A DNA stretch of 64,000 nt from an uncultured bacterium. Lineage in GTDB: Bacteria > Krumholzibacteriota > Krumholzibacteriia > Krumholzibacteriales > Krumholzibacteriaceae. The stretch spans positions 128,001 through 192,000 of the forward strand of contig CAWFAD010000007.1 in the NCBI GenBank assembly GCA_963813815.1, read 5' to 3'. The translations under genes and the position numbers were made by a program. Numbering within the stretch: the first letter of the stretch is position 1; every line of letters begins with the position of its first letter. The notes under the pieces were generated by a model. That model was not told where the DNA came from. It searched no databases and saw only the letters and a list, made by a program, of their open reading frames with translations. Below are positions 1 through 64,000 of this stretch, piece after piece.

Positions 1-1
1 G

Positions 2-670
2 CAGTCGTACCGGTTCATCAACCGCACGTACGCGAGCTCCCGCGGCTTCGAGGTGAGCATCGAGAAGCAGCGCAGCCACTACGTCGGCGGAGAGATCTCG
101 TATACGTTCTCCTACGCCGACGGCGTCGCCTCCGACGCGTTCTTCGGCGTCTCCGCGGAGGGGCTCACCCACTTGCCGACGCAGGAGATGCCGCTCGACT
201 GGGATCAGCGGCACACGCTGAACGTCACGCTCAGCCTGCAGGATCAGAACAAGTGGGGAGCGACGATCGTGTACCAGTTCGGGAGCGGGCTCCCGTGGAC
301 TCCGGTCGACCGCTTCGCGCGGCGGCAGGATCCGCTCTGGGAGAACTCGGAGCGCCTGCCGGCGACCCATACCGTGAACCTGCAGGGACGCAAGATGTTC
401 AACATCTACGGCCAGGAGCTGACGCTGTTCTTCGAAGGGCGCAACCTCCTGAACGAGGATATCATTCTTTCGACGGCCCCGGGCGCTTTCCCCGGCATGA
501 TCAACGCGACCATGGACGGCGGCTCCTATCTGAGCGAAACCGGACGGTTCGGGGGCGCCTATCTCCAGGATCTTAATGAGGACGGAATCGACGACTTCAC
601 GCCGGTGAACGATCCCACCGTGTGGGGCGATCGCAAGGCGTGGCGCATCGGATTCGGATTCGAATTCTAA
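2..670 (+). CDS. TonB-dependent outer-membrane receptor, C-terminal part (5' end lies outside the window)
   Basis: Frame open from base 2 (QSYRFINRTYASSRGFEVSIEK...); motifs YTFSYADG, PLDWDQRHTLN, GSGLPWTP, NLLN; C-terminal beta-strand ending in Phe (RIGFGFEF*). Confidence 0.88.
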   Translation, partial: QSYRFINRTYASSRGFEVSIEKQRSHYVGGEISYTFSYADGVASDAFFGVSAEGLTHLPTQEMPLDWDQRHTLNVTLSLQDQNKWGATIVYQFGSGLPWTPVDRFARRQDPLWENSERLPATHTVNLQGRKMFNIYGQELTLFFEGRNLLNEDIILSTAPGAFPGMINATMDGGSYLSETGRFGGAYLQDLNEDGIDDFTPVNDPTVWGDRKAWRIGFGFEF

Positions 671-698
671 GGGTGCGCGACAAGAGGAGGATGTGCGA

Positions 699-3183
699 AT
701 GAATCGCAAGGCGTTCAAGCTGGCGGCGGCACTGGCCGTGGCGCTGCCGATCGCGACCGCCTCGTACGCGAGGGACACCAGCACGTGGATCGAGAAGGTC
801 AAGGATCCCGCCAGCCCCGTCTGGGTCCTCGACGGCTCGTCGGTGCACAACGTCGGGAATCTGCAGATGCACGTGACGAACTGGGGCGCGATCGGTTCGT
901 ATCCGGGGTCGACGTTTCCCACGGGGGAGGCGCCGTCCGCCCAGTGGCCCGCCAACTCCGGCGTCGAGTACCTCTACATCGCGGGGCTCTGGGTCGGCGC
1001 GAAGAAAAACGGGATCCCCGTCGTGTCGACCGCCGCGTACGACATCGAGTTCCGGCCGGATCCGATCGATCCCCTCGCGAGGATATACCGCTCGTTCGAG
1101 GGCGCCGCTGGCGGCGCCCGCTATCCGAGCCCGCCCGACGACGACAAGGACGGCCAGATCAACGAGGACTGGCTGAACGGATCCGACGACGACGGCGACG
1201 GCAAGATCGACGAGGACTTCGCGGCGATCGGCAAGCAGATGTTCGCGTGCTGGTTCACCGACTTCGATCCGTCCTCCATCCAGGCGAACCCCGAGCATAC
1301 GCCGCTCAATCTCTTGGTCCGCCAGGAGAGCTACCAGTGGGAGGAGGAAAAGTTCTACAACTTCGTCGGTCTCGAGTACAAGATCAAGAACGTCGGAACG
1401 GAGAGCATCGAAGACCTCTATATCGGATTCTTCGCCGACGGCGACGCGGGCCCGCGCACCCGAGGAGCGTACCGGCTCGACGACTGCACGGGATACTGGC
1501 GAGGGTATCGTTTGCGCCGAGCGCGGCGACAACATCGTGCCGATCCGCGTGAGCTGCGCCTATTTCTGGACAAGGACGGCGACGAGGGGGCCACCGGGGC
1601 TATCTCGGCGTCCTCTTCCTCGGCCACAGCACCGACCCGCTCGGGAAAACGCTCCGAAGACGCGTCGCCATCACCTCATACCAGAACTTCGCGCGGGATC
1701 AGCCGTACGAGGAACGGCGGCGACCCGAACAACGACTTTCAGCATATGAGCTGCTGAGCAAGACAACGCGGGATCGCACGCAGGAAGTGCCCCTCGATTA
1801 CCGGATGCTGCTCGCGTACGGGACCTTCGGCGAGCTCGCGCCGGACAGCCAGCTCGATGCCTGCAGGTCGCGTTCTGCTGCGGCTGACGGTCGAGGAAGG
1901 CATGAAGACGGCCGCGGCGAGCGCCGCGCTCACGTTCTCGGGCAACTGGTTCGACATCGACGGAAACGCCCTCACGGGAAAGGACGCCGTGAGACGCCGG
2001 TCTACGGCCCCGCATCGAGCGTCGAGCCCGATTCCTGCGACGGAGAACACCGAGACGCTGTCGGCCGCGAGAGACGAGGTCATCTGGATCAACGCCGATT
2101 GCCGCCGGGAAATCGAGCTCTTTATCGATCGGAGCTGCCCCCAGGGAAACACGTCGTTCGCGGAGTTCCAGACGGGCGTGAACGGCAGGGAAAGGCAGGT
2201 CAATCTGGCTCGTCGGATCCGCGCCGCCGCCCGCCCGTCATGCGCTCATCCCCGAGGATCGAAGGTCACCCTTCTCTGGGACAACCGCAGCGAGGTCACT
2301 CCCGACGCGAGCACGCTCGAGTACGATTTCGAGGGGTACCGGATCTGGCGGGCGGACGGCTGGGACGCGTCCGTTCGGCACCTCGATTCTCACCGGGCCC
2401 TTCGCGCGACCTCTGGCAGCTCCTCGAGGAGAGGGATCTCGTGAACGGGCGTGTGCCGGATCTCGAGTTCAAGAAACCGTTTTCGTAACAACGGATGGGA
2501 ATACGAGCCGCTCCTCGCCCTCGGCGATCGGACAGGAACGATATCGTCGAGTACTTCGAGCAGAGCATCTACTAGTATCCGTGGACGACGTTCCCTGCCC
2601 GCCGGGACTGAGCGAGCTCGAGTGCGACACGATCGAGGCTCTCGCCCGTTACAATCTCGGTTTCGAGGGCGGGCTCCAGTACTACCAGTACGTCGACGGT
2701 CGGTTCACAACGGCATGCATTACTTCTACGCGTGACTCGTTCGACCACGTCATCACGGACGGCCTGCCGGTCGCGTCGGTTACTTCGGCGACCCGCGTCG
2801 AACTTCCAGTACATCGACACCGCTCTCGACGGCGCGGAGCAATCCGCCGCCTATCACGTGGAAGAGGTGTACGTCGTTCCGAATCCGGCGACGCGCGAGT
2901 CGCTCTCTCCGTGGCAGCTCTTTCCGAACAACGCCGATCCGACCGGCCTCAAGGTCGAGTTCCGGAACCTGCCGAATTGCCGAGCACGATACGCATCTAC
3001 ACGCTCGCCGGGGATCTCGTCGAGGTGCTCTATCACGACGGCGCCGGCGGAAACGGGAGCCACCGTGGGATCTCGTGTCGCGGAACGGACAGGACGTGAC
3101 GAGCGGCATGTATCTCTTCGTCGTGGAGAGCGTAGGACGACTCGTTCGACCGGACGATCGGCAAGTTCGTCGTGATCAGATGA
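699..3183 (+). CDS. Large secreted protein with T9SS-like C-terminal sorting domain, broken by multiple frameshifts (probably sequence errors)
   Basis: Signal peptide MNRKAFKLAAALAVALPIATASYA; HNVGNLQMHVTNWG...YLYIAGLWVGA; DxDxDG repeats. Coherent segments continue across frames: VTLLWDNRSE..FEGYRIWR, VYVVPNP..VEFRNLP, IRIYTLAGDLV, RNGQDVTSGMYLFVVES, ending IGKFVVIR* at 3183. Confidence 0.75.
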
Positions 3184-3233
3184 CGAAACGAACGATACAC
3201 AATGACTGGATTCAATCCGAGGAGGTTGCAGAG

Positions 3234-4176
3234 ATGAAACGCAGGATTCTTCTGGCGGCGCTGGCGATCGTGATGATCCCGGGCGATCGTCGCGGCGGCG
3301 ACGAAGCCGTTCGAGAAGGTTGGGACCTATGCGGCCCAATTCCTCAAGATCGGCCCGTCGGCCCGCGCGGTGGGCATGGGAGGCGCTTTCACGGCGGTCG
3401 CGAACGACGCCACGTCGATCTACTGGAACCCCGCCGGCATCGTCGAGCAGACGCGGACGCAGGTGACGCTCAACAACGTCATCTATCCGGCCGACATCGA
3501 CATCTACTTCGCCGCGGCCGTTTTCAGCACGCCGTACCTGCCCGGCACCTTCGGCGTCAGCGCGCGCGCACTCACGATGGATCCGCAGGAGGAGCGCACC
3601 ATTTACATGCCGGAGGGCACGCGGCGGTACTTCGACGCGGGCGATATGTCCTTCGGGCTCACCTACGCCACGTATTTCACCGACCGCTTTTCCGCCGGTT
3701 TCACGGCCCATTTCCTCCACATGGGTCTCGCCGACAAGAGCGTCGAATCGCTCGCCTTCGATTTCGGCCTCCTGTACCGGATCGGCATTCAGGGCATGCG
3801 TCTCGGTATGATCGTGCAGAGCCTCGGCGGCGAGGTCGATTTCGACGACCGTTCGTCGAAGCTCCCGACTCTCTTCAAGGTGGGGCTCAGCGTCGACGCT
3901 TACCGCAGCGGCGCGCACGCCCTGCTGGCGACCGGAGAGTTCCAGCACCCGGTCGACAACAAAGAGCGCATGAACGTCGGCATGGAGTACGCGTTCAACC
4001 AGTTCTTCATGCTGCGCGGCGGGTACAACATCGGATACGATACCCAGGGCCTCGCGGGGGGCGCAGGATTCCGCCTCGACACGAGCCAAACCTCCGATAT
4101 CGGGCTCGATTACGCGTGGGAGGATCTCGGAAGTCTCGGAACGACCCACCGGTTCAGCCTGAATTTCAGCTACTGA
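3234..4176 (+). CDS. PorV/PorQ-family outer-membrane beta-barrel (one frameshift near 3281)
   Basis: GGAGG RBS then MKRRILLAALAIVMIP; after the shift EKVGTYAAQFLKIGPSARAVGMGGAFTAVANDATSIYWNPAG; ends LGTTHRFSLNFSY, typical of this family. Confidence 0.85.
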
Positions 4177-4192
4177 CGTGAGGTCGCCGCAT

Positions 4193-5704
4193 ATGCGCGA
4201 CTGGCACCGCAAGGGATCGCGAATCAACCTCCTCGGAGCCATCCTCCCGGTGCTCGTCGCGCTCGCGGCCGGAGGTGGCGCGCTCGCCGCCTCGCTCGTC
4301 GGTCAGGGCGATTTTGATTTCTACGTCGACGTCGCCTCTCTCCCCACGGGAACCGGAGACGCGATACAGCTTCTGCAGGTCGCCGTGCCGACCAGGGAGC
4401 TGCGGTACGCGGAACAAGACGGCCTCTTCCGGGCCGAGATCCGCGTCACCTACGATATTCGCGCCGGGGACGAGAGCGTTTTCCGAAAAGCCGTGGAGCT
4501 CCGCGACTCGCGCTCCAACCCCCCGGCGGTGAAAGACCTCTCCTCGTTTCTCTGCCATATCGATTCGTGCTCGGTAGCGCCCGGGAACTATACCCTCACC
4601 GTGAAGGTGGAGGATCTCCAGCGCCGCAAGCAAACGCTGCTCGGATGGATGCGCAAGTCATATGCCGTCTCGATCGTCGATGAAGTCCCCGTCGAGGTGA
4701 CCGCTTCGCCGGCGGGGGCCCTCGTCGTCGGCGATCCCATCCTCGTGTGGTCGATCGACTCGCGCGGCGGCGTCATGCCCAACCCCATGCAGATTTACGG
4801 GTTGCGCAAGGACACGCTGACCGTGCTCGCGAACGTCGCCCTGCCGCCTCCGGCCTACGCCGACTCGCTCCGGATCCGGCTCTCGCTCACGAAGGGCGAA
4901 GGGGAGGCCATCGACGAGAAGCGCATCGCTGTGCCGCTGCGCGACGGGAGGAGCGTTTTCGTCGAGTCCTTCGACCTCGCCACCTATTCCGCCGGAGACT
5001 ATCGCGTTCTCATCGAGGCGGAGGCGGGGGACGGGCGTTTCGCTTCCGCGGGGAAGGATTTCACCGTCGCCTGGGAGCTTCTCAACTGGCAGCGGCCGGC
5101 GCGCGACATACTCATCGAGGCGGGTTTCATGTTCAACGAAGAGGAGTACGGGCGGTTCAGGCGCATGACGCTCGGGGAACAGGAAGCGCGCCTCAAGAGC
5201 GTGTGGAAGGCGATCGATCCGACGCCGCACACCGCGGTGAACGAGGCGTACGCGACCTTCCTCGCGCGGGTTCGATACGCCGACTCCCACTTCGGCGTGT
5301 TTCAGAGGGGCGTCAACTCCGACCGGGGCAGGGTGTACGTACGGCTGGGCCAGCCCGACGAAATCATCGTCCGGCCGGTTCCCAAGGACCGGGCGGATCT
5401 GCTCTCGGGCATGAACAAGGTCGGGGACGATTACGAGATCGTTCTCGAGGGCTCCCAGAGCGAGCGGGAGGCCCTGATGAGGGACATTCAACCGAGAGTC
5501 GTCTCTCCCGAGCGGCAGAGGGCCACGCGGGGAGACGTCGGGGGAGACGCGGGATCGTTCGAGATCTGGGCGTACAATATGAAGGGCGCGCCCCTGTTCT
5601 CCGGCGATTCGGGGATGACCATCAAATCGGGGCTCCGTTTCCTGTTTCTCGATAGCGACGGATACGGAGATTACCGTCTCGTCGGCACGTCGGAGGATAT
5701 GTAG
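4193..5704 (+). CDS. GWxTD domain-containing protein
   Basis: N-terminal hydrophobic segment; WKAIDPTPHTAVNE..FLARVRYADSHF..GVNSDRGRVYVRLGQPD..FEIWAY..FLFLDSDGYGDYRL; start uncertain (4178 or 4193). Confidence 0.82.
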   Translation: MRDWHRKGSRINLLGAILPVLVALAAGGGALAASLVGQGDFDFYVDVASLPTGTGDAIQLLQVAVPTRELRYAEQDGLFRAEIRVTYDIRAGDESVFRKAVELRDSRSNPPAVKDLSSFLCHIDSCSVAPGNYTLTVKVEDLQRRKQTLLGWMRKSYAVSIVDEVPVEVTASPAGALVVGDPILVWSIDSRGGVMPNPMQIYGLRKDTLTVLANVALPPPAYADSLRIRLSLTKGEGEAIDEKRIAVPLRDGRSVFVESFDLATYSAGDYRVLIEAEAGDGRFASAGKDFTVAWELLNWQRPARDILIEAGFMFNEEEYGRFRRMTLGEQEARLKSVWKAIDPTPHTAVNEAYATFLARVRYADSHFGVFQRGVNSDRGRVYVRLGQPDEIIVRPVPKDRADLLSGMNKVGDDYEIVLEGSQSEREALMRDIQPRVVSPERQRATRGDVGGDAGSFEIWAYNMKGAPLFSGDSGMTIKSGLRFLFLDSDGYGDYRLVGTSEDM

Positions 5705-5768
5705 ACGGCATCCCGCGAGGCTCGCCCGGCCGGGCCGGTGCGCCGCTCGTGGCGGGAGGAATTTTCCA

Positions 5769-5797
5769 TTGACAAGGGGGGGGCCATCGATTATTTT
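5769..5797 (+). promoter_or_regulatory. Sigma70-type promoter for exbB-exbD-exbD-tonB
   Basis: TTGACA-N17-TATTTT in an intergenic region. Confidence 0.6.
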
Positions 5798-5955
5798 GCA
5801 CACATTAAAGACTTGGCTGAACGTGGGTTGGGAGCACCGAGGGTCATTCCCGCTCTGTATTGAGCCGTTGTTTTTCGTCGCTCGCGGGTGATCCCTTCAA
5901 TGAGGAATCAATTACCAAGCCGCCACACACAGGAGAAGCAGGAGGAGCGCGTGGT

Positions 5956-6819
5956 ATGGTAGCAAAGAACCTTTCGAAGCTCGCAGTGCTCGCTGCGGTG
6001 GCCCTCATCGCGATCGGCGGGATCTATCTGTCGGCCGCGTACGCCCAGGAAACGGGAGCGGCGCCGGCGACGACCGAAGCGGCGGCGCAGGGTGGGCAGG
6101 ACGAGCTCGCGATGTCCAAGGCGGACTCGCTCACAATCGTGAAGAAGATCGAGAACATGGCCGAGCATAAGCGTCTCGGATGGTTCTACAACATCCGCTA
6201 CAGCGGGCTCGGCGATTTCTTCGTGCGCGGCGGCGTTTTCATGTGGCCGCTGCTCGCGTGCTCGATCATCGCGCTCGTGTTCATTCTCGAGCGCCTCTTT
6301 ACTCTGTCGCGCGCGCGCGTCGACGTGAAATCCCTCATGACCCGCGTGACCCAGGCGCTCCGCGCCGAAGGGGTCGACGCGGCGCTCAAGGTCTGCGAGT
6401 CGACTCGCGGCCCCATCGCCGCCGTTATTCACTCGGGCCTCCTCCGGTCGGGACAGGGTCCCGAGGCGGTGAAGGAAGCGATCGAGACGGCCGGTTCGAT
6501 CGAAACCTCCTTCCTCGAGCGCGGTCTCGTGGTCCTCGCGACCGTTTCGACCGTCGCGCCGATGCTCGGGTTCCTCGGAACGGTGTCGGGTATGATGAGC
6601 GCCTTCGCCGCCATCGCTGCGGCGGAGCAGGTGAGCGCGAAGATCGTCGCCTCTGGTATCGAGGAGGCGCTTATTACGACGATCGCGGGCCTCACGATCG
6701 CCATTCCGGCGAGCGTCGGGCACGCCTATTTCGTTTCCCAGATCGAGCGGTTCGTGCTCGAGATGGAAGAGGCCTCCGCCAATCTCGTGAACGAGCTCGT
6801 CGAACTCGGCAAGAAGTAG
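5956..6819 (+). CDS. exbB: MotA/TolQ/ExbB proton channel protein
   Basis: GGVFMWPLL; VAPMLGFLGTVSGMMSAF; ASGIEEALITTIAGLTIAIP; GGAGG RBS upstream. Confidence 0.92.
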   Translation: MVAKNLSKLAVLAAVALIAIGGIYLSAAYAQETGAAPATTEAAAQGGQDELAMSKADSLTIVKKIENMAEHKRLGWFYNIRYSGLGDFFVRGGVFMWPLLACSIIALVFILERLFTLSRARVDVKSLMTRVTQALRAEGVDAALKVCESTRGPIAAVIHSGLLRSGQGPEAVKEAIETAGSIETSFLERGLVVLATVSTVAPMLGFLGTVSGMMSAFAAIAAAEQVSAKIVASGIEEALITTIAGLTIAIPASVGHAYFVSQIERFVLEMEEASANLVNELVELGKK

Positions 6820-6839
6820 CCGCGAACGAGAGGATTGCC

Positions 6840-7250
6840 ATGGCAATCAAGAAAACAAAGTTGGAGCCGACGATTCCTGCGGCATCGCTGTCGGACATTA
6901 TCTTCCTGCTTCTCATTTTCTTCCTCGTCACGACGACGATGTCGGTCGAGAAGGGGCTGCCGATGTCGCTCCCCGGCAAGCAGTCGAAGACCGTGAAGCT
7001 CAAGCAGGAGTCGGTGTTCAACATCAAGATCACCTCCGACGGGCAGATCATCATAAAGGACATCGGCCCGATCGGGATCGGGCGCGTAAAACCGCTCATC
7101 GAGGACAAGCTCGGTCTCAACGACAAGCTCGTCATCGTCATTGAGACGCACCCCGACGCCAATTACGGCGTGATGATAGACGTCCTCGACGAGCTGCGGC
7201 TCGCAAAGGCCACGCGCATCTCGCTGCGGACGACGCAGCCGGGAACGTAG
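6840..7250 (+). CDS. exbD: Biopolymer transporter ExbD
   Basis: IPAASLSDIIFLLLIFFLVTT; YGVMIDVLDEL. Confidence 0.9.
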   Translation: MAIKKTKLEPTIPAASLSDIIFLLLIFFLVTTTMSVEKGLPMSLPGKQSKTVKLKQESVFNIKITSDGQIIIKDIGPIGIGRVKPLIEDKLGLNDKLVIVIETHPDANYGVMIDVLDELRLAKATRISLRTTQPGT

Positions 7251-7264
7251 AGGAGGCCTCCTCG

Positions 7265-7671
7265 GTGAAGATAAAGAGACGCATACGGGTCAAGAACGAG
7301 ATACCGACCGCCTCGATGGCCGATATCATCTTCAACCTGCTCCTCTTTTCATGGTAACGAGCATCTTCAAGATGGAGGAAGGGCTGCCCATCCAGCTCCC
7401 GCGCGCGAAATCGGGCGCCGACACGCAGCGGCAGCAGATCGTCCACATCTGGGCCGATCGCTTCAGCCGGATCAGCATCAACGACAAGCTCGTGCGCATC
7501 GAGCACATTCAGGGGATCATGGCGAGCCGTCTCGAGGAGGATCGCAGCATCATCGTCGCCTTCAACGTCGACGGCCGCACGAAGTACAAGCTCGTTTCCG
7601 ATATCATGGAGCAGCTCAAAGAAGCGAACGCCATCAACGTGACCTTTACGTCACTGTACGAGTCGGATTAA
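7265..7671 (+). CDS. exbD: Second ExbD (frameshift in T-run near 7346-7349)
   Basis: GTG start, EIPTASMADIIFNLLLF; then after a 1-nt shift FMVTSIFKMEEGLPIQLP..YKLVSDIMEQLKEA. Confidence 0.85.
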
Positions 7672-7689
7672 GCGCAAAGGGGTACGAGC

Positions 7690-8322
7690 GTGGCCCTCGT
7701 TCTCGCAGAAAACCAGAAATTCAAGCTCGGATACAACCGCTATATTCGCAACGCGCTCTACGTGACTCTCGCGATTCACGTCATTCTCTTCTACATGACG
7801 CCCACTTTCAAGTTCAAGCCGTACGTGCTGCGCGAGGAGTATTTCGAGGCGATCGAGCTTCCCGAGCAGTTCGAGCTCCCGCCGCCGCCGAAGGAGATCA
7901 CCGCGCCCGCCGTGCCGATCGAAGCGGCCGAGGGCGAGGAGGTCGACGAAGAGGCGGACATCGCCCCGACGAGTTTCGAGCGCATCGAGGACGTTCCGCC
8001 TCCTCCGCCTCCTCCCTCCGAGCAGGCGTCGGAGTTCTACGCGTTCGACGAACCCCCGGTCCTCATCAAGTTCGTGAACCCCAAGTACCCCGATCTTGCC
8101 CGTCAGGCGGGGATCGAGGGGACGGTTCTCCTGAACGTGCTCGTGAGCGACAACGGCAAGGTGGTCGCCGTCGCCGTGCTCCAATCGGACGTCACCCCGG
8201 CGATGGACAAGGCGGCGATCGAGGCGGCGAGGCAGTTCATCTTCAAGCCGGCGAAGCAGCGAACCGTGCCCGTCAAGGCTCGCATGGCGATCCCGATCCG
8301 GTTCAAGCTGCACGGCGGCTGA
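7690..8322 (+). CDS. tonB: Energy transducer TonB
   Basis: N-terminal TM with His (LAIH), Pro-rich linker, YPDLARQAGIEGTV..FKPA C-terminal domain. Confidence 0.92.
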   Translation: MALVLAENQKFKLGYNRYIRNALYVTLAIHVILFYMTPTFKFKPYVLREEYFEAIELPEQFELPPPPKEITAPAVPIEAAEGEEVDEEADIAPTSFERIEDVPPPPPPPSEQASEFYAFDEPPVLIKFVNPKYPDLARQAGIEGTVLLNVLVSDNGKVVAVAVLQSDVTPAMDKAAIEAARQFIFKPAKQRTVPVKARMAIPIRFKLHGG

Positions 8323-8350
8323 TCCGCGGCATCGAGCTAGATTCGTGCGA

Positions 8351-8386
8351 AACATGCCCGGCCCGAAGCCGGGCATGTTCTGTTGT
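8351..8386 (+). terminator. Probable intrinsic terminator after tonB
   Basis: 12-bp perfect stem AACATGCCCGGC-CCGAA-GCCGGGCATGTT followed by a T-rich tail. Confidence 0.6.
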
Positions 8387-8454
8387 ACCGCCCCGCATTT
8401 TACCGCTGGAGCGCGGGGGCGAATCGTGCCACAATCGGCGGCGACGAGCCCCGG

Positions 8455-8511
8455 CGTCGATTTCGGCGGAACGGTCGTCGATTTCGGCGCAACCCGGCGC
8501 CGATTCCGGCG
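8455..8511 (+). repeat. Three direct repeats CG(T/C)CGATT(T/C)CGGCG, 21-22 bp apart
   Basis: Copies at 8455, 8476 and 8498, directly upstream of the tolC operon. Confidence 0.75.
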
Positions 8512-8569
8512 TAGAAATGAATATATATTCGCTTCAAGCGGTAATGGTTTGCGAGAGGAGCCACCGGTC

Positions 8570-9922
8570 ATGAACAGAACGAGTCATCGCGCCGTCTGCG
8601 GCGCCGCCGTCCTCGTGCTCGTCGCCGGCGCGGCGATCGCGCCGGCGTGGTCGTTCGCCGCGGAGACGCGGGCGCTCAGCCTCGAGGAGTGCATCGCGCT
8701 CGCCAAACAAAACAACCCCGACATCGCGGTCGCGGGCGAAACCTTCAAGAAGGCGGAGAGCGGCCTGCTCGCGAGCTACGGCGGTCTGCTGCCGGGATTC
8801 TCGCTCGGCTTCTACACGGGCCACCGCTACTACGGCCCCTCGTCGGTTCAGTTCGACGCCTCAGGCCGCCCCGTCGTTCAGGACGGATTCGATTACGAGG
8901 ATTTCACCTTCCGCATGTCGTCCGATATCCAGCTCTTCGACGGCGGCGGGACCCTGAACGGCATTCGGGCGGCGCGCGCGGGCCGCGACGCGGCGCGCGA
9001 GGATCTCAAGTACCGCCGCGCGTACATCGAGGCGATGGTCATCCGGGCCTACTACAACGTCGTCCGCTACCGGATGCTGCGGACCGTCGCCGGCGAGAGC
9101 GCCGATCTCGCGAAGCGGAACCTCGAGCGCACGGAGGCGCTGCTCGAGGTCGGCTCCGCGACGAAGGCGGACGTCCTCAAGGCGCGCGTCAGGCACTCCA
9201 ACACGCGGCTCAGCGTCATCGAGTCGACGAACGCCCTCGAGCTGTCGCGCGAGGAGCTCGGCGCGTTGCTCAGGCTCGAGGACGTCCAGTCGATCGAGGT
9301 CGATACCGCGCTGGCGTTCGAGTTCAAATCGCCGGACGCCTCGGCGGAGATAGCGTACGCCAGGGTTCACCGCCCCGACCTCAGGGGCCTCGCCCACGGC
9401 ATCGAATCCGCCGGAGCGGGGATCGCGGCCGCGCGGAGCGGCTGGCTTCCCTCCCTCGGGGCCTCGTTCTACTACAACTGGAACGACCGCACGATGGCCG
9501 AGAACCTCAATTTCTTCGAGAGCGAGTACGCGTGGAGCGTGACGGCCTACGTCACGCTCGACGTCTTCGACCGGTTTCTCACGACCTCGAACGTGAGAAC
9601 GGCCAAGGCGAATCATCGCATCGCGCAGCATACGTACGACAAGGCGAAGCTCGAGGCGGAAAAGCAGATCAGGCAGCTCGTGCTGACGATGGTTCAGGGG
9701 AAGGAGCGATTCGCGGTCGCGAGCGAGACGGTCGAGCAGGCCCGCGAGGATCTCCGGCTCGCCGAGGAGCGCTACCGCGTCGGCGCGGGAACGATGCTCG
9801 AGACCATCGATGCGCAGGTCGCGCTCGTGCAGGCCAAGGCCGACGTCATTCAGGCTGAGTGCGATTACCTCATTGCGGAGGCGGACCTCGCCGTCGCGAC
9901 GGGGCGCAGCGCCGGCGAGTAA
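8570..9922 (+). CDS. TolC-family outer-membrane efflux protein
   Basis: Signal peptide; [38 protein letters not shown]. Confidence 0.9.
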
Positions 9923-9944
9923 CGGCGTTCGGGAAGGAGCGGGT

Positions 9945-10640
9945 GTGCTCATACGTGCCCAGGGCGTGCGGAAGGTGTACGAGGTCGGCGTCAACCGGAT
10001 CGAGGCCGTGGCCGGCGTGGACCTCTCGATCGAGCCGAACGAGTACGTCGCGATCATGGGACCCTCCGGGTCGGGAAAATCGACCTTCATGAACATACTC
10101 GGGTGCCTCGACACGCCGACGGAAGGCGAGTATTACCTGAACGGCCAGCTCGTGAGCAACCTCGACGACGACGAGCTCGCGCGCATCCGCAATCGCGAGA
10201 TCGGATTCGTGTTTCAGACCTTCAACCTCCTGCCGCGCGCCACGGCGCTCCAGAACGTCGAGCTTCCCCTCATCTACGGCGGCGTGCCTTCGCGCCAGCG
10301 GCGCCAGCGGGCGATGGAGGCGCTGCGCGAGGTGGGGCTCATCGATCGGGCCGCGCACCGGCCGAACGAGCTCTCCGGCGGCCAGCGGCAGCGCGTGGCG
10401 ATCGCGCGCGCCCTCGTGAACCGTCCATCCATCATTCTCGCCGATGAACCGACGGGAAATCTCGACAGCCACACCGGCGAGGAGATCATGAGCATTTTTC
10501 GGGGGATCCACGAGGCGGGAAACACGATCATCATCGTGACGCACGAAGAATACATAGCGAATCATACACAGCGCATCGTCCGGCTCCTCGATGGCCGCAT
10601 CGCCACGGACGTCCGAAACCACTCGAAGCAGTTTTCGTGA
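9945..10640 (+). CDS. ABC transporter ATP-binding protein (MacB/LolD-like)
   Basis: [36 protein letters not shown]. Confidence 0.95.
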
Positions 10641-10700
10641 ACGGCCGCGCGCCGCCGGGAGGCGGCGCGCCGTTCGCGTTCCGGTTCGCAGGGGGGTGCC

Positions 10701-11984
10701 ATGAAGAAAAAGCATTTCGTGTTCATCGGGATCGCCGTGCTCGTCGCCGTCCTCGTCGTCGTGAATCTCCGGGCGAGGCGAGAACGGGCCTTTCCCGTGC
10801 AGGCCGAGGCCGTCGCCGCGCGGGATCTCACCATGGTGATCTCGGCCTCGGGCAGCATACGGCCGAAACGGCAGGTCGACATCAGCGCGAGCACCATCGG
10901 CAAGGTGACGCGGGTCGCCGTGCGGGAGGGGGAAACGGTCGAAGAGGGCCAGTTCCTCATCCAGATTGATCCCGTCGAGCTCGAGTCGACCGTCGCGCGG
11001 CTCGCGGCGATGCTCGAGGCCTCCCGCGCGAACGAGAAGCAGGCCGCCGCGCAGGAGGCGCAGGCGAAGATCGAGCACGAGCGCACGAAAACCCTCCTCG
11101 CCGGCGGGTACCGGACGAAGGAGGAGGCGGACGCCGCCCGGACGAACTACAACGTGGCCGTTTCGAGGCTCGAGTCGCTGAAACACGAGATCGCGCAGGT
11201 GCGCGCAAACCTCGAGGCGGCGCGGCACAGCCTCAAAGAGGTCACGATCACCTCTCCCATGTCCGGCATCGTCACGCGGCGGAACGTCGAGGAGGGGGAA
11301 ATCGCGATCATGGGCACCCTCAACAATCCGGGCACGGTGCTGCTCACCATCGCCGATCTCTCGACGATCGAGGCCGAAGTCGAGGTCGACGAGACGGAGG
11401 TAACGAACATATCGCTCGGCGACCGCGGAAAGATAACGCTCGACGCCTTTCCCGACACCTCGTTCTCCGCGACGGTCACCGAGATCGGCAACAGCCCCAT
11501 CATCTCCGGCGCGAGCGCCGCGCAGCAGGGCGTCGATTTCAAGGTCATTCTCACGATCGAGAGCTCCGTTCCGAGCGTGCGTCCCGGGCTCTCGGCGGAC
11601 GCCGAGATCTCCGTCGCCGAGGCGAAGGGCGTCCCCGCGATACCCATCCAGAGCCTCACCGCGCGCCGCTCGCGCGACCTCGAGACGCGGAGCGAGCCGG
11701 CCGACACCGCGAAGGCGGATACCGCCGCGGCCGAGGCCGAGGGCGGTGGGGGAACGGCGGCGGACGATCCGGACACCGAGATCGAGGGCGTGTTCGTCGT
11801 GAAGGACGGCCGCGCGGAGTTTCGCCCCGTCACGGTCGGCATCTCGAGCCAGAAGCATTTCGAAGTGACCGCCGGTCTCGAGCCCGGCGAGATGGTCGTC
11901 ACCGGCAACTTCAAGGCCATTCGCGAGCTCCGGGACGGACAGCGCGTCAAGATCACGGGCAAGACCGAGAAGGACTCGAAGTAG
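10701..11984 (+). CDS. Efflux periplasmic adaptor subunit (MacA-like)
   Basis: N-terminal TM, barrel-sandwich VREGETVEEGQ / ITSPMSGIV, coiled coil, RPGLSA. Confidence 0.9.
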   Translation: MKKKHFVFIGIAVLVAVLVVVNLRARRERAFPVQAEAVAARDLTMVISASGSIRPKRQVDISASTIGKVTRVAVREGETVEEGQFLIQIDPVELESTVARLAAMLEASRANEKQAAAQEAQAKIEHERTKTLLAGGYRTKEEADAARTNYNVAVSRLESLKHEIAQVRANLEAARHSLKEVTITSPMSGIVTRRNVEEGEIAIMGTLNNPGTVLLTIADLSTIEAEVEVDETEVTNISLGDRGKITLDAFPDTSFSATVTEIGNSPIISGASAAQQGVDFKVILTIESSVPSVRPGLSADAEISVAEAKGVPAIPIQSLTARRSRDLETRSEPADTAKADTAAAEAEGGGGTAADDPDTEIEGVFVVKDGRAEFRPVTVGISSQKHFEVTAGLEPGEMVVTGNFKAIRELRDGQRVKITGKTEKDSK

Positions 11985-12035
11985 TCCGCCGCGGGGGGAG
12001 AGCGCGGCCGCGCGCCCGCGGCGGCCGCCGTCGCC

Positions 12036-13265
12036 ATGCTCATACTCGAGGGAATCCGCATAGCGCTTCGCGCGCTCTGGGACAACAAGCTCCGCACGGT
12101 TTTGACGCTCCTCGGCAACATCGTCGGAACGATGTCGGTCATCGCCGTCGTTTCGCTCATCAGCGGCGTCGACCATTACGTGAGCGAGGAGGTCGCCGAG
12201 CAGGGGAGCAACGTGTTCGACATCGAGCGGATCAATTACTTCGAGGCGATCACCGATCTCGACGCTTTTCTCGAGGCCGTGGCGAGAAACAAGGAGATCA
12301 CGCTCGAGGACGTCGCCTACCTCAAGTCCGCGATTCCCTCGGCCTCCTTCATCGGCGCCGCCGTGAACGCGAACGACCGTGTCGTCTTCGGCAACGAATG
12401 GCTCGAGGGCGTGTCGATCCGCGGCCGGTCCGCGGACTATCCGGCGATCGAGAACGCCGAGCTCGCCCTGGGGGCGCACCTCTCGCACCTCGAGGTCGAG
12501 CGCAGCCGCGCCGTCGCGGTGCTCGGGTGGGAGGTGTACGAGCGCGTTTTCAAGGGGCGCGACCCGATCGGCCGCAAGGTCAAGATCGGGAAACGGCATT
12601 ACACGGTGGTCGGGGTCGTCAAGGATCTCGGCACCGTCCTCGGGCAGTCGCGGAACCAGTTCGTGTTCGTTCCCGTGACGACCTTCCTCAAGGAGTACGG
12701 TTCGCACCGCTCGATCAGCGTCAAGGTGCGGGCCGCCGACATCCGCCTCATGGAGCAGGCGATCGACGAGGCGACGATGGCGATGCGGATCCGGCACCGG
12801 CTCCGGCCGCTCGAAAACAACGATTTCAGCATCTCGACGTCGCAGCAGCTCATCTCGCTCTGGGAGAAGATTTCGCAGGCGATCTTCAACGCGCTCATCT
12901 TCGTCGTGTCGATCTCGCTCGTCGTCGGCGGCATCGTTCTCATGAACGTCATGCTCGTTTCGGTCACCGAGCGGACGCGCGAGATCGGCGTTCGAAAGGC
13001 CCTCGGCGCCCGCCGGGCGAACATCGTGTGGCAGTTCATCGTCGAGTCGGTCACGCTTTCGATCGTCGGCGGCGTGATCGGAATCGTCCTCGGTTTCACG
13101 CTCGCGGCGATCATATCGCTCGTATCGCCGCTTCCGTACCTCGTCGCGCCGTGGTCGATCTTCGCCGGACTCGCGGTGACCTTCGTCATCGGGGTCGTGT
13201 TCGGCACGTATCCGGCGAACAAGGCGGCGAGGCTCGATCCGGTCGTGGCGCTTCATTACGAATAG
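12036..13265 (+). CDS. ABC transporter permease (MacB-like)
   Basis: NKLRTVLTLLGNIVG; GGIVLMNVMLVSVTERTREIGVRKALGA; LDPVVAL. Confidence 0.92.
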   Translation: MLILEGIRIALRALWDNKLRTVLTLLGNIVGTMSVIAVVSLISGVDHYVSEEVAEQGSNVFDIERINYFEAITDLDAFLEAVARNKEITLEDVAYLKSAIPSASFIGAAVNANDRVVFGNEWLEGVSIRGRSADYPAIENAELALGAHLSHLEVERSRAVAVLGWEVYERVFKGRDPIGRKVKIGKRHYTVVGVVKDLGTVLGQSRNQFVFVPVTTFLKEYGSHRSISVKVRAADIRLMEQAIDEATMAMRIRHRLRPLENNDFSISTSQQLISLWEKISQAIFNALIFVVSISLVVGGIVLMNVMLVSVTERTREIGVRKALGARRANIVWQFIVESVTLSIVGGVIGIVLGFTLAAIISLVSPLPYLVAPWSIFAGLAVTFVIGVVFGTYPANKAARLDPVVALHYE

Positions 13266-13289
13266 GCGGGCTCGATGGACGGCGGCGGC

Positions 13290-14543
13290 ATGAAAAACGA
13301 ACGGCACGCAGCGGAGGTCTGGCGGGAGAACTTCGCGCAGGCCCTTCTCGTCATCCGGACGCACCGGATGCGATCGGGGCTCCTCATACTCGGCGTCGCC
13401 ATCGGGGTCATGACGGTGCTCGGCATGGTGACGGTGCTCTCGGGGCTCGGCAAGCGGATCCAGGAGGATATCATGTCCTCGAACCGGCCGTTTCTCCACA
13501 TCGCGCGAAACGATCCCATGGCCGGCAACGAGAATTACCTCGACCGCTTTCGCCGCGAGAAGCTCACTCCCCGCGACGCCGCCGCGATCGCGGAGGAAAC
13601 GCACAGCGCGGAGAGAGTCGATTTCGAGGTGACGCCGGGCGAGGGCATGCGGGTGCTCCGGTACCAGGGAGAACGCACGAATCTCGTCCAGATCGTCGGC
13701 GTGTCGGAGAACTTTCCCTATCTCCTCAGCATTCTGATCGATGAGGGCAGGTTTTTCACCGAGTACGACATCAAGCGAAACCGGCGGGTCGTGGTGCTCG
13801 GCAGCGGTCCCGCGAAGGATCTCTTCCCGAACCGGGATCCGATCGGCAAGTGGATCCGCATCGGGAGCGTCGAATACGAGGTTATCGGCACGCTCCAGTC
13901 GCGGCGCCACTTCATCGGCAGCATCAGCGACAACTTCGGCGTCGTGCCCTACACGAGCTTCGAGAAGGATCTCTCGAGCGAGCACGACGACTACGAAATC
14001 GTCCTCTCCGTCAAACCCGAATACACCCTCGAGGAGGCGAAGGAGGAGATCACGGCGCTGCTCCGCGCCCGCAGGAAGGTCGCTCCCGGCGCCGAGAACG
14101 ATTTTCACGTTACGACCTCCGAGTCGTTCCGCGACATGGTCGCCCGCATCACGGGGTATATCGGCCTCGTGCTCATCGTCATTTCGTCGATCGGTCTCAT
14201 GGTCGGCGGGATCGGCGTGATGAACATCATGCTCATCTCCGTGACGGAGCGCACCCGGGAGATCGGCGTCCGCATGGCGCTCGGGGCGCGGCGTTCCGAC
14301 GTGCTCCAGCAGTTTCTCATCGAGGCGGCGACGCTGACCGGCACGGGCGGGATTATCGGCATCGTGCTTGGGCTCGCCATCGCGCGCGGCGTCACGCGGC
14401 TCATCCGCTTCCCCTACAGCGTTCCCGTGCTCTGGATCGTCGTGGCGTTCGTTTTCTCGGCCGGGGTCGGCATCGTATTCGGCATGTATCCGGCGAACCG
14501 CGCCGCGAAGATGGATCCGATCGAGGCGCTGCGCCGCGAGTGA
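13290..14543 (+). CDS. ABC transporter permease (MacB-like), second copy
   Basis: GGIGVMNIMLISVTERTREIGVRMALGA; MDPIEALRRE; start 13275 or 13290. Confidence 0.92.
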   Translation: MKNERHAAEVWRENFAQALLVIRTHRMRSGLLILGVAIGVMTVLGMVTVLSGLGKRIQEDIMSSNRPFLHIARNDPMAGNENYLDRFRREKLTPRDAAAIAEETHSAERVDFEVTPGEGMRVLRYQGERTNLVQIVGVSENFPYLLSILIDEGRFFTEYDIKRNRRVVVLGSGPAKDLFPNRDPIGKWIRIGSVEYEVIGTLQSRRHFIGSISDNFGVVPYTSFEKDLSSEHDDYEIVLSVKPEYTLEEAKEEITALLRARRKVAPGAENDFHVTTSESFRDMVARITGYIGLVLIVISSIGLMVGGIGVMNIMLISVTERTREIGVRMALGARRSDVLQQFLIEAATLTGTGGIIGIVLGLAIARGVTRLIRFPYSVPVLWIVVAFVFSAGVGIVFGMYPANRAAKMDPIEALRRE

Positions 14544-14573
14544 TCCTATCGGCGTCGATCGGGGCGGAAGTGC

Positions 14574-14603
14574 TTGCCACCGTCCGCCTCCCCCCGATAT
14601 ACT
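14574..14603 (+). promoter_or_regulatory. Candidate sigma70 promoter for the GWxTD2-opp-NlpC operon
   Basis: TTGCCA-N18-TATACT. Confidence 0.4.
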
Positions 14604-14658
14604 CCCCCGCAAGGAGGCCCCCGTCGCGGAGCGTTTCCGCGCCGTGGGCGCATACGGT

Positions 14659-15981
14659 ATGCGCATGACCGGCAGAGCCGCGGCGGCGACGGCGTCGCTC
14701 GTCGCCTGGTGCATCGTCGCGAGCGCCGGGGTTTCCCTCGCCCAGCCGGGTCCTGAGCGGACCCGCGAGGGGGGCTTCGAGCTTTTTCTCAACCAGGATT
14801 ACGGAGAGGGCGCGGAAAGCGTTCTCGTGGCCGGGGTGGCGATCCCGTATCGCCGTCTCGTCTTTTTCCTGCGGGAAGGGCGGTACGAGGCCCGCTACCG
14901 CGTGTACCTCGAGCTCAAGGACGAAAGCGGAAAGCTGCTGCGGGGCGAGGTGTGGGAAGAAACGGTGTCGGCGGGGAGCTTTTCGGAAACCACCTCCAGC
15001 GCCTCGCTGGCCCGCTCCTCGCGCCGGTTCCCCGCCGCCCCGGGGAAATACCGCGCCAAGGCGACGGTCGAGATCGTCGACACCTCGAGGCGGTTCACGC
15101 GGGAAGAGACGGCGCGGATCGTGGGGGGAACGGGGGGGCGTCTCGAGCTCTCGAATCCGTCGTTCTACGCGGGCGCTCCGGATTCCCTCGCGGCCGGACC
15201 GACCGCGGACGCGATCGGGTTCTCGCTCTGCGGGAGGGACAGCGCCGCGATCGCGGGCGCCTCGCAGGCCTCGGTTTTCGAGCAGCCGGGCGTCTCCGCC
15301 CGCGTCAGATACGATCTCTTCGTGCCGGAGGGGGAGGCGGGGCGGCGGATCGTGTTTTCGACGCGCATCCGCGGCGCCTCCGGCGCGGTCGTCCGCTACC
15401 ACCGCGCCGTCCTCTCGGATCGCCGGCCGGGCGCCGAGGCGCTCTGTCTCGACCTCCGCATCGACGACTGGCGGATCGGATACTACACGATCGAGAACGT
15501 CGTCGAATCGCCCGCCGCGGGCCAGCGGCAGGAGGCGGGAGGCCGGTTTCTCATCCTCTTCAACGGAGGGCTCCTCGGGAAGCATATCGCGGATTGCGCG
15601 ACGCTCCTTTCCATGGTCGCGGATAAGGACGAGGCGGCGGGGGTGACGGATGCCCCCCCAGGCGAGCGCCTGCGCGCCTGGGGGGAGTTCTGGCGCAAAC
15701 GCGACCCCACGCCCCAGACGAGGGCGAACGAGGCGTTCGGGGAGTTTCTCGAGCGGCTGCGGCACGTTCTCGAGAGCTACTCCCGCAGGGAGCCCGGCTT
15801 TCGGACCGATCGCGGCAGGATCTATATCGAAAACGGCCCGCCCGACCGGATCGAGAGCCGCTCCGAGGCGGGCGCCCAGACCTACGAGCTCTGGTTCTAC
15901 ACGAGGAAAGGCGTTGTGTACATCTTCGAGGACGCGATCGGAAGCGACGATTTCCGGTTGGTCGCGACGAGGCTGATATGA
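14659..15981 (+). CDS. Second GWxTD domain-containing protein
   Basis: Signal peptide; FWRKRDPTPQTRANE..GFRTDRGRIYIENGPPD..YELWFY..YIFED. Confidence 0.82.
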   Translation: MRMTGRAAAATASLVAWCIVASAGVSLAQPGPERTREGGFELFLNQDYGEGAESVLVAGVAIPYRRLVFFLREGRYEARYRVYLELKDESGKLLRGEVWEETVSAGSFSETTSSASLARSSRRFPAAPGKYRAKATVEIVDTSRRFTREETARIVGGTGGRLELSNPSFYAGAPDSLAAGPTADAIGFSLCGRDSAAIAGASQASVFEQPGVSARVRYDLFVPEGEAGRRIVFSTRIRGASGAVVRYHRAVLSDRRPGAEALCLDLRIDDWRIGYYTIENVVESPAAGQRQEAGGRFLILFNGGLLGKHIADCATLLSMVADKDEAAGVTDAPPGERLRAWGEFWRKRDPTPQTRANEAFGEFLERLRHVLESYSRREPGFRTDRGRIYIENGPPDRIESRSEAGAQTYELWFYTRKGVVYIFEDAIGSDDFRLVATRLI

Positions 15982-17546
15982 CCGTTCCGAGGGCGCGACG
16001 GCGTCTTGTCGGCATCCCGGCGCTCGTCCTCGCCGCGGCGGTCGCCGCCTCCTGCGCGCGACAGGGCGGGGAGGACACGCTGCGCCTCTCGCTCCAGACC
16101 GAGCCGAGCACCCTCGATCCGGCTTTCTGCGTCGACGTGTCGTCCGGCGCCGTATCCTCCCTCGTTCACGCGACGCTCGTGTCGTTCGATAACGACGCCC
16201 GTGTCGTTCCCGGTCTCGCGCGGCGGTGGGAGATCGGGGATGAGGGGCGCGAGTACACCTTTCATCTCGGCACGGATCGTTTCTCGAATGGCCGGCGCAT
16301 CGCCGCCGCCGACGTCGTGTATTCCTTCCGCCGCTTGCTCGATCCGTCGACGGCCTCCCCGCGCTGGTGGCTGCTGCGGCCGGCGAAGGGGGCGGCGGCG
16401 TTTCACGGGGGCGGCTCGTGGAGCGACGAGACGGCGAGGGTCGCCGACGATTCGACCGTCGTCATCCGTCTCGAGGCGCCGGCGCCTCATTTCCTCGGGC
16501 TGCTGGCCATGCCGTCGGCCGGCGTCGTGTGCCGCGAGGAGGTCGAGCGTCTCGGACCCCTCTACGGGCGCCGGCCCGCCGGGAGCGGGCCGTGGAGCCT
16601 CGCCTCCTGGCGCGAGGGGGACGAGATCGCCCTCGTGCCGAATCCCGGCTGGGACGGCAAGCGCCCCGGGATCGCCGCCATTTCCTTCCGCATCATTCCC
16701 GAGCAGATGACCCAGATCGCGGAGTTCGAGGTGGGCTCGCTCGATCTCATCGAAGTGCCCCGCGCCGAGCTCGAGCACTGGAGGGCGGCCGGCATGGAGC
16801 TGCGCTCCCGCGACGAGCTGCGCGTCGTGTACATCGGGCTCAACACGAGGCGTCCGCCGCTCGACGATCCGCGCGTGAGACGGGCTCTGAACCACGCCGT
16901 CGACGTCGAGAAGATCATCGCGCAGGTTCTTTTCGGAGCGGGGCGTCGCTCGCGCGGCGTCGTTCCACCGGGGTTGCGGCGGTGGGAGGAGCCGGCCGAG
17001 CGCTACCCGTACGATCCGGCCGAGGCGCGGCGCCTTCTCGTCGAAGCCGGTCTCGCGGAAGGATTCCAGCTGGAGATCTGGCAGCGCGAGAACCCCGAGG
17101 CGGGGCGCATCCTCGAGGCGGTGCAGGCGTATCTCGCCCGAGTCGGGGTCGAGGCGAGGCTCGTGACGCGGGAGTGGAGCGCCCTCAAGGAAGCGATCGA
17201 TCTCGGAACGCCCGACGCGTTCTACCTCGACTGGATCGCCGATTATCCCGACGCGGAGAATTTTCTCGCGCCTCTCTTTCATTCCGCGAACGCCGGCGGG
17301 GGCGGAAACCGCACGGGGTATCGGGACGCGCGGGTCGATTCGCTGCTCGACGCCGCGGCGACGCTCATGGACGAGGAGCGGCGGGCGGCGTGCCAGCGCT
17401 CGGTCGAGGAGATCGTGTACCGAGACGCGCCGTGGCTCTTCCTGTGGTTTCCCGAGCGGTTCGAGATGACGTCCCCCCGCGTTTCGGGGTACGAGATCCC
17501 GCTCATCTTCAACGCCCAGCGGTATCTCGACGTGCGGCTTCGGTAG
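15978..17546 (+). CDS. Peptide ABC transporter substrate-binding lipoprotein (SBP family 5)
   Basis: Lipobox AASC; EPSTLDP; GSGPW; DPRVRRALNHAVD; WIADYPDAENFL. Confidence 0.9.
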   Translation: MTVPRARRRLVGIPALVLAAAVAASCARQGGEDTLRLSLQTEPSTLDPAFCVDVSSGAVSSLVHATLVSFDNDARVVPGLARRWEIGDEGREYTFHLGTDRFSNGRRIAAADVVYSFRRLLDPSTASPRWWLLRPAKGAAAFHGGGSWSDETARVADDSTVVIRLEAPAPHFLGLLAMPSAGVVCREEVERLGPLYGRRPAGSGPWSLASWREGDEIALVPNPGWDGKRPGIAAISFRIIPEQMTQIAEFEVGSLDLIEVPRAELEHWRAAGMELRSRDELRVVYIGLNTRRPPLDDPRVRRALNHAVDVEKIIAQVLFGAGRRSRGVVPPGLRRWEEPAERYPYDPAEARRLLVEAGLAEGFQLEIWQRENPEAGRILEAVQAYLARVGVEARLVTREWSALKEAIDLGTPDAFYLDWIADYPDAENFLAPLFHSANAGGGGNRTGYRDARVDSLLDAAATLMDEERRAACQRSVEEIVYRDAPWLFLWFPERFEMTSPRVSGYEIPLIFNAQRYLDVRLR

Positions 17547-17557
17547 GAGGTGGGGCG

Positions 17558-18496
17558 GTGTACCGGTATGCGTTGCGTCGGCTCGCTCTTCTCGTTCCGA
17601 TACTGCTCGGCGTGGCGACGCTCACCTTTATCCTCATGTACGTCGTTCCCGGCGACCCCGTCCGGGCGATCGCGGGAGAGCGGTACGACGAAGCGACGAT
17701 AGAAATAATGCGGCACGAGCTCGGGCTCGACCGTCCGCTCCTCGTGCGGTACGTCGACTTCCTCGGGCGCACCGCGCGGTTCGACCTCGGCCGCTCGTTC
17801 GTCACCAGGCGCCCGGTGGCTGACGCCATCCGCGAGCGATTTCCGCGCACCGCGCTGCTCGCCGGAAGCGCCATGCTCATCGCGGTCGCGGGCGGCGTCG
17901 CGATCGGCGCCCTCGCCGCGTGGGGAAAAGCGCCGCTTCTCGCGAAAACGCTCATGGGAGTCTCCCTGGTCGGCGTCTCGATGCCGGTGTTCTGGCTCGG
18001 CCTCCTGCTCATCTACCTTTTCGCCATCGAGCTGCGAATCCTTCCCCCTTCGGGATACGGCGGCGGATCTCCCGCGCACCTCGTGCTGCCCGCCATCACG
18101 CTTTCCTTCGCGTCGATGGCGACGATCGCCCGCGTGACCCGTTCGGGATTCCTCGACGCGCTCGGCGAGGATTACGTCCGGACGGCGCGCGCGAAGGGGC
18201 TCGGAGAGCGCGCCGTGCTCGCGAAACACGTCCTCCGCAACGCGCTCGTTCCCGTCGTGACGATCGTCGGAACCGATTTCGGGAGCTACCTCAGCGGCTC
18301 GGTGCTCACCGAATCCGTGTTCGGCTGGCCCGGGCTCGGCCGCCTCGTCGTGCAGGCGATCCTGAAACGCGATTTTCCGGTCATTCAGGGGACCATTCTT
18401 TTCATGGCCGTTCTCTTCGTGCTCGTGAACCTCGCGGTGGATCTCAGCTACGGCCTCATCGACCCGCGAATACGCTCGGGGGGTGGCGAGCGATGA
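17558..18496 (+). CDS. Peptide ABC transporter permease (OppB/DppB-like)
   Basis: PGDP; DYVRTARAKGL; ESVFGWPGLGRL; DPRIR. Confidence 0.92.
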   Translation: MYRYALRRLALLVPILLGVATLTFILMYVVPGDPVRAIAGERYDEATIEIMRHELGLDRPLLVRYVDFLGRTARFDLGRSFVTRRPVADAIRERFPRTALLAGSAMLIAVAGGVAIGALAAWGKAPLLAKTLMGVSLVGVSMPVFWLGLLLIYLFAIELRILPPSGYGGGSPAHLVLPAITLSFASMATIARVTRSGFLDALGEDYVRTARAKGLGERAVLAKHVLRNALVPVVTIVGTDFGSYLSGSVLTESVFGWPGLGRLVVQAILKRDFPVIQGTILFMAVLFVLVNLAVDLSYGLIDPRIRSGGGER

Positions 18497-19347
18497 TCGG
18501 CGCCGCCGGGCTCGTTCGCCGGCTCCTCCGCATGCCCGCCGCCGCGGCGGGGCTCGCGATCCTCGTCGTCGTCGTGGGGGGGGCGCTTTTCGCCGGCGTC
18601 ATAGCCCCCGTTTCCCACGATCTCATCGACCTCGACGCGTCGCTCCGCCCCCCTTCGGCGGCGCATCCGTTCGGCACGGATCCGTTCGGCCGGGACGTGC
18701 TGGCCCGCGTTCTCCACGGCGCGAGGATCTCGCTCGGTGTCGGATTCCTCGCGCGCACGATATCGCTCGCTCTCGGGCTCTTTCTGGGCGCGCTCGCGGG
18801 GTACTTCGGCGGCAAGCTCGACTCGGCGATCATGCGGCTCGCCGACATCACCTTCGCGTACCCGGCGCTGCTCCTGCTCATCGCGATCATCGCCGTCGTG
18901 TCGCCGGGGATCGTATCGCTTTTCGTGACGCTCGGGGTGGTGGGGTGGGCCTCCGTCGCGCGCCTCGTCCGGGCGCAGGTGCTTTCGGTGAAGGAGCGGG
19001 AGTACGTGCAGGCGGCCCGGGCTGCGGGCGCCGGGCACGCGGCGCTGCTCATCCGGCATATCCTGCCCGCGTGTCTCGCGCCCGTTCTCATCGTCTACAC
19101 GATGGGGCTCGGCATGACGATCATGGCCGAGGCGTCCCTCAGCTTTCTCGGTCTCGGGGTGCAGCCGCCGGCCCCGAGCTGGGGCGGAATGATCTCCGGC
19201 GGCATCGTTTTCATGCGAACGGCGCCGTGGCTCACGATGTTTCCCGGTCTCGTGCTGACGCTCACCGTGTGCGCGCTGAACCTCGTCGGGGACGGACTGC
19301 GCGACGCGCTGAGCCCGCGTCTCGCCTCCGTCGACGGGAGCCGATGA
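18493..19347 (+). CDS. Peptide ABC transporter permease (OppC/DppC-like)
   Basis: HPFGTDPFGRDVLAR; EASLSFLGLGVQPP; GDGLRDAL. Confidence 0.92.
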   Translation: MIGAAGLVRRLLRMPAAAAGLAILVVVVGGALFAGVIAPVSHDLIDLDASLRPPSAAHPFGTDPFGRDVLARVLHGARISLGVGFLARTISLALGLFLGALAGYFGGKLDSAIMRLADITFAYPALLLLIAIIAVVSPGIVSLFVTLGVVGWASVARLVRAQVLSVKEREYVQAARAAGAGHAALLIRHILPACLAPVLIVYTMGLGMTIMAEASLSFLGLGVQPPAPSWGGMISGGIVFMRTAPWLTMFPGLVLTLTVCALNLVGDGLRDALSPRLASVDGSR

Positions 19348-20415
19348 ATGGAAGAAGCCCTGAAAAGCATCGCCGGGCTCGTCGCCGCGGAGGAGCAGCG
19401 GCTCGGGCTGGACTCGAGATCGAGCTACTCGAGGGTCGCGCCCTCGTCCTTCGGCTCCGTGGAGATCGAGCTGAGCCGCGAGGAAGTGCTGCGCTCGGTC
19501 GCCGAAAGCCTCGGCGGCCGCGCCGCGCTCGAATCCTCCGGAGGGAGGGAGGCCGCGCTCGACGTCTCGGGGCTCTCGGTTCGGCTGCGGCTTCTCGGCG
19601 CGGAGCGGGGGCGGTTCCTCTGGGCGACCTCGAGCGTCGCGGACGTCCGGCGCGAGGCCGCGCATTCGGCCGAGCTCCTCACGCAGCTCATCATGGGAGA
19701 GACGGCGCGAGCGCTCAAGACGCAGGGCGATTGGCACCTCGTCCGCCTCGCCGACGATTACCACGGCTGGATCCGCTCCTGGTACGTCCGCGATACGGAA
19801 GGATCGGCGGTCGACGCATACGGCTCCTCGGCGAACGCCGTCGTCGCCGCCAACGTCGGCTACGCGTACTCCGAGCCCGACGAGCGGAGCGTTCCCGTGG
19901 CGGACGTCGTCGCGGGAGTGCGGCTCGAGGCGGGAGGATCGGTGCGCGGGTTCCGCCGGGTTTCGCTGCCCGGCGGGCGGAGCGGCTTCATGCGCGAGGG
20001 GGATCTCGCGCCGCCCCCGGCCGGGCCTCCCGATAGAGCGCGTCTCGTGGAGCGCGCCCGGCGCTTTCTCGGCATACCGTATCTCTGGGGAGGAACGAGC
20101 GCGAAGGGGTTCGACTGCTCGGGGCTCGTGAAGCGGGTGTACGCGATGGAGGGAGTGCCTCTGCCGCGCGACAGCGACCAGCAGGCGCTCGTCGGCTCGC
20201 TCATTCCCCGCGGCGAGGCGGACCGCGCGGCGCCGGGGGATCTGCTCTTTTTCGGCGAGGGAGGCGCCGTTTCCCACGTGGCGATTCACGTCGGAGCGGG
20301 GACGTTCATCCATGCGCACGGCGAGGTGAGGCTCACGAGCCTCGCGCCGGGCGACGAGCGCTACGAGGAAAAATTCGCCGGTATTTTTCTCTTCGGCCGG
20401 TCGATTATCTCGTGA
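19348..20415 (+). CDS. NlpC/P60 (C40) peptidase with SH3b-like domains, YkfC/dipeptidyl-peptidase VI-like
   Basis: TQLIMGE..DDYHGWI; FLGIPYLWGGTSAKGFDCSG; LPRDSDQQ; PGDLLFF..SHVAI..FIHA. Confidence 0.88.
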   Translation: MEEALKSIAGLVAAEEQRLGLDSRSSYSRVAPSSFGSVEIELSREEVLRSVAESLGGRAALESSGGREAALDVSGLSVRLRLLGAERGRFLWATSSVADVRREAAHSAELLTQLIMGETARALKTQGDWHLVRLADDYHGWIRSWYVRDTEGSAVDAYGSSANAVVAANVGYAYSEPDERSVPVADVVAGVRLEAGGSVRGFRRVSLPGGRSGFMREGDLAPPPAGPPDRARLVERARRFLGIPYLWGGTSAKGFDCSGLVKRVYAMEGVPLPRDSDQQALVGSLIPRGEADRAAPGDLLFFGEGGAVSHVAIHVGAGTFIHAHGEVRLTSLAPGDERYEEKFAGIFLFGRSIIS

Positions 20416-20465
20416 CGAACTTCCGCCGACCGCGGAGGGAGAGGAGGTCGATTTTCACGAAATTG

Positions 20466-20515
20466 AAAAAATTGTTAAAAAATTGTTGACAATTATTTTT
20501 CATGTGCCGTAAGGT
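20466..20515 (+). promoter_or_regulatory. Promoter with tandem 11-bp repeats and a palindrome over the -35 box
   Basis: AAAAAATTGTT x2 (20466-20487); AATTGT-TG-ACAATT (20481-20494) containing TTGACA; candidate -10 TAAGGT; AT-rich island in a high-GC context. Confidence 0.6.
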
Positions 20516-20817
20516 ATGCCCCAAAAAATAAGAGGGGGTTTTGAGGTTCAGTGAGAGGGGGTCATTCAGGAAAGATTTCAGTAACGCGCGTAGCGGACTG
20601 TTCTTGACGAGCGGGCTTGCAGCGATAGCCGCAGGCTCCAAAGGTTGTGAGTCTCCGTCGGGAAAGGGGGGACGAGCACAAGACGCACAAGGCGCTTCGT
20701 AAGGCGCACGATGCACAAGAAACCAGGAAGTTCATCCGCTTTTGGTTTGCGGTTATATAGAAGCAGGAATCCTGTAAGGGTCGTTCCCGAGAGGGATACT
20801 TTAACAGGGGGGTTAGA

Positions 20818-22017
20818 ATGAGTAAGTTCTTCACGGTCCTTCTTGCCGGTCTCTTCGTGTTTGCCGCGGCCGCTCCGGCGTCGGCTACCGATGCCCGCGT
20901 CGCTTCCCTCGCGTTCGCCGGCAACTATCTCGAAGACGACTACAACATCTTCACGTGGTATGGGACGCTGCCGTCCTACAGCAACATGGTCTGGATCGGC
21001 ATGCAGGATCTCGAATGGGACGAGGGCGACGAGATGTTCTATTACATGGGCGCCTCGTACGGCCTCGGCGAAGAGGGCAAGTACGGAACCCTCGCCATGT
21101 TCTACTATGACTACGCCATGGGTCTCAACCCGTTCGGCTGGGGCACGTTCAGCGACGGGCTGCCGAGCAAGTTCAGCGTGATGTACGGCTACTCGATGGA
21201 GAAGCTCTCGTTCGGTCTCTACTTCGATCGCGCCGACTACATGTACAAGTATGAGCAGGAAGTCGACCCGGAGTACCTCTACGAGAGCAACTATGCCTAC
21301 TCGACCTTCGGTGTTGGCCTTCGCTTCGACCTCGGCGAGAAGGCGTACATGGACGTCGCGGCGGATATGAGCCTCGCTTCCTACAAGTACGAGGAAACCG
21401 GCTACGACGACATCAGCGAGGACGCCAACAAGATGTACGGCTTCCGGGCTCGTATGTTCTACGAATGGAACGAGACGATCACCTGGGTGCCCTACTTCAA
21501 CTTCCGCACCTTCGATTTCTGTCTGCAGTCGGATGCGTATGACTACACCGGCGACAAGGGCATGATGCTCGACTTCGGCCTCGGCGCCAACGTCAAGGTC
21601 AACGAGGACAACCTGCTGCTCTTCGCCATCGAGCCGTACTCCTACGCCAAGTGGGAGCCGTCCAATCCGGCGTCCGGCGAGTCATACGAGTACACCATGA
21701 CGGTGATGCCGCGCTTCTATCTCGGTCTCGAGAGCGACGTCAAGGATTGGCTCACGTTCCGCGCGGGCGTCGCGAAGGAGCTCGTAAAGTATTCGGAAAC
21801 CGACGAAGTTGAAGGCGCGAGCAAGCAAACGTGGGAATCGACGGACGCCCCGTTCGACTTCTACATGGGCCTCGGCTTCCACGTGGGCGATTTCGACATC
21901 GACGCTCTGCTCAACAACGAAATGCCGATGCATCTCGGCTACTGGCTGACGGGCTATCAGCCTGAGGATTACGAAGAGCTGCCGATGTTCATGCTGACCG
22001 CGACGTACGGCTTCTAA
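20818..22017 (+). CDS. Probable major outer-membrane beta-barrel/porin of unknown family
   Basis: Signal peptide ending ASA; Tyr/Phe/Gly/Asp-rich alternating strands; C-terminal LTATYGF; monocistronic with its own promoter and terminator. Confidence 0.75.
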   Translation: MSKFFTVLLAGLFVFAAAAPASATDARVASLAFAGNYLEDDYNIFTWYGTLPSYSNMVWIGMQDLEWDEGDEMFYYMGASYGLGEEGKYGTLAMFYYDYAMGLNPFGWGTFSDGLPSKFSVMYGYSMEKLSFGLYFDRADYMYKYEQEVDPEYLYESNYAYSTFGVGLRFDLGEKAYMDVAADMSLASYKYEETGYDDISEDANKMYGFRARMFYEWNETITWVPYFNFRTFDFCLQSDAYDYTGDKGMMLDFGLGANVKVNEDNLLLFAIEPYSYAKWEPSNPASGESYEYTMTVMPRFYLGLESDVKDWLTFRAGVAKELVKYSETDEVEGASKQTWESTDAPFDFYMGLGFHVGDFDIDALLNNEMPMHLGYWLTGYQPEDYEELPMFMLTATYGF

Positions 22018-22038
22018 GCCGGCTCGCTCAAGGCAGAG

Positions 22039-22069
22039 AAAAGGGGGCTTTCCAAAGCCCCCTTTTTTT
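22039..22069 (+). terminator. Intrinsic terminator
   Basis: GGGGGCTT-TCCA-AAGCCCCC followed by T7. Confidence 0.85.
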
Positions 22070-22124
22070 ATGTCCGGCCCGTTCCTTGCAAGCTCCCCCT
22101 TGATTCACTGATCGAGGGGGAGCG

Positions 22125-23366
22125 GTGTATTTCTTCTACTATGTTCCGGTCGGGCTCGACGCGCCCGTGAAACGGCGGCCTTTCGTTACCTGGTTCCTGT
22201 TCGCCGTATGTGTAACTCTATTCATTTTATATAGATACAGACCGATCGGCGCCTGGTGGGACTTTACGCTCCTCATCTTCCAGCCCGGCTATCCGACGCT
22301 CGGTACCGCTTTCACGCACGCCTTTCTCCATGGCGGCTGGTTGCATCTTGCCGGGAACATGGTTTACCTCGTGCTCTTCGGGCGCGCGCTCGAGTCGAGG
22401 ATCGGACCCCTGCGGTTCTACGCCGTTTTCATGATCGCCGCCGCCGTCGGGGCGTTTCTCCATACCGTTCTCACGGCGATCGCCTCGCCGAGGTACCTCG
22501 AGTACGGGGTCATCGGGGCCTCAGGGGCGACCTCGGGCATCCTCGGCGCCTACTTCGTCCGGCTCTACTGGAGCAGGGTCCGCGTGGCGTATTGGGTCTT
22601 TATGCCGCTCCAGGGCGTGAACAAGACGGGGAGAACCTTCGTTCCGGTCGTGTTCGCCGTGCTTTTCTGGTTCGGTCTTCAGGCCGTCCGCGCCCTCGTT
22701 CAGTTCGGGATGGGGGGGGCGCACATCGCCTACGGCGAGCACATCGGCGGTTTCGCCGCGGGTGTCATCCTCGCGTTCGCCATGCGATCGTCGCGGGAGG
22801 CGCGGGCCGAGAGCTCGCTCGTCAAGGCGCGCCGCCATTTCGAGAAAGCGGAATGGTTCGGCGCCCAGGCGGAGTACGTCGAGTACCTCGCCTCTCATCC
22901 CGGGGACTCGGAGGCCCGCGCGGAGCTCGCCCGGGCCCAAATCTGCGCCGGGGACAGGATTCTGGCGAGCTCGAGCTACGCCGAGGCCGTCAAGGCGAGC
23001 ATGGAGAGAGGCGAGCGTGACCGGGCCGAGCGGCTCTTCGACGAGGCGTCGCGGCATCTGCCGCTCTTCGCCCTGAGCGAGAAGCTGCATCTCGACATCG
23101 CGTGCGGCATGGAGCGCACCCTCAAGTACCGGTCGGCGCTCGCCGCCTACGAGCACTATCTCTGGGAATACCCCGTCTCGGGCAACGCGGCGTTCGTGCT
23201 GCTCCGGATGGCGGGAATTCACGACCGGTGTCTCGACGAGCCGGAGGAGGCGATCTCGTGCTACCGGCGGCTCGCGACCGAGTACGCCTCGGACGCCTGG
23301 GCGGACTTCGCCCGCGCGGAGCTCGCCCGCAAGGTCCGGACCGGGGCTTCGGATCGCAAGAAATGA
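22125..23366 (+). CDS. Rhomboid intramembrane serine protease with C-terminal TPR-like region
   Basis: FLHGGWLHLAGNMVYL; IGASG; AYGEHIGGF; helical repeat tail. Confidence 0.85.
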   Translation: MYFFYYVPVGLDAPVKRRPFVTWFLFAVCVTLFILYRYRPIGAWWDFTLLIFQPGYPTLGTAFTHAFLHGGWLHLAGNMVYLVLFGRALESRIGPLRFYAVFMIAAAVGAFLHTVLTAIASPRYLEYGVIGASGATSGILGAYFVRLYWSRVRVAYWVFMPLQGVNKTGRTFVPVVFAVLFWFGLQAVRALVQFGMGGAHIAYGEHIGGFAAGVILAFAMRSSREARAESSLVKARRHFEKAEWFGAQAEYVEYLASHPGDSEARAELARAQICAGDRILASSSYAEAVKASMERGERDRAERLFDEASRHLPLFALSEKLHLDIACGMERTLKYRSALAAYEHYLWEYPVSGNAAFVLLRMAGIHDRCLDEPEEAISCYRRLATEYASDAWADFARAELARKVRTGASDRKK

Positions 23367-23454
23367 TGTACAACGCCGCAGCGGATATGCCAAAATGCTT
23401 GCGGCGCGGATGGGCTTCTGTTAGGTTTCAGCGTCGGTGCGGGGCGGTGAGGAT

Positions 23455-24132
23455 GTGGGTTCCGGGAGGTCGTCACTCGAGCTGCTGAGATCGCGGGGAT
23501 TCTTGCGCGGTCTCGATGCTGCGAGCGACAGTGAGCTGCTCGCGCTCGTCATCGGCGAGTCGCGTGGACGCGGCGGCGAAACGATCGCCCGGGAGCTCAT
23601 CGATCACTTCGGTGATCTGCCGGGGGTGGGAAGCGCCGCCGCCGAGGAGTATATGTTCTTCGATGGCGTGGGACGCGCGGCGTCCCTTCGGATCAAAGCC
23701 GCCTTCGAGCTCGGGCGGCGCACCGTGACGGTCTTTCGCGAGCGGGCCGTTCGAACCGCGCGCTCGCCTGGGGACGTCGCCGCGCTCATGATTCCCGAGA
23801 TGAGCGATCTCGATCGCGAGCATTTCAAGGCCATTCTCCTCAACACGAAGAACGGAATTCTCCGAATCGTGACGGTCGCCGTCGGCTCGCTCAACGCAGC
23901 ACTCGTCCACCCGCGGGAGCTTTTCAAGGCCGCCGTCGCAGCGAGCGCCGCGGGGGTCATTCTCGTCCACAACCATCCGACGGGCAATCCGGAGCCGAGC
24001 GCCGAGGATACGGAGCTCACGACGCGCTTCGCGCGGTGCGGAGAGCTGCTCGGCATCGAGCTCGTCGACCACATCGTCATCGGCGGCTCGCGCTGGGTGA
24101 GCATGCGCGAGAGAGGCGTCCTCGGGGGCTGA
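23455..24132 (+). CDS. radC: RadC/JAB-domain protein
   Basis: SDSELLA; GVGRA HhH; GSLNAALVHPRELF; HNHPTGNPEPSAED; DHIVIG; start uncertain. Confidence 0.9.
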   Translation: MGSGRSSLELLRSRGFLRGLDAASDSELLALVIGESRGRGGETIARELIDHFGDLPGVGSAAAEEYMFFDGVGRAASLRIKAAFELGRRTVTVFRERAVRTARSPGDVAALMIPEMSDLDREHFKAILLNTKNGILRIVTVAVGSLNAALVHPRELFKAAVAASAAGVILVHNHPTGNPEPSAEDTELTTRFARCGELLGIELVDHIVIGGSRWVSMRERGVLGG

Positions 24133-24147
24133 AAGGAAGGGCACGAG

Positions 24148-25182
24148 GTGTTGGACCGGCTGGCGAACTATTTCTCGAACGATATCGCGATCGATCTCGG
24201 AACGGCGAACACGCTCGTTTACATCAAGGGAAACGGGATCGTTCTCAACGAACCTTCCGTGGTCGCGATCGACCAGAAGACGAGGAAGGTCTACGCGGTC
24301 GGCGCCGAGGCGAAGGCGATGCTCGGCAAGACCCCCGACCACATCGTCGCCATCCGGCCGCTCAAGGACGGGGTCATCGCCGATTTCGAGATCACGGAAG
24401 TAATGCTTCGCGAGTTCATCCGCAAGGCGCAGAAGAAGCGCTTCTTCATCCGTCCCCGGATCGTCATCGCCGTGCCTTCGGGGATAACCGAGGTGGAGCG
24501 CCGCGCGGTGACCGACTCGGCGCAGAACGCCGGCGCCCGCGAGGTCTACCTCATCGCGGAGCCCGTCGCCTCGGCGATCGGGGTGGGGCTTCCCGTCGAC
24601 AAGCCTTCGGGAAACATGGTGATCGACATCGGAGGCGGCACGACCGAGATCGCCGTCATCGCCCTGAACGGGATCGTCACCGATATGTCGATCAGGGTTG
24701 CCGGCGACGAGATGGACGAGGCGATCGTCGTCCACATCAAGAAGGCGTACAACCTCCTCATCGGCGATCAAACCGCCGAGCACGTGAAGATGGTGATCGG
24801 CTCGGCCACGAAGCTCAAGAAAGAGGAGGAGATGGAAGTCAAGGGGCGGGATCTCGTCTCGGGGATTCCGAAAACCCTCAGGATTTCGAGCGCCGAGGTT
24901 CGCGAGGCGCTCGCGGAGCCGCTGGCCCAGATGGTCGCGGCCGTCAAGCAGGCGCTCGAGCAGACGCCGCCCGAGCTCGCCGCGGATATCGTCGACCGGG
25001 GAATCGTGATGACGGGGGGCGGATCGCTGCTCCGGGGGCTCGACGTGCTCCTCAAGGAGGAGACGAATCTCCCGATCAACGTCGTCGAGGATCCCCTGAC
25101 CTGCGTCGTTCTCGGATGCGGCAAGGTTCTGTCGAACCTGCACCAGTACGAACGGATCATTCTCAAGAGCTCCCGGTTTTAG
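24148..25182 (+). CDS. mreB: Rod shape-determining protein MreB
   Basis: [38 protein letters not shown]. Confidence 0.97.
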
Positions 25183-25184
25183 GA

Positions 25185-26039
25185 ATGCACATCTTTTCCT
25201 TTCTGTTCGACCGGCACCTCGACAAAACGGTCCTCGTGATCGCCGTCGCCGCGGGTGTCGTGCTCCTGTCGCTCGGCGAGGAGACGCAGATCAGGGAGGC
25301 GCGGCGGGTGACCGCGGTGCTGCTCTACCCGGTGCACCGCGCCGCTTCGTATTTCGCCTCCGTCGAATCGCTCGAATCCGAGAACGAGAAGCTCCGGGCG
25401 ATGGTCGCCACCCTCTACCAGGAACGGGAGCGTCTGCTGCAGTTCCGCGACGAGCGGGAGCGTCTGCGGGCTCTCATGGATCTGCGCGAGGATCCCTTCC
25501 ACACGTTCGTGGCGTGCGAGGTGACGAGCCGCTCTCCGAGCCCCTTCATCCAGTCGGTGACGATCGACCGCGGCGAGGCGGACAGCGTGCGGGTCGGCAT
25601 GGCGGTCGTCGGTTACCGCGGGCTCGTCGGGCGCGTTTCGCAGGTGTTTCCCCGCGCGGCCGAGGTGCTCCTTATCAGCAACAAATCGATATCGGTGAGC
25701 TGCGTCAATCGGCGCAGCCGCGTCGTCGGCATACTCGAATGGGACCGTTCCAACCTCTTCCGGCTCGAATACGTGGGCAAGGAAGAGGACGTGACGGCGG
25801 GGGATACGCTGCTGACGAGCGGCTACGGCGGGCTCTTTCCGCGCGGCTTTCTCGTCGGGACGGTGTTCCAGGTCGCCGATGAGCGGAGCGGCATCGCGAA
25901 GCGCGTGCGCGTGGCGAGTCTCGCGAACCTGAACGCGCTCGAGGAGCTCTTCATCGTGACGGGCACGCGCGGATGGCGCGACGACCGGCTCTACGACGAG
26001 CTCGAAAAGCTCGAGGCCCGCGGAGGGCGGAGGCGATAG
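25185..26039 (+). CDS. mreC: Rod shape-determining protein MreC
   Basis: TM plus coiled coil (ENEKLR), IDRG..GMAVV..GLVGRV, TSGYGGLFPRG; synteny. Confidence 0.92.
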   Translation: MHIFSFLFDRHLDKTVLVIAVAAGVVLLSLGEETQIREARRVTAVLLYPVHRAASYFASVESLESENEKLRAMVATLYQERERLLQFRDERERLRALMDLREDPFHTFVACEVTSRSPSPFIQSVTIDRGEADSVRVGMAVVGYRGLVGRVSQVFPRAAEVLLISNKSISVSCVNRRSRVVGILEWDRSNLFRLEYVGKEEDVTAGDTLLTSGYGGLFPRGFLVGTVFQVADERSGIAKRVRVASLANLNALEELFIVTGTRGWRDDRLYDELEKLEARGGRRR

Positions 26040-26040
26040 C

Positions 26041-26535
26041 ATGAAACCGGCCCGGATGATACTCGTCGCGGCGATCGTCTTCGTGCTCCAGCTCACGATC
26101 GCCCAGCGGATGCGGGTCGCCGGAGCCGCTCCGGATCTCCTCGTCATCCTGCTCGCGGCGATCGCGCTCGGGCGCGGCCCCGTTTTCGCCGTCGTCGCCG
26201 GCGCGCTCATCGGCTTCCTGAGCGATCTCGGAAACGCGTCGTTCCTCGGGCTCGGCGTCATCGCGAAGTCGATCCTCGCGTACGGGATGACCCGGCTCGG
26301 CGGCGTTCTGCCCGAGCACATCCTCTACCGGGGGATCGTCATTCTCGCCGCGTGTCTCGTGAACGATCTCATAACGCTCGCCGTGACCTCGTCCTTCTCG
26401 CCGGGCGACATCATCGTGTCGTTTTTCCGGCACTCGATCCTGTCCGCCCTGTACTCAGCGCTTCTCGGCGTCGCCATCTTCGCGTTTCTCGAGCTCTTCG
26501 GGAGGAGGGTGGTGCGTTCCAATGGGAGCGCTTGA
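26041..26535 (+). CDS. mreD: Rod shape-determining protein MreD
   Basis: Hydrophobic, PDLLVILL, GFLSD; lies between mreC and mrdA. Confidence 0.88.
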   Translation: MKPARMILVAAIVFVLQLTIAQRMRVAGAAPDLLVILLAAIALGRGPVFAVVAGALIGFLSDLGNASFLGLGVIAKSILAYGMTRLGGVLPEHILYRGIVILAACLVNDLITLAVTSSFSPGDIIVSFFRHSILSALYSALLGVAIFAFLELFGRRVVRSNGSA

Positions 26536-28381
26536 CGCGAGAGACGTGTCGGTGCTCGACCCGAGGCGCCGAACCCTGTCGACGATCCTCATGTGCGTCA
26601 TGGCGATCCTCGCCATCCGCCTCTTCTGGCTGCAGGTCGTGCGCCACGAGCATTTCGCGAAGCTCTCCTATTCGAATCAGCTCCAGCGGGAGAGGATTCC
26701 CGCCCCGCGCGGGATCATCCGCGCGCGCTACGGCGAAAAGCTCGTTGTCAACATGCCCGTGTACCAGATCAGCATCCTGCCGAACCGGGCCGCCCGCAAG
26801 CGCGAGCTTCTCGCCCTCGCCTGCGAGTGGCTCGGGATCGATCCGAAGGCGGTCGAGAGCGATCTCGACGCGTGGATGAAGCGCTACTCCGACGGACGGG
26901 AGATGGTGGTCGTTCAGGCGGCGAACAAGGAGCAGATCTCGGTGCTGCGGGAAAACCGGGTCCTCCTTTCGTTCTTCAAGCTCGCGATGCGGCCGCGGCG
27001 CTACTTTCCCGAGGGGAAGCTCGCCGCGCACCTGTTCGGCTACGTCGGCGAGGTGACGGACGAGGAGATCGTGGGTCCCGGCGATCTCGAGCGAGGGGAC
27101 ATCATCGGGCGCACGGGGCTCGAGTCGTCGTACGAGCGCTACCTCAGGGGAACGGACGGCATCCGCATCATCGGTATCAGCGTCGAGGGCACGCAGGTGG
27201 GGGAGATCAGCGGGCTCATGGGCGGCGACGAGATCGAGCGGCTCGGCGGGGCTCGCCCGAGCGTCCCCGGCTGCGACGTCATTCTCACGATCGATCTCGC
27301 GGCGCAGCGCGCGGCGGAGGCCGCGTTTCAGTGGGAACGGGGCGCGCTCGTCGCCATGGACCCGCGCACCGGCGATATCCTCGCCATGGTGAGCCGCCCC
27401 ACCTACGATCCGAACATGTTCATCGAGGGCGTGAGCGGGGAGCGCTGGCGTGAGCTTTTCGACGACGTGGCGCGGCCGATGTTCAACCGCACGGTGCAGG
27501 CCGCCTATCCGCCGGGCTCCGTGTTCAAGTCCGTCACCGCCTACTCGGCGCTCGTGAACGGCCGGATCGGCGAGCATACGCTGCAGCATCCGTGCTTCGG
27601 CGGCTTTCGGTTCGGCAACCGGTACTTCCGGTGCTGGCAGGCGAAAGGCCACGGTTCTCTCGCTCTCGAGGGTGCGATCATCCAGTCATGCGATACGTAC
27701 TTCTACCAGCTCGGCGAGAAGCTCGAGGTCGACGAGCTCTCGACTTCCGCCCGTCTCTTCGGCCTCGGCCGGAAGACCGGCGTCGACCTGCCGAGCGAGG
27801 TGTCGGGCGTGGTTCCGGATCGGGCGTATCTCGACCGGCGGTTCGGCAAGCGCGGATGGACGAAGGGCCTCATGCTCAATTTCTCGATCGGGCAGGGAGA
27901 GATTCTGACGACTCCCGTCCAGCTCTGCGCGCTCACGTCGCGTATCGCGAACGGCGGCAAGCCGATCCAGCCGCACGTCGTGAAGGAGATCGTCGACCCC
28001 GACGGAAAGGTCGTGTACCGGTTCCATCGGCAGGGCGGGTCTGAACCGGCCGTCGACCGGCGGGCGCTCGACATCATCCGCGAGGCGCTGCGCGGCGTCG
28101 TGGCGAACGAGCGGGGAACGGGGCGCGCCGCGGCCGTTCCCGGCATCAGCGTCGCCGGCAAGACGGGAACGGCGCAGAATCCTCACGGCGAGGATCACGC
28201 GCTCTTCGTCGCCTATGCGCCCGCGGAGGATCCGACGATCTGCATCGCGATCGTCATGGAGAACGCCGGGCACGGAGGCTCGATGGCGGCCCCGGTCGCC
28301 CGGCAGGTGCTCGCTGCTTATTTCGCGCCTCCGGAGGGACCGCCGGCTCCGGCGAACGTCGCGCTCGGCGGGGGAGGATGA
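26522..28381 (+). CDS. mrdA: Penicillin-binding protein 2
   Basis: PAPRGII; YPPGSVFK (SxxK); SCD; AGKTGTAQ. Confidence 0.95.
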   Translation: MGALDARDVSVLDPRRRTLSTILMCVMAILAIRLFWLQVVRHEHFAKLSYSNQLQRERIPAPRGIIRARYGEKLVVNMPVYQISILPNRAARKRELLALACEWLGIDPKAVESDLDAWMKRYSDGREMVVVQAANKEQISVLRENRVLLSFFKLAMRPRRYFPEGKLAAHLFGYVGEVTDEEIVGPGDLERGDIIGRTGLESSYERYLRGTDGIRIIGISVEGTQVGEISGLMGGDEIERLGGARPSVPGCDVILTIDLAAQRAAEAAFQWERGALVAMDPRTGDILAMVSRPTYDPNMFIEGVSGERWRELFDDVARPMFNRTVQAAYPPGSVFKSVTAYSALVNGRIGEHTLQHPCFGGFRFGNRYFRCWQAKGHGSLALEGAIIQSCDTYFYQLGEKLEVDELSTSARLFGLGRKTGVDLPSEVSGVVPDRAYLDRRFGKRGWTKGLMLNFSIGQGEILTTPVQLCALTSRIANGGKPIQPHVVKEIVDPDGKVVYRFHRQGGSEPAVDRRALDIIREALRGVVANERGTGRAAAVPGISVAGKTGTAQNPHGEDHALFVAYAPAEDPTICIAIVMENAGHGGSMAAPVARQVLAAYFAPPEGPPAPANVALGGGG

Positions 28382-28387
28382 CGTCGC

Positions 28388-29653
28388 ATGGGCGACCGGT
28401 ACTTTCATGACTTCGACTGGCTCGTGCTCCTCTCGGCGGTACTCATCATGGGCCTCGGGCTCCTCACGCTCTATTCGATCGAGCACGTCCCGAGCGAGTT
28501 TCGCGACACGGTCCAGCCGGAACAGACGGGCGCGTTCGGCCGCCAGCTCCTCTGGATCGCCGCCGGCCTCGGCGCGATGGCCGTCGCCTGCTTCATTCCC
28601 TACCGGTACTTCGAGGGGATGGCCGTCGTCATCTACGGCGTCGGCATCCTGCTCCTCATCGCCGTCCTTTTCATGCCCGCCATCAAGGGCTCGCATCGCT
28701 GGATCAATCTCGGGGCCTTCAACCTCCAGCCGAGCGAGTTCATGAAGGTGGCGATCATCTTTCTCCTCGCGCGGTTTCTCGCCGAGAAGCGCAACCGCGC
28801 CGCCGACGTTCGCGTGCTGGCCATATCGGGAATCATAACGCTCGTTCCGTTTCTGCTCGTCATCAAGGAGCCCGATCTCGGATCGGCGCTCGTCTACCTC
28901 GCCCTGCTGTTTCCCATTCTCTACTGGCGCGGGCTCAACGAGAGCCTGCTCATCATGTTCATGACGCCGCTCGTGAGCGCCTTCCTCACCATCTACAGCG
29001 CCACCGCGATGGAGCAGGGAGGGTATCCGCTCCTCCTGCTCCTCTTCTTCATCGTGCTCCTCGTCTACGCGTACCGGCGGCGGGACCTCGCGCGGAGCGT
29101 CACCCTCATCGCGACGAACCTCGGCGTCATGCTCCTCGTGCCGATTGCCTGGAGCCGGTTGCAGCCCTACCAGCAGCAGCGCATTCTCACGTTCCTGCGG
29201 CCCGAGTCGGATATTCTCGGATCGGGATGGCAGGTGTACCAATCGAAGCTCGCGATCGGCTCGGGCGGGTTCATGGGGAAGAAGTTCCTCCACGGCACGC
29301 ACAAGCTGCTCGCCTTTCTGCCCGAGCGCCACAGCGATTTCATCTACTCGGTCATCTCAGAAGAGCTCGGCTTTCTCGGCGGCCTCACCGTGCTGGCCCT
29401 TTTTACCGTCATCATCGTGCGGAGCCTCTACCTCGCCACCAAGGTAAAGAACCGGTTCGCCTCGATCACGGCGATCGGCATTTGCGCGTATTTCGCCTTT
29501 CACGTGATCATCAACATCGGGATGACGACCGGTCTCACGCCCGTGACGGGGCTGCCGCTTCCCTTCATGAGCTACGGAGGGTCCTCGATGGTCGTGAGCT
29601 GTTTTCTCCTCGGCGTGCTGCTCAATTTCAGCATGCGGTTCTACGAATACTGA
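28388..29653 (+). CDS. rodA: Rod shape-determining protein RodA (SEDS)
   Basis: RWI..LQPSEFMK; EPDLGSA; FLPERHSDFI; LPFMSYGGSS. Confidence 0.95.
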   Translation: MGDRYFHDFDWLVLLSAVLIMGLGLLTLYSIEHVPSEFRDTVQPEQTGAFGRQLLWIAAGLGAMAVACFIPYRYFEGMAVVIYGVGILLLIAVLFMPAIKGSHRWINLGAFNLQPSEFMKVAIIFLLARFLAEKRNRAADVRVLAISGIITLVPFLLVIKEPDLGSALVYLALLFPILYWRGLNESLLIMFMTPLVSAFLTIYSATAMEQGGYPLLLLLFFIVLLVYAYRRRDLARSVTLIATNLGVMLLVPIAWSRLQPYQQQRILTFLRPESDILGSGWQVYQSKLAIGSGGFMGKKFLHGTHKLLAFLPERHSDFIYSVISEELGFLGGLTVLALFTVIIVRSLYLATKVKNRFASITAIGICAYFAFHVIINIGMTTGLTPVTGLPLPFMSYGGSSMVVSCFLLGVLLNFSMRFYEY

Positions 29654-29666
29654 CGGGAGGCGACCG

Positions 29667-30440
29667 ATGCATCCTGTGCTCGTCGAAATCGGACGGTTGC
29701 GGATCTACTCGTACGGATTCATGCTGGCCCTGAGCTTCTGGGTCGGCATCGTGCTCGCCGCGCGGCGAGCACGCCGCCGGGGCGTCGATCCCGATCGCAT
29801 CTACGATCTCAGCATCGTTCTCATCCTCGCTTCCGTCGTCGGTTCGCGTCTTTTCTACATCCTCACGCACCGGGACGATTACCACAGCTTCCTCGACGTC
29901 GTCGCGCTCTGGCAGGGCGGGGCGACCTTCTACGGCGGATTCTTTCTCGCGCTCGCGCTCGCCGTCGTCTATCTCCGGCGCGCGAAGCTCCCCTTTCTCC
30001 TCGTCGCGGACATTTGCGCCCCATCCATAGCGCTCGGAGATTTCTTCACGCGGATCGGCTGCTTTCTGAGCGGCTGCTGTTTCGGCGTGCCGACCGGCTC
30101 CCCGCTCGGCGTCGTCTTTCCGCCGGGATGCCCGGCGGGATACCACTCTCCGGGCGTCGCCCTGCACCCCGCGCAGCTCTACTCGGCGGCGTTCGGGCTC
30201 GCCCTCGCCGCAACCCTCGTCGCGCTCGAGCGGCGTCGGGCGTACACCGGATTCACCTTCGCGCTCCTGTGCGTTCTCTACGGGGCCGGGAGATTCGCGA
30301 TCGATCTTCTGCGGTATTACGAACCGTCCTCGCGTTTCGGAAGCGTTCTCTCGGTGAGCCAGGCGTCGAGTCTCGCTCTCGTCGCGGCGGGAGCCCTGCT
30401 GCTCGTGATTCTGCCGAGGAGGCGCGGCCCGCGCGAATGA
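29667..30440 (+). CDS. lgt: Prolipoprotein diacylglyceryl transferase
   Basis: MHPVL..YSYG; WQGG..FYGG; RIGCFLSGCCFG; HPAQLY; RFAIDLLR. Confidence 0.9.
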   Translation: MHPVLVEIGRLRIYSYGFMLALSFWVGIVLAARRARRRGVDPDRIYDLSIVLILASVVGSRLFYILTHRDDYHSFLDVVALWQGGATFYGGFFLALALAVVYLRRAKLPFLLVADICAPSIALGDFFTRIGCFLSGCCFGVPTGSPLGVVFPPGCPAGYHSPGVALHPAQLYSAAFGLALAATLVALERRRAYTGFTFALLCVLYGAGRFAIDLLRYYEPSSRFGSVLSVSQASSLALVAAGALLLVILPRRRGPRE

Positions 30441-31241
30441 CGGAGACCGGGGCGGTGTGGTGCGGTGCGGGGTTTTCTCTCATTTCTCGTCGATTCGCTT
30501 CTCCCCGTTTCCTGCCTCGTCTGCGGGCGCGACATCAGCGCGGCCGAGGAGCCCCGTCCGGCTGAGGGATGGATCGGGCCGGGGGGCGTCTATGATCCGG
30601 GCCGCATCACCTTCGAGCCCGTCGCCGGCATCCGGATGCCGGCGCGGGTGCTCTGCCGCGAGTGCTGGGGGCTCCTCGAGCGCCCGCCGGGGCGCTCGAC
30701 CCTCGGCGTCTCCGCCGCGTCCGTTCCGCTCGTTTCGCCCTTCTATACGAACGACGCGCTCCTCTCGCTCGTGCGCTTTCTCAAGTTCGGGGGAGGGAGG
30801 TCCGCCGCGCCCCCGCTCGCGTGGTGGATGGCCGCGTCGTTGCTCGAGCTTCTCGAGCGGGAGCGCGGGGGCGAGCGCGGGAGGACCCTCCTCGTGCCCG
30901 TTCCCCTGCACCCGCGGCGGCTTCGGGAGAGGGGGTACAACCAGGCCCTCCTTCTCGCCGAGGGGGTCGGTCGATGGCTCGGTCTTCGCGTGGAGCCCGA
31001 TACGATCGTTCGCTCGAAGAATACGGCGAGCCAGTCGAAACTCGAGGAAGGCGCCCGGGCCGCGAACGTGCGCGGGGCCTTCCGGCTCGAGGGGCGCGAA
31101 CTCGTTGCCGGGCGTCATATTATACTGGTGGATGATCTCGTCACCACGGGCGAGACTGCCCGGGCGTGTCTCGAGACCATCCTCGCCGCGTCCCCCGCGT
31201 CGTCCGCCGTTCTCGCCGCCGGCAGGGTCCGGGACTCGTGC

Positions 31242-31270
31242 TTGACAGGGGAGAAGCGATATGCCAGCAT
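31242..31270 (+). promoter_or_regulatory. Candidate sigma70 promoter for the glycolytic operon
   Basis: TTGACA-N17-CAGCAT, about 45 nt upstream of the fba start. Confidence 0.5.
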
Positions 31271-31314
31271 TGCCCCTGCGCGATTCGAATCAACGCCAAG
31301 CAAGGGAGGAAACC

Positions 31315-33271
<1,957 letters not shown>

Positions 33272-33304
33272 CACGTGCGGCGCCGCGGCAAGGAGGAGAC
33301 GCCT

Positions 33305-34504
33305 GTGAGAAAGAAGACGCTTCGTGACGTGAATCTCGGGGGCCGCCGGATTCTCATGCGGGTCGATTTCAACGTTCCCCTCTCGAAGCAGGGGGATATC
33401 ACCGACGACACGCGCGTGCGCGCGTCGCTCCCGAGCATCAACCACATCATGGAGCAGGGCGGATCCGTCGTTCTCGTCTCGCACCTCGGGCGGCCGAAAG
33501 GGACGAGAAACAAGGCGTACACCCTCCGGCCGGTGGCCGACTGTCTCGGCGGTCTCGTGGACTACCCGGTGAAGTTCGTCGAGGACTGCGTCGGCCCCGA
33601 CGTCGAGAAGATCGTGGGAAAGCTCGCGAGCGGAGAGATTGCGCTCCTCGAGAACCTGCGTTTCTATCCCGACGAGGAAGCGAACGACCCCGCCTTCGCG
33701 AAGGCGCTCGCTTCCCACGGGGACCTCTTCGCGAACGACGCCTTCGGAACGGCGCATCGCGCCCACGCGTCGACGGAAGGGGTGACGCGGTTCTTTAGGG
33801 AGAACGTCGCGGGTTTCCTCATGGAGAAGGAGATCGACGCGCTCGAGGGGCTGCTCGGGAGCCCGGCGCGGCCCTTCGTCGCCGTCATGGGCGGCGCCAA
33901 GGTCTCCGGCAAGCTCGATCTCATACGAAACCTCCTCGCCCGGGTCGACCGGGTGCTCATCGGCGGCGGCATGGCCTTCACCTTCTTCCGGGCGGCCGGT
34001 CTCGAGATCGGCACGTCGCTCGTCGACGACTCGCTCGTGCCGATGTGCCGATCGCTCATGGAGGAGATCGAACGGACCGGGAAGAAGCGCATCCTCCTGC
34101 CGGTCGACTGCCTCGTCGCGAAAGAGGTGAACGCCTCGTCCGAGGCGTCCCTCGTCTCGACGGGCGACATTCCGGAGGACATGGCCGGAGTCGACATCGG
34201 GGATCGGACGGTGGATCTGTTCCGGGAGGAGCTCTCCGCCGCGAAAACCGTTTTCTGGAACGGCCCCATGGGGGTGTTCGAGATCCCGCAGTTCGCGGGC
34301 GGAACGAAGAAGATCGCCCGCATCATGGCGGACATCACGAGGAATGGCGCGAAGACCGTCGTGGGCGGCGGGGACAGCGTCGCCGCGCTCAACCAGGCGG
34401 GCCTCGGAAACAGGGTGAGCCACGTGTCGACCGGCGGCGGCGCGTCCCTCGAGCTCCTCGAGGGCAAGAAGCTCCCGGGAGTGGAAGCCCTCTCGGACCG
34501 CTGA
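33305..34504 (+). CDS. pgk: Phosphoglycerate kinase
   Basis: RVDFNVP; SHLGRP; LLENLRF; GGAKVSGK; STGGGASLE. Confidence 0.97.
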   Translation: MRKKTLRDVNLGGRRILMRVDFNVPLSKQGDITDDTRVRASLPSINHIMEQGGSVVLVSHLGRPKGTRNKAYTLRPVADCLGGLVDYPVKFVEDCVGPDVEKIVGKLASGEIALLENLRFYPDEEANDPAFAKALASHGDLFANDAFGTAHRAHASTEGVTRFFRENVAGFLMEKEIDALEGLLGSPARPFVAVMGGAKVSGKLDLIRNLLARVDRVLIGGGMAFTFFRAAGLEIGTSLVDDSLVPMCRSLMEEIERTGKKRILLPVDCLVAKEVNASSEASLVSTGDIPEDMAGVDIGDRTVDLFREELSAAKTVFWNGPMGVFEIPQFAGGTKKIARIMADITRNGAKTVVGGGDSVAALNQAGLGNRVSHVSTGGGASLELLEGKKLPGVEALSDR

Positions 34505-34515
34505 GGATCGATCGC

Positions 34516-35268
34516 ATGAGAAAAACGATCATCGCCGGCAACTGGAAAATGAACAAGGATCACGTCGAGGGAGCCTCTCTCTCGCGCGACATCGCCGCGG
34601 GGCTGGCCGGCGCCGCGCCGTCCTGCGAGGTCGTTCTCATCCCGCCCTTCACGAGCCTTCCCGCCGTGATCGAGGCGATGCGCGGCTCGGTGGCGAAGGT
34701 GGGCGCGCAGGATATCTCGGCCGAGGACGAAGGCGCCTTTACCGGAGAGGTTTCCGGGCGGATGCTCCGCGCCTTGGGGTGCGCGTACGCTCTCGTCGGA
34801 CACTCCGAGCGCCGCCACGTCATCGGCGAGGGGGCGGGGCTCCTCTCGAGGAAGCTCCGCGCGGCGCTGAGAAGCGGCCTCGTTCCCATCTACTGCGTCG
34901 GAGAGCTTCTCGACGAGCGCGAGTCCGGCGCCGCCGGCGCGGTCGTCGAGCGGCAGATCCGCGAGGGATGCGAAGGGCTCTCGCCCGAGGAGTTTTCCCG
35001 CGTCGTCATCGCCTACGAGCCGGTCTGGGCGATCGGAACCGGCAAGACGGCGACCCCGCGGGACGCCTCCGACATGCACGGCGCGATTCGGCGGCTCGTC
35101 GGCGCCCTCTTCGGCGCTCAGGCGGCCGAATCGACCCCGATTCTCTACGGCGGCAGCGTCAAGCCCGAGAGCGCTCCCGGTCTGCTCTCCAACGGCGAGA
35201 TCGACGGATTGCTCGTCGGGGGCGCGTCGCTCTCGGCCGGTTCCTTCCTGGCGATCATCCCCCGATAA
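34516..35268 (+). CDS. tpiA: Triosephosphate isomerase
   Basis: AGNWKMN; GHSERR; AYEPVWAIGTG; LYGGSV; LVGGASL. Confidence 0.97.
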   Translation: MRKTIIAGNWKMNKDHVEGASLSRDIAAGLAGAAPSCEVVLIPPFTSLPAVIEAMRGSVAKVGAQDISAEDEGAFTGEVSGRMLRALGCAYALVGHSERRHVIGEGAGLLSRKLRAALRSGLVPIYCVGELLDERESGAAGAVVERQIREGCEGLSPEEFSRVVIAYEPVWAIGTGKTATPRDASDMHGAIRRLVGALFGAQAAESTPILYGGSVKPESAPGLLSNGEIDGLLVGGASLSAGSFLAIIPR

Positions 35269-35273
35269 ATCAT

Positions 35274-35302
35274 TTGACTGCATAGGGGGATTTCATTAAA
35301 CT
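35274..35302 (+). promoter_or_regulatory. Sigma70 promoter for secG-tRNA
   Basis: TTGACT-N17-TAAACT. Confidence 0.6.
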
Positions 35303-35332
35303 ACTACCTTTGAAAAGGCTGGTGATCGGATA

Positions 35333-35731
35333 ATGTTCACTGTTGCGCTCATCCTACATGTACTTGTCTGCGTGCTGCTGACGATCGTCGTATTGCTGCA
35401 GTCGTCCCGGGGGGCGGCGCTCTCTGCGGCGTTCGGCGGAAGCGGCGGACAAATCTTCGGCGGCCGCGAGGCGGCTACCTTCCTCGGGAAGGCGACGACG
35501 TGGCTCGCCATCGGCTTTTTCGTCACCTCGCTCGCGCTCGCCTTTCTATCGGCGGGGCGTGGCCAGGGCGGAGAGTCGAGCGTCCTCAAGAAGGCGGCGC
35601 GCGAGCAGTGGGGAACCGTCGTGCCCGAGGAGCAGAAGGCCGTGAGCGACGTCATGGGTAACGTGCCGCAGCCGGCCGAGGGCGAGGAACAGGGCGGCGC
35701 TGCCGAGCCGGCTCAACAGGGCGGCGAGTAA
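35333..35731 (+). CDS. secG: Preprotein translocase subunit SecG
   Basis: VLLQSSRGAALSAAFGG..FL.KAT; follows tpiA. Confidence 0.92.
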   Translation: MFTVALILHVLVCVLLTIVVLLQSSRGAALSAAFGGSGGQIFGGREAATFLGKATTWLAIGFFVTSLALAFLSAGRGQGGESSVLKKAAREQWGTVVPEEQKAVSDVMGNVPQPAEGEEQGGAAEPAQQGGE

Positions 35732-35751
35732 CCGGACGATACAAGCTTTAT

Positions 35752-35833
35752 GCCGGGGTGGTGGAATTGGTAGACACGCTACTTTGAGGGGGTAGTGGGG
35801 CGACCCATGCGGGTTCAAATCCCGCCCCCGGCA
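35752..35833 (+). tRNA. tRNA-Leu(GAG)
   Basis: Acceptor stem GCCGGGG/CCCCGGC+A; D-arm GGAATTGGTAGAC; anticodon loop TTGAGGG; long variable arm; GGTTCAAATCC T-arm; CCA not encoded. Confidence 0.93.
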
Positions 35834-35906
35834 TGAGAACTATACGGGGCACGAGAACCGGCCCCGTTTTTCTATCAGAGGCGTTGGCGAGGAGAAGGGC
35901 GAGGGG

Positions 35907-36413
35907 ATGGATCGATTTCTCGAATCGTACGCAGGGCCGCTGACGCTCGCGGCGCTCGTCGCCGCCGTCGCGGCGCTCGTGATCGCCGTCCTCGCCATCG
36001 TCGACCTGCGCCGCCTCAAACGCCCCTTCCGCGGCATGGCGGAGGTCTACGAGAAGCAGGGGACCGAACAGGCCCTCGGCGAGCTTCTCAAGGGAATCGA
36101 CGAGAACCGCGAGTTTCTGCGGACGCACTCGGAGGAGATCCGCCGGATTCTCCGGCTGCTGGCCGTGAGCTACGCCGGGATGGGGCTCGTCAAGTACAAC
36201 GCCTTCGAGGATATCGGCGGCATGCAGAGCTATTCCCTCTGCCTTCTCACGCGCGAGAAAAACGGCTGCATTCTCACGAATCTCGTCGGACGCACCTCCA
36301 CGCGCGGATACGCCCTCGATGTGACCAACGGGAAGCCTTCGCGGAAGCTGAGCGACGAGGAAAAAGAGGCCTACGAATTCGCCGTCAGGTCCCTCTCCGC
36401 GGGCGATTCCTGA
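35907..36413 (+). CDS. DUF4446-family membrane-anchored protein
   Basis: N-terminal TM; VKYNAFEDIGG.QSYS..NG.ILT..GR..RGYA..LSDEEKEA. Confidence 0.75.
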   Translation: MDRFLESYAGPLTLAALVAAVAALVIAVLAIVDLRRLKRPFRGMAEVYEKQGTEQALGELLKGIDENREFLRTHSEEIRRILRLLAVSYAGMGLVKYNAFEDIGGMQSYSLCLLTREKNGCILTNLVGRTSTRGYALDVTNGKPSRKLSDEEKEAYEFAVRSLSAGDS

Positions 36414-36436
36414 TCGGCTCGGGGAGCGGGGGCGCT

Positions 36437-37054
36437 CTAGCGGCGGCCCCGCCAGGTCCGGTACATCGATTTCACGTAGATAAATCCCGCCGCCATGCCG
36501 CCGAGGTGCGCGAAGTGGGCTATGCCGTCCCCTCCGGTGAAGCCGCTCACGAACTCGATGATCACGACGAAGATGACGAGCGTGCGCGCGCGGACGGGCA
36601 GGATCCCCCAGACATACACCTCGTTGTACGGGAAGAGCATCGCATAGGCCAGCAGTATGCCGTACCCGGCGCCCGAGGCGCCGATAACCGTCGTGTTGAA
36701 TGAGAAGATGAAGCTCCCGAGCGCGCCGCCGAGGCCGCACACGAAGTAGTATCGCAGAAAGCGCTGGCTGCCCCAGACCCCCTCGAGCGGGCTTCCGAAC
36801 ATGTAGATGATGAACATGTTGAGAAGGAGGTGCCAGAAGCCTCCATGGAGGAACATGTAGGTCACGAGCTGCCAGACGAAGCCCTTCGTGACGACGAGGC
36901 GCGGCAGGAGCCCGAAAAAATCGATGAACGCGGTGTTGCGGAGCATGAGCTCGAGGACGAAGATGACGGCGTTGACGATGATGATCTGGTTGACGACGCT
37001 TTCCGTGAGGAAGGCGACGATCGGATTCGACGAGTATTTTCTATAGTAGGACAT
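36437..37054 (-). CDS. Rhomboid intramembrane serine protease
   Basis: WQLVTYMFLHGGFWHLLLNM; IGASG; AHFAHLGG. Confidence 0.9.
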   Translation of the reverse strand: MSYYRKYSSNPIVAFLTESVVNQIIIVNAVIFVLELMLRNTAFIDFFGLLPRLVVTKGFVWQLVTYMFLHGGFWHLLLNMFIIYMFGSPLEGVWGSQRFLRYYFVCGLGGALGSFIFSFNTTVIGASGAGYGILLAYAMLFPYNEVYVWGILPVRARTLVIFVVIIEFVSGFTGGDGIAHFAHLGGMAAGFIYVKSMYRTWRGRR

Positions 37055-37230
37055 GCGGTGCATCCTCTCTCGAACGGTGCCGTTGCCGTCATAATACCGT
37101 ATCGACCCCGCGGGGGCAACCGCCGATGGCCACTATTTTCGAATCGAATCCGGCGAGCGGGCCGCGCGGCCGCGAGGGGCACCGCTCGAAAATCATTGCG
37201 CGTCCGCGCGCGTTCGGCGATCATCGCCTC

Positions 37231-38965
37231 GTGACGCGAAGGCAGGCGAGAGCGTTCCTGCGCGCGGCCTTTCTGGCCGCGCTGCTCGACCCGCCGCACG
37301 GGATCCTCTCGGGAGCCCGGGGGGCGGAAGGGGCGCTTGTGGCCGGGGAGGCTCCCGCGGTGGAAGCCGTATTTTACAACGGGACGATATACACGATGGA
37401 CGCCTCCCGGTCCGTCGTCGAGGCCGTCGCGGTCGGCGGCGGCAGGATCGTCGGGCTCGGAAGCTCGGCGGATCTGCTCGCGGGGTGTCCGTCCGGCGCC
37501 GCGCGGATCGATCTCGGCGGCCGCGCCGTCATTCCGGGGCTCACGGACGCGCACGCTCATTTTCTGAGCTACGCCGAGAAGGCGGCGTGGGCGGATCTTC
37601 GCGGCACCCGCTCATCGGAGGGTGCGCTCGCCCGAGTCGCGGGTCACGCGCACCGGACGGGCGACGGGTGGGCGCTCGGAAGGGGATGGGATCAGAACGA
37701 TTGGCCGGAGGCCGTCTATCCCCGCCGGGACGGGATCGACGGCGCCGTCCGGGGCCCCGCCTACCTCGTTCGCGTGTGCGGGCACGCGGCCTGGGTCAAT
37801 ACCGCGGCTCTGCGCCTCGCCGGCATCGACGCGCGCACTCCCGATCCCCCGGGAGGCAGGATCGCGCGCGACGCCTCCGGCGAGCCCACGGGGATTCTCT
37901 TCGACAACGCCATGGATCTCGTTTCGAGGCACATTCCGTCCTTCGATGCGGCCGAGAAGAAGCGGCTGCTCCGCGAGGCCGCGAAGCGGTGTCTCGCCGC
38001 GGGACTCGTCGGCGTGCACGAGATGGGCATCGGTCCGGACGCGGTCTCGCTGTACGAAGAGCTCTACGCCGCGGGAGAGCTTCCCTTCCGCGTCACCGCT
38101 TACCTCGAGGGAAGCGATCCCGGACTCGAGAGCCTCCTCGAGGCCGGGCCGTCTGGACCGGGGGGCGCGCGATCGATTCTCGATCGTCGGCGTGAAGTTC
38201 TACGCCGACGGATCGCTCGGCGCGCGCAGCGCCGCGCTCCTCGAAGACTACGATGACGATCCGGGGAACCGCGGCATTATGGTCACCGAGCCGGACACCC
38301 TCTCCGCGCGGATGCTTCGCTGCCATGATCGCGGTTTTCAGATCGCGGTGCACGCGATCGGCGACGCGGCCGTCCGCGCCGTGCTCGACCAGTACGAAAG
38401 GACGCTCAATCTTCGCCCCGCGCCGGACCGGCGACACCGGATCGAGCACGTTCAGCTGATTTCCCGCGCCGACATTCCGCGACTGGCCTCTCTCGGCGTC
38501 GTTCCCTCGATGCAGTTCACGCATTGCACCTCCGACATGCCCTGGGTGCGCTCACGGATCGGCCCCGCACGCGAGACGGGCGCCTACGCTTGGCGCTCGA
38601 TCATCGATTCGGCCGGGAGGATCCCCGGAGGCAGCGATTTTCCCATCGAATCGATCGACCCCTTGCTCGGCATCCACGCCGCGGCGACGAGAGCCGATCT
38701 CGATGGAAATCCCCGGGGCGGCTGGCATCCGGGGGAGCGCCTCACCGTGTACGAGGCGGTGAAGGCCTTCACGGTCGATGCGGCGTGGGCGGCTCACCGG
38801 GAGGATATAGCCGGCGACCTCTCTCCGGGCAAGCTCGCCGACTTCGTCGTGCTCTCGGACGATATATTCGCGGCGGAGGCCTCCGACATACCGCGAATCC
38901 GCGTGCTCGCGACGATTCTCGGTGGCGAGATCGTTCACCGGGCCGGCGATTTTCCGCTTCACTGA
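37231..38965 (+). CDS. Amidohydrolase, YtcJ-like (frameshift in G-run near 38160-38165)
   Basis: IPGLTDAHAH; GRGWDQ; GHAAWVNT; then KFYADGSLGARSA, HAIGD, HRIEH, GGSDFP, GKLADFVVL; start uncertain. Confidence 0.85.
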
Positions 38966-40681
38966 ATCTTGCGTTCGATGACCGGAAGGGGCAGCCCCCG
39001 CTCCCGCGCGAGGAGGGCGCGAGCCTTCTGCCGCGGTCTGCCGGAGACGTCCGGCTCCGTCATCCGCTCGACCATGCGCTCGACGAGAATCATGGAAATG
39101 CCCGGCCAGGCGACCGACGGAGAAACCGCGCCGGCAAGCGCCTCGCGCTCGCCGTCCTCCCGCTCGAGACGAGCCGTCTCCACGAAATAGCCCGCCGCCC
39201 TTTCGGTCGTGAGCGTGCCGGTGTGGATGCGAAGAACGACGACCGTCCTCGCGAGGCGCAGGGTCCAGTCGTCGATGAGACGCAGGTAGAGCTCCGGATC
39301 GTTCTTTCGCAGATTTTCGGCGATATCGGCGAGCGCGAGGTGGGCGAGCCCCTCGCGCCACGTTTCGCTCGCGAAGACCACGGCAACCGTGTCCGCCGAC
39401 TCGCAGACGAGGCGGTCCGCCTCGAGGAGGGCCGGAGCGGCCGCGAGCAGGGCGTAGCGGAGCGCCCCGTCGTCGAGTCGCGGGGCGTAGCCTGAGAGGA
39501 GAACGAAGGGGCGGCACGAGCCGGAACCGAGGGGCGTGACGCCGGCGATCACCGCGGGAGCTTCGAGGATCGGAAGGGAGAAGTAGGGACTTTTCGGCGC
39601 CGCCGCGGCGAAGCGCGTGTCCGCCGGGGCGCGGATCGACGGCGCCGGGCCGCGCGAGACGCCGAAGGAAACGCCCCGGCCGCCCGAGGTCCACAGCGTG
39701 TCGATGGCGCGCGAGGCGAACGCCCCGGGCGATTCGGAGGCGCCCACGGCCGGCATTCTGAAAAAGCGCGCGCGGGGGGCGCCGCCCGCGGCCTCCGCGC
39801 GGCCTTTTTCCGCCTCGAGCCGCTTCGCCGCCGAGGCGCGATCGGCGGCGAGCCTCGTGATTCTCCGTTCGGCTTCCGCGACGAGCATGTTCGGATCGGC
39901 GTCGAGGAGCTCGTCGTGGAGGAACACCATCGAGAGATTTTCCGCCCCGAGGATGAGCCCGCCGCGGGCGGTTGCGAGAAGCGGGCCGGCGAGATGATTT
40001 TTCAAGAGAGAGAGAGCCCCGCGAGCCGACTCCAGCTCGCCGTCGAAGGGCCTTCCGTATCGCGCCTCGGCGAGCCGGCCGATGTCGTCGATGCGCGAGT
40101 CGAGCTCGTCGAGCCTCATGACGGCGAAACGCGTGTGCGCCTCGGCGGGGTTGCGGAGCGACCGCGTCGCGTTCGAGCAGAGCTCCGCGATTGCGAGCAC
40201 GCGCCGGCGGTACGCCTCCGCCTCTCCCGGCCGCGCGGGCCCGAGCCGCGAGGGCATCTCCCCGAGCGCCTCCTCCGCGGCGCATACGTAGAGGAGGGGG
40301 CTCGTCCGCTGGATGGCGAGCGTCTCGAGCGCGAACCGCTCGCCCCGCGCCCAATGGATCATCACGCGAGCCTCGTCGACGTCGCGCTCCGAGAGCCCGG
40401 CCGCGCTGAGCTCCGAGAGCCGCCGGTCGAGACGCGCGAGACTCTTCACGGCGGCGGCGATCTCCATCCTCGCCGTAGACGAAGAGAAGCGAATCGGCGC
40501 CGGCGAACCCGAGACGGGAGGAGCGAAGCGGATGGATCTCCACATAGAGGCGCACGGCCTCCGCGGCGAGGCGGCGGTACGAGCTTCCCTCGTCCCTCGT
40601 TTTTCCGCCTCCGCAGCCGTGCTGAGAAGCAAGGACGAGGACGATCGTGAGGACGAGAGAAAGATGTCGTTTCACGCTCAT
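38959..40681 (-). CDS. DUF885-like lipoprotein, divergent (frameshift near 40466)
   Basis: Lipoprotein-like leader (..QHGCGG); HPLRSSRLG; C-terminal EGLAHLA..LRLARTVVVLRIHTG resembles the DUF885 EGWA.Y..R..R...D...H region. Confidence 0.6.
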
Positions 40682-40848
40682 GGCGGCCTTCCGGGGGACG
40701 CGGCTCCGTTCAACGCGCCCCCGCATCATGCTATATACCGGCTCGACGGGCGGGAGTAAACAGCTTTCGTCGTTATGGCTTGAGCGTCGCGGGGAAGGGC
40801 GGGTATACTGTGGGCCGGCGGTCCTCATCGGGACGCGCCGGAGGAAGC

Positions 40849-42309
40849 ATGGCGAATCGCTGGCAGAAATCGGGCGAGGGATTCATATCGCACCGCTTCG
40901 CGGTGGCCGTGATCGCCGCACTCTTCCTCGCGAGCCTCGCCGGCTGGATCGTCCAAGAGCTCGTGCCGCCCGATTTTCCCGGGCGGCGGCCGGTCTACGA
41001 GGAGTCGTGGAATCCGGGGGGCGCCCGGATCGTCGATCTGCTCCGGCTGTACGATCCGTTCCACTCTTTCTGGTACCGATCCGTTCTCGCGCTCTTCTTC
41101 GCCGTTCTCGTCGCCTGCAGCGTCACGCGCTTCCGCCGGATCGCCCTGCGGTCCCTTCGCGCTGAGCCGCCGGCCGCCCCCGGGGAGCTTCGAGGTCGCT
41201 CGCTCTCCCTCGACGTCTCCTGGCGTTCCCTCGCCGCCGGGGCGCGGGGCGCCGCGGATGTGCTGGCCTGGCACGGCGAGCGCTACGGGAGGGGCGAAGC
41301 GGTCGCCCCGCAGGCGCTCGAAGGCCTTTTCGCTCGCGTCGCCTCTCTTCTGCGGCGGCGGGGGCTGCGCGTCGAGTCCCTGCGCGACGGCGATTCCATC
41401 CGGTTCGCCGCCTCCTCCGGAAGATTCCGATCTCCCGGAGCGCTTCTCTTCCACGCCGGCATCGTCGCCATCACCCTCGGAGGGCTCATCGGAAGCATGC
41501 TCGGGCGGCGGGAGATGGTGTATCTCAAGGAAGGCGAGTCGGCGCCGCTTCCGCCCGACAGCACGGCCGCGCTCCGCGTCGACGATTTCCACATCGTAAC
41601 GACCGCTCACGGCGAGATCCGGGACTACGTTTCGACGATCACGATCGTCGGGGCGCGGGGGGATACGCTCGGCGCGGGCTCGATCGAGGTCAACCGCCCC
41701 TTCGAGTGGGGCGGCGTGAGGATCTACCAGAGCTCGTACACCGTGGGCGAGGGGGAATACTCCTGGGCGCGGCTGTCGTACCGGCTGCGCGGGGAGGCCG
41801 CGCCCCGCGAGGTGGATCTCGAGCCCGGCGTCGCGACCGTTCTCGGCGACAGCGTCGCCGCCGTTTCGGCCGTTCGATTCATCCCCGACTTTCGAAGGGG
41901 GCCGGAGGGGGCGTTCTCGGCGAGCCCGTATCCGGAGAATCCGGCGCTCGAGGTCGAGGTGTCCTCATCCGGCGTCGCGGAGAGGGGATGGCTCTTCCTG
42001 CGTCATGGCGAGTTCGACCGGCGCTTCGGCGCGGTCGCCGATCTCGCTCTCGAGGGGGTCGAGCCGGTCTACTACACGGGGCTCGAGATCGCCTCGAACC
42101 CGGGCGTTCCGTTTCTCTTCGCGGGGTTCGCCGCCGCGACCCTCGGCCTCATGCTCATGTATTTCTGCAATCCCCGGGTCATCAAGGGGATCGCGACGAG
42201 GGAAGGGCTGCTCATCGCGGGAGTCGCTTTCCGCTGGAAGGCGAGCTTCGAGCGCGAGTTCGCCGGGATCCTCGAGGCGATACGCGGGGAATTCGACGAA
42301 AGCGGGTGA
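40849..42309 (+). CDS. Cytochrome c biogenesis protein ResB/CcsB (system II)
   Basis: YDPFHSFWY..LVACS; LFHAG; EVNRPF..RIYQSSY; YTGLEIASNPGVP. Confidence 0.85.
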   Translation: MANRWQKSGEGFISHRFAVAVIAALFLASLAGWIVQELVPPDFPGRRPVYEESWNPGGARIVDLLRLYDPFHSFWYRSVLALFFAVLVACSVTRFRRIALRSLRAEPPAAPGELRGRSLSLDVSWRSLAAGARGAADVLAWHGERYGRGEAVAPQALEGLFARVASLLRRRGLRVESLRDGDSIRFAASSGRFRSPGALLFHAGIVAITLGGLIGSMLGRREMVYLKEGESAPLPPDSTAALRVDDFHIVTTAHGEIRDYVSTITIVGARGDTLGAGSIEVNRPFEWGGVRIYQSSYTVGEGEYSWARLSYRLRGEAAPREVDLEPGVATVLGDSVAAVSAVRFIPDFRRGPEGAFSASPYPENPALEVEVSSSGVAERGWLFLRHGEFDRRFGAVADLALEGVEPVYYTGLEIASNPGVPFLFAGFAAATLGLMLMYFCNPRVIKGIATREGLLIAGVAFRWKASFEREFAGILEAIRGEFDESG

Positions 42310-43124
42310 CGGACGTGCGGTACGCGGACACGATGCTCTTCTGGTATTCGTTCTGGACGTATCTCGCCTCGTTCGTTCTCTATTCGATTTTCGCGGCCCT
42401 CAAGGGGCGGCGGCTCGGCGCGGCGGCCTCGGTCGTCTTCGTCGCGGCGTTCGCCTGTCATACGGGCGCTCTCGCGGCCCGCTGGATCGCCACGACCCAC
42501 CCCCCCTTCTCGACGATGTACGAGTACGCGGTCACGATGTCGTGGGCGATAGCCGCGACGTTCATCGTCATCCTGGCCCGGTTCAGGCGGGCGTCGCTCG
42601 GCGTCGCCGTCTCGCCGCTTCTCATTCTCGTGCTCGTCATCGCTTCGCTGCTGCCGAAGGAGGCTTCGCAGCAGCTCATGCCCGCGCTCCAGAGCTACTG
42701 GTTCTACATCCACGTCACGCTCGCCGCGCTCTCGGAGGGCGCGTTCGTCGTGGCGGCGGCGGCCGGCATCGTATACCTCGCGCGCCGCAAAGGATCGAAG
42801 GGAAAGGGATCCTCCCCGGAAGCCGATCTCGTCGAGGAGGTCGTCGCGCGGGCCATCCGCTTCGGCTATCCGGTCTTTACGATCGGCGCGATGTTCGCCG
42901 GAGCCATCTGGGCGCAGTATGCGTGGGGGTCGTTCTGGAGCTGGGACCCGAAGGAGACGGGCTCGCTCGTCATCTGGCTCTACTACACGCTCGTTCTTCA
43001 CCAGAACGTTCGAGGCCGCTGGCGCGGCAAGGCGCTCGCCGTCGCGGCGATCGTAGGTTTCGCGCTCGCGCTCGTTTCTTTTCTGGGAAATCTCTTCCTC
43101 GGCGGGCTCCACGCCTACGTTTGA
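42306..43124 (+). CDS. ccsA: Cytochrome c biogenesis protein CcsA/ResC
   Basis: HPPFSTMYE; PALQSYWFYIHV; WWD motif WAQYAWGSFWSWDPKET; GLHAY. Confidence 0.92.
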   Translation: MTDVRYADTMLFWYSFWTYLASFVLYSIFAALKGRRLGAAASVVFVAAFACHTGALAARWIATTHPPFSTMYEYAVTMSWAIAATFIVILARFRRASLGVAVSPLLILVLVIASLLPKEASQQLMPALQSYWFYIHVTLAALSEGAFVVAAAAGIVYLARRKGSKGKGSSPEADLVEEVVARAIRFGYPVFTIGAMFAGAIWAQYAWGSFWSWDPKETGSLVIWLYYTLVLHQNVRGRWRGKALAVAAIVGFALALVSFLGNLFLGGLHAYV

Positions 43125-43138
43125 CGCGCCGGCCGGAA

Positions 43139-44674
43139 TCATCGAAGGAGCAAGACCTTCGTCGTTTCTCTCTTCTTGTCCGCTTTGACGACGGCGAAGT
43201 AGAGGCCCGGAGCGAGGGGCGCTCCGTCGTCGTCCCTGCCGTCCCAGACGACCTCATGGGTGCCCGCCGGAAGGGTCATCCTGCCGAGGGAGCGCACCCG
43301 GCGTCCGTCGACGGCGTAGAGATCGATGGAAGCGGCGCACGCCTCCTCCACGGAAACGAGCACGCGCGTCGATTCGCGGAAGGGATTCGGACAGACTCCG
43401 AGGGAGAAGGGCGTCGGCGCGTCCGGCGTTTCGCCGCCGTCGCCGCCGACGCCGTTCTCCGGGTCGAGATACTCGCGATAGTAGATTTCGCGGTTTCCGT
43501 CGCGCAGGTCGACCCACGCGACATGCAGGTCGGCGTTCGGTCCGGCAATGAGACAGCACAGATCGCTCGCGGCGTCTCCGTCGGAGATCCTCGTTGGACT
43601 CCACCAGACGCCGGCCGATTTTCGCCTGAAGAATATCTCCGAGTTGAAATCGGAGACGTGCGTGTCCCAGTACGCGAGCACCACGTCGCCGCCGGCGATG
43701 TCGATGCTCGGATGGTAATGCGTGCACGGCTCGTTCGTGACGGCGATCTCGCCCTCCCATCCTCCCGGCCCGCGGCGCCGGTAGTAGATCTGTTCGAAGG
43801 TGCCGCGCGCGTCGATCCAGGCGACGTGAACGTAGCCGCTGTCGTCGACCGCGATCGTGGGCCGCATGGCGTTCATCGCGGGATCGGTGACGAGCTCCTC
43901 GGCGAGCCAGACGCCTCCGGTTTTGCGGCGGTAATAGATCTTGCCGTTGTCGCCCCATGCGTCGGTGCGCGTATCCGCCCAAGCGACGTGCAGCGAGCCG
44001 TCCGGCCCCCGGTCGATCGCCGGCACGAGGCGGTTCCCCGTCTCCACGGCCGTGAGCGCCGTCGCCGCGGACCACGCCATGCTCCTAAAGGCGCGGTACA
44101 TGATCTGCGTGGCGAGTCCGATGGTCTCCATGTAAACCATATGGAGCGTGTCGCCGACGCCGACCAGGGCGGACGCGTAGGAATCGCCCGACGTGCTGGT
44201 GACGCGCGTCTCCTTCGACCATGCCCCGAAGGCCCAGAACCGGTGATAGATCTCCATGTTTCCGATCCGGTCGTCGTTCCACGCGAGATGCACGACGCCC
44301 GAGCCGTCGGCGGCGAGGTTCGGGCGGGCCGATTCTCCCTCGTCGAAGGTGAGCCGTTCCTCGGAGCCCCAGATGCCGCCTATTCTCGCCCGGTGATAGA
44401 TCTCGAAGTTGCGGTCCCGGTCGTCGCGCCAGACGATGTGCAGACGTCCGTCGGAGTCCACGGCGAGATACTTTGCGTTGTTCGGGGCCGTGCTGGAGGT
44501 GCCGGCATCGAAGGTGAGCCGCGTCTCGGCCTGCCAACCCGGCGTCTGGGCATTGGCTTCGCGCACGGCGGGGGAGGCGTGGATCGAGAAGGCGAGCCAC
44601 GCCGACAGGGCTATTTTACAGAATGAATTGCGTTTGACGCAGAAGGCGCGGTGGATGCATGATGGAAACCGCAT
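43139..44674 (-). CDS. Secreted repeat (beta-propeller-like) protein with FlgD-Ig/T9SS type A C-terminal domain
   Basis: About 50-aa repeats DxxGxLHxxWxDxRxxNxEIYxR; C-terminus PNPF..DLYAVDGRRVR..WDGRDDDG..PGLYF..KVLLLR; start uncertain. Confidence 0.8.
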   Translation of the reverse strand: MRFPSCIHRAFCVKRNSFCKIALSAWLAFSIHASPAVREANAQTPGWQAETRLTFDAGTSSTAPNNAKYLAVDSDGRLHIVWRDDRDRNFEIYHRARIGGIWGSEERLTFDEGESARPNLAADGSGVVHLAWNDDRIGNMEIYHRFWAFGAWSKETRVTSTSGDSYASALVGVGDTLHMVYMETIGLATQIMYRAFRSMAWSAATALTAVETGNRLVPAIDRGPDGSLHVAWADTRTDAWGDNGKIYYRRKTGGVWLAEELVTDPAMNAMRPTIAVDDSGYVHVAWIDARGTFEQIYYRRRGPGGWEGEIAVTNEPCTHYHPSIDIAGGDVVLAYWDTHVSDFNSEIFFRRKSAGVWWSPTRISDGDAASDLCCLIAGPNADLHVAWVDLRDGNREIYYREYLDPENGVGGDGGETPDAPTPFSLGVCPNPFRESTRVLVSVEEACAASIDLYAVDGRRVRSLGRMTLPAGTHEVVWDGRDDDGAPLAPGLYFAVVKADKKRETTKVLLLR

Positions 44675-44861
44675 AGCCGTCCGGGCGGGTCGCCCCAAGG
44701 GAAGTGACGTGGCGCGTAGCTCCTCTCCCGGAAGATAGCAACCGCGGTCAGCCGCCGCAACCCGAGATTTCCGGGCCCTTTCCCGGGTGAACGCTCCGGC
44801 CCTGGCATGCGGGATGCTTGCTCTCGCGGCGGGATGGAACGTTCCCGCGCAAGGCTCATAC

Positions 44862-46546
44862 ATGAGAACCGGTTATCGAATCGCAGCTCTCCTCGCACTC
44901 GGAGCGGCCGTTTTCTGCGTCCCGGGATGCGGTCCCGGCGGGGGCGAGGGCTCGAGCTCCGGAGGGAGGGCCGACCCCGGCGGGCCGGCCGCTCAGGGCG
45001 GCCGCCTCGTCATCGGCATGCAGCAGGAGCCCGAGATCCTGAACGAAGCCGTAAACTCCATGGTCGCGTCCGTCTACGTCTGCAACCTCATCTTCAGCAA
45101 GTTCGTGAAGTACAACGACCGGCTCGATCTCGTTCCCGATCTCATCGAGGAGATTCCGACGGTGGAGAACGGCGGCATCTCGCCCGATCATCTCGCCTAT
45201 ACCTATCGCATCAGGAAGAACGCTCGCTGGCACGACGGCGTTCCCGTCACCTCCTACGACGCGAAGTTCAGCTGGGAGGTCATGGTGCATCCTGACATCA
45301 ACGTCGAAACGCGCCAGGGCTGGGACGTCGTCCGTCGGGTGGAAACGCCGGACTCGCACACCGTCGTTTTTCACCTCCGCGAGATATACGCGAACTTCGC
45401 CGGGGATTGTTTCTACGACGAGTCGGTGCTGCCGCGGCATCTCCTCGCGGGCGAGCTCGGAAGCGGCTTTCAGACGGCCTCGTTCCACCGCCGCCCCGTC
45501 GGATCGGGTCCCTTCGTCTTCAAGGCGTGGGTGCCCGGATCGCACATCGTCCTCGTGGCGAACCGCGACTACTACGGACCGGGTCCCTATCTCGAGGAGA
45601 TCGTGATCAAGTTCATTCCCGACGGGAACGCGCTCGTCATGCAGCTCGAGACGGGCGAGATTCAGGGGATCGATAACGCGCCGAACTCGCTCCTCGGAGT
45701 CGTGGAGCGCCTCGGCGGGGTGCGTCTCTATCGAAATCCGGCGCTCTTCAACGAGCATCTCGATCTCAACTGCGAGCATCCGATTCTGAGCGACGCGCGG
45801 GTGCGCCGCGCGCTCGCGCTCGCGACCGATCGCCGGGAGCTCTCCGAAAAGATTTACGACGGGGTATGGATCCCCGCGCACGGCGACGATCATCCGCGTT
45901 CGGCCTACTACCATCCGGCCGTCGAGCGACTCTGGGCCTTCGACCTCGCGCGGGCGAAGGGGCTCCTCTCCTCCGCCGGCTGGGTCGACCGCGACGGCGA
46001 CGGAATCCGCGAGCGGGACGGCAAGCCGCTCCGCCTCGCGATATCGACGACGACGGGCAACCTCAACCGGGAACGCACGGAGCTCGTGCTCCGCGAGCAG
46101 TACGCGCGCATCGGCGTCGAGCTCGAGATACGCAACTACCATCCCGCCGAGCTCTACGCGAGCTGGGACGAAGGCGGGGTGCTGCGCCGGGGAACCTTCG
46201 ATATCGCGCTCTATGCGTTCCTCACTCCCCCCGACCCGTCGACGAAGGACGGGTCGTATTCGGAGGCGTTCATTCCTCCCTCGGGGCAGAATTTCACGCG
46301 CATCAGGAGCGAAGTCCTCACGAGGCTCCTCGCGGCGGGATCGCGCACGGTCGCTTTCGCCGAGCGCAAGCCGATCTACGACGAGATCGCCGCCGTCCTC
46401 GCCGAAGAGGTGCCCGTCATTCCGCTCCTCTGGGTGACGCAGCTCGACTGCATGCCGGCATCGCTCGAGGGCTACCGCCCGAATCCGACGCAATCGGGGG
46501 ATACCTGGAACGCGAACGAGTGGCGTCTGAGGGGGGCGCGCGATGA
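44862..46546 (+). CDS. Peptide ABC transporter substrate-binding lipoprotein (stop out of frame as assembled; probable indel in G-run 46531-46536)
   Basis: Lipobox VPGC; QEPEILN; PTVENGGIS; WHDGVPVT; PVGSGPF; DGDGIRE; natural end TWNANEWRL at about 46530. Confidence 0.85.
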
Positions 46547-48006
46547 AGGCCCGGGCGCTGGTGCCCGTCGCGGTGCTCGTCGCGGCCGTGCTCGCTCTCA
46601 TGCAGCTCGGTCTCGGCCGGTCGACGCGGGGCGGCGCCGCCGCGCCTCGGATCGAATTTCGCGGAGCCGCCCGCAGCGTCGGGGGGTCGTGCCTCGTCGT
46701 GACCGCGGGGGACATCAGGTTCGCCGTCGATTGCGGAGCCCTCGGGGAGGAAGGGGGAGGCGAGATCCCGGATCTGCCCGATTCCCTTTCCTTCGTCGTT
46801 CTGACGCACGCCCACACCGATCACTGCGGACTCCTGCCCGAGCTTTTCAAGGCCGGTTTCGAAGGCCCCGTGTACTGCACGCGGGCGACGGCGGAGATCG
46901 CGCCCATCATGCTCGGCATGATGCAGGGATTGTCCCGCGCCGCCGTCGGGCGGGACGTTTTCGACCGGACGGTCTCCGGTTTGCGCGGCGTGCCGTTCGG
47001 GATGACGGTCGAGCACGGAGGAGTGCGGCTGCGCTTCCGGCGCGCGGAGCATCTCCTCGGAGCGGCGTCCGTCGAGCTCTGGCTGCCGGCCGGAGACGAC
47101 ACGGTGCTGCTCGTCGTCTCGGGCGACATCGGCGGCGGCAACTGCCCCCTCGTCCCGCCGCTCGAAACGCCGGAGCGGGCGGATTACGTCGTTATGGAGT
47201 CGACGTACGGGGGGGTCGTCCGCGATCCGGAGGGCGGCGATCCGGGGGCGGGGCACGAGGAGTTCGCGCGGGCCGTCGGGAAGGCGCTGCGGGATGGAGG
47301 CGACGTGCTCATTCCGGCGTTCACCCTCGGACGGACGCAGGAGATCATGGCGGTCATCGACCGGTATCAGCGCGCCGGCGTCATCCCAGCCGAATCCGAA
47401 ATCTACGTCGACAGTCCGACGGCGCACAGGATAACGAACGTGTATCGCGAGCTCCGGGACGAGCTCTCCGACGCCGCGCGGGATCAGTATCCGGGCGAGC
47501 CGCTCAGGTTCCCGTCGCTGAGGGAGGTGAGAAGCCGCACGTCGATGAAGGTTCACGATCGCCGCCACGCTCCGGCCGTCTTCGTCTCCTCGAGCGGCGA
47601 CCTCGCCCACGCCAACTCGCCGCGCCACCTCATGCGGATGTTCGGGCGCCGCGAGAATCTCCTCTGCATCATCGGCTGGCAGTCCCCCGGCTCCCCGGGG
47701 GCGCGACTCCTCGGCGGGGAGAGCCCCGTTCTCATACGGCACCGGGAGGGGAACGAGAATCTCGATGACTGGATCGCCCCGGTCCTCTCCGTGACGGCGT
47801 CTTCCGCCTTTTCGGGGCACGCCGACGCAACGGGGCTCGTGCGCTGGATCGCGGGGGTGCGCGGCGCGCGAAAAGTGTTTCTCGTCCACGGCGATGAAAG
47901 CCGCGCGGAAGCGCTGGCGGAATCGATCCGGCGGACGCTCGGTCTCGATGTCGAGGCGCCCGGGCGCGGAGCGATTCGCGAGCTCGTCCCCGTGCGCGGC
48001 TCGTAG
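46543..48006 (+). CDS. MBL-fold beta-CASP nuclease with N-terminal hydrophobic signal/anchor
   Basis: DCG; THAHTDHCG; AEHLLGA; SGDIG; MESTYG; IPAFTLGRTQE; YVDSP; FSGHAD; LVHGD; N-terminus MKARALVPVAVLVAAVLALMQLGLG. Confidence 0.88.
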   Translation: MKARALVPVAVLVAAVLALMQLGLGRSTRGGAAAPRIEFRGAARSVGGSCLVVTAGDIRFAVDCGALGEEGGGEIPDLPDSLSFVVLTHAHTDHCGLLPELFKAGFEGPVYCTRATAEIAPIMLGMMQGLSRAAVGRDVFDRTVSGLRGVPFGMTVEHGGVRLRFRRAEHLLGAASVELWLPAGDDTVLLVVSGDIGGGNCPLVPPLETPERADYVVMESTYGGVVRDPEGGDPGAGHEEFARAVGKALRDGGDVLIPAFTLGRTQEIMAVIDRYQRAGVIPAESEIYVDSPTAHRITNVYRELRDELSDAARDQYPGEPLRFPSLREVRSRTSMKVHDRRHAPAVFVSSSGDLAHANSPRHLMRMFGRRENLLCIIGWQSPGSPGARLLGGESPVLIRHREGNENLDDWIAPVLSVTASSAFSGHADATGLVRWIAGVRGARKVFLVHGDESRAEALAESIRRTLGLDVEAPGRGAIRELVPVRGS

Positions 48007-48018
48007 GCGGGTGGCCCG

Positions 48019-49050
48019 ATGAAGCGATACGTCTGCCGGCGTCTCCTGCGCGTGATTCCGATCGTGCTTCTCGTGTCGATCGTCACCTTCACGCTGCTCC
48101 ATCTCTCGCCCGGAGGGCCCGCCGCCATCATGGCGGGAAACCGGAGCGTCTCCGAGGCGGATCTCGCGCGGATCGAACGCGGCCTCGGACTCGACAAGCC
48201 CCTTCCCGTTCAGTACCTCGGCTGGCTCCGGCGGGTCTTCTTCGGTTTCGATTTCGGGAGGAGCTACGCGACGGGAGAGCCCGTCTCGCGTATGATTCTC
48301 GATCGGGCGGGGGCGACGCTCGAGCTCATGGGCGCTTCCTTCGTTCTCGCCGCCCTCTTCGCCTTTCTGGGGGGAGCCCTTTCGGCCGTCCGGCGGGACA
48401 GGCTCGCCGACCAGATTCTCTCCGTGCTCTCCGCGGCCGGTCTATCGATGCCCGTCTTCTGGCTCGGGATCGTCGCGATCTATGTCTTTTCCCTGCGCCT
48501 CGGCGTTCTTCCGAGCGGGGGGCGAGAGACGATCGGCGCGTCGGGCGCCGCCGACCATCTGCGGCATCTCGTCCTCCCGGCGCTCGTTCTCTCCGCCGGC
48601 TTCGCCGCCTCGTGGAGCCGCTACGTGCGCTCGCAGCTCGTCGAGACCATGCAGAGCGAGTTCGTTCGCACGGCGCGCGCGAAGGGGCTCGGCGAAGGGA
48701 CCGTGATCTGGAAGCACGCGCTGCGGCCGTCCCTGCTGCCCGTTCTCACCGTGATGGTGCTCCATCTGCCGGCGCTCTTCACCGGCGCGGTGATCACGGA
48801 GACCGTCTTTTCCTGGCCGGGAATGGGAAGGCTGTTCTACGAGGGGCTCGCGCGCCACGATTATCCGCGCGTGCTCGGCGTCGTCGTCGTATCCTCGTTT
48901 CTCGTTATTCTCGCGAACCTCCTCGGCGACATTTTGAGCGCGGCCGTCGATCCGAGAATCTCGCTCGAGCGCGCGAGCGGCGCCGCCGCGGCCCCGCGCC
49001 GGTCCGAGCCGGGCGCGCCCGCGCCGCGAGCGCCGGAGGAGGGGGCATGA
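48019..49050 (+). CDS. Peptide ABC transporter permease (OppB-like)
   Basis: PGGP; GLDKPLPVQY; FVRTARAKGL; ETVFSWPGMGRL; DPRI. Confidence 0.92.
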   Translation: MKRYVCRRLLRVIPIVLLVSIVTFTLLHLSPGGPAAIMAGNRSVSEADLARIERGLGLDKPLPVQYLGWLRRVFFGFDFGRSYATGEPVSRMILDRAGATLELMGASFVLAALFAFLGGALSAVRRDRLADQILSVLSAAGLSMPVFWLGIVAIYVFSLRLGVLPSGGRETIGASGAADHLRHLVLPALVLSAGFAASWSRYVRSQLVETMQSEFVRTARAKGLGEGTVIWKHALRPSLLPVLTVMVLHLPALFTGAVITETVFSWPGMGRLFYEGLARHDYPRVLGVVVVSSFLVILANLLGDILSAAVDPRISLERASGAAAAPRRSEPGAPAPRAPEEGA

Positions 49051-49877
49051 ACGTCGAATCGGGAAACGCGCGGCTCCTCGCCTACCGCCCCGCCGTCTAT
49101 TCGATCGTCCTTCTCGCGATCGTGCTCGTCGTCTCGATCGGGGCGCCGCTCTTCGTCGCGCACGGGAGGGACGCGATCGATCTCGAGAACGTTCTCGCCG
49201 CTCCCTCCGCCGAGCATCCCCTCGGCACCGACGAGCTCGGGCGGGATACGCTCGCCCGGCTGCTCTATGCGGGGCGTTACAGCCTCCTCGTCGCGTTCGC
49301 GGCGGTCGCGATCGCCTCCGCCGCGGGGATGCTGGCCGGCGCGGCGGCGGGGTTCTTCGGCGGGGCGGTCGACGCCTTCGTCATGCTCGTGGCCGATCTC
49401 TTTCTTTCCGTGCCGGTGTTCCTCGTGCTGCTCGTGGCCGCGTCAGCCGGGGGCGGACGCCTCTGGCTCGTCCCCGTCATCATCGGGGCCACCTCGTGGG
49501 TCGAGACGGCGAGGGTGGTCCGCTCGCTCGTTCTCTCGCTTCGGGAGCGCGGTTTCGTCGAGGCCGCTCGGGCGATCGGGGCGGGGCGGATGAGCCTGCT
49601 CGCGCGGCATCTGCTGCCCGGAACGGTGCCCGCCGTGATCGTCGCCTCGACGACGGGATTCGCCCAGGCGATGATCGCCGAATCGGCGCTGAGCTTCCTC
49701 GGTTTCGGCGTCCAGCCCCCGGCGCCGACGTGGGGGAACATGCTGCAGAACGCCCACCTCTTCATCCGGGAGGCGCCTGCGGCGGCGATCGCGCCCGGTT
49801 TCATGATCTTCGTCACCTGCCTCGCGTTCCACTACGCCGGCGAGGGGCTCCGCAGGAAGCTTGCCAGGAACGATTGA
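49047..49877 (+). CDS. Peptide ABC transporter permease (OppC-like)
   Basis: HPLGTDELGRD; ESALSFLGFGVQPP; GEGLR. Confidence 0.92.
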   Translation: MNVESGNARLLAYRPAVYSIVLLAIVLVVSIGAPLFVAHGRDAIDLENVLAAPSAEHPLGTDELGRDTLARLLYAGRYSLLVAFAAVAIASAAGMLAGAAAGFFGGAVDAFVMLVADLFLSVPVFLVLLVAASAGGGRLWLVPVIIGATSWVETARVVRSLVLSLRERGFVEAARAIGAGRMSLLARHLLPGTVPAVIVASTTGFAQAMIAESALSFLGFGVQPPAPTWGNMLQNAHLFIREAPAAAIAPGFMIFVTCLAFHYAGEGLRRKLARND

Positions 49878-49896
49878 TGCCGCTAGAATCTCCCGC

Positions 49897-50931
49897 ATGA
49901 CAGGGTCGATCAAAGCCGTCGGTCTCGTGTCGGGAGGGCTCGACAGCGCGCTCGCCGTCGCCCTCATGAGGCGGGAGGGGATCGAGGTCGTCGGCCTCCA
50001 CGTCGCCATAGGTTACTCGGCGGGCGTCATGCGGCGGGAGATAGCCGGAGAAGCCCTCGCCTCGCTGCTCGAGGAGGAGTCACGGCGGATGTCCGAGGGC
50101 TTCGGGACGCGTGTGCTCGTCATCGACCGCTCGACGGAGTACTTCGACATCCTGCTGCATCCGCGTCACGGGTACGGTGCGAACGTGAACCCGTGCATCG
50201 ACTGCCACCTGTTCATGATCCGCGAGGCGAAGAAGATCATGGAGAAAGAGGGGGCGCGGTTCGTGTTCACCGGGGAAGTGCTCGGACAGCGTCCGATGTC
50301 CCAGAATCTCCCGGCGCTCGAGCTCATCGAGCGCGAGAGCGGGCTCGATGGCCTGCTGCTCCGCCCCCTGAGCGCGAGGCTTCTCGCCCCGACGTTTCCG
50401 GAGCGCGACGATCTCATCGATCGCGCCCGCCTCCTCGATATCGAAGGGCGCTCGCGCAGGCGACAGATGGCGCTCGCCGCCGAGCTCGGCATCGCGGGGT
50501 ACGAGTCGCCCGCGGGAGGATGCCTTCTCACCGACGCGAACTACGCGCGCAAGGTCCGCGACTGGATGCGACACGCGGGCGACCGGCCGCTGACGCACGA
50601 GGAGACGCTCCTCTTCTCGGTCGGAAGGCATTTCCGGCTGTCGCCTTCGGTGAAGATCGTCGTCGGCCGCCGCGAGGTCGAGAACGAGTACCTCGAGCGC
50701 GCGTGGAGCGGCTGGTGGCTCGCGAGCCCCGTCGACGTGCCGGGGCCGACCGTGCTCGTTCAGGGAGAGGCGTCGGAGGACGAGCTCGCACTCGCCGCCG
50801 GATTCGTCGCGCGTTACGGCGACGCGAAGGGCGAGCCGCGCACAAGGGTCGCCGCACGGCGGGGGAGCGAAGAGCGCCGGTGCGAGGCCTCCCCCGTCGC
50901 CGAGGAGCTCGTCGAACGGACCCGCATCTAG
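49897..50931 (+). CDS. PP-loop tRNA thiouridylase-like protein (ThiI/MnmA-related)
   Basis: SGGLDS; NPCIDC; TGEVLGQRPMSQ; LRPLSA; PAGGCLLTD; GRHFR. Confidence 0.8.
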   Translation: MTGSIKAVGLVSGGLDSALAVALMRREGIEVVGLHVAIGYSAGVMRREIAGEALASLLEEESRRMSEGFGTRVLVIDRSTEYFDILLHPRHGYGANVNPCIDCHLFMIREAKKIMEKEGARFVFTGEVLGQRPMSQNLPALELIERESGLDGLLLRPLSARLLAPTFPERDDLIDRARLLDIEGRSRRRQMALAAELGIAGYESPAGGCLLTDANYARKVRDWMRHAGDRPLTHEETLLFSVGRHFRLSPSVKIVVGRREVENEYLERAWSGWWLASPVDVPGPTVLVQGEASEDELALAAGFVARYGDAKGEPRTRVAARRGSEERRCEASPVAEELVERTRI

Positions 50932-50944
50932 ACGAAACCCGCTC

Positions 50945-51484
50945 TCAGATTTCTTCCGTCCAGAGTCGCCGCAGCTCCTCGCGTCGCTCGAGAAAACGCC
51001 TGATCATGCGCTCGTGCGACTCGAAGGCCAGGTCGGGAAGGCTCGCCGGATCGGAGAACGCGAGGTCGGCGGCGTCGTCGCCGGGACGCGGTTCCCCGGT
51101 GAAGCCGGCGAAGGAATAGCCGATGAGAAGGATCGAGGTGCCGTAGAACCGGCTCTCCTGATAGATGATGTCGACGAGGGAGGGATCGCTCGCCCGTATC
51201 CCGCATTCCTCCTCGAGCTCGCGCCTCGCCGCTTCCGCCGGGCCTTCGCCCGTTTCGATGAATCCACCGGGCAGCGCCCAGCGCCCGCGACCCGGCTCGC
51301 GGCTCCGCAGGATGAGGAGGATGCGCCCCGCATCCTCCGTGACGATCGCGGTGGCGGCCGGGATGGGATTCTCGTAGATGAAGCGGCGCTCGTCCCCGCA
51401 ATAGAGACGCGTTCTCCCCTCCGATTCCCGGTGCTCGAGGGTTTTCCCGCAATACGGGCAGTAGAGCTTGGCGCTCTGCGTCAC
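50945..51484 (-). CDS. NUDIX hydrolase with N-terminal zinc-ribbon-like region
   Basis: YCPYCG; YENPIP; WALPGGFIETGE..AARRELEEECG Nudix box. Confidence 0.88.
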   Translation of the reverse strand: MTQSAKLYCPYCGKTLEHRESEGRTRLYCGDERRFIYENPIPAATAIVTEDAGRILLILRSREPGRGRWALPGGFIETGEGPAEAARRELEEECGIRASDPSLVDIIYQESRFYGTSILLIGYSFAGFTGEPRPGDDAADLAFSDPASLPDLAFESHERMIRRFLERREELRRLWTEEI

Positions 51485-51626
51485 GGTGTTTCGACCTCCG
51501 CATCGAGGATACGAGCGCCGGCCCCTTCCCGCAAGCGTCAAGTGGGAGCCGAAGTTGTCCTTGCGGGGGCGCGGGCCCTTCGCTAGCATGTGCGCGGGGC
51601 GATGCGCCGGGAGGAGAGGCGAGGGC

Positions 51627-52568
51627 ATGAAGCGAACGTTCGACATCGTCGGTCTCGGCTACACGGCGTTCGATTATCTCGGCGTCGTTCCGCGGCTTCC
51701 GGCCGAGGATTCGAAGCTCGAAATCGGCGATTTCACGATACAGGGAGGGGGCCCGGCCGCGACGGCCATGGTCGCCTCCCGCAGGCTCGGGGCGAGCTCG
51801 GCGCTCATCGCCAAGATCGGCGACGACCATTTCGGCCGCGGCATGCTCGACGGACTCGCCGCGGAGGCGGTCGACGCCTCGGCGGTCGTCGTCGAGCGCG
51901 GGGCGACGTCGCAGTTCGCCTTCGTCATGGTGAATCCGTCGAACGCCACGCGGACGATTCTCTGGACTCGGGGCACCGTCTCCCGCCTGAGGCCCGACGA
52001 GGTGGATCTCGACCTCGTCGGGTCGGCGAAGGGGCTTCTCGTCGACGACCTCGAGCCCGCGGCCGCGCTCGTCGCCGCGCGGCACGCCCGGGCGCGGGGG
52101 ATTCCGGTTCTCATCGACGCCGGCTCTCTGCGCGAGGGAGTCCGGGATCTGCTGCCCCACTGTGACTACATACTCGCGGGGGAACGCTTCGCGGAGCAGA
52201 TCTCGGGAAGCTCCGATCCGCGCGCGGCGCTGGCGACGCTCGATTCCTTCGGCCCGAAGGCGTGCGGCGTGACGCTCGGCGAACGCGGCTGCGTGGTTCT
52301 TTCGGAGGGCGCGACCATCGAGGCGCCCGGATTCGCCGTGGACGCCGTCGATACGACGGGGGCCGGCGACGTTTTCCACGGGGCCTTTCTGTTCGCGGTT
52401 CTTCAGGGATGGGACGTCGAGCGGTGCTGCGTCTTTTCGAACGCCGTCGCCGCGCTCAAATGCCGGCGCATCGGTGGCCGCGCGGGAATTCCCACGAGGG
52501 ACGAGGCGATCGCCTTTCTCGCCCGCGAGCGTCCCCGGCTCGTCTTCCCCGTGCGGGATCCGCTCTGA
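51627..52568 (+). CDS. PfkB-family carbohydrate/nucleoside kinase
   Basis: GGGPAATA; IGDDHFG; VTLGERG; VDTTGAGDVFHG. Confidence 0.92.
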   Translation: MKRTFDIVGLGYTAFDYLGVVPRLPAEDSKLEIGDFTIQGGGPAATAMVASRRLGASSALIAKIGDDHFGRGMLDGLAAEAVDASAVVVERGATSQFAFVMVNPSNATRTILWTRGTVSRLRPDEVDLDLVGSAKGLLVDDLEPAAALVAARHARARGIPVLIDAGSLREGVRDLLPHCDYILAGERFAEQISGSSDPRAALATLDSFGPKACGVTLGERGCVVLSEGATIEAPGFAVDAVDTTGAGDVFHGAFLFAVLQGWDVERCCVFSNAVAALKCRRIGGRAGIPTRDEAIAFLARERPRLVFPVRDPL

Positions 52569-52580
52569 GCGCGCCGGCGC

Positions 52581-53072
52581 TCAGGGAAGGGTGTGGCGGC
52601 GCAGATCCCCCGTCGCGAGATCGAAGTCGATCCATCCCGCCGGCTCGTGAAGCCCGATGAGATCGCCGGGATTGACGAGCCAGGTGTCTCCTATCCGCTC
52701 CACCTTCATGCGATGCGTGTGGCCGTAGAAGACGGCGGCGTACGAGCGCGTGCAGGCGAATCCGCGCGCGAACTCGGGGCGGTGCGTGAGGGCGATCTCC
52801 CCGTTCTCCGTTTCGACGAATCCGAATTCGCCGTGCAGCGTGATGTTCGGGAACTTTTTCGATGCGCCTCCGATCGCGTAGCGATCCCCCTCGTTGTTTC
52901 CGAAGACGACGTGCACGGGTCCGGCGAACCCGGCGAGACGCTCGACGACGAAGGGGGAGCAGAGGTCGCCGCAGTGGAGGAGCGAGGCCACGCCGAGGGC
53001 GTTGATTCCGGCGACGGCCCTTTCGACGTTCTCGATGTTATCGTGCGTGTCGCTCATGACCGCGATTCTCAT
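52581..53072 (-). CDS. YfcE-family metallophosphoesterase
   Basis: SDTHDN; HCGD; GNNE; GHTH; VNPG. Confidence 0.9.
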   Translation of the reverse strand: MRIAVMSDTHDNIENVERAVAGINALGVASLLHCGDLCSPFVVERLAGFAGPVHVVFGNNEGDRYAIGGASKKFPNITLHGEFGFVETENGEIALTHRPEFARGFACTRSYAAVFYGHTHRMKVERIGDTWLVNPGDLIGLHEPAGWIDFDLATGDLRRHTLP

Positions 53073-53207
53073 GGCGCTCCTTTCCGTCCCGCGGCGCGCG
53101 CGAGAGGCGCGCCCCGAATGTCTCCGCGGCGAACCCGGCGTTAGGCATCAGTATACACGGCGGGGAGGAGGCGGGAACGGTTTTCTCGCGGCGTCCGCTC
53201 CCCTCTA

Positions 53208-53223
53208 TGGCATGGCTCTTGAT
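53208..53223 (+). promoter_or_regulatory. Candidate sigma54 (-24/-12) promoter
   Basis: TGGCAT-N5-TTGAT; -12 element imperfect. Confidence 0.3.
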
Positions 53224-53280
53224 CTCGTCCCCTTTTCGGCAAGGGCGGCTCTTTACCCAACCTCACCGGGAAGGCGGACG

Positions 53281-55161
53281 ATGGCTCTCGATGCGAACAC
53301 CAAACTCGTTGATATAACAGAATTTATCAATAAAAATCGTGGTTCGATATCCGTCTGTATGATCGCGCGGGACGAGGAGGCCCATATCGGCGAGGCGCTC
53401 GCCAGTGTCAAGGATCTGGCCGATGAGATGATCGTTGTCGATACAGGCTCGACCGACCTCACCGCGTCCGAGGCGAGACGCCTCGGGGCTCGCGTCATCG
53501 CGGCGCCGTGGACGAACGATTTCAGCGCGGCGCGCAACATCGCCCTCTCGAGAGCCCGGTGCCGGTGGATTCTCGTTCTCGACGCCGACGAATGCATCTC
53601 GGCGGCCGATCACGAGAGGATCCGCGAGCTCGTGCGCGAGGAGACGCCCTGTGCATATCTCCTCGAGCAGCGAACGTACCTTCGCGCGGACGACGGCTTC
53701 GCCTGCGTTCCCGGCCCCGGCGACGGGATGAGCCGCGGCGCGGCGGCCTATTTCACCGACCGGCAGGTTCGGCTCTTCGGAAACAAGCGCTTCATCCGCT
53801 ACGCCTGCGAGATTCACGAGAACCTCGACGAGTCGCTCCTCTCGGCGGGCGTCCCCGTGCGAGAGAGCGGCGTCGCCATCCACCACTACGGCAGGCTTCG
53901 CGACGACGGCCGGGTATCCCGCAAGGCGGCCCTCTGGCGCGAGCTCGGGCGCGAGGCGCTCGACGCCTACCCGGCGCATCCGCGGTATCTGTATGAGCTC
54001 GCCGCCCAGTTTCTCGCGTACGGGGATCTCGATGCCGCCGTCCGGCACGCCGAGATGGCCCTCGCGTCCGAGGCGGGCAGCTGGCAGCTCTGGAACACGA
54101 TGGGGCTCGCGCGCCTTCGTAAGGGGGAACGCGAGCGGGCCGTATCCTGCTTCAGAAGGGCTCTCCGCTGCGCCGGCGAAAACGCCGAGGTCTGCAACAA
54201 CATGGGCGCCGCTCTTCTGGAGAGCGGCGAGAGCGCCGAGGCCTTGCTGTGGTTCGAGCGCGCCGCCGCTCTCGAGGGAGACAACCCGGACATCCTCCGG
54301 AACGCCGCCGCCGCGTCCGTTCTCGCCGGGGAGATCGATGGCGCCGGGGATTTCATCGAGCGGTCGCTCGCGATCGATCCGTTCGCGGCCCACTCGCACG
54401 CGATCCAGGCGGATATTCTGCTTCGGACCGGCGACGCCGACGGCGCCGCGCGCGTTCTCGCGGGCATGCGCTTTCTGCCGGACACGCCGTTCAAGGTCTA
54501 CCTCAAGGCGATCCAGCTCTCGATCCGCATGAAACGGATCGAAGAGGCTGACGCCATGGCCGGGAGGGCGGTCGAGGCGTTTCCGGGGCGCGACGACCTG
54601 CTCTACCTTTCCGGAAAGATAGCCGAGCTCGGGGGGGACGACGAGCGCGCCGTCTCGATGTACCGGCGCGCGCTCGCGGCTCGATCCGATCACGCCGAAG
54701 CGCTCTCGAGCCTCGGATGTATCTTCGACCGGCAGGCGCGGTTCACCGAGGCGCTCTCGGTGTTCCGGGAGGCGCTGCGGCACAAACCGTCGGACACGCA
54801 GATCGAGGTCAACCTCGGCATCGTCTTCGACAAGCTGGGGCACGCCGACGAGGCGGAACGATGTTTCGCGCGCGCGATGGAGAGCGGCGAGCGGTCCGGC
54901 TTCGCCTACAACGCCCTCGGCTGCCACCATGCGCGTCTCAGCCGCTTCGACGAGGCCTTCGCCTGCTTCGCCAAGGCGGTCGAGATCGAGGAGAATCCCC
55001 TCTATTACCAGAATCTCGGGCTCGCCTGCGAGCGGATGCGCCGGTACGACGAGGCCGCCGAGGCGTACGAGAAGATGGCCCTCATCGACGGACAGGGCGC
55101 CTCGTTCGCCCGCGAGCGCCTCGCGTGGCTTCGCTCGGCCGGCGCCGCGTCGGCGCGCTGA
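53281..55161 (+). CDS. Glycosyltransferase family 2 with multiple TPR repeats
   Basis: ISVCMIARDEE; VDTGSTD; DFSAARN; LDADE; IHE; HHYG; about ten TPR-like units. Confidence 0.9.
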   Translation: MALDANTKLVDITEFINKNRGSISVCMIARDEEAHIGEALASVKDLADEMIVVDTGSTDLTASEARRLGARVIAAPWTNDFSAARNIALSRARCRWILVLDADECISAADHERIRELVREETPCAYLLEQRTYLRADDGFACVPGPGDGMSRGAAAYFTDRQVRLFGNKRFIRYACEIHENLDESLLSAGVPVRESGVAIHHYGRLRDDGRVSRKAALWRELGREALDAYPAHPRYLYELAAQFLAYGDLDAAVRHAEMALASEAGSWQLWNTMGLARLRKGERERAVSCFRRALRCAGENAEVCNNMGAALLESGESAEALLWFERAAALEGDNPDILRNAAAASVLAGEIDGAGDFIERSLAIDPFAAHSHAIQADILLRTGDADGAARVLAGMRFLPDTPFKVYLKAIQLSIRMKRIEEADAMAGRAVEAFPGRDDLLYLSGKIAELGGDDERAVSMYRRALAARSDHAEALSSLGCIFDRQARFTEALSVFREALRHKPSDTQIEVNLGIVFDKLGHADEAERCFARAMESGERSGFAYNALGCHHARLSRFDEAFACFAKAVEIEENPLYYQNLGLACERMRRYDEAAEAYEKMALIDGQGASFARERLAWLRSAGAASAR

Positions 55162-55202
55162 ACCCGCGACGGCGGTGTGCTTCTTACCCCCGAAAATTCG
55201 CT

Positions 55203-55231
55203 TTGACAGCGTATGCGACGAGCCGTACGCT
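55203..55231 (+). promoter_or_regulatory. Sigma70-type promoter
   Basis: TTGACA-N17-TACGCT. Confidence 0.55.
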
Positions 55232-55308
55232 CGCGAGTCGGGTGGGGGGATCGCGCCGCCCGACGGCCGTTCGCGGGCCGGGGCGCGCGCTCCTCGAAGG
55301 AGCGGCCA

Positions 55309-56127
55309 GTGAAGAGGACGATAGCGCTTCTCACCGATTTCAGCTGGCACAACTGGTACGTCGGCGTCATGAAGGGCGTCATCGCGGGTATCAATCCGGA
55401 TGCGAACGTCGTCGATTTGTGCCACAACATCTCGGGCCAGGACGTGCGCGAGGGGAGCTTTATTCTCGGGAACAGCTTCACGTATTTTCCGCGCGGCACC
55501 GTCTTCGTGGCGGTGGTCGACCCGGGTGTGGGGAGCGATCGCCGGAACATCGTCGTCAAGACCACGGAGCATTTCTTCGTCGCCCCCGACAACGGCATCG
55601 TGAGCTCGATATTCGAAAAGGCCTCGGTCGAGCGGGTCTTTCAGGTGTTCCCCGGAAAGTACACGCTGGGGGTGGTCGGGGCGACGTTCCACGGGCGCGA
55701 CGTTTTCGCCCCCCTTGCCGCGCATCTCTCCCTCGGCGTGGCTCCCGAGGAAATGGGCGAGGAGATCAAATCGGTGTGCACGGTGCCGGCGATCCGGCCG
55801 GCGATGAACGAGCGGGGCGAGCTCCTCGGACGCGCCGTGTACGTCGATCCTTTCGGCAACATCATAACCAACGTCGATGAGGAGTGTCTGAAGAGAGTGT
55901 TCCCCGGCGAGCCGCCGCGCGACGATCTCATCGTCCATCTGTCCGGCCGGACGATCCGGGGCATTCGCCGGTACTACGAGCAGGGTCAGCAAGGATATCT
56001 CATGGCGCTCATCAACAGCTGGGGATACCTCGAGATCGCCGTGAACCGCGGAAACGCGTTTCAGCATCTCGGGCTCCTGGACAAGAAATCGCTCGAAATA
56101 CTCATCTCGATCGGTTCGAAGCCGTAG
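55309..56127 (+). CDS. SAM hydroxide adenosyltransferase (DUF62; chlorinase/fluorinase superfamily)
   Basis: LLTDF; VVDPGVGSDRR; APDNG; TFHGRDVFAP; DPFGNIITN; LEIAVN. Confidence 0.9.
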   Translation: MKRTIALLTDFSWHNWYVGVMKGVIAGINPDANVVDLCHNISGQDVREGSFILGNSFTYFPRGTVFVAVVDPGVGSDRRNIVVKTTEHFFVAPDNGIVSSIFEKASVERVFQVFPGKYTLGVVGATFHGRDVFAPLAAHLSLGVAPEEMGEEIKSVCTVPAIRPAMNERGELLGRAVYVDPFGNIITNVDEECLKRVFPGEPPRDDLIVHLSGRTIRGIRRYYEQGQQGYLMALINSWGYLEIAVNRGNAFQHLGLLDKKSLEILISIGSKP

Positions 56128-56245
56128 AGCGGCGCCGCACGGGTCGAAACCTCGGTCGGTCTCCTCGAAATCATCCTTGAATCCTGAATCCCGGTGTGTA
56201 GAATGCGGAGGGTCATTCGATTTCATGCCGCCGCGGAGAGGAAGC

Positions 56246-56692
56246 ATGAGGAAACGGGCGTTTCTCGTCGGCGTTGCCGCGCTCGCCGTCGCGTCGGGGC
56301 GGGACGCCGGAGCCCATCGCGTCGAATCGGCGCGGCGCTGGGGTTTCCCCGCGGCGGGGACCGACACTCTCGTCGTGAAAAACGAGAGCGGAAACATCGC
56401 CTATGAGCGGTGGGAGCGCGACTCGATCGACGTCGAGGCGTCGCTTCGCGTCAAGGCCCCGGGCGCGTCGTCGGCCCGCGCGCTTCATGACGCCGTGGTC
56501 TTCCGCTTGGAGGAGCGCGGCGGCACCGTCGCGCTCCGGGCCGATACGCCCCGCGCGCGGCATGTCTCCTTCGGCATCGGAGGAGGGGATATCACCGCGA
56601 TCCGGATCCGCTACCGGATCCGGGTTCCCGGGCGAATCGTCCTTCGTCTGTCCACGGTGAACGGAAAGATCGAGGATCGGTCGAATAGATGA
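56246..56692 (+). CDS. Small exported protein, DUF4097/adhesin-like fragment
   Basis: Signal-like N-terminus; VKNESGNI; YRIRVP..LSTVNGKI. Confidence 0.5.
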   Translation: MRKRAFLVGVAALAVASGRDAGAHRVESARRWGFPAAGTDTLVVKNESGNIAYERWERDSIDVEASLRVKAPGASSARALHDAVVFRLEERGGTVALRADTPRARHVSFGIGGGDITAIRIRYRIRVPGRIVLRLSTVNGKIEDRSNR

Positions 56693-56714
56693 CGGCCGCC
56701 GTTGGTACTACCCT

Positions 56715-57305
56715 ATGACGCAGCCATACGCGGGCGACGACATTCCGAGAGACGTGCTCGCCGCCTGGATCGGCGGGAGCGAAAGCGCGTTCGCCGTGAT
56801 CGTAAAGGCCACGATGAGAAGGGCCTACGCGGTCGCTCTCGGCTTCCTCGGGAACGCCGAGGACGCGAGGGACCTGTCGCAGGAGGCGTATGTCGCGGCG
56901 CACGCCGCCCGAAGCAGGTTCGACGTCGAGCGGCCGTTCTTTCCGTGGTTCTATCGCATCCTGCGGAATCGCTGCCTCAATGCGCTCGAAAAGCGCGCCC
57001 GCCGTCCCGAGGTGTCTCTCGACGTCGTGGCCGAACGGAACGATCCGGGATGCGGGCCCGAACGGACCCGCGAGCGGAGGGAGACGGCCGAGCTCGTCTG
57101 GAAGGGGCTTTTCGCCATCGCTCCGGAGCATCGCGAAATCATCGTGCTCCGGTCCTTTCAGGAGCTCTCGTACCGCGAGATCGCCGGCACGCTCGATATC
57201 CCGGAGGGAACGGTGATGTCGAGACTCTTCTACGCGCGGCGGGCGCTCCGCGAGGCGCTCGAGGCGCTTCCGGGGATCGACGCCCTGAAGGAGGACGCAT
57301 CATGA
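56715..57305 (+). CDS. ECF RNA polymerase sigma factor
   Basis: DARDLSQEAY; FFPWFYRILRNRC; LSYREIA..IPEGTVMSRLFYAR. Confidence 0.92.
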   Translation: MTQPYAGDDIPRDVLAAWIGGSESAFAVIVKATMRRAYAVALGFLGNAEDARDLSQEAYVAAHAARSRFDVERPFFPWFYRILRNRCLNALEKRARRPEVSLDVVAERNDPGCGPERTRERRETAELVWKGLFAIAPEHREIIVLRSFQELSYREIAGTLDIPEGTVMSRLFYARRALREALEALPGIDALKEDAS

Positions 57306-57739
57306 CGCTGTGCCCGCGTTTCGACGGCGACGGCATGCGGTACATCGATAACGAGATGAGCGGCGACGAGCGCGCCGCGTTCGAGCGGCACTGCGCCGAA
57401 TGCGACTCGTGCCGCCGCGAGCTCGCCTCGTTCACGAAGCTCGACGCATTGACGGGGAGGGTGAAGATGGTCGATCCCACCGATGCATTCTGGGAACGCT
57501 ACTGGCGGAGCGTCTACCGGCGAGTGGAACGCAAGACGGCCTGGGTGCTCATGCTTTCCGGCGCCGTCATGATCGCCGTGTTCGCCGTTCAGCAGGCGGT
57601 GAGGTCGCTTCGCTGGATCACGTTCGAAAAGATCGCCGTGCTCCTCTTCGCGGCGGGATTCGTGCTCCTGCTCGTCTCCCTCATCCGCGAGCGGTGCCAT
57701 CAGTACAAATCCGATCCGTACCGGGACGTGAAACGCTGA
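57302..57739 (+). CDS. Zinc-binding (zf-HC2) membrane anti-sigma factor
   Basis: YIDNEM..HCAECDSC (HxxxCxxC); two TM helices; ATGA overlap with the sigma gene. Confidence 0.85.
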   Translation: MTLCPRFDGDGMRYIDNEMSGDERAAFERHCAECDSCRRELASFTKLDALTGRVKMVDPTDAFWERYWRSVYRRVERKTAWVLMLSGAVMIAVFAVQQAVRSLRWITFEKIAVLLFAAGFVLLLVSLIRERCHQYKSDPYRDVKR

Positions 57740-57769
57740 CATCGAATTCGGCGGAAAGGCGGACTGTCG

Positions 57770-58093
57770 ATGATCGTTACTACATGCGAGACCCTGCCGG
57801 GCAAGCGGATCGTCAGGGTGATCGGTCTCGCGAAGGGCAATACGATCCGGGCGCGGAACTTCGGGCGCGACTTCGTGGCGGCGCTGCGAAACGTCGTCGG
57901 CGGCGAGATCGTCGAATATACGAAGCTCCTGGCCGAGTCGCGCGAGCAGGCGCTCGATCGCATGATCTCACACGCCGAGGGGCTCGGGGCCAACGCCGTC
58001 GTCGGCATGCGGTTCTCGACGGCGCAGGTGATGGAGCACGCGGCGGAGCTCCTCGCGTATGGAACGGCGGTCGTCGTGGAGGACGAGCGGTGA
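57770..58093 (+). CDS. YbjQ/UPF0145 family protein
   Basis: VGGEIVEYTKLLAESREQALDRM..GANAVVG..AYGTAV. Confidence 0.92.
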   Translation: MIVTTCETLPGKRIVRVIGLAKGNTIRARNFGRDFVAALRNVVGGEIVEYTKLLAESREQALDRMISHAEGLGANAVVGMRFSTAQVMEHAAELLAYGTAVVVEDER

Positions 58094-58935
58094 GGCTCGG
58101 ACCGTTCGAGGCGCGCGCGATCGAGACGGGAGCGTTCCGTCTCGACGGCGGGGCGATGTTCGGGGTCGTGCCGAAGGTGCTCTGGAGCCGAACGAACCCG
58201 GCGGACGAAAACAACAGAATCAAGATGGCGATGCGCCTCCTCTACCTCGAGGGCGCCGGCCGCCGGCTCGTCGTCGACGGCGGCGCCGGCACGAACCTCG
58301 GCGGGAAAATGGAGCGAAACTACGAGATCGAGACGGCGGGGCTTCGCGCCGCCCTCGAGGCTGCCTCCGTCGATCCCCTCGCGGTGACTGACGCCGTGGC
58401 GACGCACCTGCATTTCGACCACGCGGGGGGCTACTGCTACCGCGACGGAGATGCGATCCGGCTCTCCCTGCCGAACGCCGTCCATCACGTGCAGCGGCGG
58501 CAATGGGAGGCGGCGCTTCGGCCGAACGAAAAGGATCGCGCGAGCTTCTTCATGGAGTATCTGCTGCCGATCGAGAAGGCGGGATTGCTCGATCTCGTCG
58601 ACGGCGAACGGGAAATATTCCCCGGAGTCGCTCTGCTGCCGGCCGAAGGACACACGCCGGGGCATCAGGTCGTGCTCGTGTCGACGGACTCCGGAACGCT
58701 TCTCTACTGCGGGGATCTCATTCCGCTCGCCTCCCACGTGAACCTTCCGTACATCATGGCCTACGATCATTTTCCGCTGCGCACGCTCGAGGAGAAGAAA
58801 CGCCTCCTCGGCCGCGCGGCGGACGAGGGCTGGACACTCTTCTTCGAACACGATCCCGAGATCGCCGCCGCGACGGTCCGCCGAAGCGGCGCGGACGGCT
58901 TCGCGCTCGACGAGATCGTGAATCTCTCGGATTGA
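58090..58935 (+). CDS. MBL-fold metallo-hydrolase, YtnP-like
   Basis: LDGGAMFGVVPK; THLHFDHAGG; GHTPGHQ; GDLIP; FEHD. Confidence 0.9.
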   Translation: MRLGPFEARAIETGAFRLDGGAMFGVVPKVLWSRTNPADENNRIKMAMRLLYLEGAGRRLVVDGGAGTNLGGKMERNYEIETAGLRAALEAASVDPLAVTDAVATHLHFDHAGGYCYRDGDAIRLSLPNAVHHVQRRQWEAALRPNEKDRASFFMEYLLPIEKAGLLDLVDGEREIFPGVALLPAEGHTPGHQVVLVSTDSGTLLYCGDLIPLASHVNLPYIMAYDHFPLRTLEEKKRLLGRAADEGWTLFFEHDPEIAAATVRRSGADGFALDEIVNLSD

Positions 58936-58943
58936 CGCGACGT

Positions 58944-59520
58944 ATGCTGAATGACGCCGATCTCATGAAGCGGACGGCCGCCGGCGACGAGGACGCCTTT
59001 CGCGCTCTCGTCGAGCGCCACGGCAGGAGCGCGCATACCTTCTTTCTCCGTCTCGTGCGCAGCGTCGAGGACGCCGAGGATCTGACGCAAGAGCTGTTTC
59101 TCGCCCTCTATCGGGCGGCGGGCCGCTACCGCCCCGAAGCTCCGTTCACCTCGTACCTCTATCGCATCGCCTCCAACCTCGCGGCGAGCCACCTGCGCCG
59201 GCGTGCGGCGCGCCCCGCGCAGTCCCTCGACGAGCTCGCCGAGAGCGGCTTCGAGACGGCGACGAGCCGGCACGACGACCACCCCGAGCAATCGTTCGAG
59301 GAGCGGGAGATGCGGCGGCGGTACGAGGGGGCCCTCGCGCGGCTCCCGGCCGATTGGCGCATCGCGCTCGAGCTCCGCGTGCGGGCGGGAGCTCTCGTAC
59401 GGCGAAATCGCCGCCGCGATGGGCAAGAGCGTCCCCGCCGTCGAGTCGATCCTCGTGCGCGCGCGCGAGCGTATCGCGGAAGAGATGAGGGAAGGCGGCT
59501 GGAAACGCGAAGACGGTTAG
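58944..59520 (+). CDS. Second ECF sigma factor (frameshift near 59382)
   Basis: DAEDLTQELF; FTSYLYRIASN; region 4 ELSYGEIAAAMGKSVPAVESILVRAR lies in the shifted frame. Confidence 0.85.
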
Positions 59521-59610
59521 CGGGGGGGAGGGGAAACGGCGCGGAGGAGAATATGAGGCGCAGGTTTTTTCCTTCGGCCGCGTTCTAACATAGTGACAGG
59601 AGGAACCCGA

Positions 59611-60063
59611 ATGGATTGCCGGAAGTGGAGAGCACTCGTATCCCGCGAGCTCGACGGCGAGCTCGACGGCGCCGACCGCGGCGGGCTCGAGCGGCACGTC
59701 GAGCGCTGCGCCCGCTGCGCGGCCTTTCGCGAGCTCATCCGCGAGGCGGCGTCGATTCACCGGTCGGGTCCCGAAAGGGATCCGAGCCCTCGGCTCGTCG
59801 CTTCCATCCTCGCCGAGGCCGGAGCGGCCCGGAGATCCCCGCGGATCGGCGGGTGGCTCCGGTTCGCGGTGCCCGCCGCGGCCGCGGCCGTATTTGTCTT
59901 GGGTTTCTGGGTCGGCAGCCTCATGCACGAGCGCTTCGGCGGAGAAGGCGTTTCCACGGTGGCGAGCGGCGCCATGGGACTCGATCTCGAGTATCTCGGC
60001 GACAGCCCGCCCGGATCGTTCGGCAATATCGTCACGGTTTCCTACGAGGGAGGGGAAGAATGA
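59611..60063 (+). CDS. zf-HC2 anti-sigma factor
   Basis: MDC..LDGEL..HVERCARC; single TM. Confidence 0.85.
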   Translation: MDCRKWRALVSRELDGELDGADRGGLERHVERCARCAAFRELIREAASIHRSGPERDPSPRLVASILAEAGAARRSPRIGGWLRFAVPAAAAAVFVLGFWVGSLMHERFGGEGVSTVASGAMGLDLEYLGDSPPGSFGNIVTVSYEGGEE

Positions 60064-60593
60064 AGCGGGATGCGGTCAAAATCGCGCTCGTCGTTTCCCT
60101 CGTGTTCAACGCCGCCGTCATCGGCGCGTTCGCGTACGGTCTCGCGAGAAAGCCGTCGCCTCAGGGGTTCTGTCCGGAAGCGGGCCGCGCGCGCTCGGAG
60201 CCTTTCGAGTGGCACGGCAAGCGGATCGCCCGCCGCATCGGCGTGCCCGACGAGCGGACGATGCGGTTCATCGGGGTCATGTCGGACAGCTCCGGCGAGA
60301 CGGCGGAGATCCGCGGAGCCCTGCAGCGTTCGCGCGCGGATCTCATCGCGCTCATCGAGGCGAACGAGCCGGACGAGGCGGCGATCATGGCGAAAGTCGA
60401 CGAGATTTCGCGGCTCCAGGGAGATTTCGAGAAGCGGGTCGTCGCACGGCTCCTCGGCGCGAGGGACGTCCTCACGCCCGAGGAGCGCGCACGGTTCATG
60501 CGCCTCATCCGGCACGAGTGCATGATGCGCGACGCCGGCGTGCCTCTCACACCCGCCGGACAACGGAAAGAAAGCGAGGTTCCGAGATGGTAA
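60060..60593 (+). CDS. Periplasmic heavy-metal sensor / Spy-CpxP-like protein
   Basis: LVVSLVFN anchor; PDEAAI.AKVDEI; VLTPEER motif. Confidence 0.78.
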   Translation: MKRDAVKIALVVSLVFNAAVIGAFAYGLARKPSPQGFCPEAGRARSEPFEWHGKRIARRIGVPDERTMRFIGVMSDSSGETAEIRGALQRSRADLIALIEANEPDEAAIMAKVDEISRLQGDFEKRVVARLLGARDVLTPEERARFMRLIRHECMMRDAGVPLTPAGQRKESEVPRW

Positions 60594-61429
60594 AACGTAT
60601 CACGGTCGTGCTGGCGCTCGCGGCGCTCATGACAACGGCCTCCGCCACGCTCTCCGCTCAGGAGAAGGAAGTAAAGGTCGTCGTGACGGCCGGGGAAGGC
60701 GGGCCGTCGGCGTGCGCGGCGGCGAAAGAGCTCACTCCCGAGCAAATGGAGAAGGTCGAGAAGCTCCGCGAGGAGCATCGGCTTCGCGCCGTCGAGCTTC
60801 GCGCCGATCTCACGAAGCTGGGCGTCGAGCTCAAGCGCGAGACGGACAAGCCCGAGCCGAACATGGGCGCCGTCGAGGCGACTCTGAAGAAGATGTCCTC
60901 CGTCAGGGAACGGATCCAGATGAGCCGCATCGAGCACCGGCTCGCCATGCGGAAGCTCCTCGGGGACGATTGCATGGCGCACATGCGGCGGGGATTCGGC
61001 GATCGCGATATGACGTGGATCGAGGCCGAGGCCGAGGAGGGGGACGAGCCCGGCGAGCGGGAAGTTCGCATCATGCGTTTCAAGGATCGCGACGGCGCCG
61101 GGATGCCTCCGGGATGCGGGGGCGGGCGCCTCGATCGTATGAAAGCGCGCGGTCGCGAGATGAAGGCGGGATGCGATCCGGGATCCTGCGGCATGATGAT
61201 GCACCGGGAGGGATCGGCGCCGGGCGCCTGCTGCGCGCCGCGCGAGGGGCACATCTGCACGATGCGCCGCGCCGGCCGGGACCGCTCGTGCGACGGTTCG
61301 TGCTCGATGCACAAAGGAAACTGGGAATCGCGCATGTTCCGCCCCCGGGGCAAGAGGACCGCGCACCGGTGCTCGGAAGATTGCAGGATCATGGAATGGA
61401 AGGAGCGTATGCCCGCGGAGCGCCGGTAG
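60587..61429 (+). CDS. Spy/CpxP/ZraP-like exported protein with Cys/Met/His-rich tail
   Basis: Signal peptide; LTPEQMEKV helical domain; C-terminal region of about 110 aa with 10 Cys and many Met/His. Confidence 0.7.
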   Translation: MVKRITVVLALAALMTTASATLSAQEKEVKVVVTAGEGGPSACAAAKELTPEQMEKVEKLREEHRLRAVELRADLTKLGVELKRETDKPEPNMGAVEATLKKMSSVRERIQMSRIEHRLAMRKLLGDDCMAHMRRGFGDRDMTWIEAEAEEGDEPGEREVRIMRFKDRDGAGMPPGCGGGRLDRMKARGREMKAGCDPGSCGMMMHREGSAPGACCAPREGHICTMRRAGRDRSCDGSCSMHKGNWESRMFRPRGKRTAHRCSEDCRIMEWKERMPAERR

Positions 61430-61498
61430 GCGACCCGGCGTCCGCTCGAAAGAGGCTCCCGTCGCTCCGTGGGCACGGAGCGGCGAACCCACCGAACA

Positions 61499-61529
61499 GG
61501 CGGGGCGCTTCGGCGCCCCGCCCCTTTTT
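61499..61529 (+). terminator. Intrinsic terminator
   Basis: GGCGGGGCGC-TTCG-GCGCCCCGCC then CCTTTTT, between convergent genes. Confidence 0.85.
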
Positions 61530-61534
61530 CGCGG

Positions 61535-62215
61535 TCAGTTGATGCGGATCGAGGTCATGAGCGAGAAGAAAACGCCGCTGTAATCGACCTCGATGGGGAA
61601 GCCGGGCTCGAAGTAGCCGCGCTCTCCGTACAGGTCGCTCAACGTTTCGACTTTGAGCCCCCGGTAGCCGATCTGGAGACCGACCTCGATCGGATTGAGG
61701 AAATTCGTGCGTATCTCGGCGTACGCCTCGTAGCCGGCATCCTCGCCGTCGTACTCGGCGAGCCGGCGGCCGGTGATTTCGTTCGTGCCGTACGTGACGT
61801 CGACCCAGCAGCGGTTCACGCCGACGCCGAGATCGATCGCGTTCTCGAATCGGAAGAGGGCGGCGACGAGGCCGAGCGTGTAGACGTCGGCCGGCGCGAG
61901 GTAGGTTATGGAGGATGTGGCCTCGAGGGTTTCCGTTTCCGCCCAGAGGTGCTCGTATCCGCCGACGAGGGCCGCGATCCGTCCGTACCAGATCCTGCCC
62001 TCGGCGCGGAAATTGATGCCGTTATTGAGTGGATCGATGGTTATGGCGTTTTCCTGCGCGACGATCCCGATATGCTCGTTGAGCGCGCCCATCGAATAGT
62101 AGCCGAGACCTATGCCGCCGCCGGCGGAGATTCCGAGCGGAAAAGCAGCGGCGCCCCCTCCCGCGGCAGCGACGACCGCCGCCATGACGATGAACAGCCG
62201 AGCGGCGTTCCTCAT
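61535..62215 (-). CDS. Small outer-membrane beta-barrel-like exported protein
   Basis: Signal peptide; amphipathic strands; C-terminal VDYSGVFFSL. Confidence 0.55.
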   Translation of the reverse strand: MRNAARLFIVMAAVVAAAGGGAAAFPLGISAGGGIGLGYYSMGALNEHIGIVAQENAITIDPLNNGINFRAEGRIWYGRIAALVGGYEHLWAETETLEATSSITYLAPADVYTLGLVAALFRFENAIDLGVGVNRCWVDVTYGTNEITGRRLAEYDGEDAGYEAYAEIRTNFLNPIEVGLQIGYRGLKVETLSDLYGERGYFEPGFPIEVDYSGVFFSLMTSIRIN

Positions 62216-62242
62216 GTCTCCTCCCTGTCCCGTCCCGCGATC

Positions 62243-63475
62243 TCAGCGGGATCGTCCGTCGAGGTAGTGTCCGAGCCGCCGAATGCCTTCGGCGATGCGT
62301 TCGATCGAGTTCGCGTACGATATGCGCAGATATCCTTCGGCGTTCTCCCCGAAATCGACGCCCGGCGCCACCGCCACGCCGCAGCGATCGAGCATGTCGA
62401 AGGCGAGTCGCATGGAATCGCCGTCCCTGTGGCGCGCATCCACGAGAAAATAGAACGCGCCTCGAGGCTCGACGGCGAAGCGCAGCCCGAGCTTGGGGAG
62501 CTCCTCCGCGAGGTAGCGGCGCCGCGCGTCGTACTCGAGCCTCATCTCCTCGATCTCGGGATGCGTTTCGGCGAGAGCGGCGATCCCCGCCTGCTGGACG
62601 AAGGAGTTCGCGCAGATGAAGAAATTCTGCTGGAGTATCTGGAGCCGGCGGATGTGCCGTTCCGGGGCGATCACCCAGCCGAGCCGCCACCCCGTCATGG
62701 CGTACCGTTTCGAGAAGCCGTTGAGGATGAACGCCCCGGGAGCGTACTCGAGAGCCGAATGCTCCCGTTCTCCGTAGACGAGGCCGTGATAGATCTCGTC
62801 GCTGATCACGGGGATGCCGAGATCGCAGATCTCACTGAGCGCGTTCGCCGGGATGAGCGTTCCGGCCGGGTTCGACGGCGAGTTGACGATAACCGCCTTC
62901 GTGCGGGGACCGATCGCGCGGCGTACCGCGGCCGGGTCGAGCTGAAAGCCCGCCCGTTCGTCCGTGGCCACGCGGCGCGGAACGCCCCTCAGGTATCGTA
63001 TGAAATTCGGATAGCAGGGGTATCCCGGGTCGCCGATGATGATTTCGTCCCCCGGCTCCTCGATGAGGAGCGACAGGACGAGGAGAAGCGCCGGCGAGGT
63101 TCCCATGGTCACGATGACCCGGCCGGGGGAGACGTTCGCCCCGTAGGAGGCCTCGTAGTGACGGGCGATCGCGGCGCGAAGCGCCGCTGCGCCCCGGCTG
63201 TCGGTATAGTGCGTATCGCCGCGCCGAAGGGCTTCTTCGGCCGCTCGCACGATGCGGGGGGGCGTCGGAAAATCCGGTTCGCCGATCTCGAGGTGCACGA
63301 TCGATCGCCCCTCGCGCTCGAGCTCGAGAGCGTGCTCGAGGACCTCCATGACGATGAACGGGCGGATGAGGCCCCCGCCGGTGTTCCCGGCGGGCGGGGC
63401 GTCGCGCCGTACGGCGGTGCGGCGCGCGGGGCGCGCGGCGGGCTTGCGTGGCTTTCTGGTGCGGCTCGCGCTCAT
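62243..63475 (-). CDS. PLP-dependent aminotransferase class I/II
   Basis: LEIGEPDF; NSPSNPAG; SDEIY; FSKRYAMTGWRLG; YLRISYA. Confidence 0.93.
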   Translation of the reverse strand: MSASRTRKPRKPAARPARRTAVRRDAPPAGNTGGGLIRPFIVMEVLEHALELEREGRSIVHLEIGEPDFPTPPRIVRAAEEALRRGDTHYTDSRGAAALRAAIARHYEASYGANVSPGRVIVTMGTSPALLLVLSLLIEEPGDEIIIGDPGYPCYPNFIRYLRGVPRRVATDERAGFQLDPAAVRRAIGPRTKAVIVNSPSNPAGTLIPANALSEICDLGIPVISDEIYHGLVYGEREHSALEYAPGAFILNGFSKRYAMTGWRLGWVIAPERHIRRLQILQQNFFICANSFVQQAGIAALAETHPEIEEMRLEYDARRRYLAEELPKLGLRFAVEPRGAFYFLVDARHRDGDSMRLAFDMLDRCGVAVAPGVDFGENAEGYLRISYANSIERIAEGIRRLGHYLDGRSR

Positions 63476-63508
63476 GTACTTACAACATATCGTCCGGAGT
63501 CCCGCGCG

Positions 63509-64000
63509 TCAACGACATCGTTCGGGGCGCGGCCCCGCCGGGCGGATGACGGCCACCGTCCAGTGCCTGCCGGTGACGCCGCGGTCGCGGCGATGGGAAA
63601 AGAAGAGCTCCGGGCTGCAGGAGGTGCAGAGACCCGAGGAGAGAATGCGGTTTCGCTCGAGCCCCCCGTCGAGGAGCGAGCGCACGATGAACGCCTCGAG
63701 GTCGAGGCGCCAGACCTTCCCGGCCGATCGTCGAACGGCGCGCGGAAAGCGCATCGCCTCTTCCCGGTCGACGGTGTAGCACCGCGCGCAGATGCCGGGG
63801 CCGATCGCCGCGACCGCGTACGACGGTTCGATGAGAAAGCGGTCGCGGAGCACGTCGATCGCGCGCTCGATGATGCCGCCACGCGCGCCCATCCGGCCGA
63901 CATGGAGGGCGGCGACGGCGCGTTCCGGCGGGGAGTAGATGACGACCGAGTAGCAATCGGCGGTGCTGATCGCGAGCGCGAGATTCGGGGTATCGGTCGC
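63509..64000 (-). CDS. PgeF/YfiH-family (laccase-like) protein, 5' end outside the window
   Basis: STADC..ALHVG..IGPGICARCYTV..LCTSC..FFSHRR. Confidence 0.85.
   Translation of the reverse strand, partial: ATDTPNLALAISTADCYSVVIYSPPERAVAALHVGRMGARGGIIERAIDVLRDRFLIEPSYAVAAIGPGICARCYTVDREEAMRFPRAVRRSAGKVWRLDLEAFIVRSLLDGGLERNRILSSGLCTSCSPELFFSHRRDRGVTGRHWTVAVIRPAGPRPERCR

Follow-up and report, generated by a model that had tools for sequence, protein, structure and literature searches.

The window, a 64,000-nucleotide stretch of DNA, contains a four-gene operon that encodes, in this order, a solute-binding protein (SBP), a beta-CASP nuclease and two permeases of the OppB and OppC types, all on the plus strand according to the ORF calls (44862-49877; Table 1). 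Both the ORF calls and the Pfam scan agree with an earlier reading of this DNA made from the sequence only, which had placed a beta-CASP gene between the SBP and the two permeases. The ATG of the nuclease gene overlaps the SBP stop codon (ATGA), and an overlap of the same type joins OppB and OppC. Two sigma-70-like sites were found, compared with 0.4 expected from shuffled sequences. The combination of a cluster C SBP with two permeases identifies the system as a family-5 importer, with all NCBIfam Opp/Nik models scoring below their cut-offs on the operon. A point not made in the earlier reading is that the operon has no ATPase gene. For its three family-5 SBPs the genome has a single OppD/OppF pair, located on its own contig at a distance of ~58 kb, which the importer presumably shares. 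Further downstream, the plus-strand ORF at 51468-52568 was named PfkB by motifs that we take to be typical of that family; the 'PfkB' matches come from its opposite-strand frame, for which a Pfam scan was blank, and merely shadow that gene.

Table 1. Positions of the operon genes and associated features within the window.
Feature	Position	Strand	Description
Sigma-70-like consensus match upstream of SBP	44634..44663	+	weak; consensus match only
SBP	44862..46546	+	family-5 (cluster C) solute-binding lipoprotein; PF00496 245.8 bits; 1xoc E 5.5e-65
Beta-CASP	46543..48006	+	TTHA0252/CPSF73-type MBL/beta-CASP hydrolase of 487 residues, predicted to face the periplasm
N-terminal hydrophobic helix, residues 5-25	46555..46617	+	read as uncleaved N-in/C-out signal anchor
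HxHxDH metal-binding motif, H89-H94	46807..46824	+	sequence motif
Subfamily motif R327-E328-x-x-S331-x-x-S334-x-x-x-H338-x-R340-x-H342, clamp domain	47521..47568	+	alignment
OppB-type permease	48019..49050	+	PF00528 + PF19300
OppC-type permease	49047..49877	+	PF00528; Opp4C model 278.6 bits, below its cut-off of 350
Second sigma-70-like match, ahead of thiI-like gene	49861-49889		weak; consensus match only

By its predicted activity, the product of the second gene is a two-metal beta-CASP ribonuclease or phosphodiesterase. The HMM search proposed earlier for this gene gave Pfam matches that all lie above cut-off: PF10996 (75.8 bits, cut-off 27.7), PF07521 (50 bits) and PF00753 (32.6 bits). MBL motifs 1-4 and the A, B and C motifs of beta-CASP, the last with a histidine, are complete, and residues D63, H89-H91-D93-H94, H170, D195, E219, H426 and H449 do not vary among the 121 homologs aligned, so that the motifs are as intact as had been claimed. 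According to the accessible part of the source from which the motif definitions were taken, histidine at motif C is the RNA-type residue (PMC3095777). The protein matches TTHA0252 in sequence (E 7.3e-48), and its structure model (pLDDT 88.4) was matched by Foldseek to 2dkf with TM 0.82/0.92 at 31% identity; as in that structure, the beta-CASP clamp domain (PF10996) is inserted in the MBL fold. The ESM Atlas returned generic beta-CASP and OB-fold clusters only. Assignment to aCPSF1/FttA was rejected (TIGR03675 at 210.2 bits against a cut-off of 580.2, the match beginning at profile position 176, and no N-terminal KH region found), as was assignment to Type VII CRISPR Cas14 (NF045584 at 220.8 bits against a cut-off of 800; no cas family in the 16 neighbouring ORFs scanned). 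RNase J was represented neither among the four NCBIfam matches nor among the 26 PDB sequence matches.

Members of the subfamily share a motif of their own in the clamp domain, in which H342 is found in 121, H338 in 120 and R340 in 119 of the 121 homologs. It is followed by SG[D/N] where TTHA0252 has SGM, an element with a presumed role in RNA binding; position 353 is D in 90 homologs, N in 30 and S in one. The replacement, seen in 120/121, and the near-invariant new His/Arg motif would suit an exported phosphodiesterase acting on small substrates, such as cyclic or linear dinucleotides or sugar- or peptide-nucleotides, and either assisting the importer or protecting it, for instance through release of a nucleotide from a peptide carrier ahead of uptake. 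MBL-fold enzymes are often promiscuous, as stated in the available text of PMC10340364. Against such a specialization, the full clamp domain, R227, R264, DSP and S424 are kept as in RNases, and substrate-specific genes are absent from the neighbourhood. The part that SGM plays in binding RNA is, moreover, a presumed one. We regard a small-substrate enzyme as improbable, and RNA as a rather likely substrate.

Soluble beta-CASP enzymes begin at strand 1; the nuclease has a conserved N-terminal helix instead. Its residues 5-25 are uncharged, with a mean hydropathy of 2.32, and were modelled as one helix (6-27). A hydrophobic 15-residue window is present in 116 of the 121 homologs; among the other five, the N-terminus is missing from three, the start of one was called late and in one it falls outside the scanned window. 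A scan of genome contigs retrieved one ortholog and 79 distant relatives among the matches listed, and the latter were used as controls: none of these 79 cytoplasmic-type proteins from other phyla has a hydrophobic window of at least 1.9 upstream of strand 1. Charges were scored in 111 homologs; the remaining 10 were left out, as their N-terminus was short, absent or wrongly placed by the pattern. Each of the 111 has an uncharged stretch of at least 15 residues, with a mean net charge of +2.7 before the helix and 0.0 after it, the N side having the higher charge in 97 and the lower in 2, while in 12 the two sides are equal. RNase Y of this genome has the opposite charge bias. A cleaved signal, a lipoprotein signal and a Tat signal were each rejected for the subfamily (AxA in 13/111, lipobox in 0/111, loose twin-arginine in 14/111). 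The basic-hydrophobic N-terminus ending in '..AAA' that the sequence-only reading had pointed out is upheld as a conserved helix but not, in its '..AAA', as a conserved cleavage site. That reading would have been undone by a true start downstream of the hydrophobic segment; a start at Met20 was ruled out, because Met1 overlaps the SBP stop and the homologs retain the basic N-terminus.

The nuclease subfamily is a branch of a wider TTHA0252-like clade predicted to be exported. Of 18 representatives selected because they carry an N-terminal extension, 16 cluster with the subfamily and away from every cytoplasmic-type row (support 97), and when sister loci were added to the tree 13/13 fell inside that clade and a cytoplasmic control outside. 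The stem of the subfamily is long (0.61-0.69). Sister N-termini were read by eye as cleavable Sec or twin-arginine signals, one sister protein (P0131) giving a weak match to PF10518, and the relatives keep separate cytoplasmic-type beta-CASP paralogs. In 7/19 sister loci the enzyme is immediately followed by a gene for a signal-bearing OB-fold protein (six of the seven built the profile), as at no other locus examined, and in P0200 the OB-fold is fused to the sister enzyme. A single-query search of 52 genomes of the order, run with no positive control, detected no such partner, which counts against the reading preferred below and would fit an enzyme for small substrates.

The conserved, charge-biased helix and the nesting in a signal-bearing clade, apart from cytoplasmic paralogs, make predicted export of the nuclease well supported; the earlier proposal of an exported enzyme gains from the family charge bias, the contrast with RNase Y and the Sec/Tat-type signals of the sisters. 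The catalytic domain very probably faces the periplasm. An opposite topology would make the protein a cytoplasm-facing, membrane-tethered RNase of mRNA decay, RNase Y-like and merely located in the operon. It would agree with the charge balance of the window's own protein, which has two basic residues on each side of the helix, a point against the preferred reading, and with the lack of any other RMMBL match in this assembly; since the assembly is 91% complete, a cytoplasmic-type paralog may be missing. To our knowledge, all characterised beta-CASP enzymes act inside the cell. TTHA0252 affects mRNA levels, according to the accessible portion of PMC4229858. Nevertheless, with the charge bias of the family opposite to that of RNase Y, cleavable Sec and Tat-type signals in the sisters and cytoplasmic-type paralogs kept by close relatives, this topology appears highly improbable.

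The neighbourhood analysis that had been proposed revealed linkage to ABC genes throughout the order, Krumholzibacteriota by homolog names: gene order is kept in 49/49 relatives wherever the contig allows, with both sides seen in 44. The nuclease starts at most 16 bases from the SBP stop in 26/32 loci, with an ATGA-type overlap in 14/32. The same transporter operon is found without the nuclease in 20/20 outgroup loci, and Opp genes stand beside sister enzymes in 0/19 loci, several of them on short contigs. The computations show a late insertion: the nuclease entered an already existing operon once, in the ancestor of the order. ResB, CcsB, thiI-like, Nudix and other genes are equally syntenic in the order. 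An SBP-nuclease fusion in one genome (G134), a single-frame ORF produced by one extra base near the SBP end, was taken for an error or an indel private to that genome; a search of longer proteins at E 1e-60 gave no fusion, a weak piece of evidence.

The best match of the SBP is AppA of Bacillus subtilis (1xoc, also Foldseek rank 1), whose ligand contacts were reportedly described by Levdikov in 2005. Cys23 is invariant in 37 orthologs. R403, likewise invariant, aligns with AppA R373, and Y185 aligns with AppA D154, D186/E187 adjoining it. Pocket segments, picked by analogy with AppA after both consensus lines were known and with no coordinates used, contain a mean of 10 acidic and 2.9 basic residues and differ between nuclease-bearing and nuclease-free lineages at 13/51 positions, against 12/163 in the rest of the SBP (p 0.002), a shift not placeable on either branch. 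Families of one group share 0.77-0.79 identity in these segments; across groups the figure is 0.54, equal to that of the remaining protein. Fixed differences across groups amount to 22/207 in the SBP, 17/122 in OppB and 14/88 in OppC, compared with 2/85 in the neighbouring thiI-like gene and 6/55 in a second control gene (SAM-HAT).

The pocket divergence fits a retuned transporter, against the preferred reading. It could reflect a dedicated pathway, in which the importer takes up short oligoribonucleotides or nucleotides from the adjacent anchored enzyme and the SBP replaces the OB-fold partner of the sisters. The conserved gene order, the overlapping or closely spaced SBP and nuclease genes, the fixed differences in the SBP and permeases and the long subfamily stem agree with this, and family-5 SBPs can bind phosphodiesters, as reported for AccA in the accessible text of PMC4526662. 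However, there was one insertion event only, the whole neighbourhood is syntenic, Opp genes do not accompany the sisters, the segments were chosen with the consensus lines already known, a third nuclease-free lineage (f5) also has a diverged pocket, SAM-HAT is not free of fixed differences and the pocket is still acidic. We consider a dedicated pathway possible but doubtful. Of the earlier proposal that this importer takes up the products of the nuclease, the ABC linkage held across the order; uptake itself becomes a minority reading, as the operon exists without the nuclease, the sisters are not beside such transporters and the SBP is AppA-like with an acidic pocket.

We favour a different account. 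The enzyme would be threaded through the inner membrane and stay tethered by its N-terminal helix, which is not cut off, its catalytic domain facing the periplasm. Descended from an exported TTHA0252-like branch, it would have entered an AppA-like importer operon a single time, behind the SBP gene and ahead of those for the permeases, and would now be co-translated with them. Most likely, it cuts periplasmic RNA or oligonucleotides to nucleotides or short oligomers for salvage, and the importer most likely retains a peptide-type ligand and borrows the single OppD/OppF pair. With a peptide-type ligand of the importer's own, the operon would be a co-expressed scavenging package for cell debris, not one enzyme-transporter pathway. 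A ligand separate from the nuclease products is probable, and the account as a whole, an anchored periplasmic RNase in an older importer operon co-expressed for scavenging, has nearly an even chance of being right. Auxotrophy as a motive was rejected: purC is present in 44/50 and pyrF in 48/50 genomes of the order, and both in this genome, so that these de novo purine and pyrimidine markers indicate no auxotrophic need, against the account we favour, as is the failure to find a UshA-type 5'-nucleotidase in this genome, which is 91% complete.

CPSF73, Integrator 11, RNase J and aCPSF1 are beta-CASP nucleases known as intracellular RNA/DNA-processing enzymes. Literature searches, with most subscription papers outside their scope, found no description of an exported beta-CASP enzyme or of this operon layout, for which the sequence-only reading likewise knew of no described system. 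The nuclease/RNase domain list in the available part of a recent secretome survey contains no beta-CASP family (PMC11495043). The exported clade, if real, would be a class of secreted bacterial RNases that has so far gone unnoticed. The operon points to feeding on outside nucleic acids, with transport of the products by this importer a tentative candidate role. If the importer does take them, this would be a testable route for extracellular-RNA feeding by uncultured sediment-type bacteria, and would add a family-5 SBP whose ligand is an oligonucleotide. It is conceivable, though not the likelier outcome, that an order-wide periplasm-facing beta-CASP RNase and a retuned family-5 importer form the first dedicated RNA-feeding ABC system, its enzyme drawn from an undescribed exported clade that elsewhere acts together with a secreted OB-fold protein. 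As the nuclease and the SBP would be soluble without their anchors, the question is testable without culture.

Among known systems, TTHA0252 of Thermus thermophilus, a CPSF73-type RNase (PDB 2dkf), shares the MBL and beta-CASP fold and motifs 1-4 and A-C, S424/H426/H449 of the nuclease corresponding to its S378/H380/H400. It begins at strand 1 and, in the accessible portion of PMC4229858, has cellular mRNA as substrate, whereas the nuclease has an anchor conserved at its N-terminus, falls in a clade of signal-bearing enzymes and carries SG[D/N] for SGM and the extra His/Arg motif. The B. subtilis App system (AppA, 1xoc) and other Opp/Dpp/Nik importers likewise combine a lipoprotein SBP with two permeases, but the operon described here lacks ATPase genes and has a gene for a predicted exported hydrolase between SBP and permeases. 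The Agrobacterium acc operon (AccA-E, AccF) also encodes a family-5 importer together with a phosphodiesterase, its ligand being a phosphodiester (PMC4526662, accessible text); AccF is cytoplasmic and acts after import, whereas our enzyme is predicted to lie outside, and AccA is a distant match to the SBP (E 1.6e-14, versus 5.5e-65 for AppA). Finally, the C-terminal MBL nuclease domain of ComEC is, according to the available part of PMC8579336, a nuclease of the MBL fold that is extracellular and linked to the uptake of nucleic acids; unlike that domain, which is fused to a DNA channel for transformation, the nuclease of this operon is a separate beta-CASP protein encoded beside an ABC importer.

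Four co-oriented genes make up the operon (see table), in the layout proposed by the sequence-only reading: SBP, beta-CASP protein and two permeases. No ATPase gene is among them. The genome encodes a single OppD/OppF ATPase pair, ~58 kb from the operon, for three family-5 SBPs, and this pair may serve three importers. Elsewhere in the genome, permease and ATPase genes at G000:C7:112600-116500 have no SBP match nearby, and an SBP gene at C7:227700-229300 has no permease match. Upstream of the operon, the lipoprotein gene is possibly frameshifted, and the BNR-repeat gene occupies this position in only part of the family.

Features of the window and small OB-fold genes at fetched metagenomic loci (L-numbers)
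Feature	Position	Remark
Amidohydrolase-3 gene apparently split across two frames	37126-38256 and 37622-38965	from a frameshift or from misassembly
Probable lipoprotein without Pfam match	38959-40828 (- strand)	N-terminal part and body in different frames
Secreted-type BNR-repeat protein, C-terminal FlgD Ig domain	43139-44671 (- strand)	divergent
Family-5 SBP	44862-46546	co-oriented with next three genes
MBL/beta-CASP protein, 487 residues	46543-48006	start overlaps SBP stop
OppB-type permease	48019-49050	same orientation as SBP
OppC-type permease	49047-49877	same orientation as SBP
Small signal-bearing OB-fold gene	L200:2355-2747	adjoins exported beta-CASP gene
Small signal-bearing OB-fold gene	L203 from about 1976	adjoins exported beta-CASP gene
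Small signal-bearing OB-fold gene	L204:5648-5998	adjoins exported beta-CASP gene
Small signal-bearing OB-fold gene	L207:1374-1724	adjoins exported beta-CASP gene
Small signal-bearing OB-fold gene	L212:2020-2439	adjoins exported beta-CASP gene
Small signal-bearing OB-fold gene	L214:8457-8951	adjoins exported beta-CASP gene
Small signal-bearing OB-fold gene	L217:1022-1474	adjoins exported beta-CASP gene

The closest solved relative of the beta-CASP protein is the Thermus thermophilus RNase TTHA0252 (E 7.3e-48), to which its predicted structure (pLDDT 88.4) has TM scores of 0.82/0.92; scores against the aCPSF1 and Cas14 models fall far below the cut-offs. The motifs said to be intact (1–4 and A–C) are invariant in 121/121 aligned subfamily sequences, and the motif C residue is His, the RNA-type residue according to PMC3095777. 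The subfamily differs from TTHA0252 in having SG[D/N] (120/121) in place of SGM and a near-invariant R-E-x-x-S-x-x-S-x-x-x-H-x-R-x-H stretch. Homologues bearing names belong to Candidatus Krumholzibacteriota.

The hydrophobic N-terminus is likewise a family trait, a 15-residue hydrophobic window being present in 116/121 homologues and, among the matches listed, in none of 79 distant relatives. In 20 paralogues and class-level relatives a hydrophobic stretch was seen once, lying 5' of an ATG that precedes strand 1 by three codons. Among 111 homologues scored, the mean net charge is +2.7 before the uncharged stretch and 0.0 after it; the N side carries the more positive charge in 97, the two sides tie in 12 (including the window's own protein), and the N side is the less positive in 2. 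AxA occurs in 13 of these N-termini and a lipobox in none. Membrane topology can be read from flanking charge by the positive-inside rule, under which the family bias points to an anchor that stays uncleaved and holds the domain on the outer side. A tethered enzyme facing the cytoplasm is very unlikely, since RNase Y of the same genome has the opposite charge bias.

In 200 genomes sampled across the phylum, a match of at least 47% identity was found in 49 of the 50 from the host order (the lone miss is 61% complete) and, among the matches listed, in none of the 150 others (best 40%). The expected linkage to ABC operons holds throughout: wherever the contig reaches, SBP lies upstream and/or OppB downstream in 49/49, with both in 44, and the nuclease starts at most 16 bases from the SBP stop in 26/32 loci. 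One orthologue (L008, genome G161) has an in-frame TAG, and at L127 (G134) a single extra base joins SBP and nuclease in one frame. resB, ccsB, a thiI-like gene, Nudix and others are equally syntenic across the order, and therefore conserved gene order by itself says little. Clear SBP orthologues occur in enzyme-free families (f7, 23/23; f9, 10/12; f5, 2/7), and 20/20 loci fetched from nuclease-free families have the order SBP-OppB-OppC with no nuclease match, the gap spanning 13-278 bases at 18 of them, and the larger values computed for the other two being script artefacts. The simplest history is that the nuclease gene entered an already existing operon once, in the order's ancestor; that the other families lost it seems less likely, as sister enzymes do not lie beside such operons.

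This age of the operon and the synteny of other neighbours speak against an importer dedicated to the nuclease products, which we consider somewhat unlikely. The best sequence and structure match of the SBP is Bacillus subtilis AppA; as counted from the alignment, invariant R403 corresponds to AppA R373, and Y185, neighbouring D186/E187, to AppA D154, the two AppA residues presumably anchoring the peptide. The pocket-lining segments, picked by analogy with AppA after the consensus lines were seen, contain ~10 acidic and ~3 basic residues whether or not the operon includes the nuclease, which is not as expected for an oligonucleotide binder and is a further point against dedicated import. In its favour, pocket and transporter genes have diverged between nuclease-bearing and nuclease-free groups. 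Positions conserved in both differ across groups at 13/51 in the pocket vs 12/163 elsewhere (p 0.002), an excess that comparisons inside each group do not show, which counts against a static ligand; the shift is not assignable to either branch, rests on one insertion event and has a parallel in a third nuclease-free lineage whose pocket also diverged. Fixed differences reach 11-16% in all three transporter genes vs 2/85 in the thiI-like neighbour, and are not above the control SAM-HAT (6/55).

A profile search over 1.84 billion representatives (150 matches listed) yielded 18 proteins chosen for an N-terminal extension, by a pattern screen on 124/149 and by eye for the remainder. Sixteen cluster with the subfamily, away from every cytoplasmic-type relative including same-order paralogues (support of 97 from FastTree and again from a brief IQ-TREE search that used no mixture model), and two fall outside. 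The 16 N-termini were read by eye as cleavable Sec or twin-arginine signals (P0254 is doubtful; P0131 has a weak PF10518 match); the names within the clade are one Syntrophales and one candidate division. Signal-bearing P0176 and P0213 are placed among cytoplasmic-type proteins, a hint that export arose a second time, independently. P0132 (946 aa; a cluster of three members, two full length) joins a protein-kinase domain, a linker and a twin-arginine-like plus hydrophobic segment to an exported-clade beta-CASP domain. In P0125, P0126, P0129 and P0186 a cysteine after motif B co-occurs with one in the C-terminal tail, suggesting a disulfide.

A metagenome scan gave 80 loci, of which four are orthologues sitting in this same operon, 19 are sister loci and 57 are more distant. 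All 15 sister loci with an N-terminus have signal-like starts by eye, and 13/13 enzymes added to the tree fall inside the exported clade. No SBP, OppB or OppC matches were found at the 19 sister loci, several on short contigs. In one sister subgroup (L197, L198, L199, L201, L202, L205, L206) the enzyme lies 5' of an outer-membrane efflux/HlyD/AcrB gene set, named by Pfam on L197, L198, L199, L202 and L205; L202 also has Cas6 and NE0113 genes upstream in divergent orientation.

At 7/19 sister loci a signal-bearing OB-fold gene lies directly 3' of the enzyme. The profile, built from six of these with L203 independent, matched no other locus examined; in P0200 the domain is fused to the enzyme (residues 37-127; pairwise E 1e-10). 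Its Pfam match is under cut-off, and the nearest Atlas clusters carry OB-fold nucleic-acid-binding names. Such a partner beside or within sister enzymes favours a substrate that is nucleic acid and lies outside the cytoplasm. For the window enzyme, a small phosphodiester as substrate is quite unlikely. The pair would constitute a recurring two-part module, for which we found no described function. The partner was found neither in this genome nor in 52 order genomes, the latter search having no positive control.

The most likely mechanism, at a little under an even chance, is that an RNase tethered to the inner membrane and facing the periplasm trims RNA arriving there so that it can be salvaged; together with a peptide-type importer expressed alongside it, the enzyme would form a debris-scavenging package. 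Markers of de novo nucleotide synthesis are present, and a search of this 91%-complete genome turned up no UshA-type nucleotidase, so that this reading accounts for neither a need nor a downstream route. A coupled nuclease-import system is less probable. The literature searches, in agreement with the earlier statement that no system of this layout was known to the reader, returned neither an exported beta-CASP protein nor this layout, and the window enzyme appears to be a real exported form of an already familiar nuclease family, undescribed in the literature searched. Among known systems, the closest are acc, which pairs a family-5 importer with a cytoplasmic phosphodiesterase (PMC4526662), ComEC, with an extracellular MBL nuclease (PMC8579336), and SapA, which binds dsRNA at the surface (PMC8519434).
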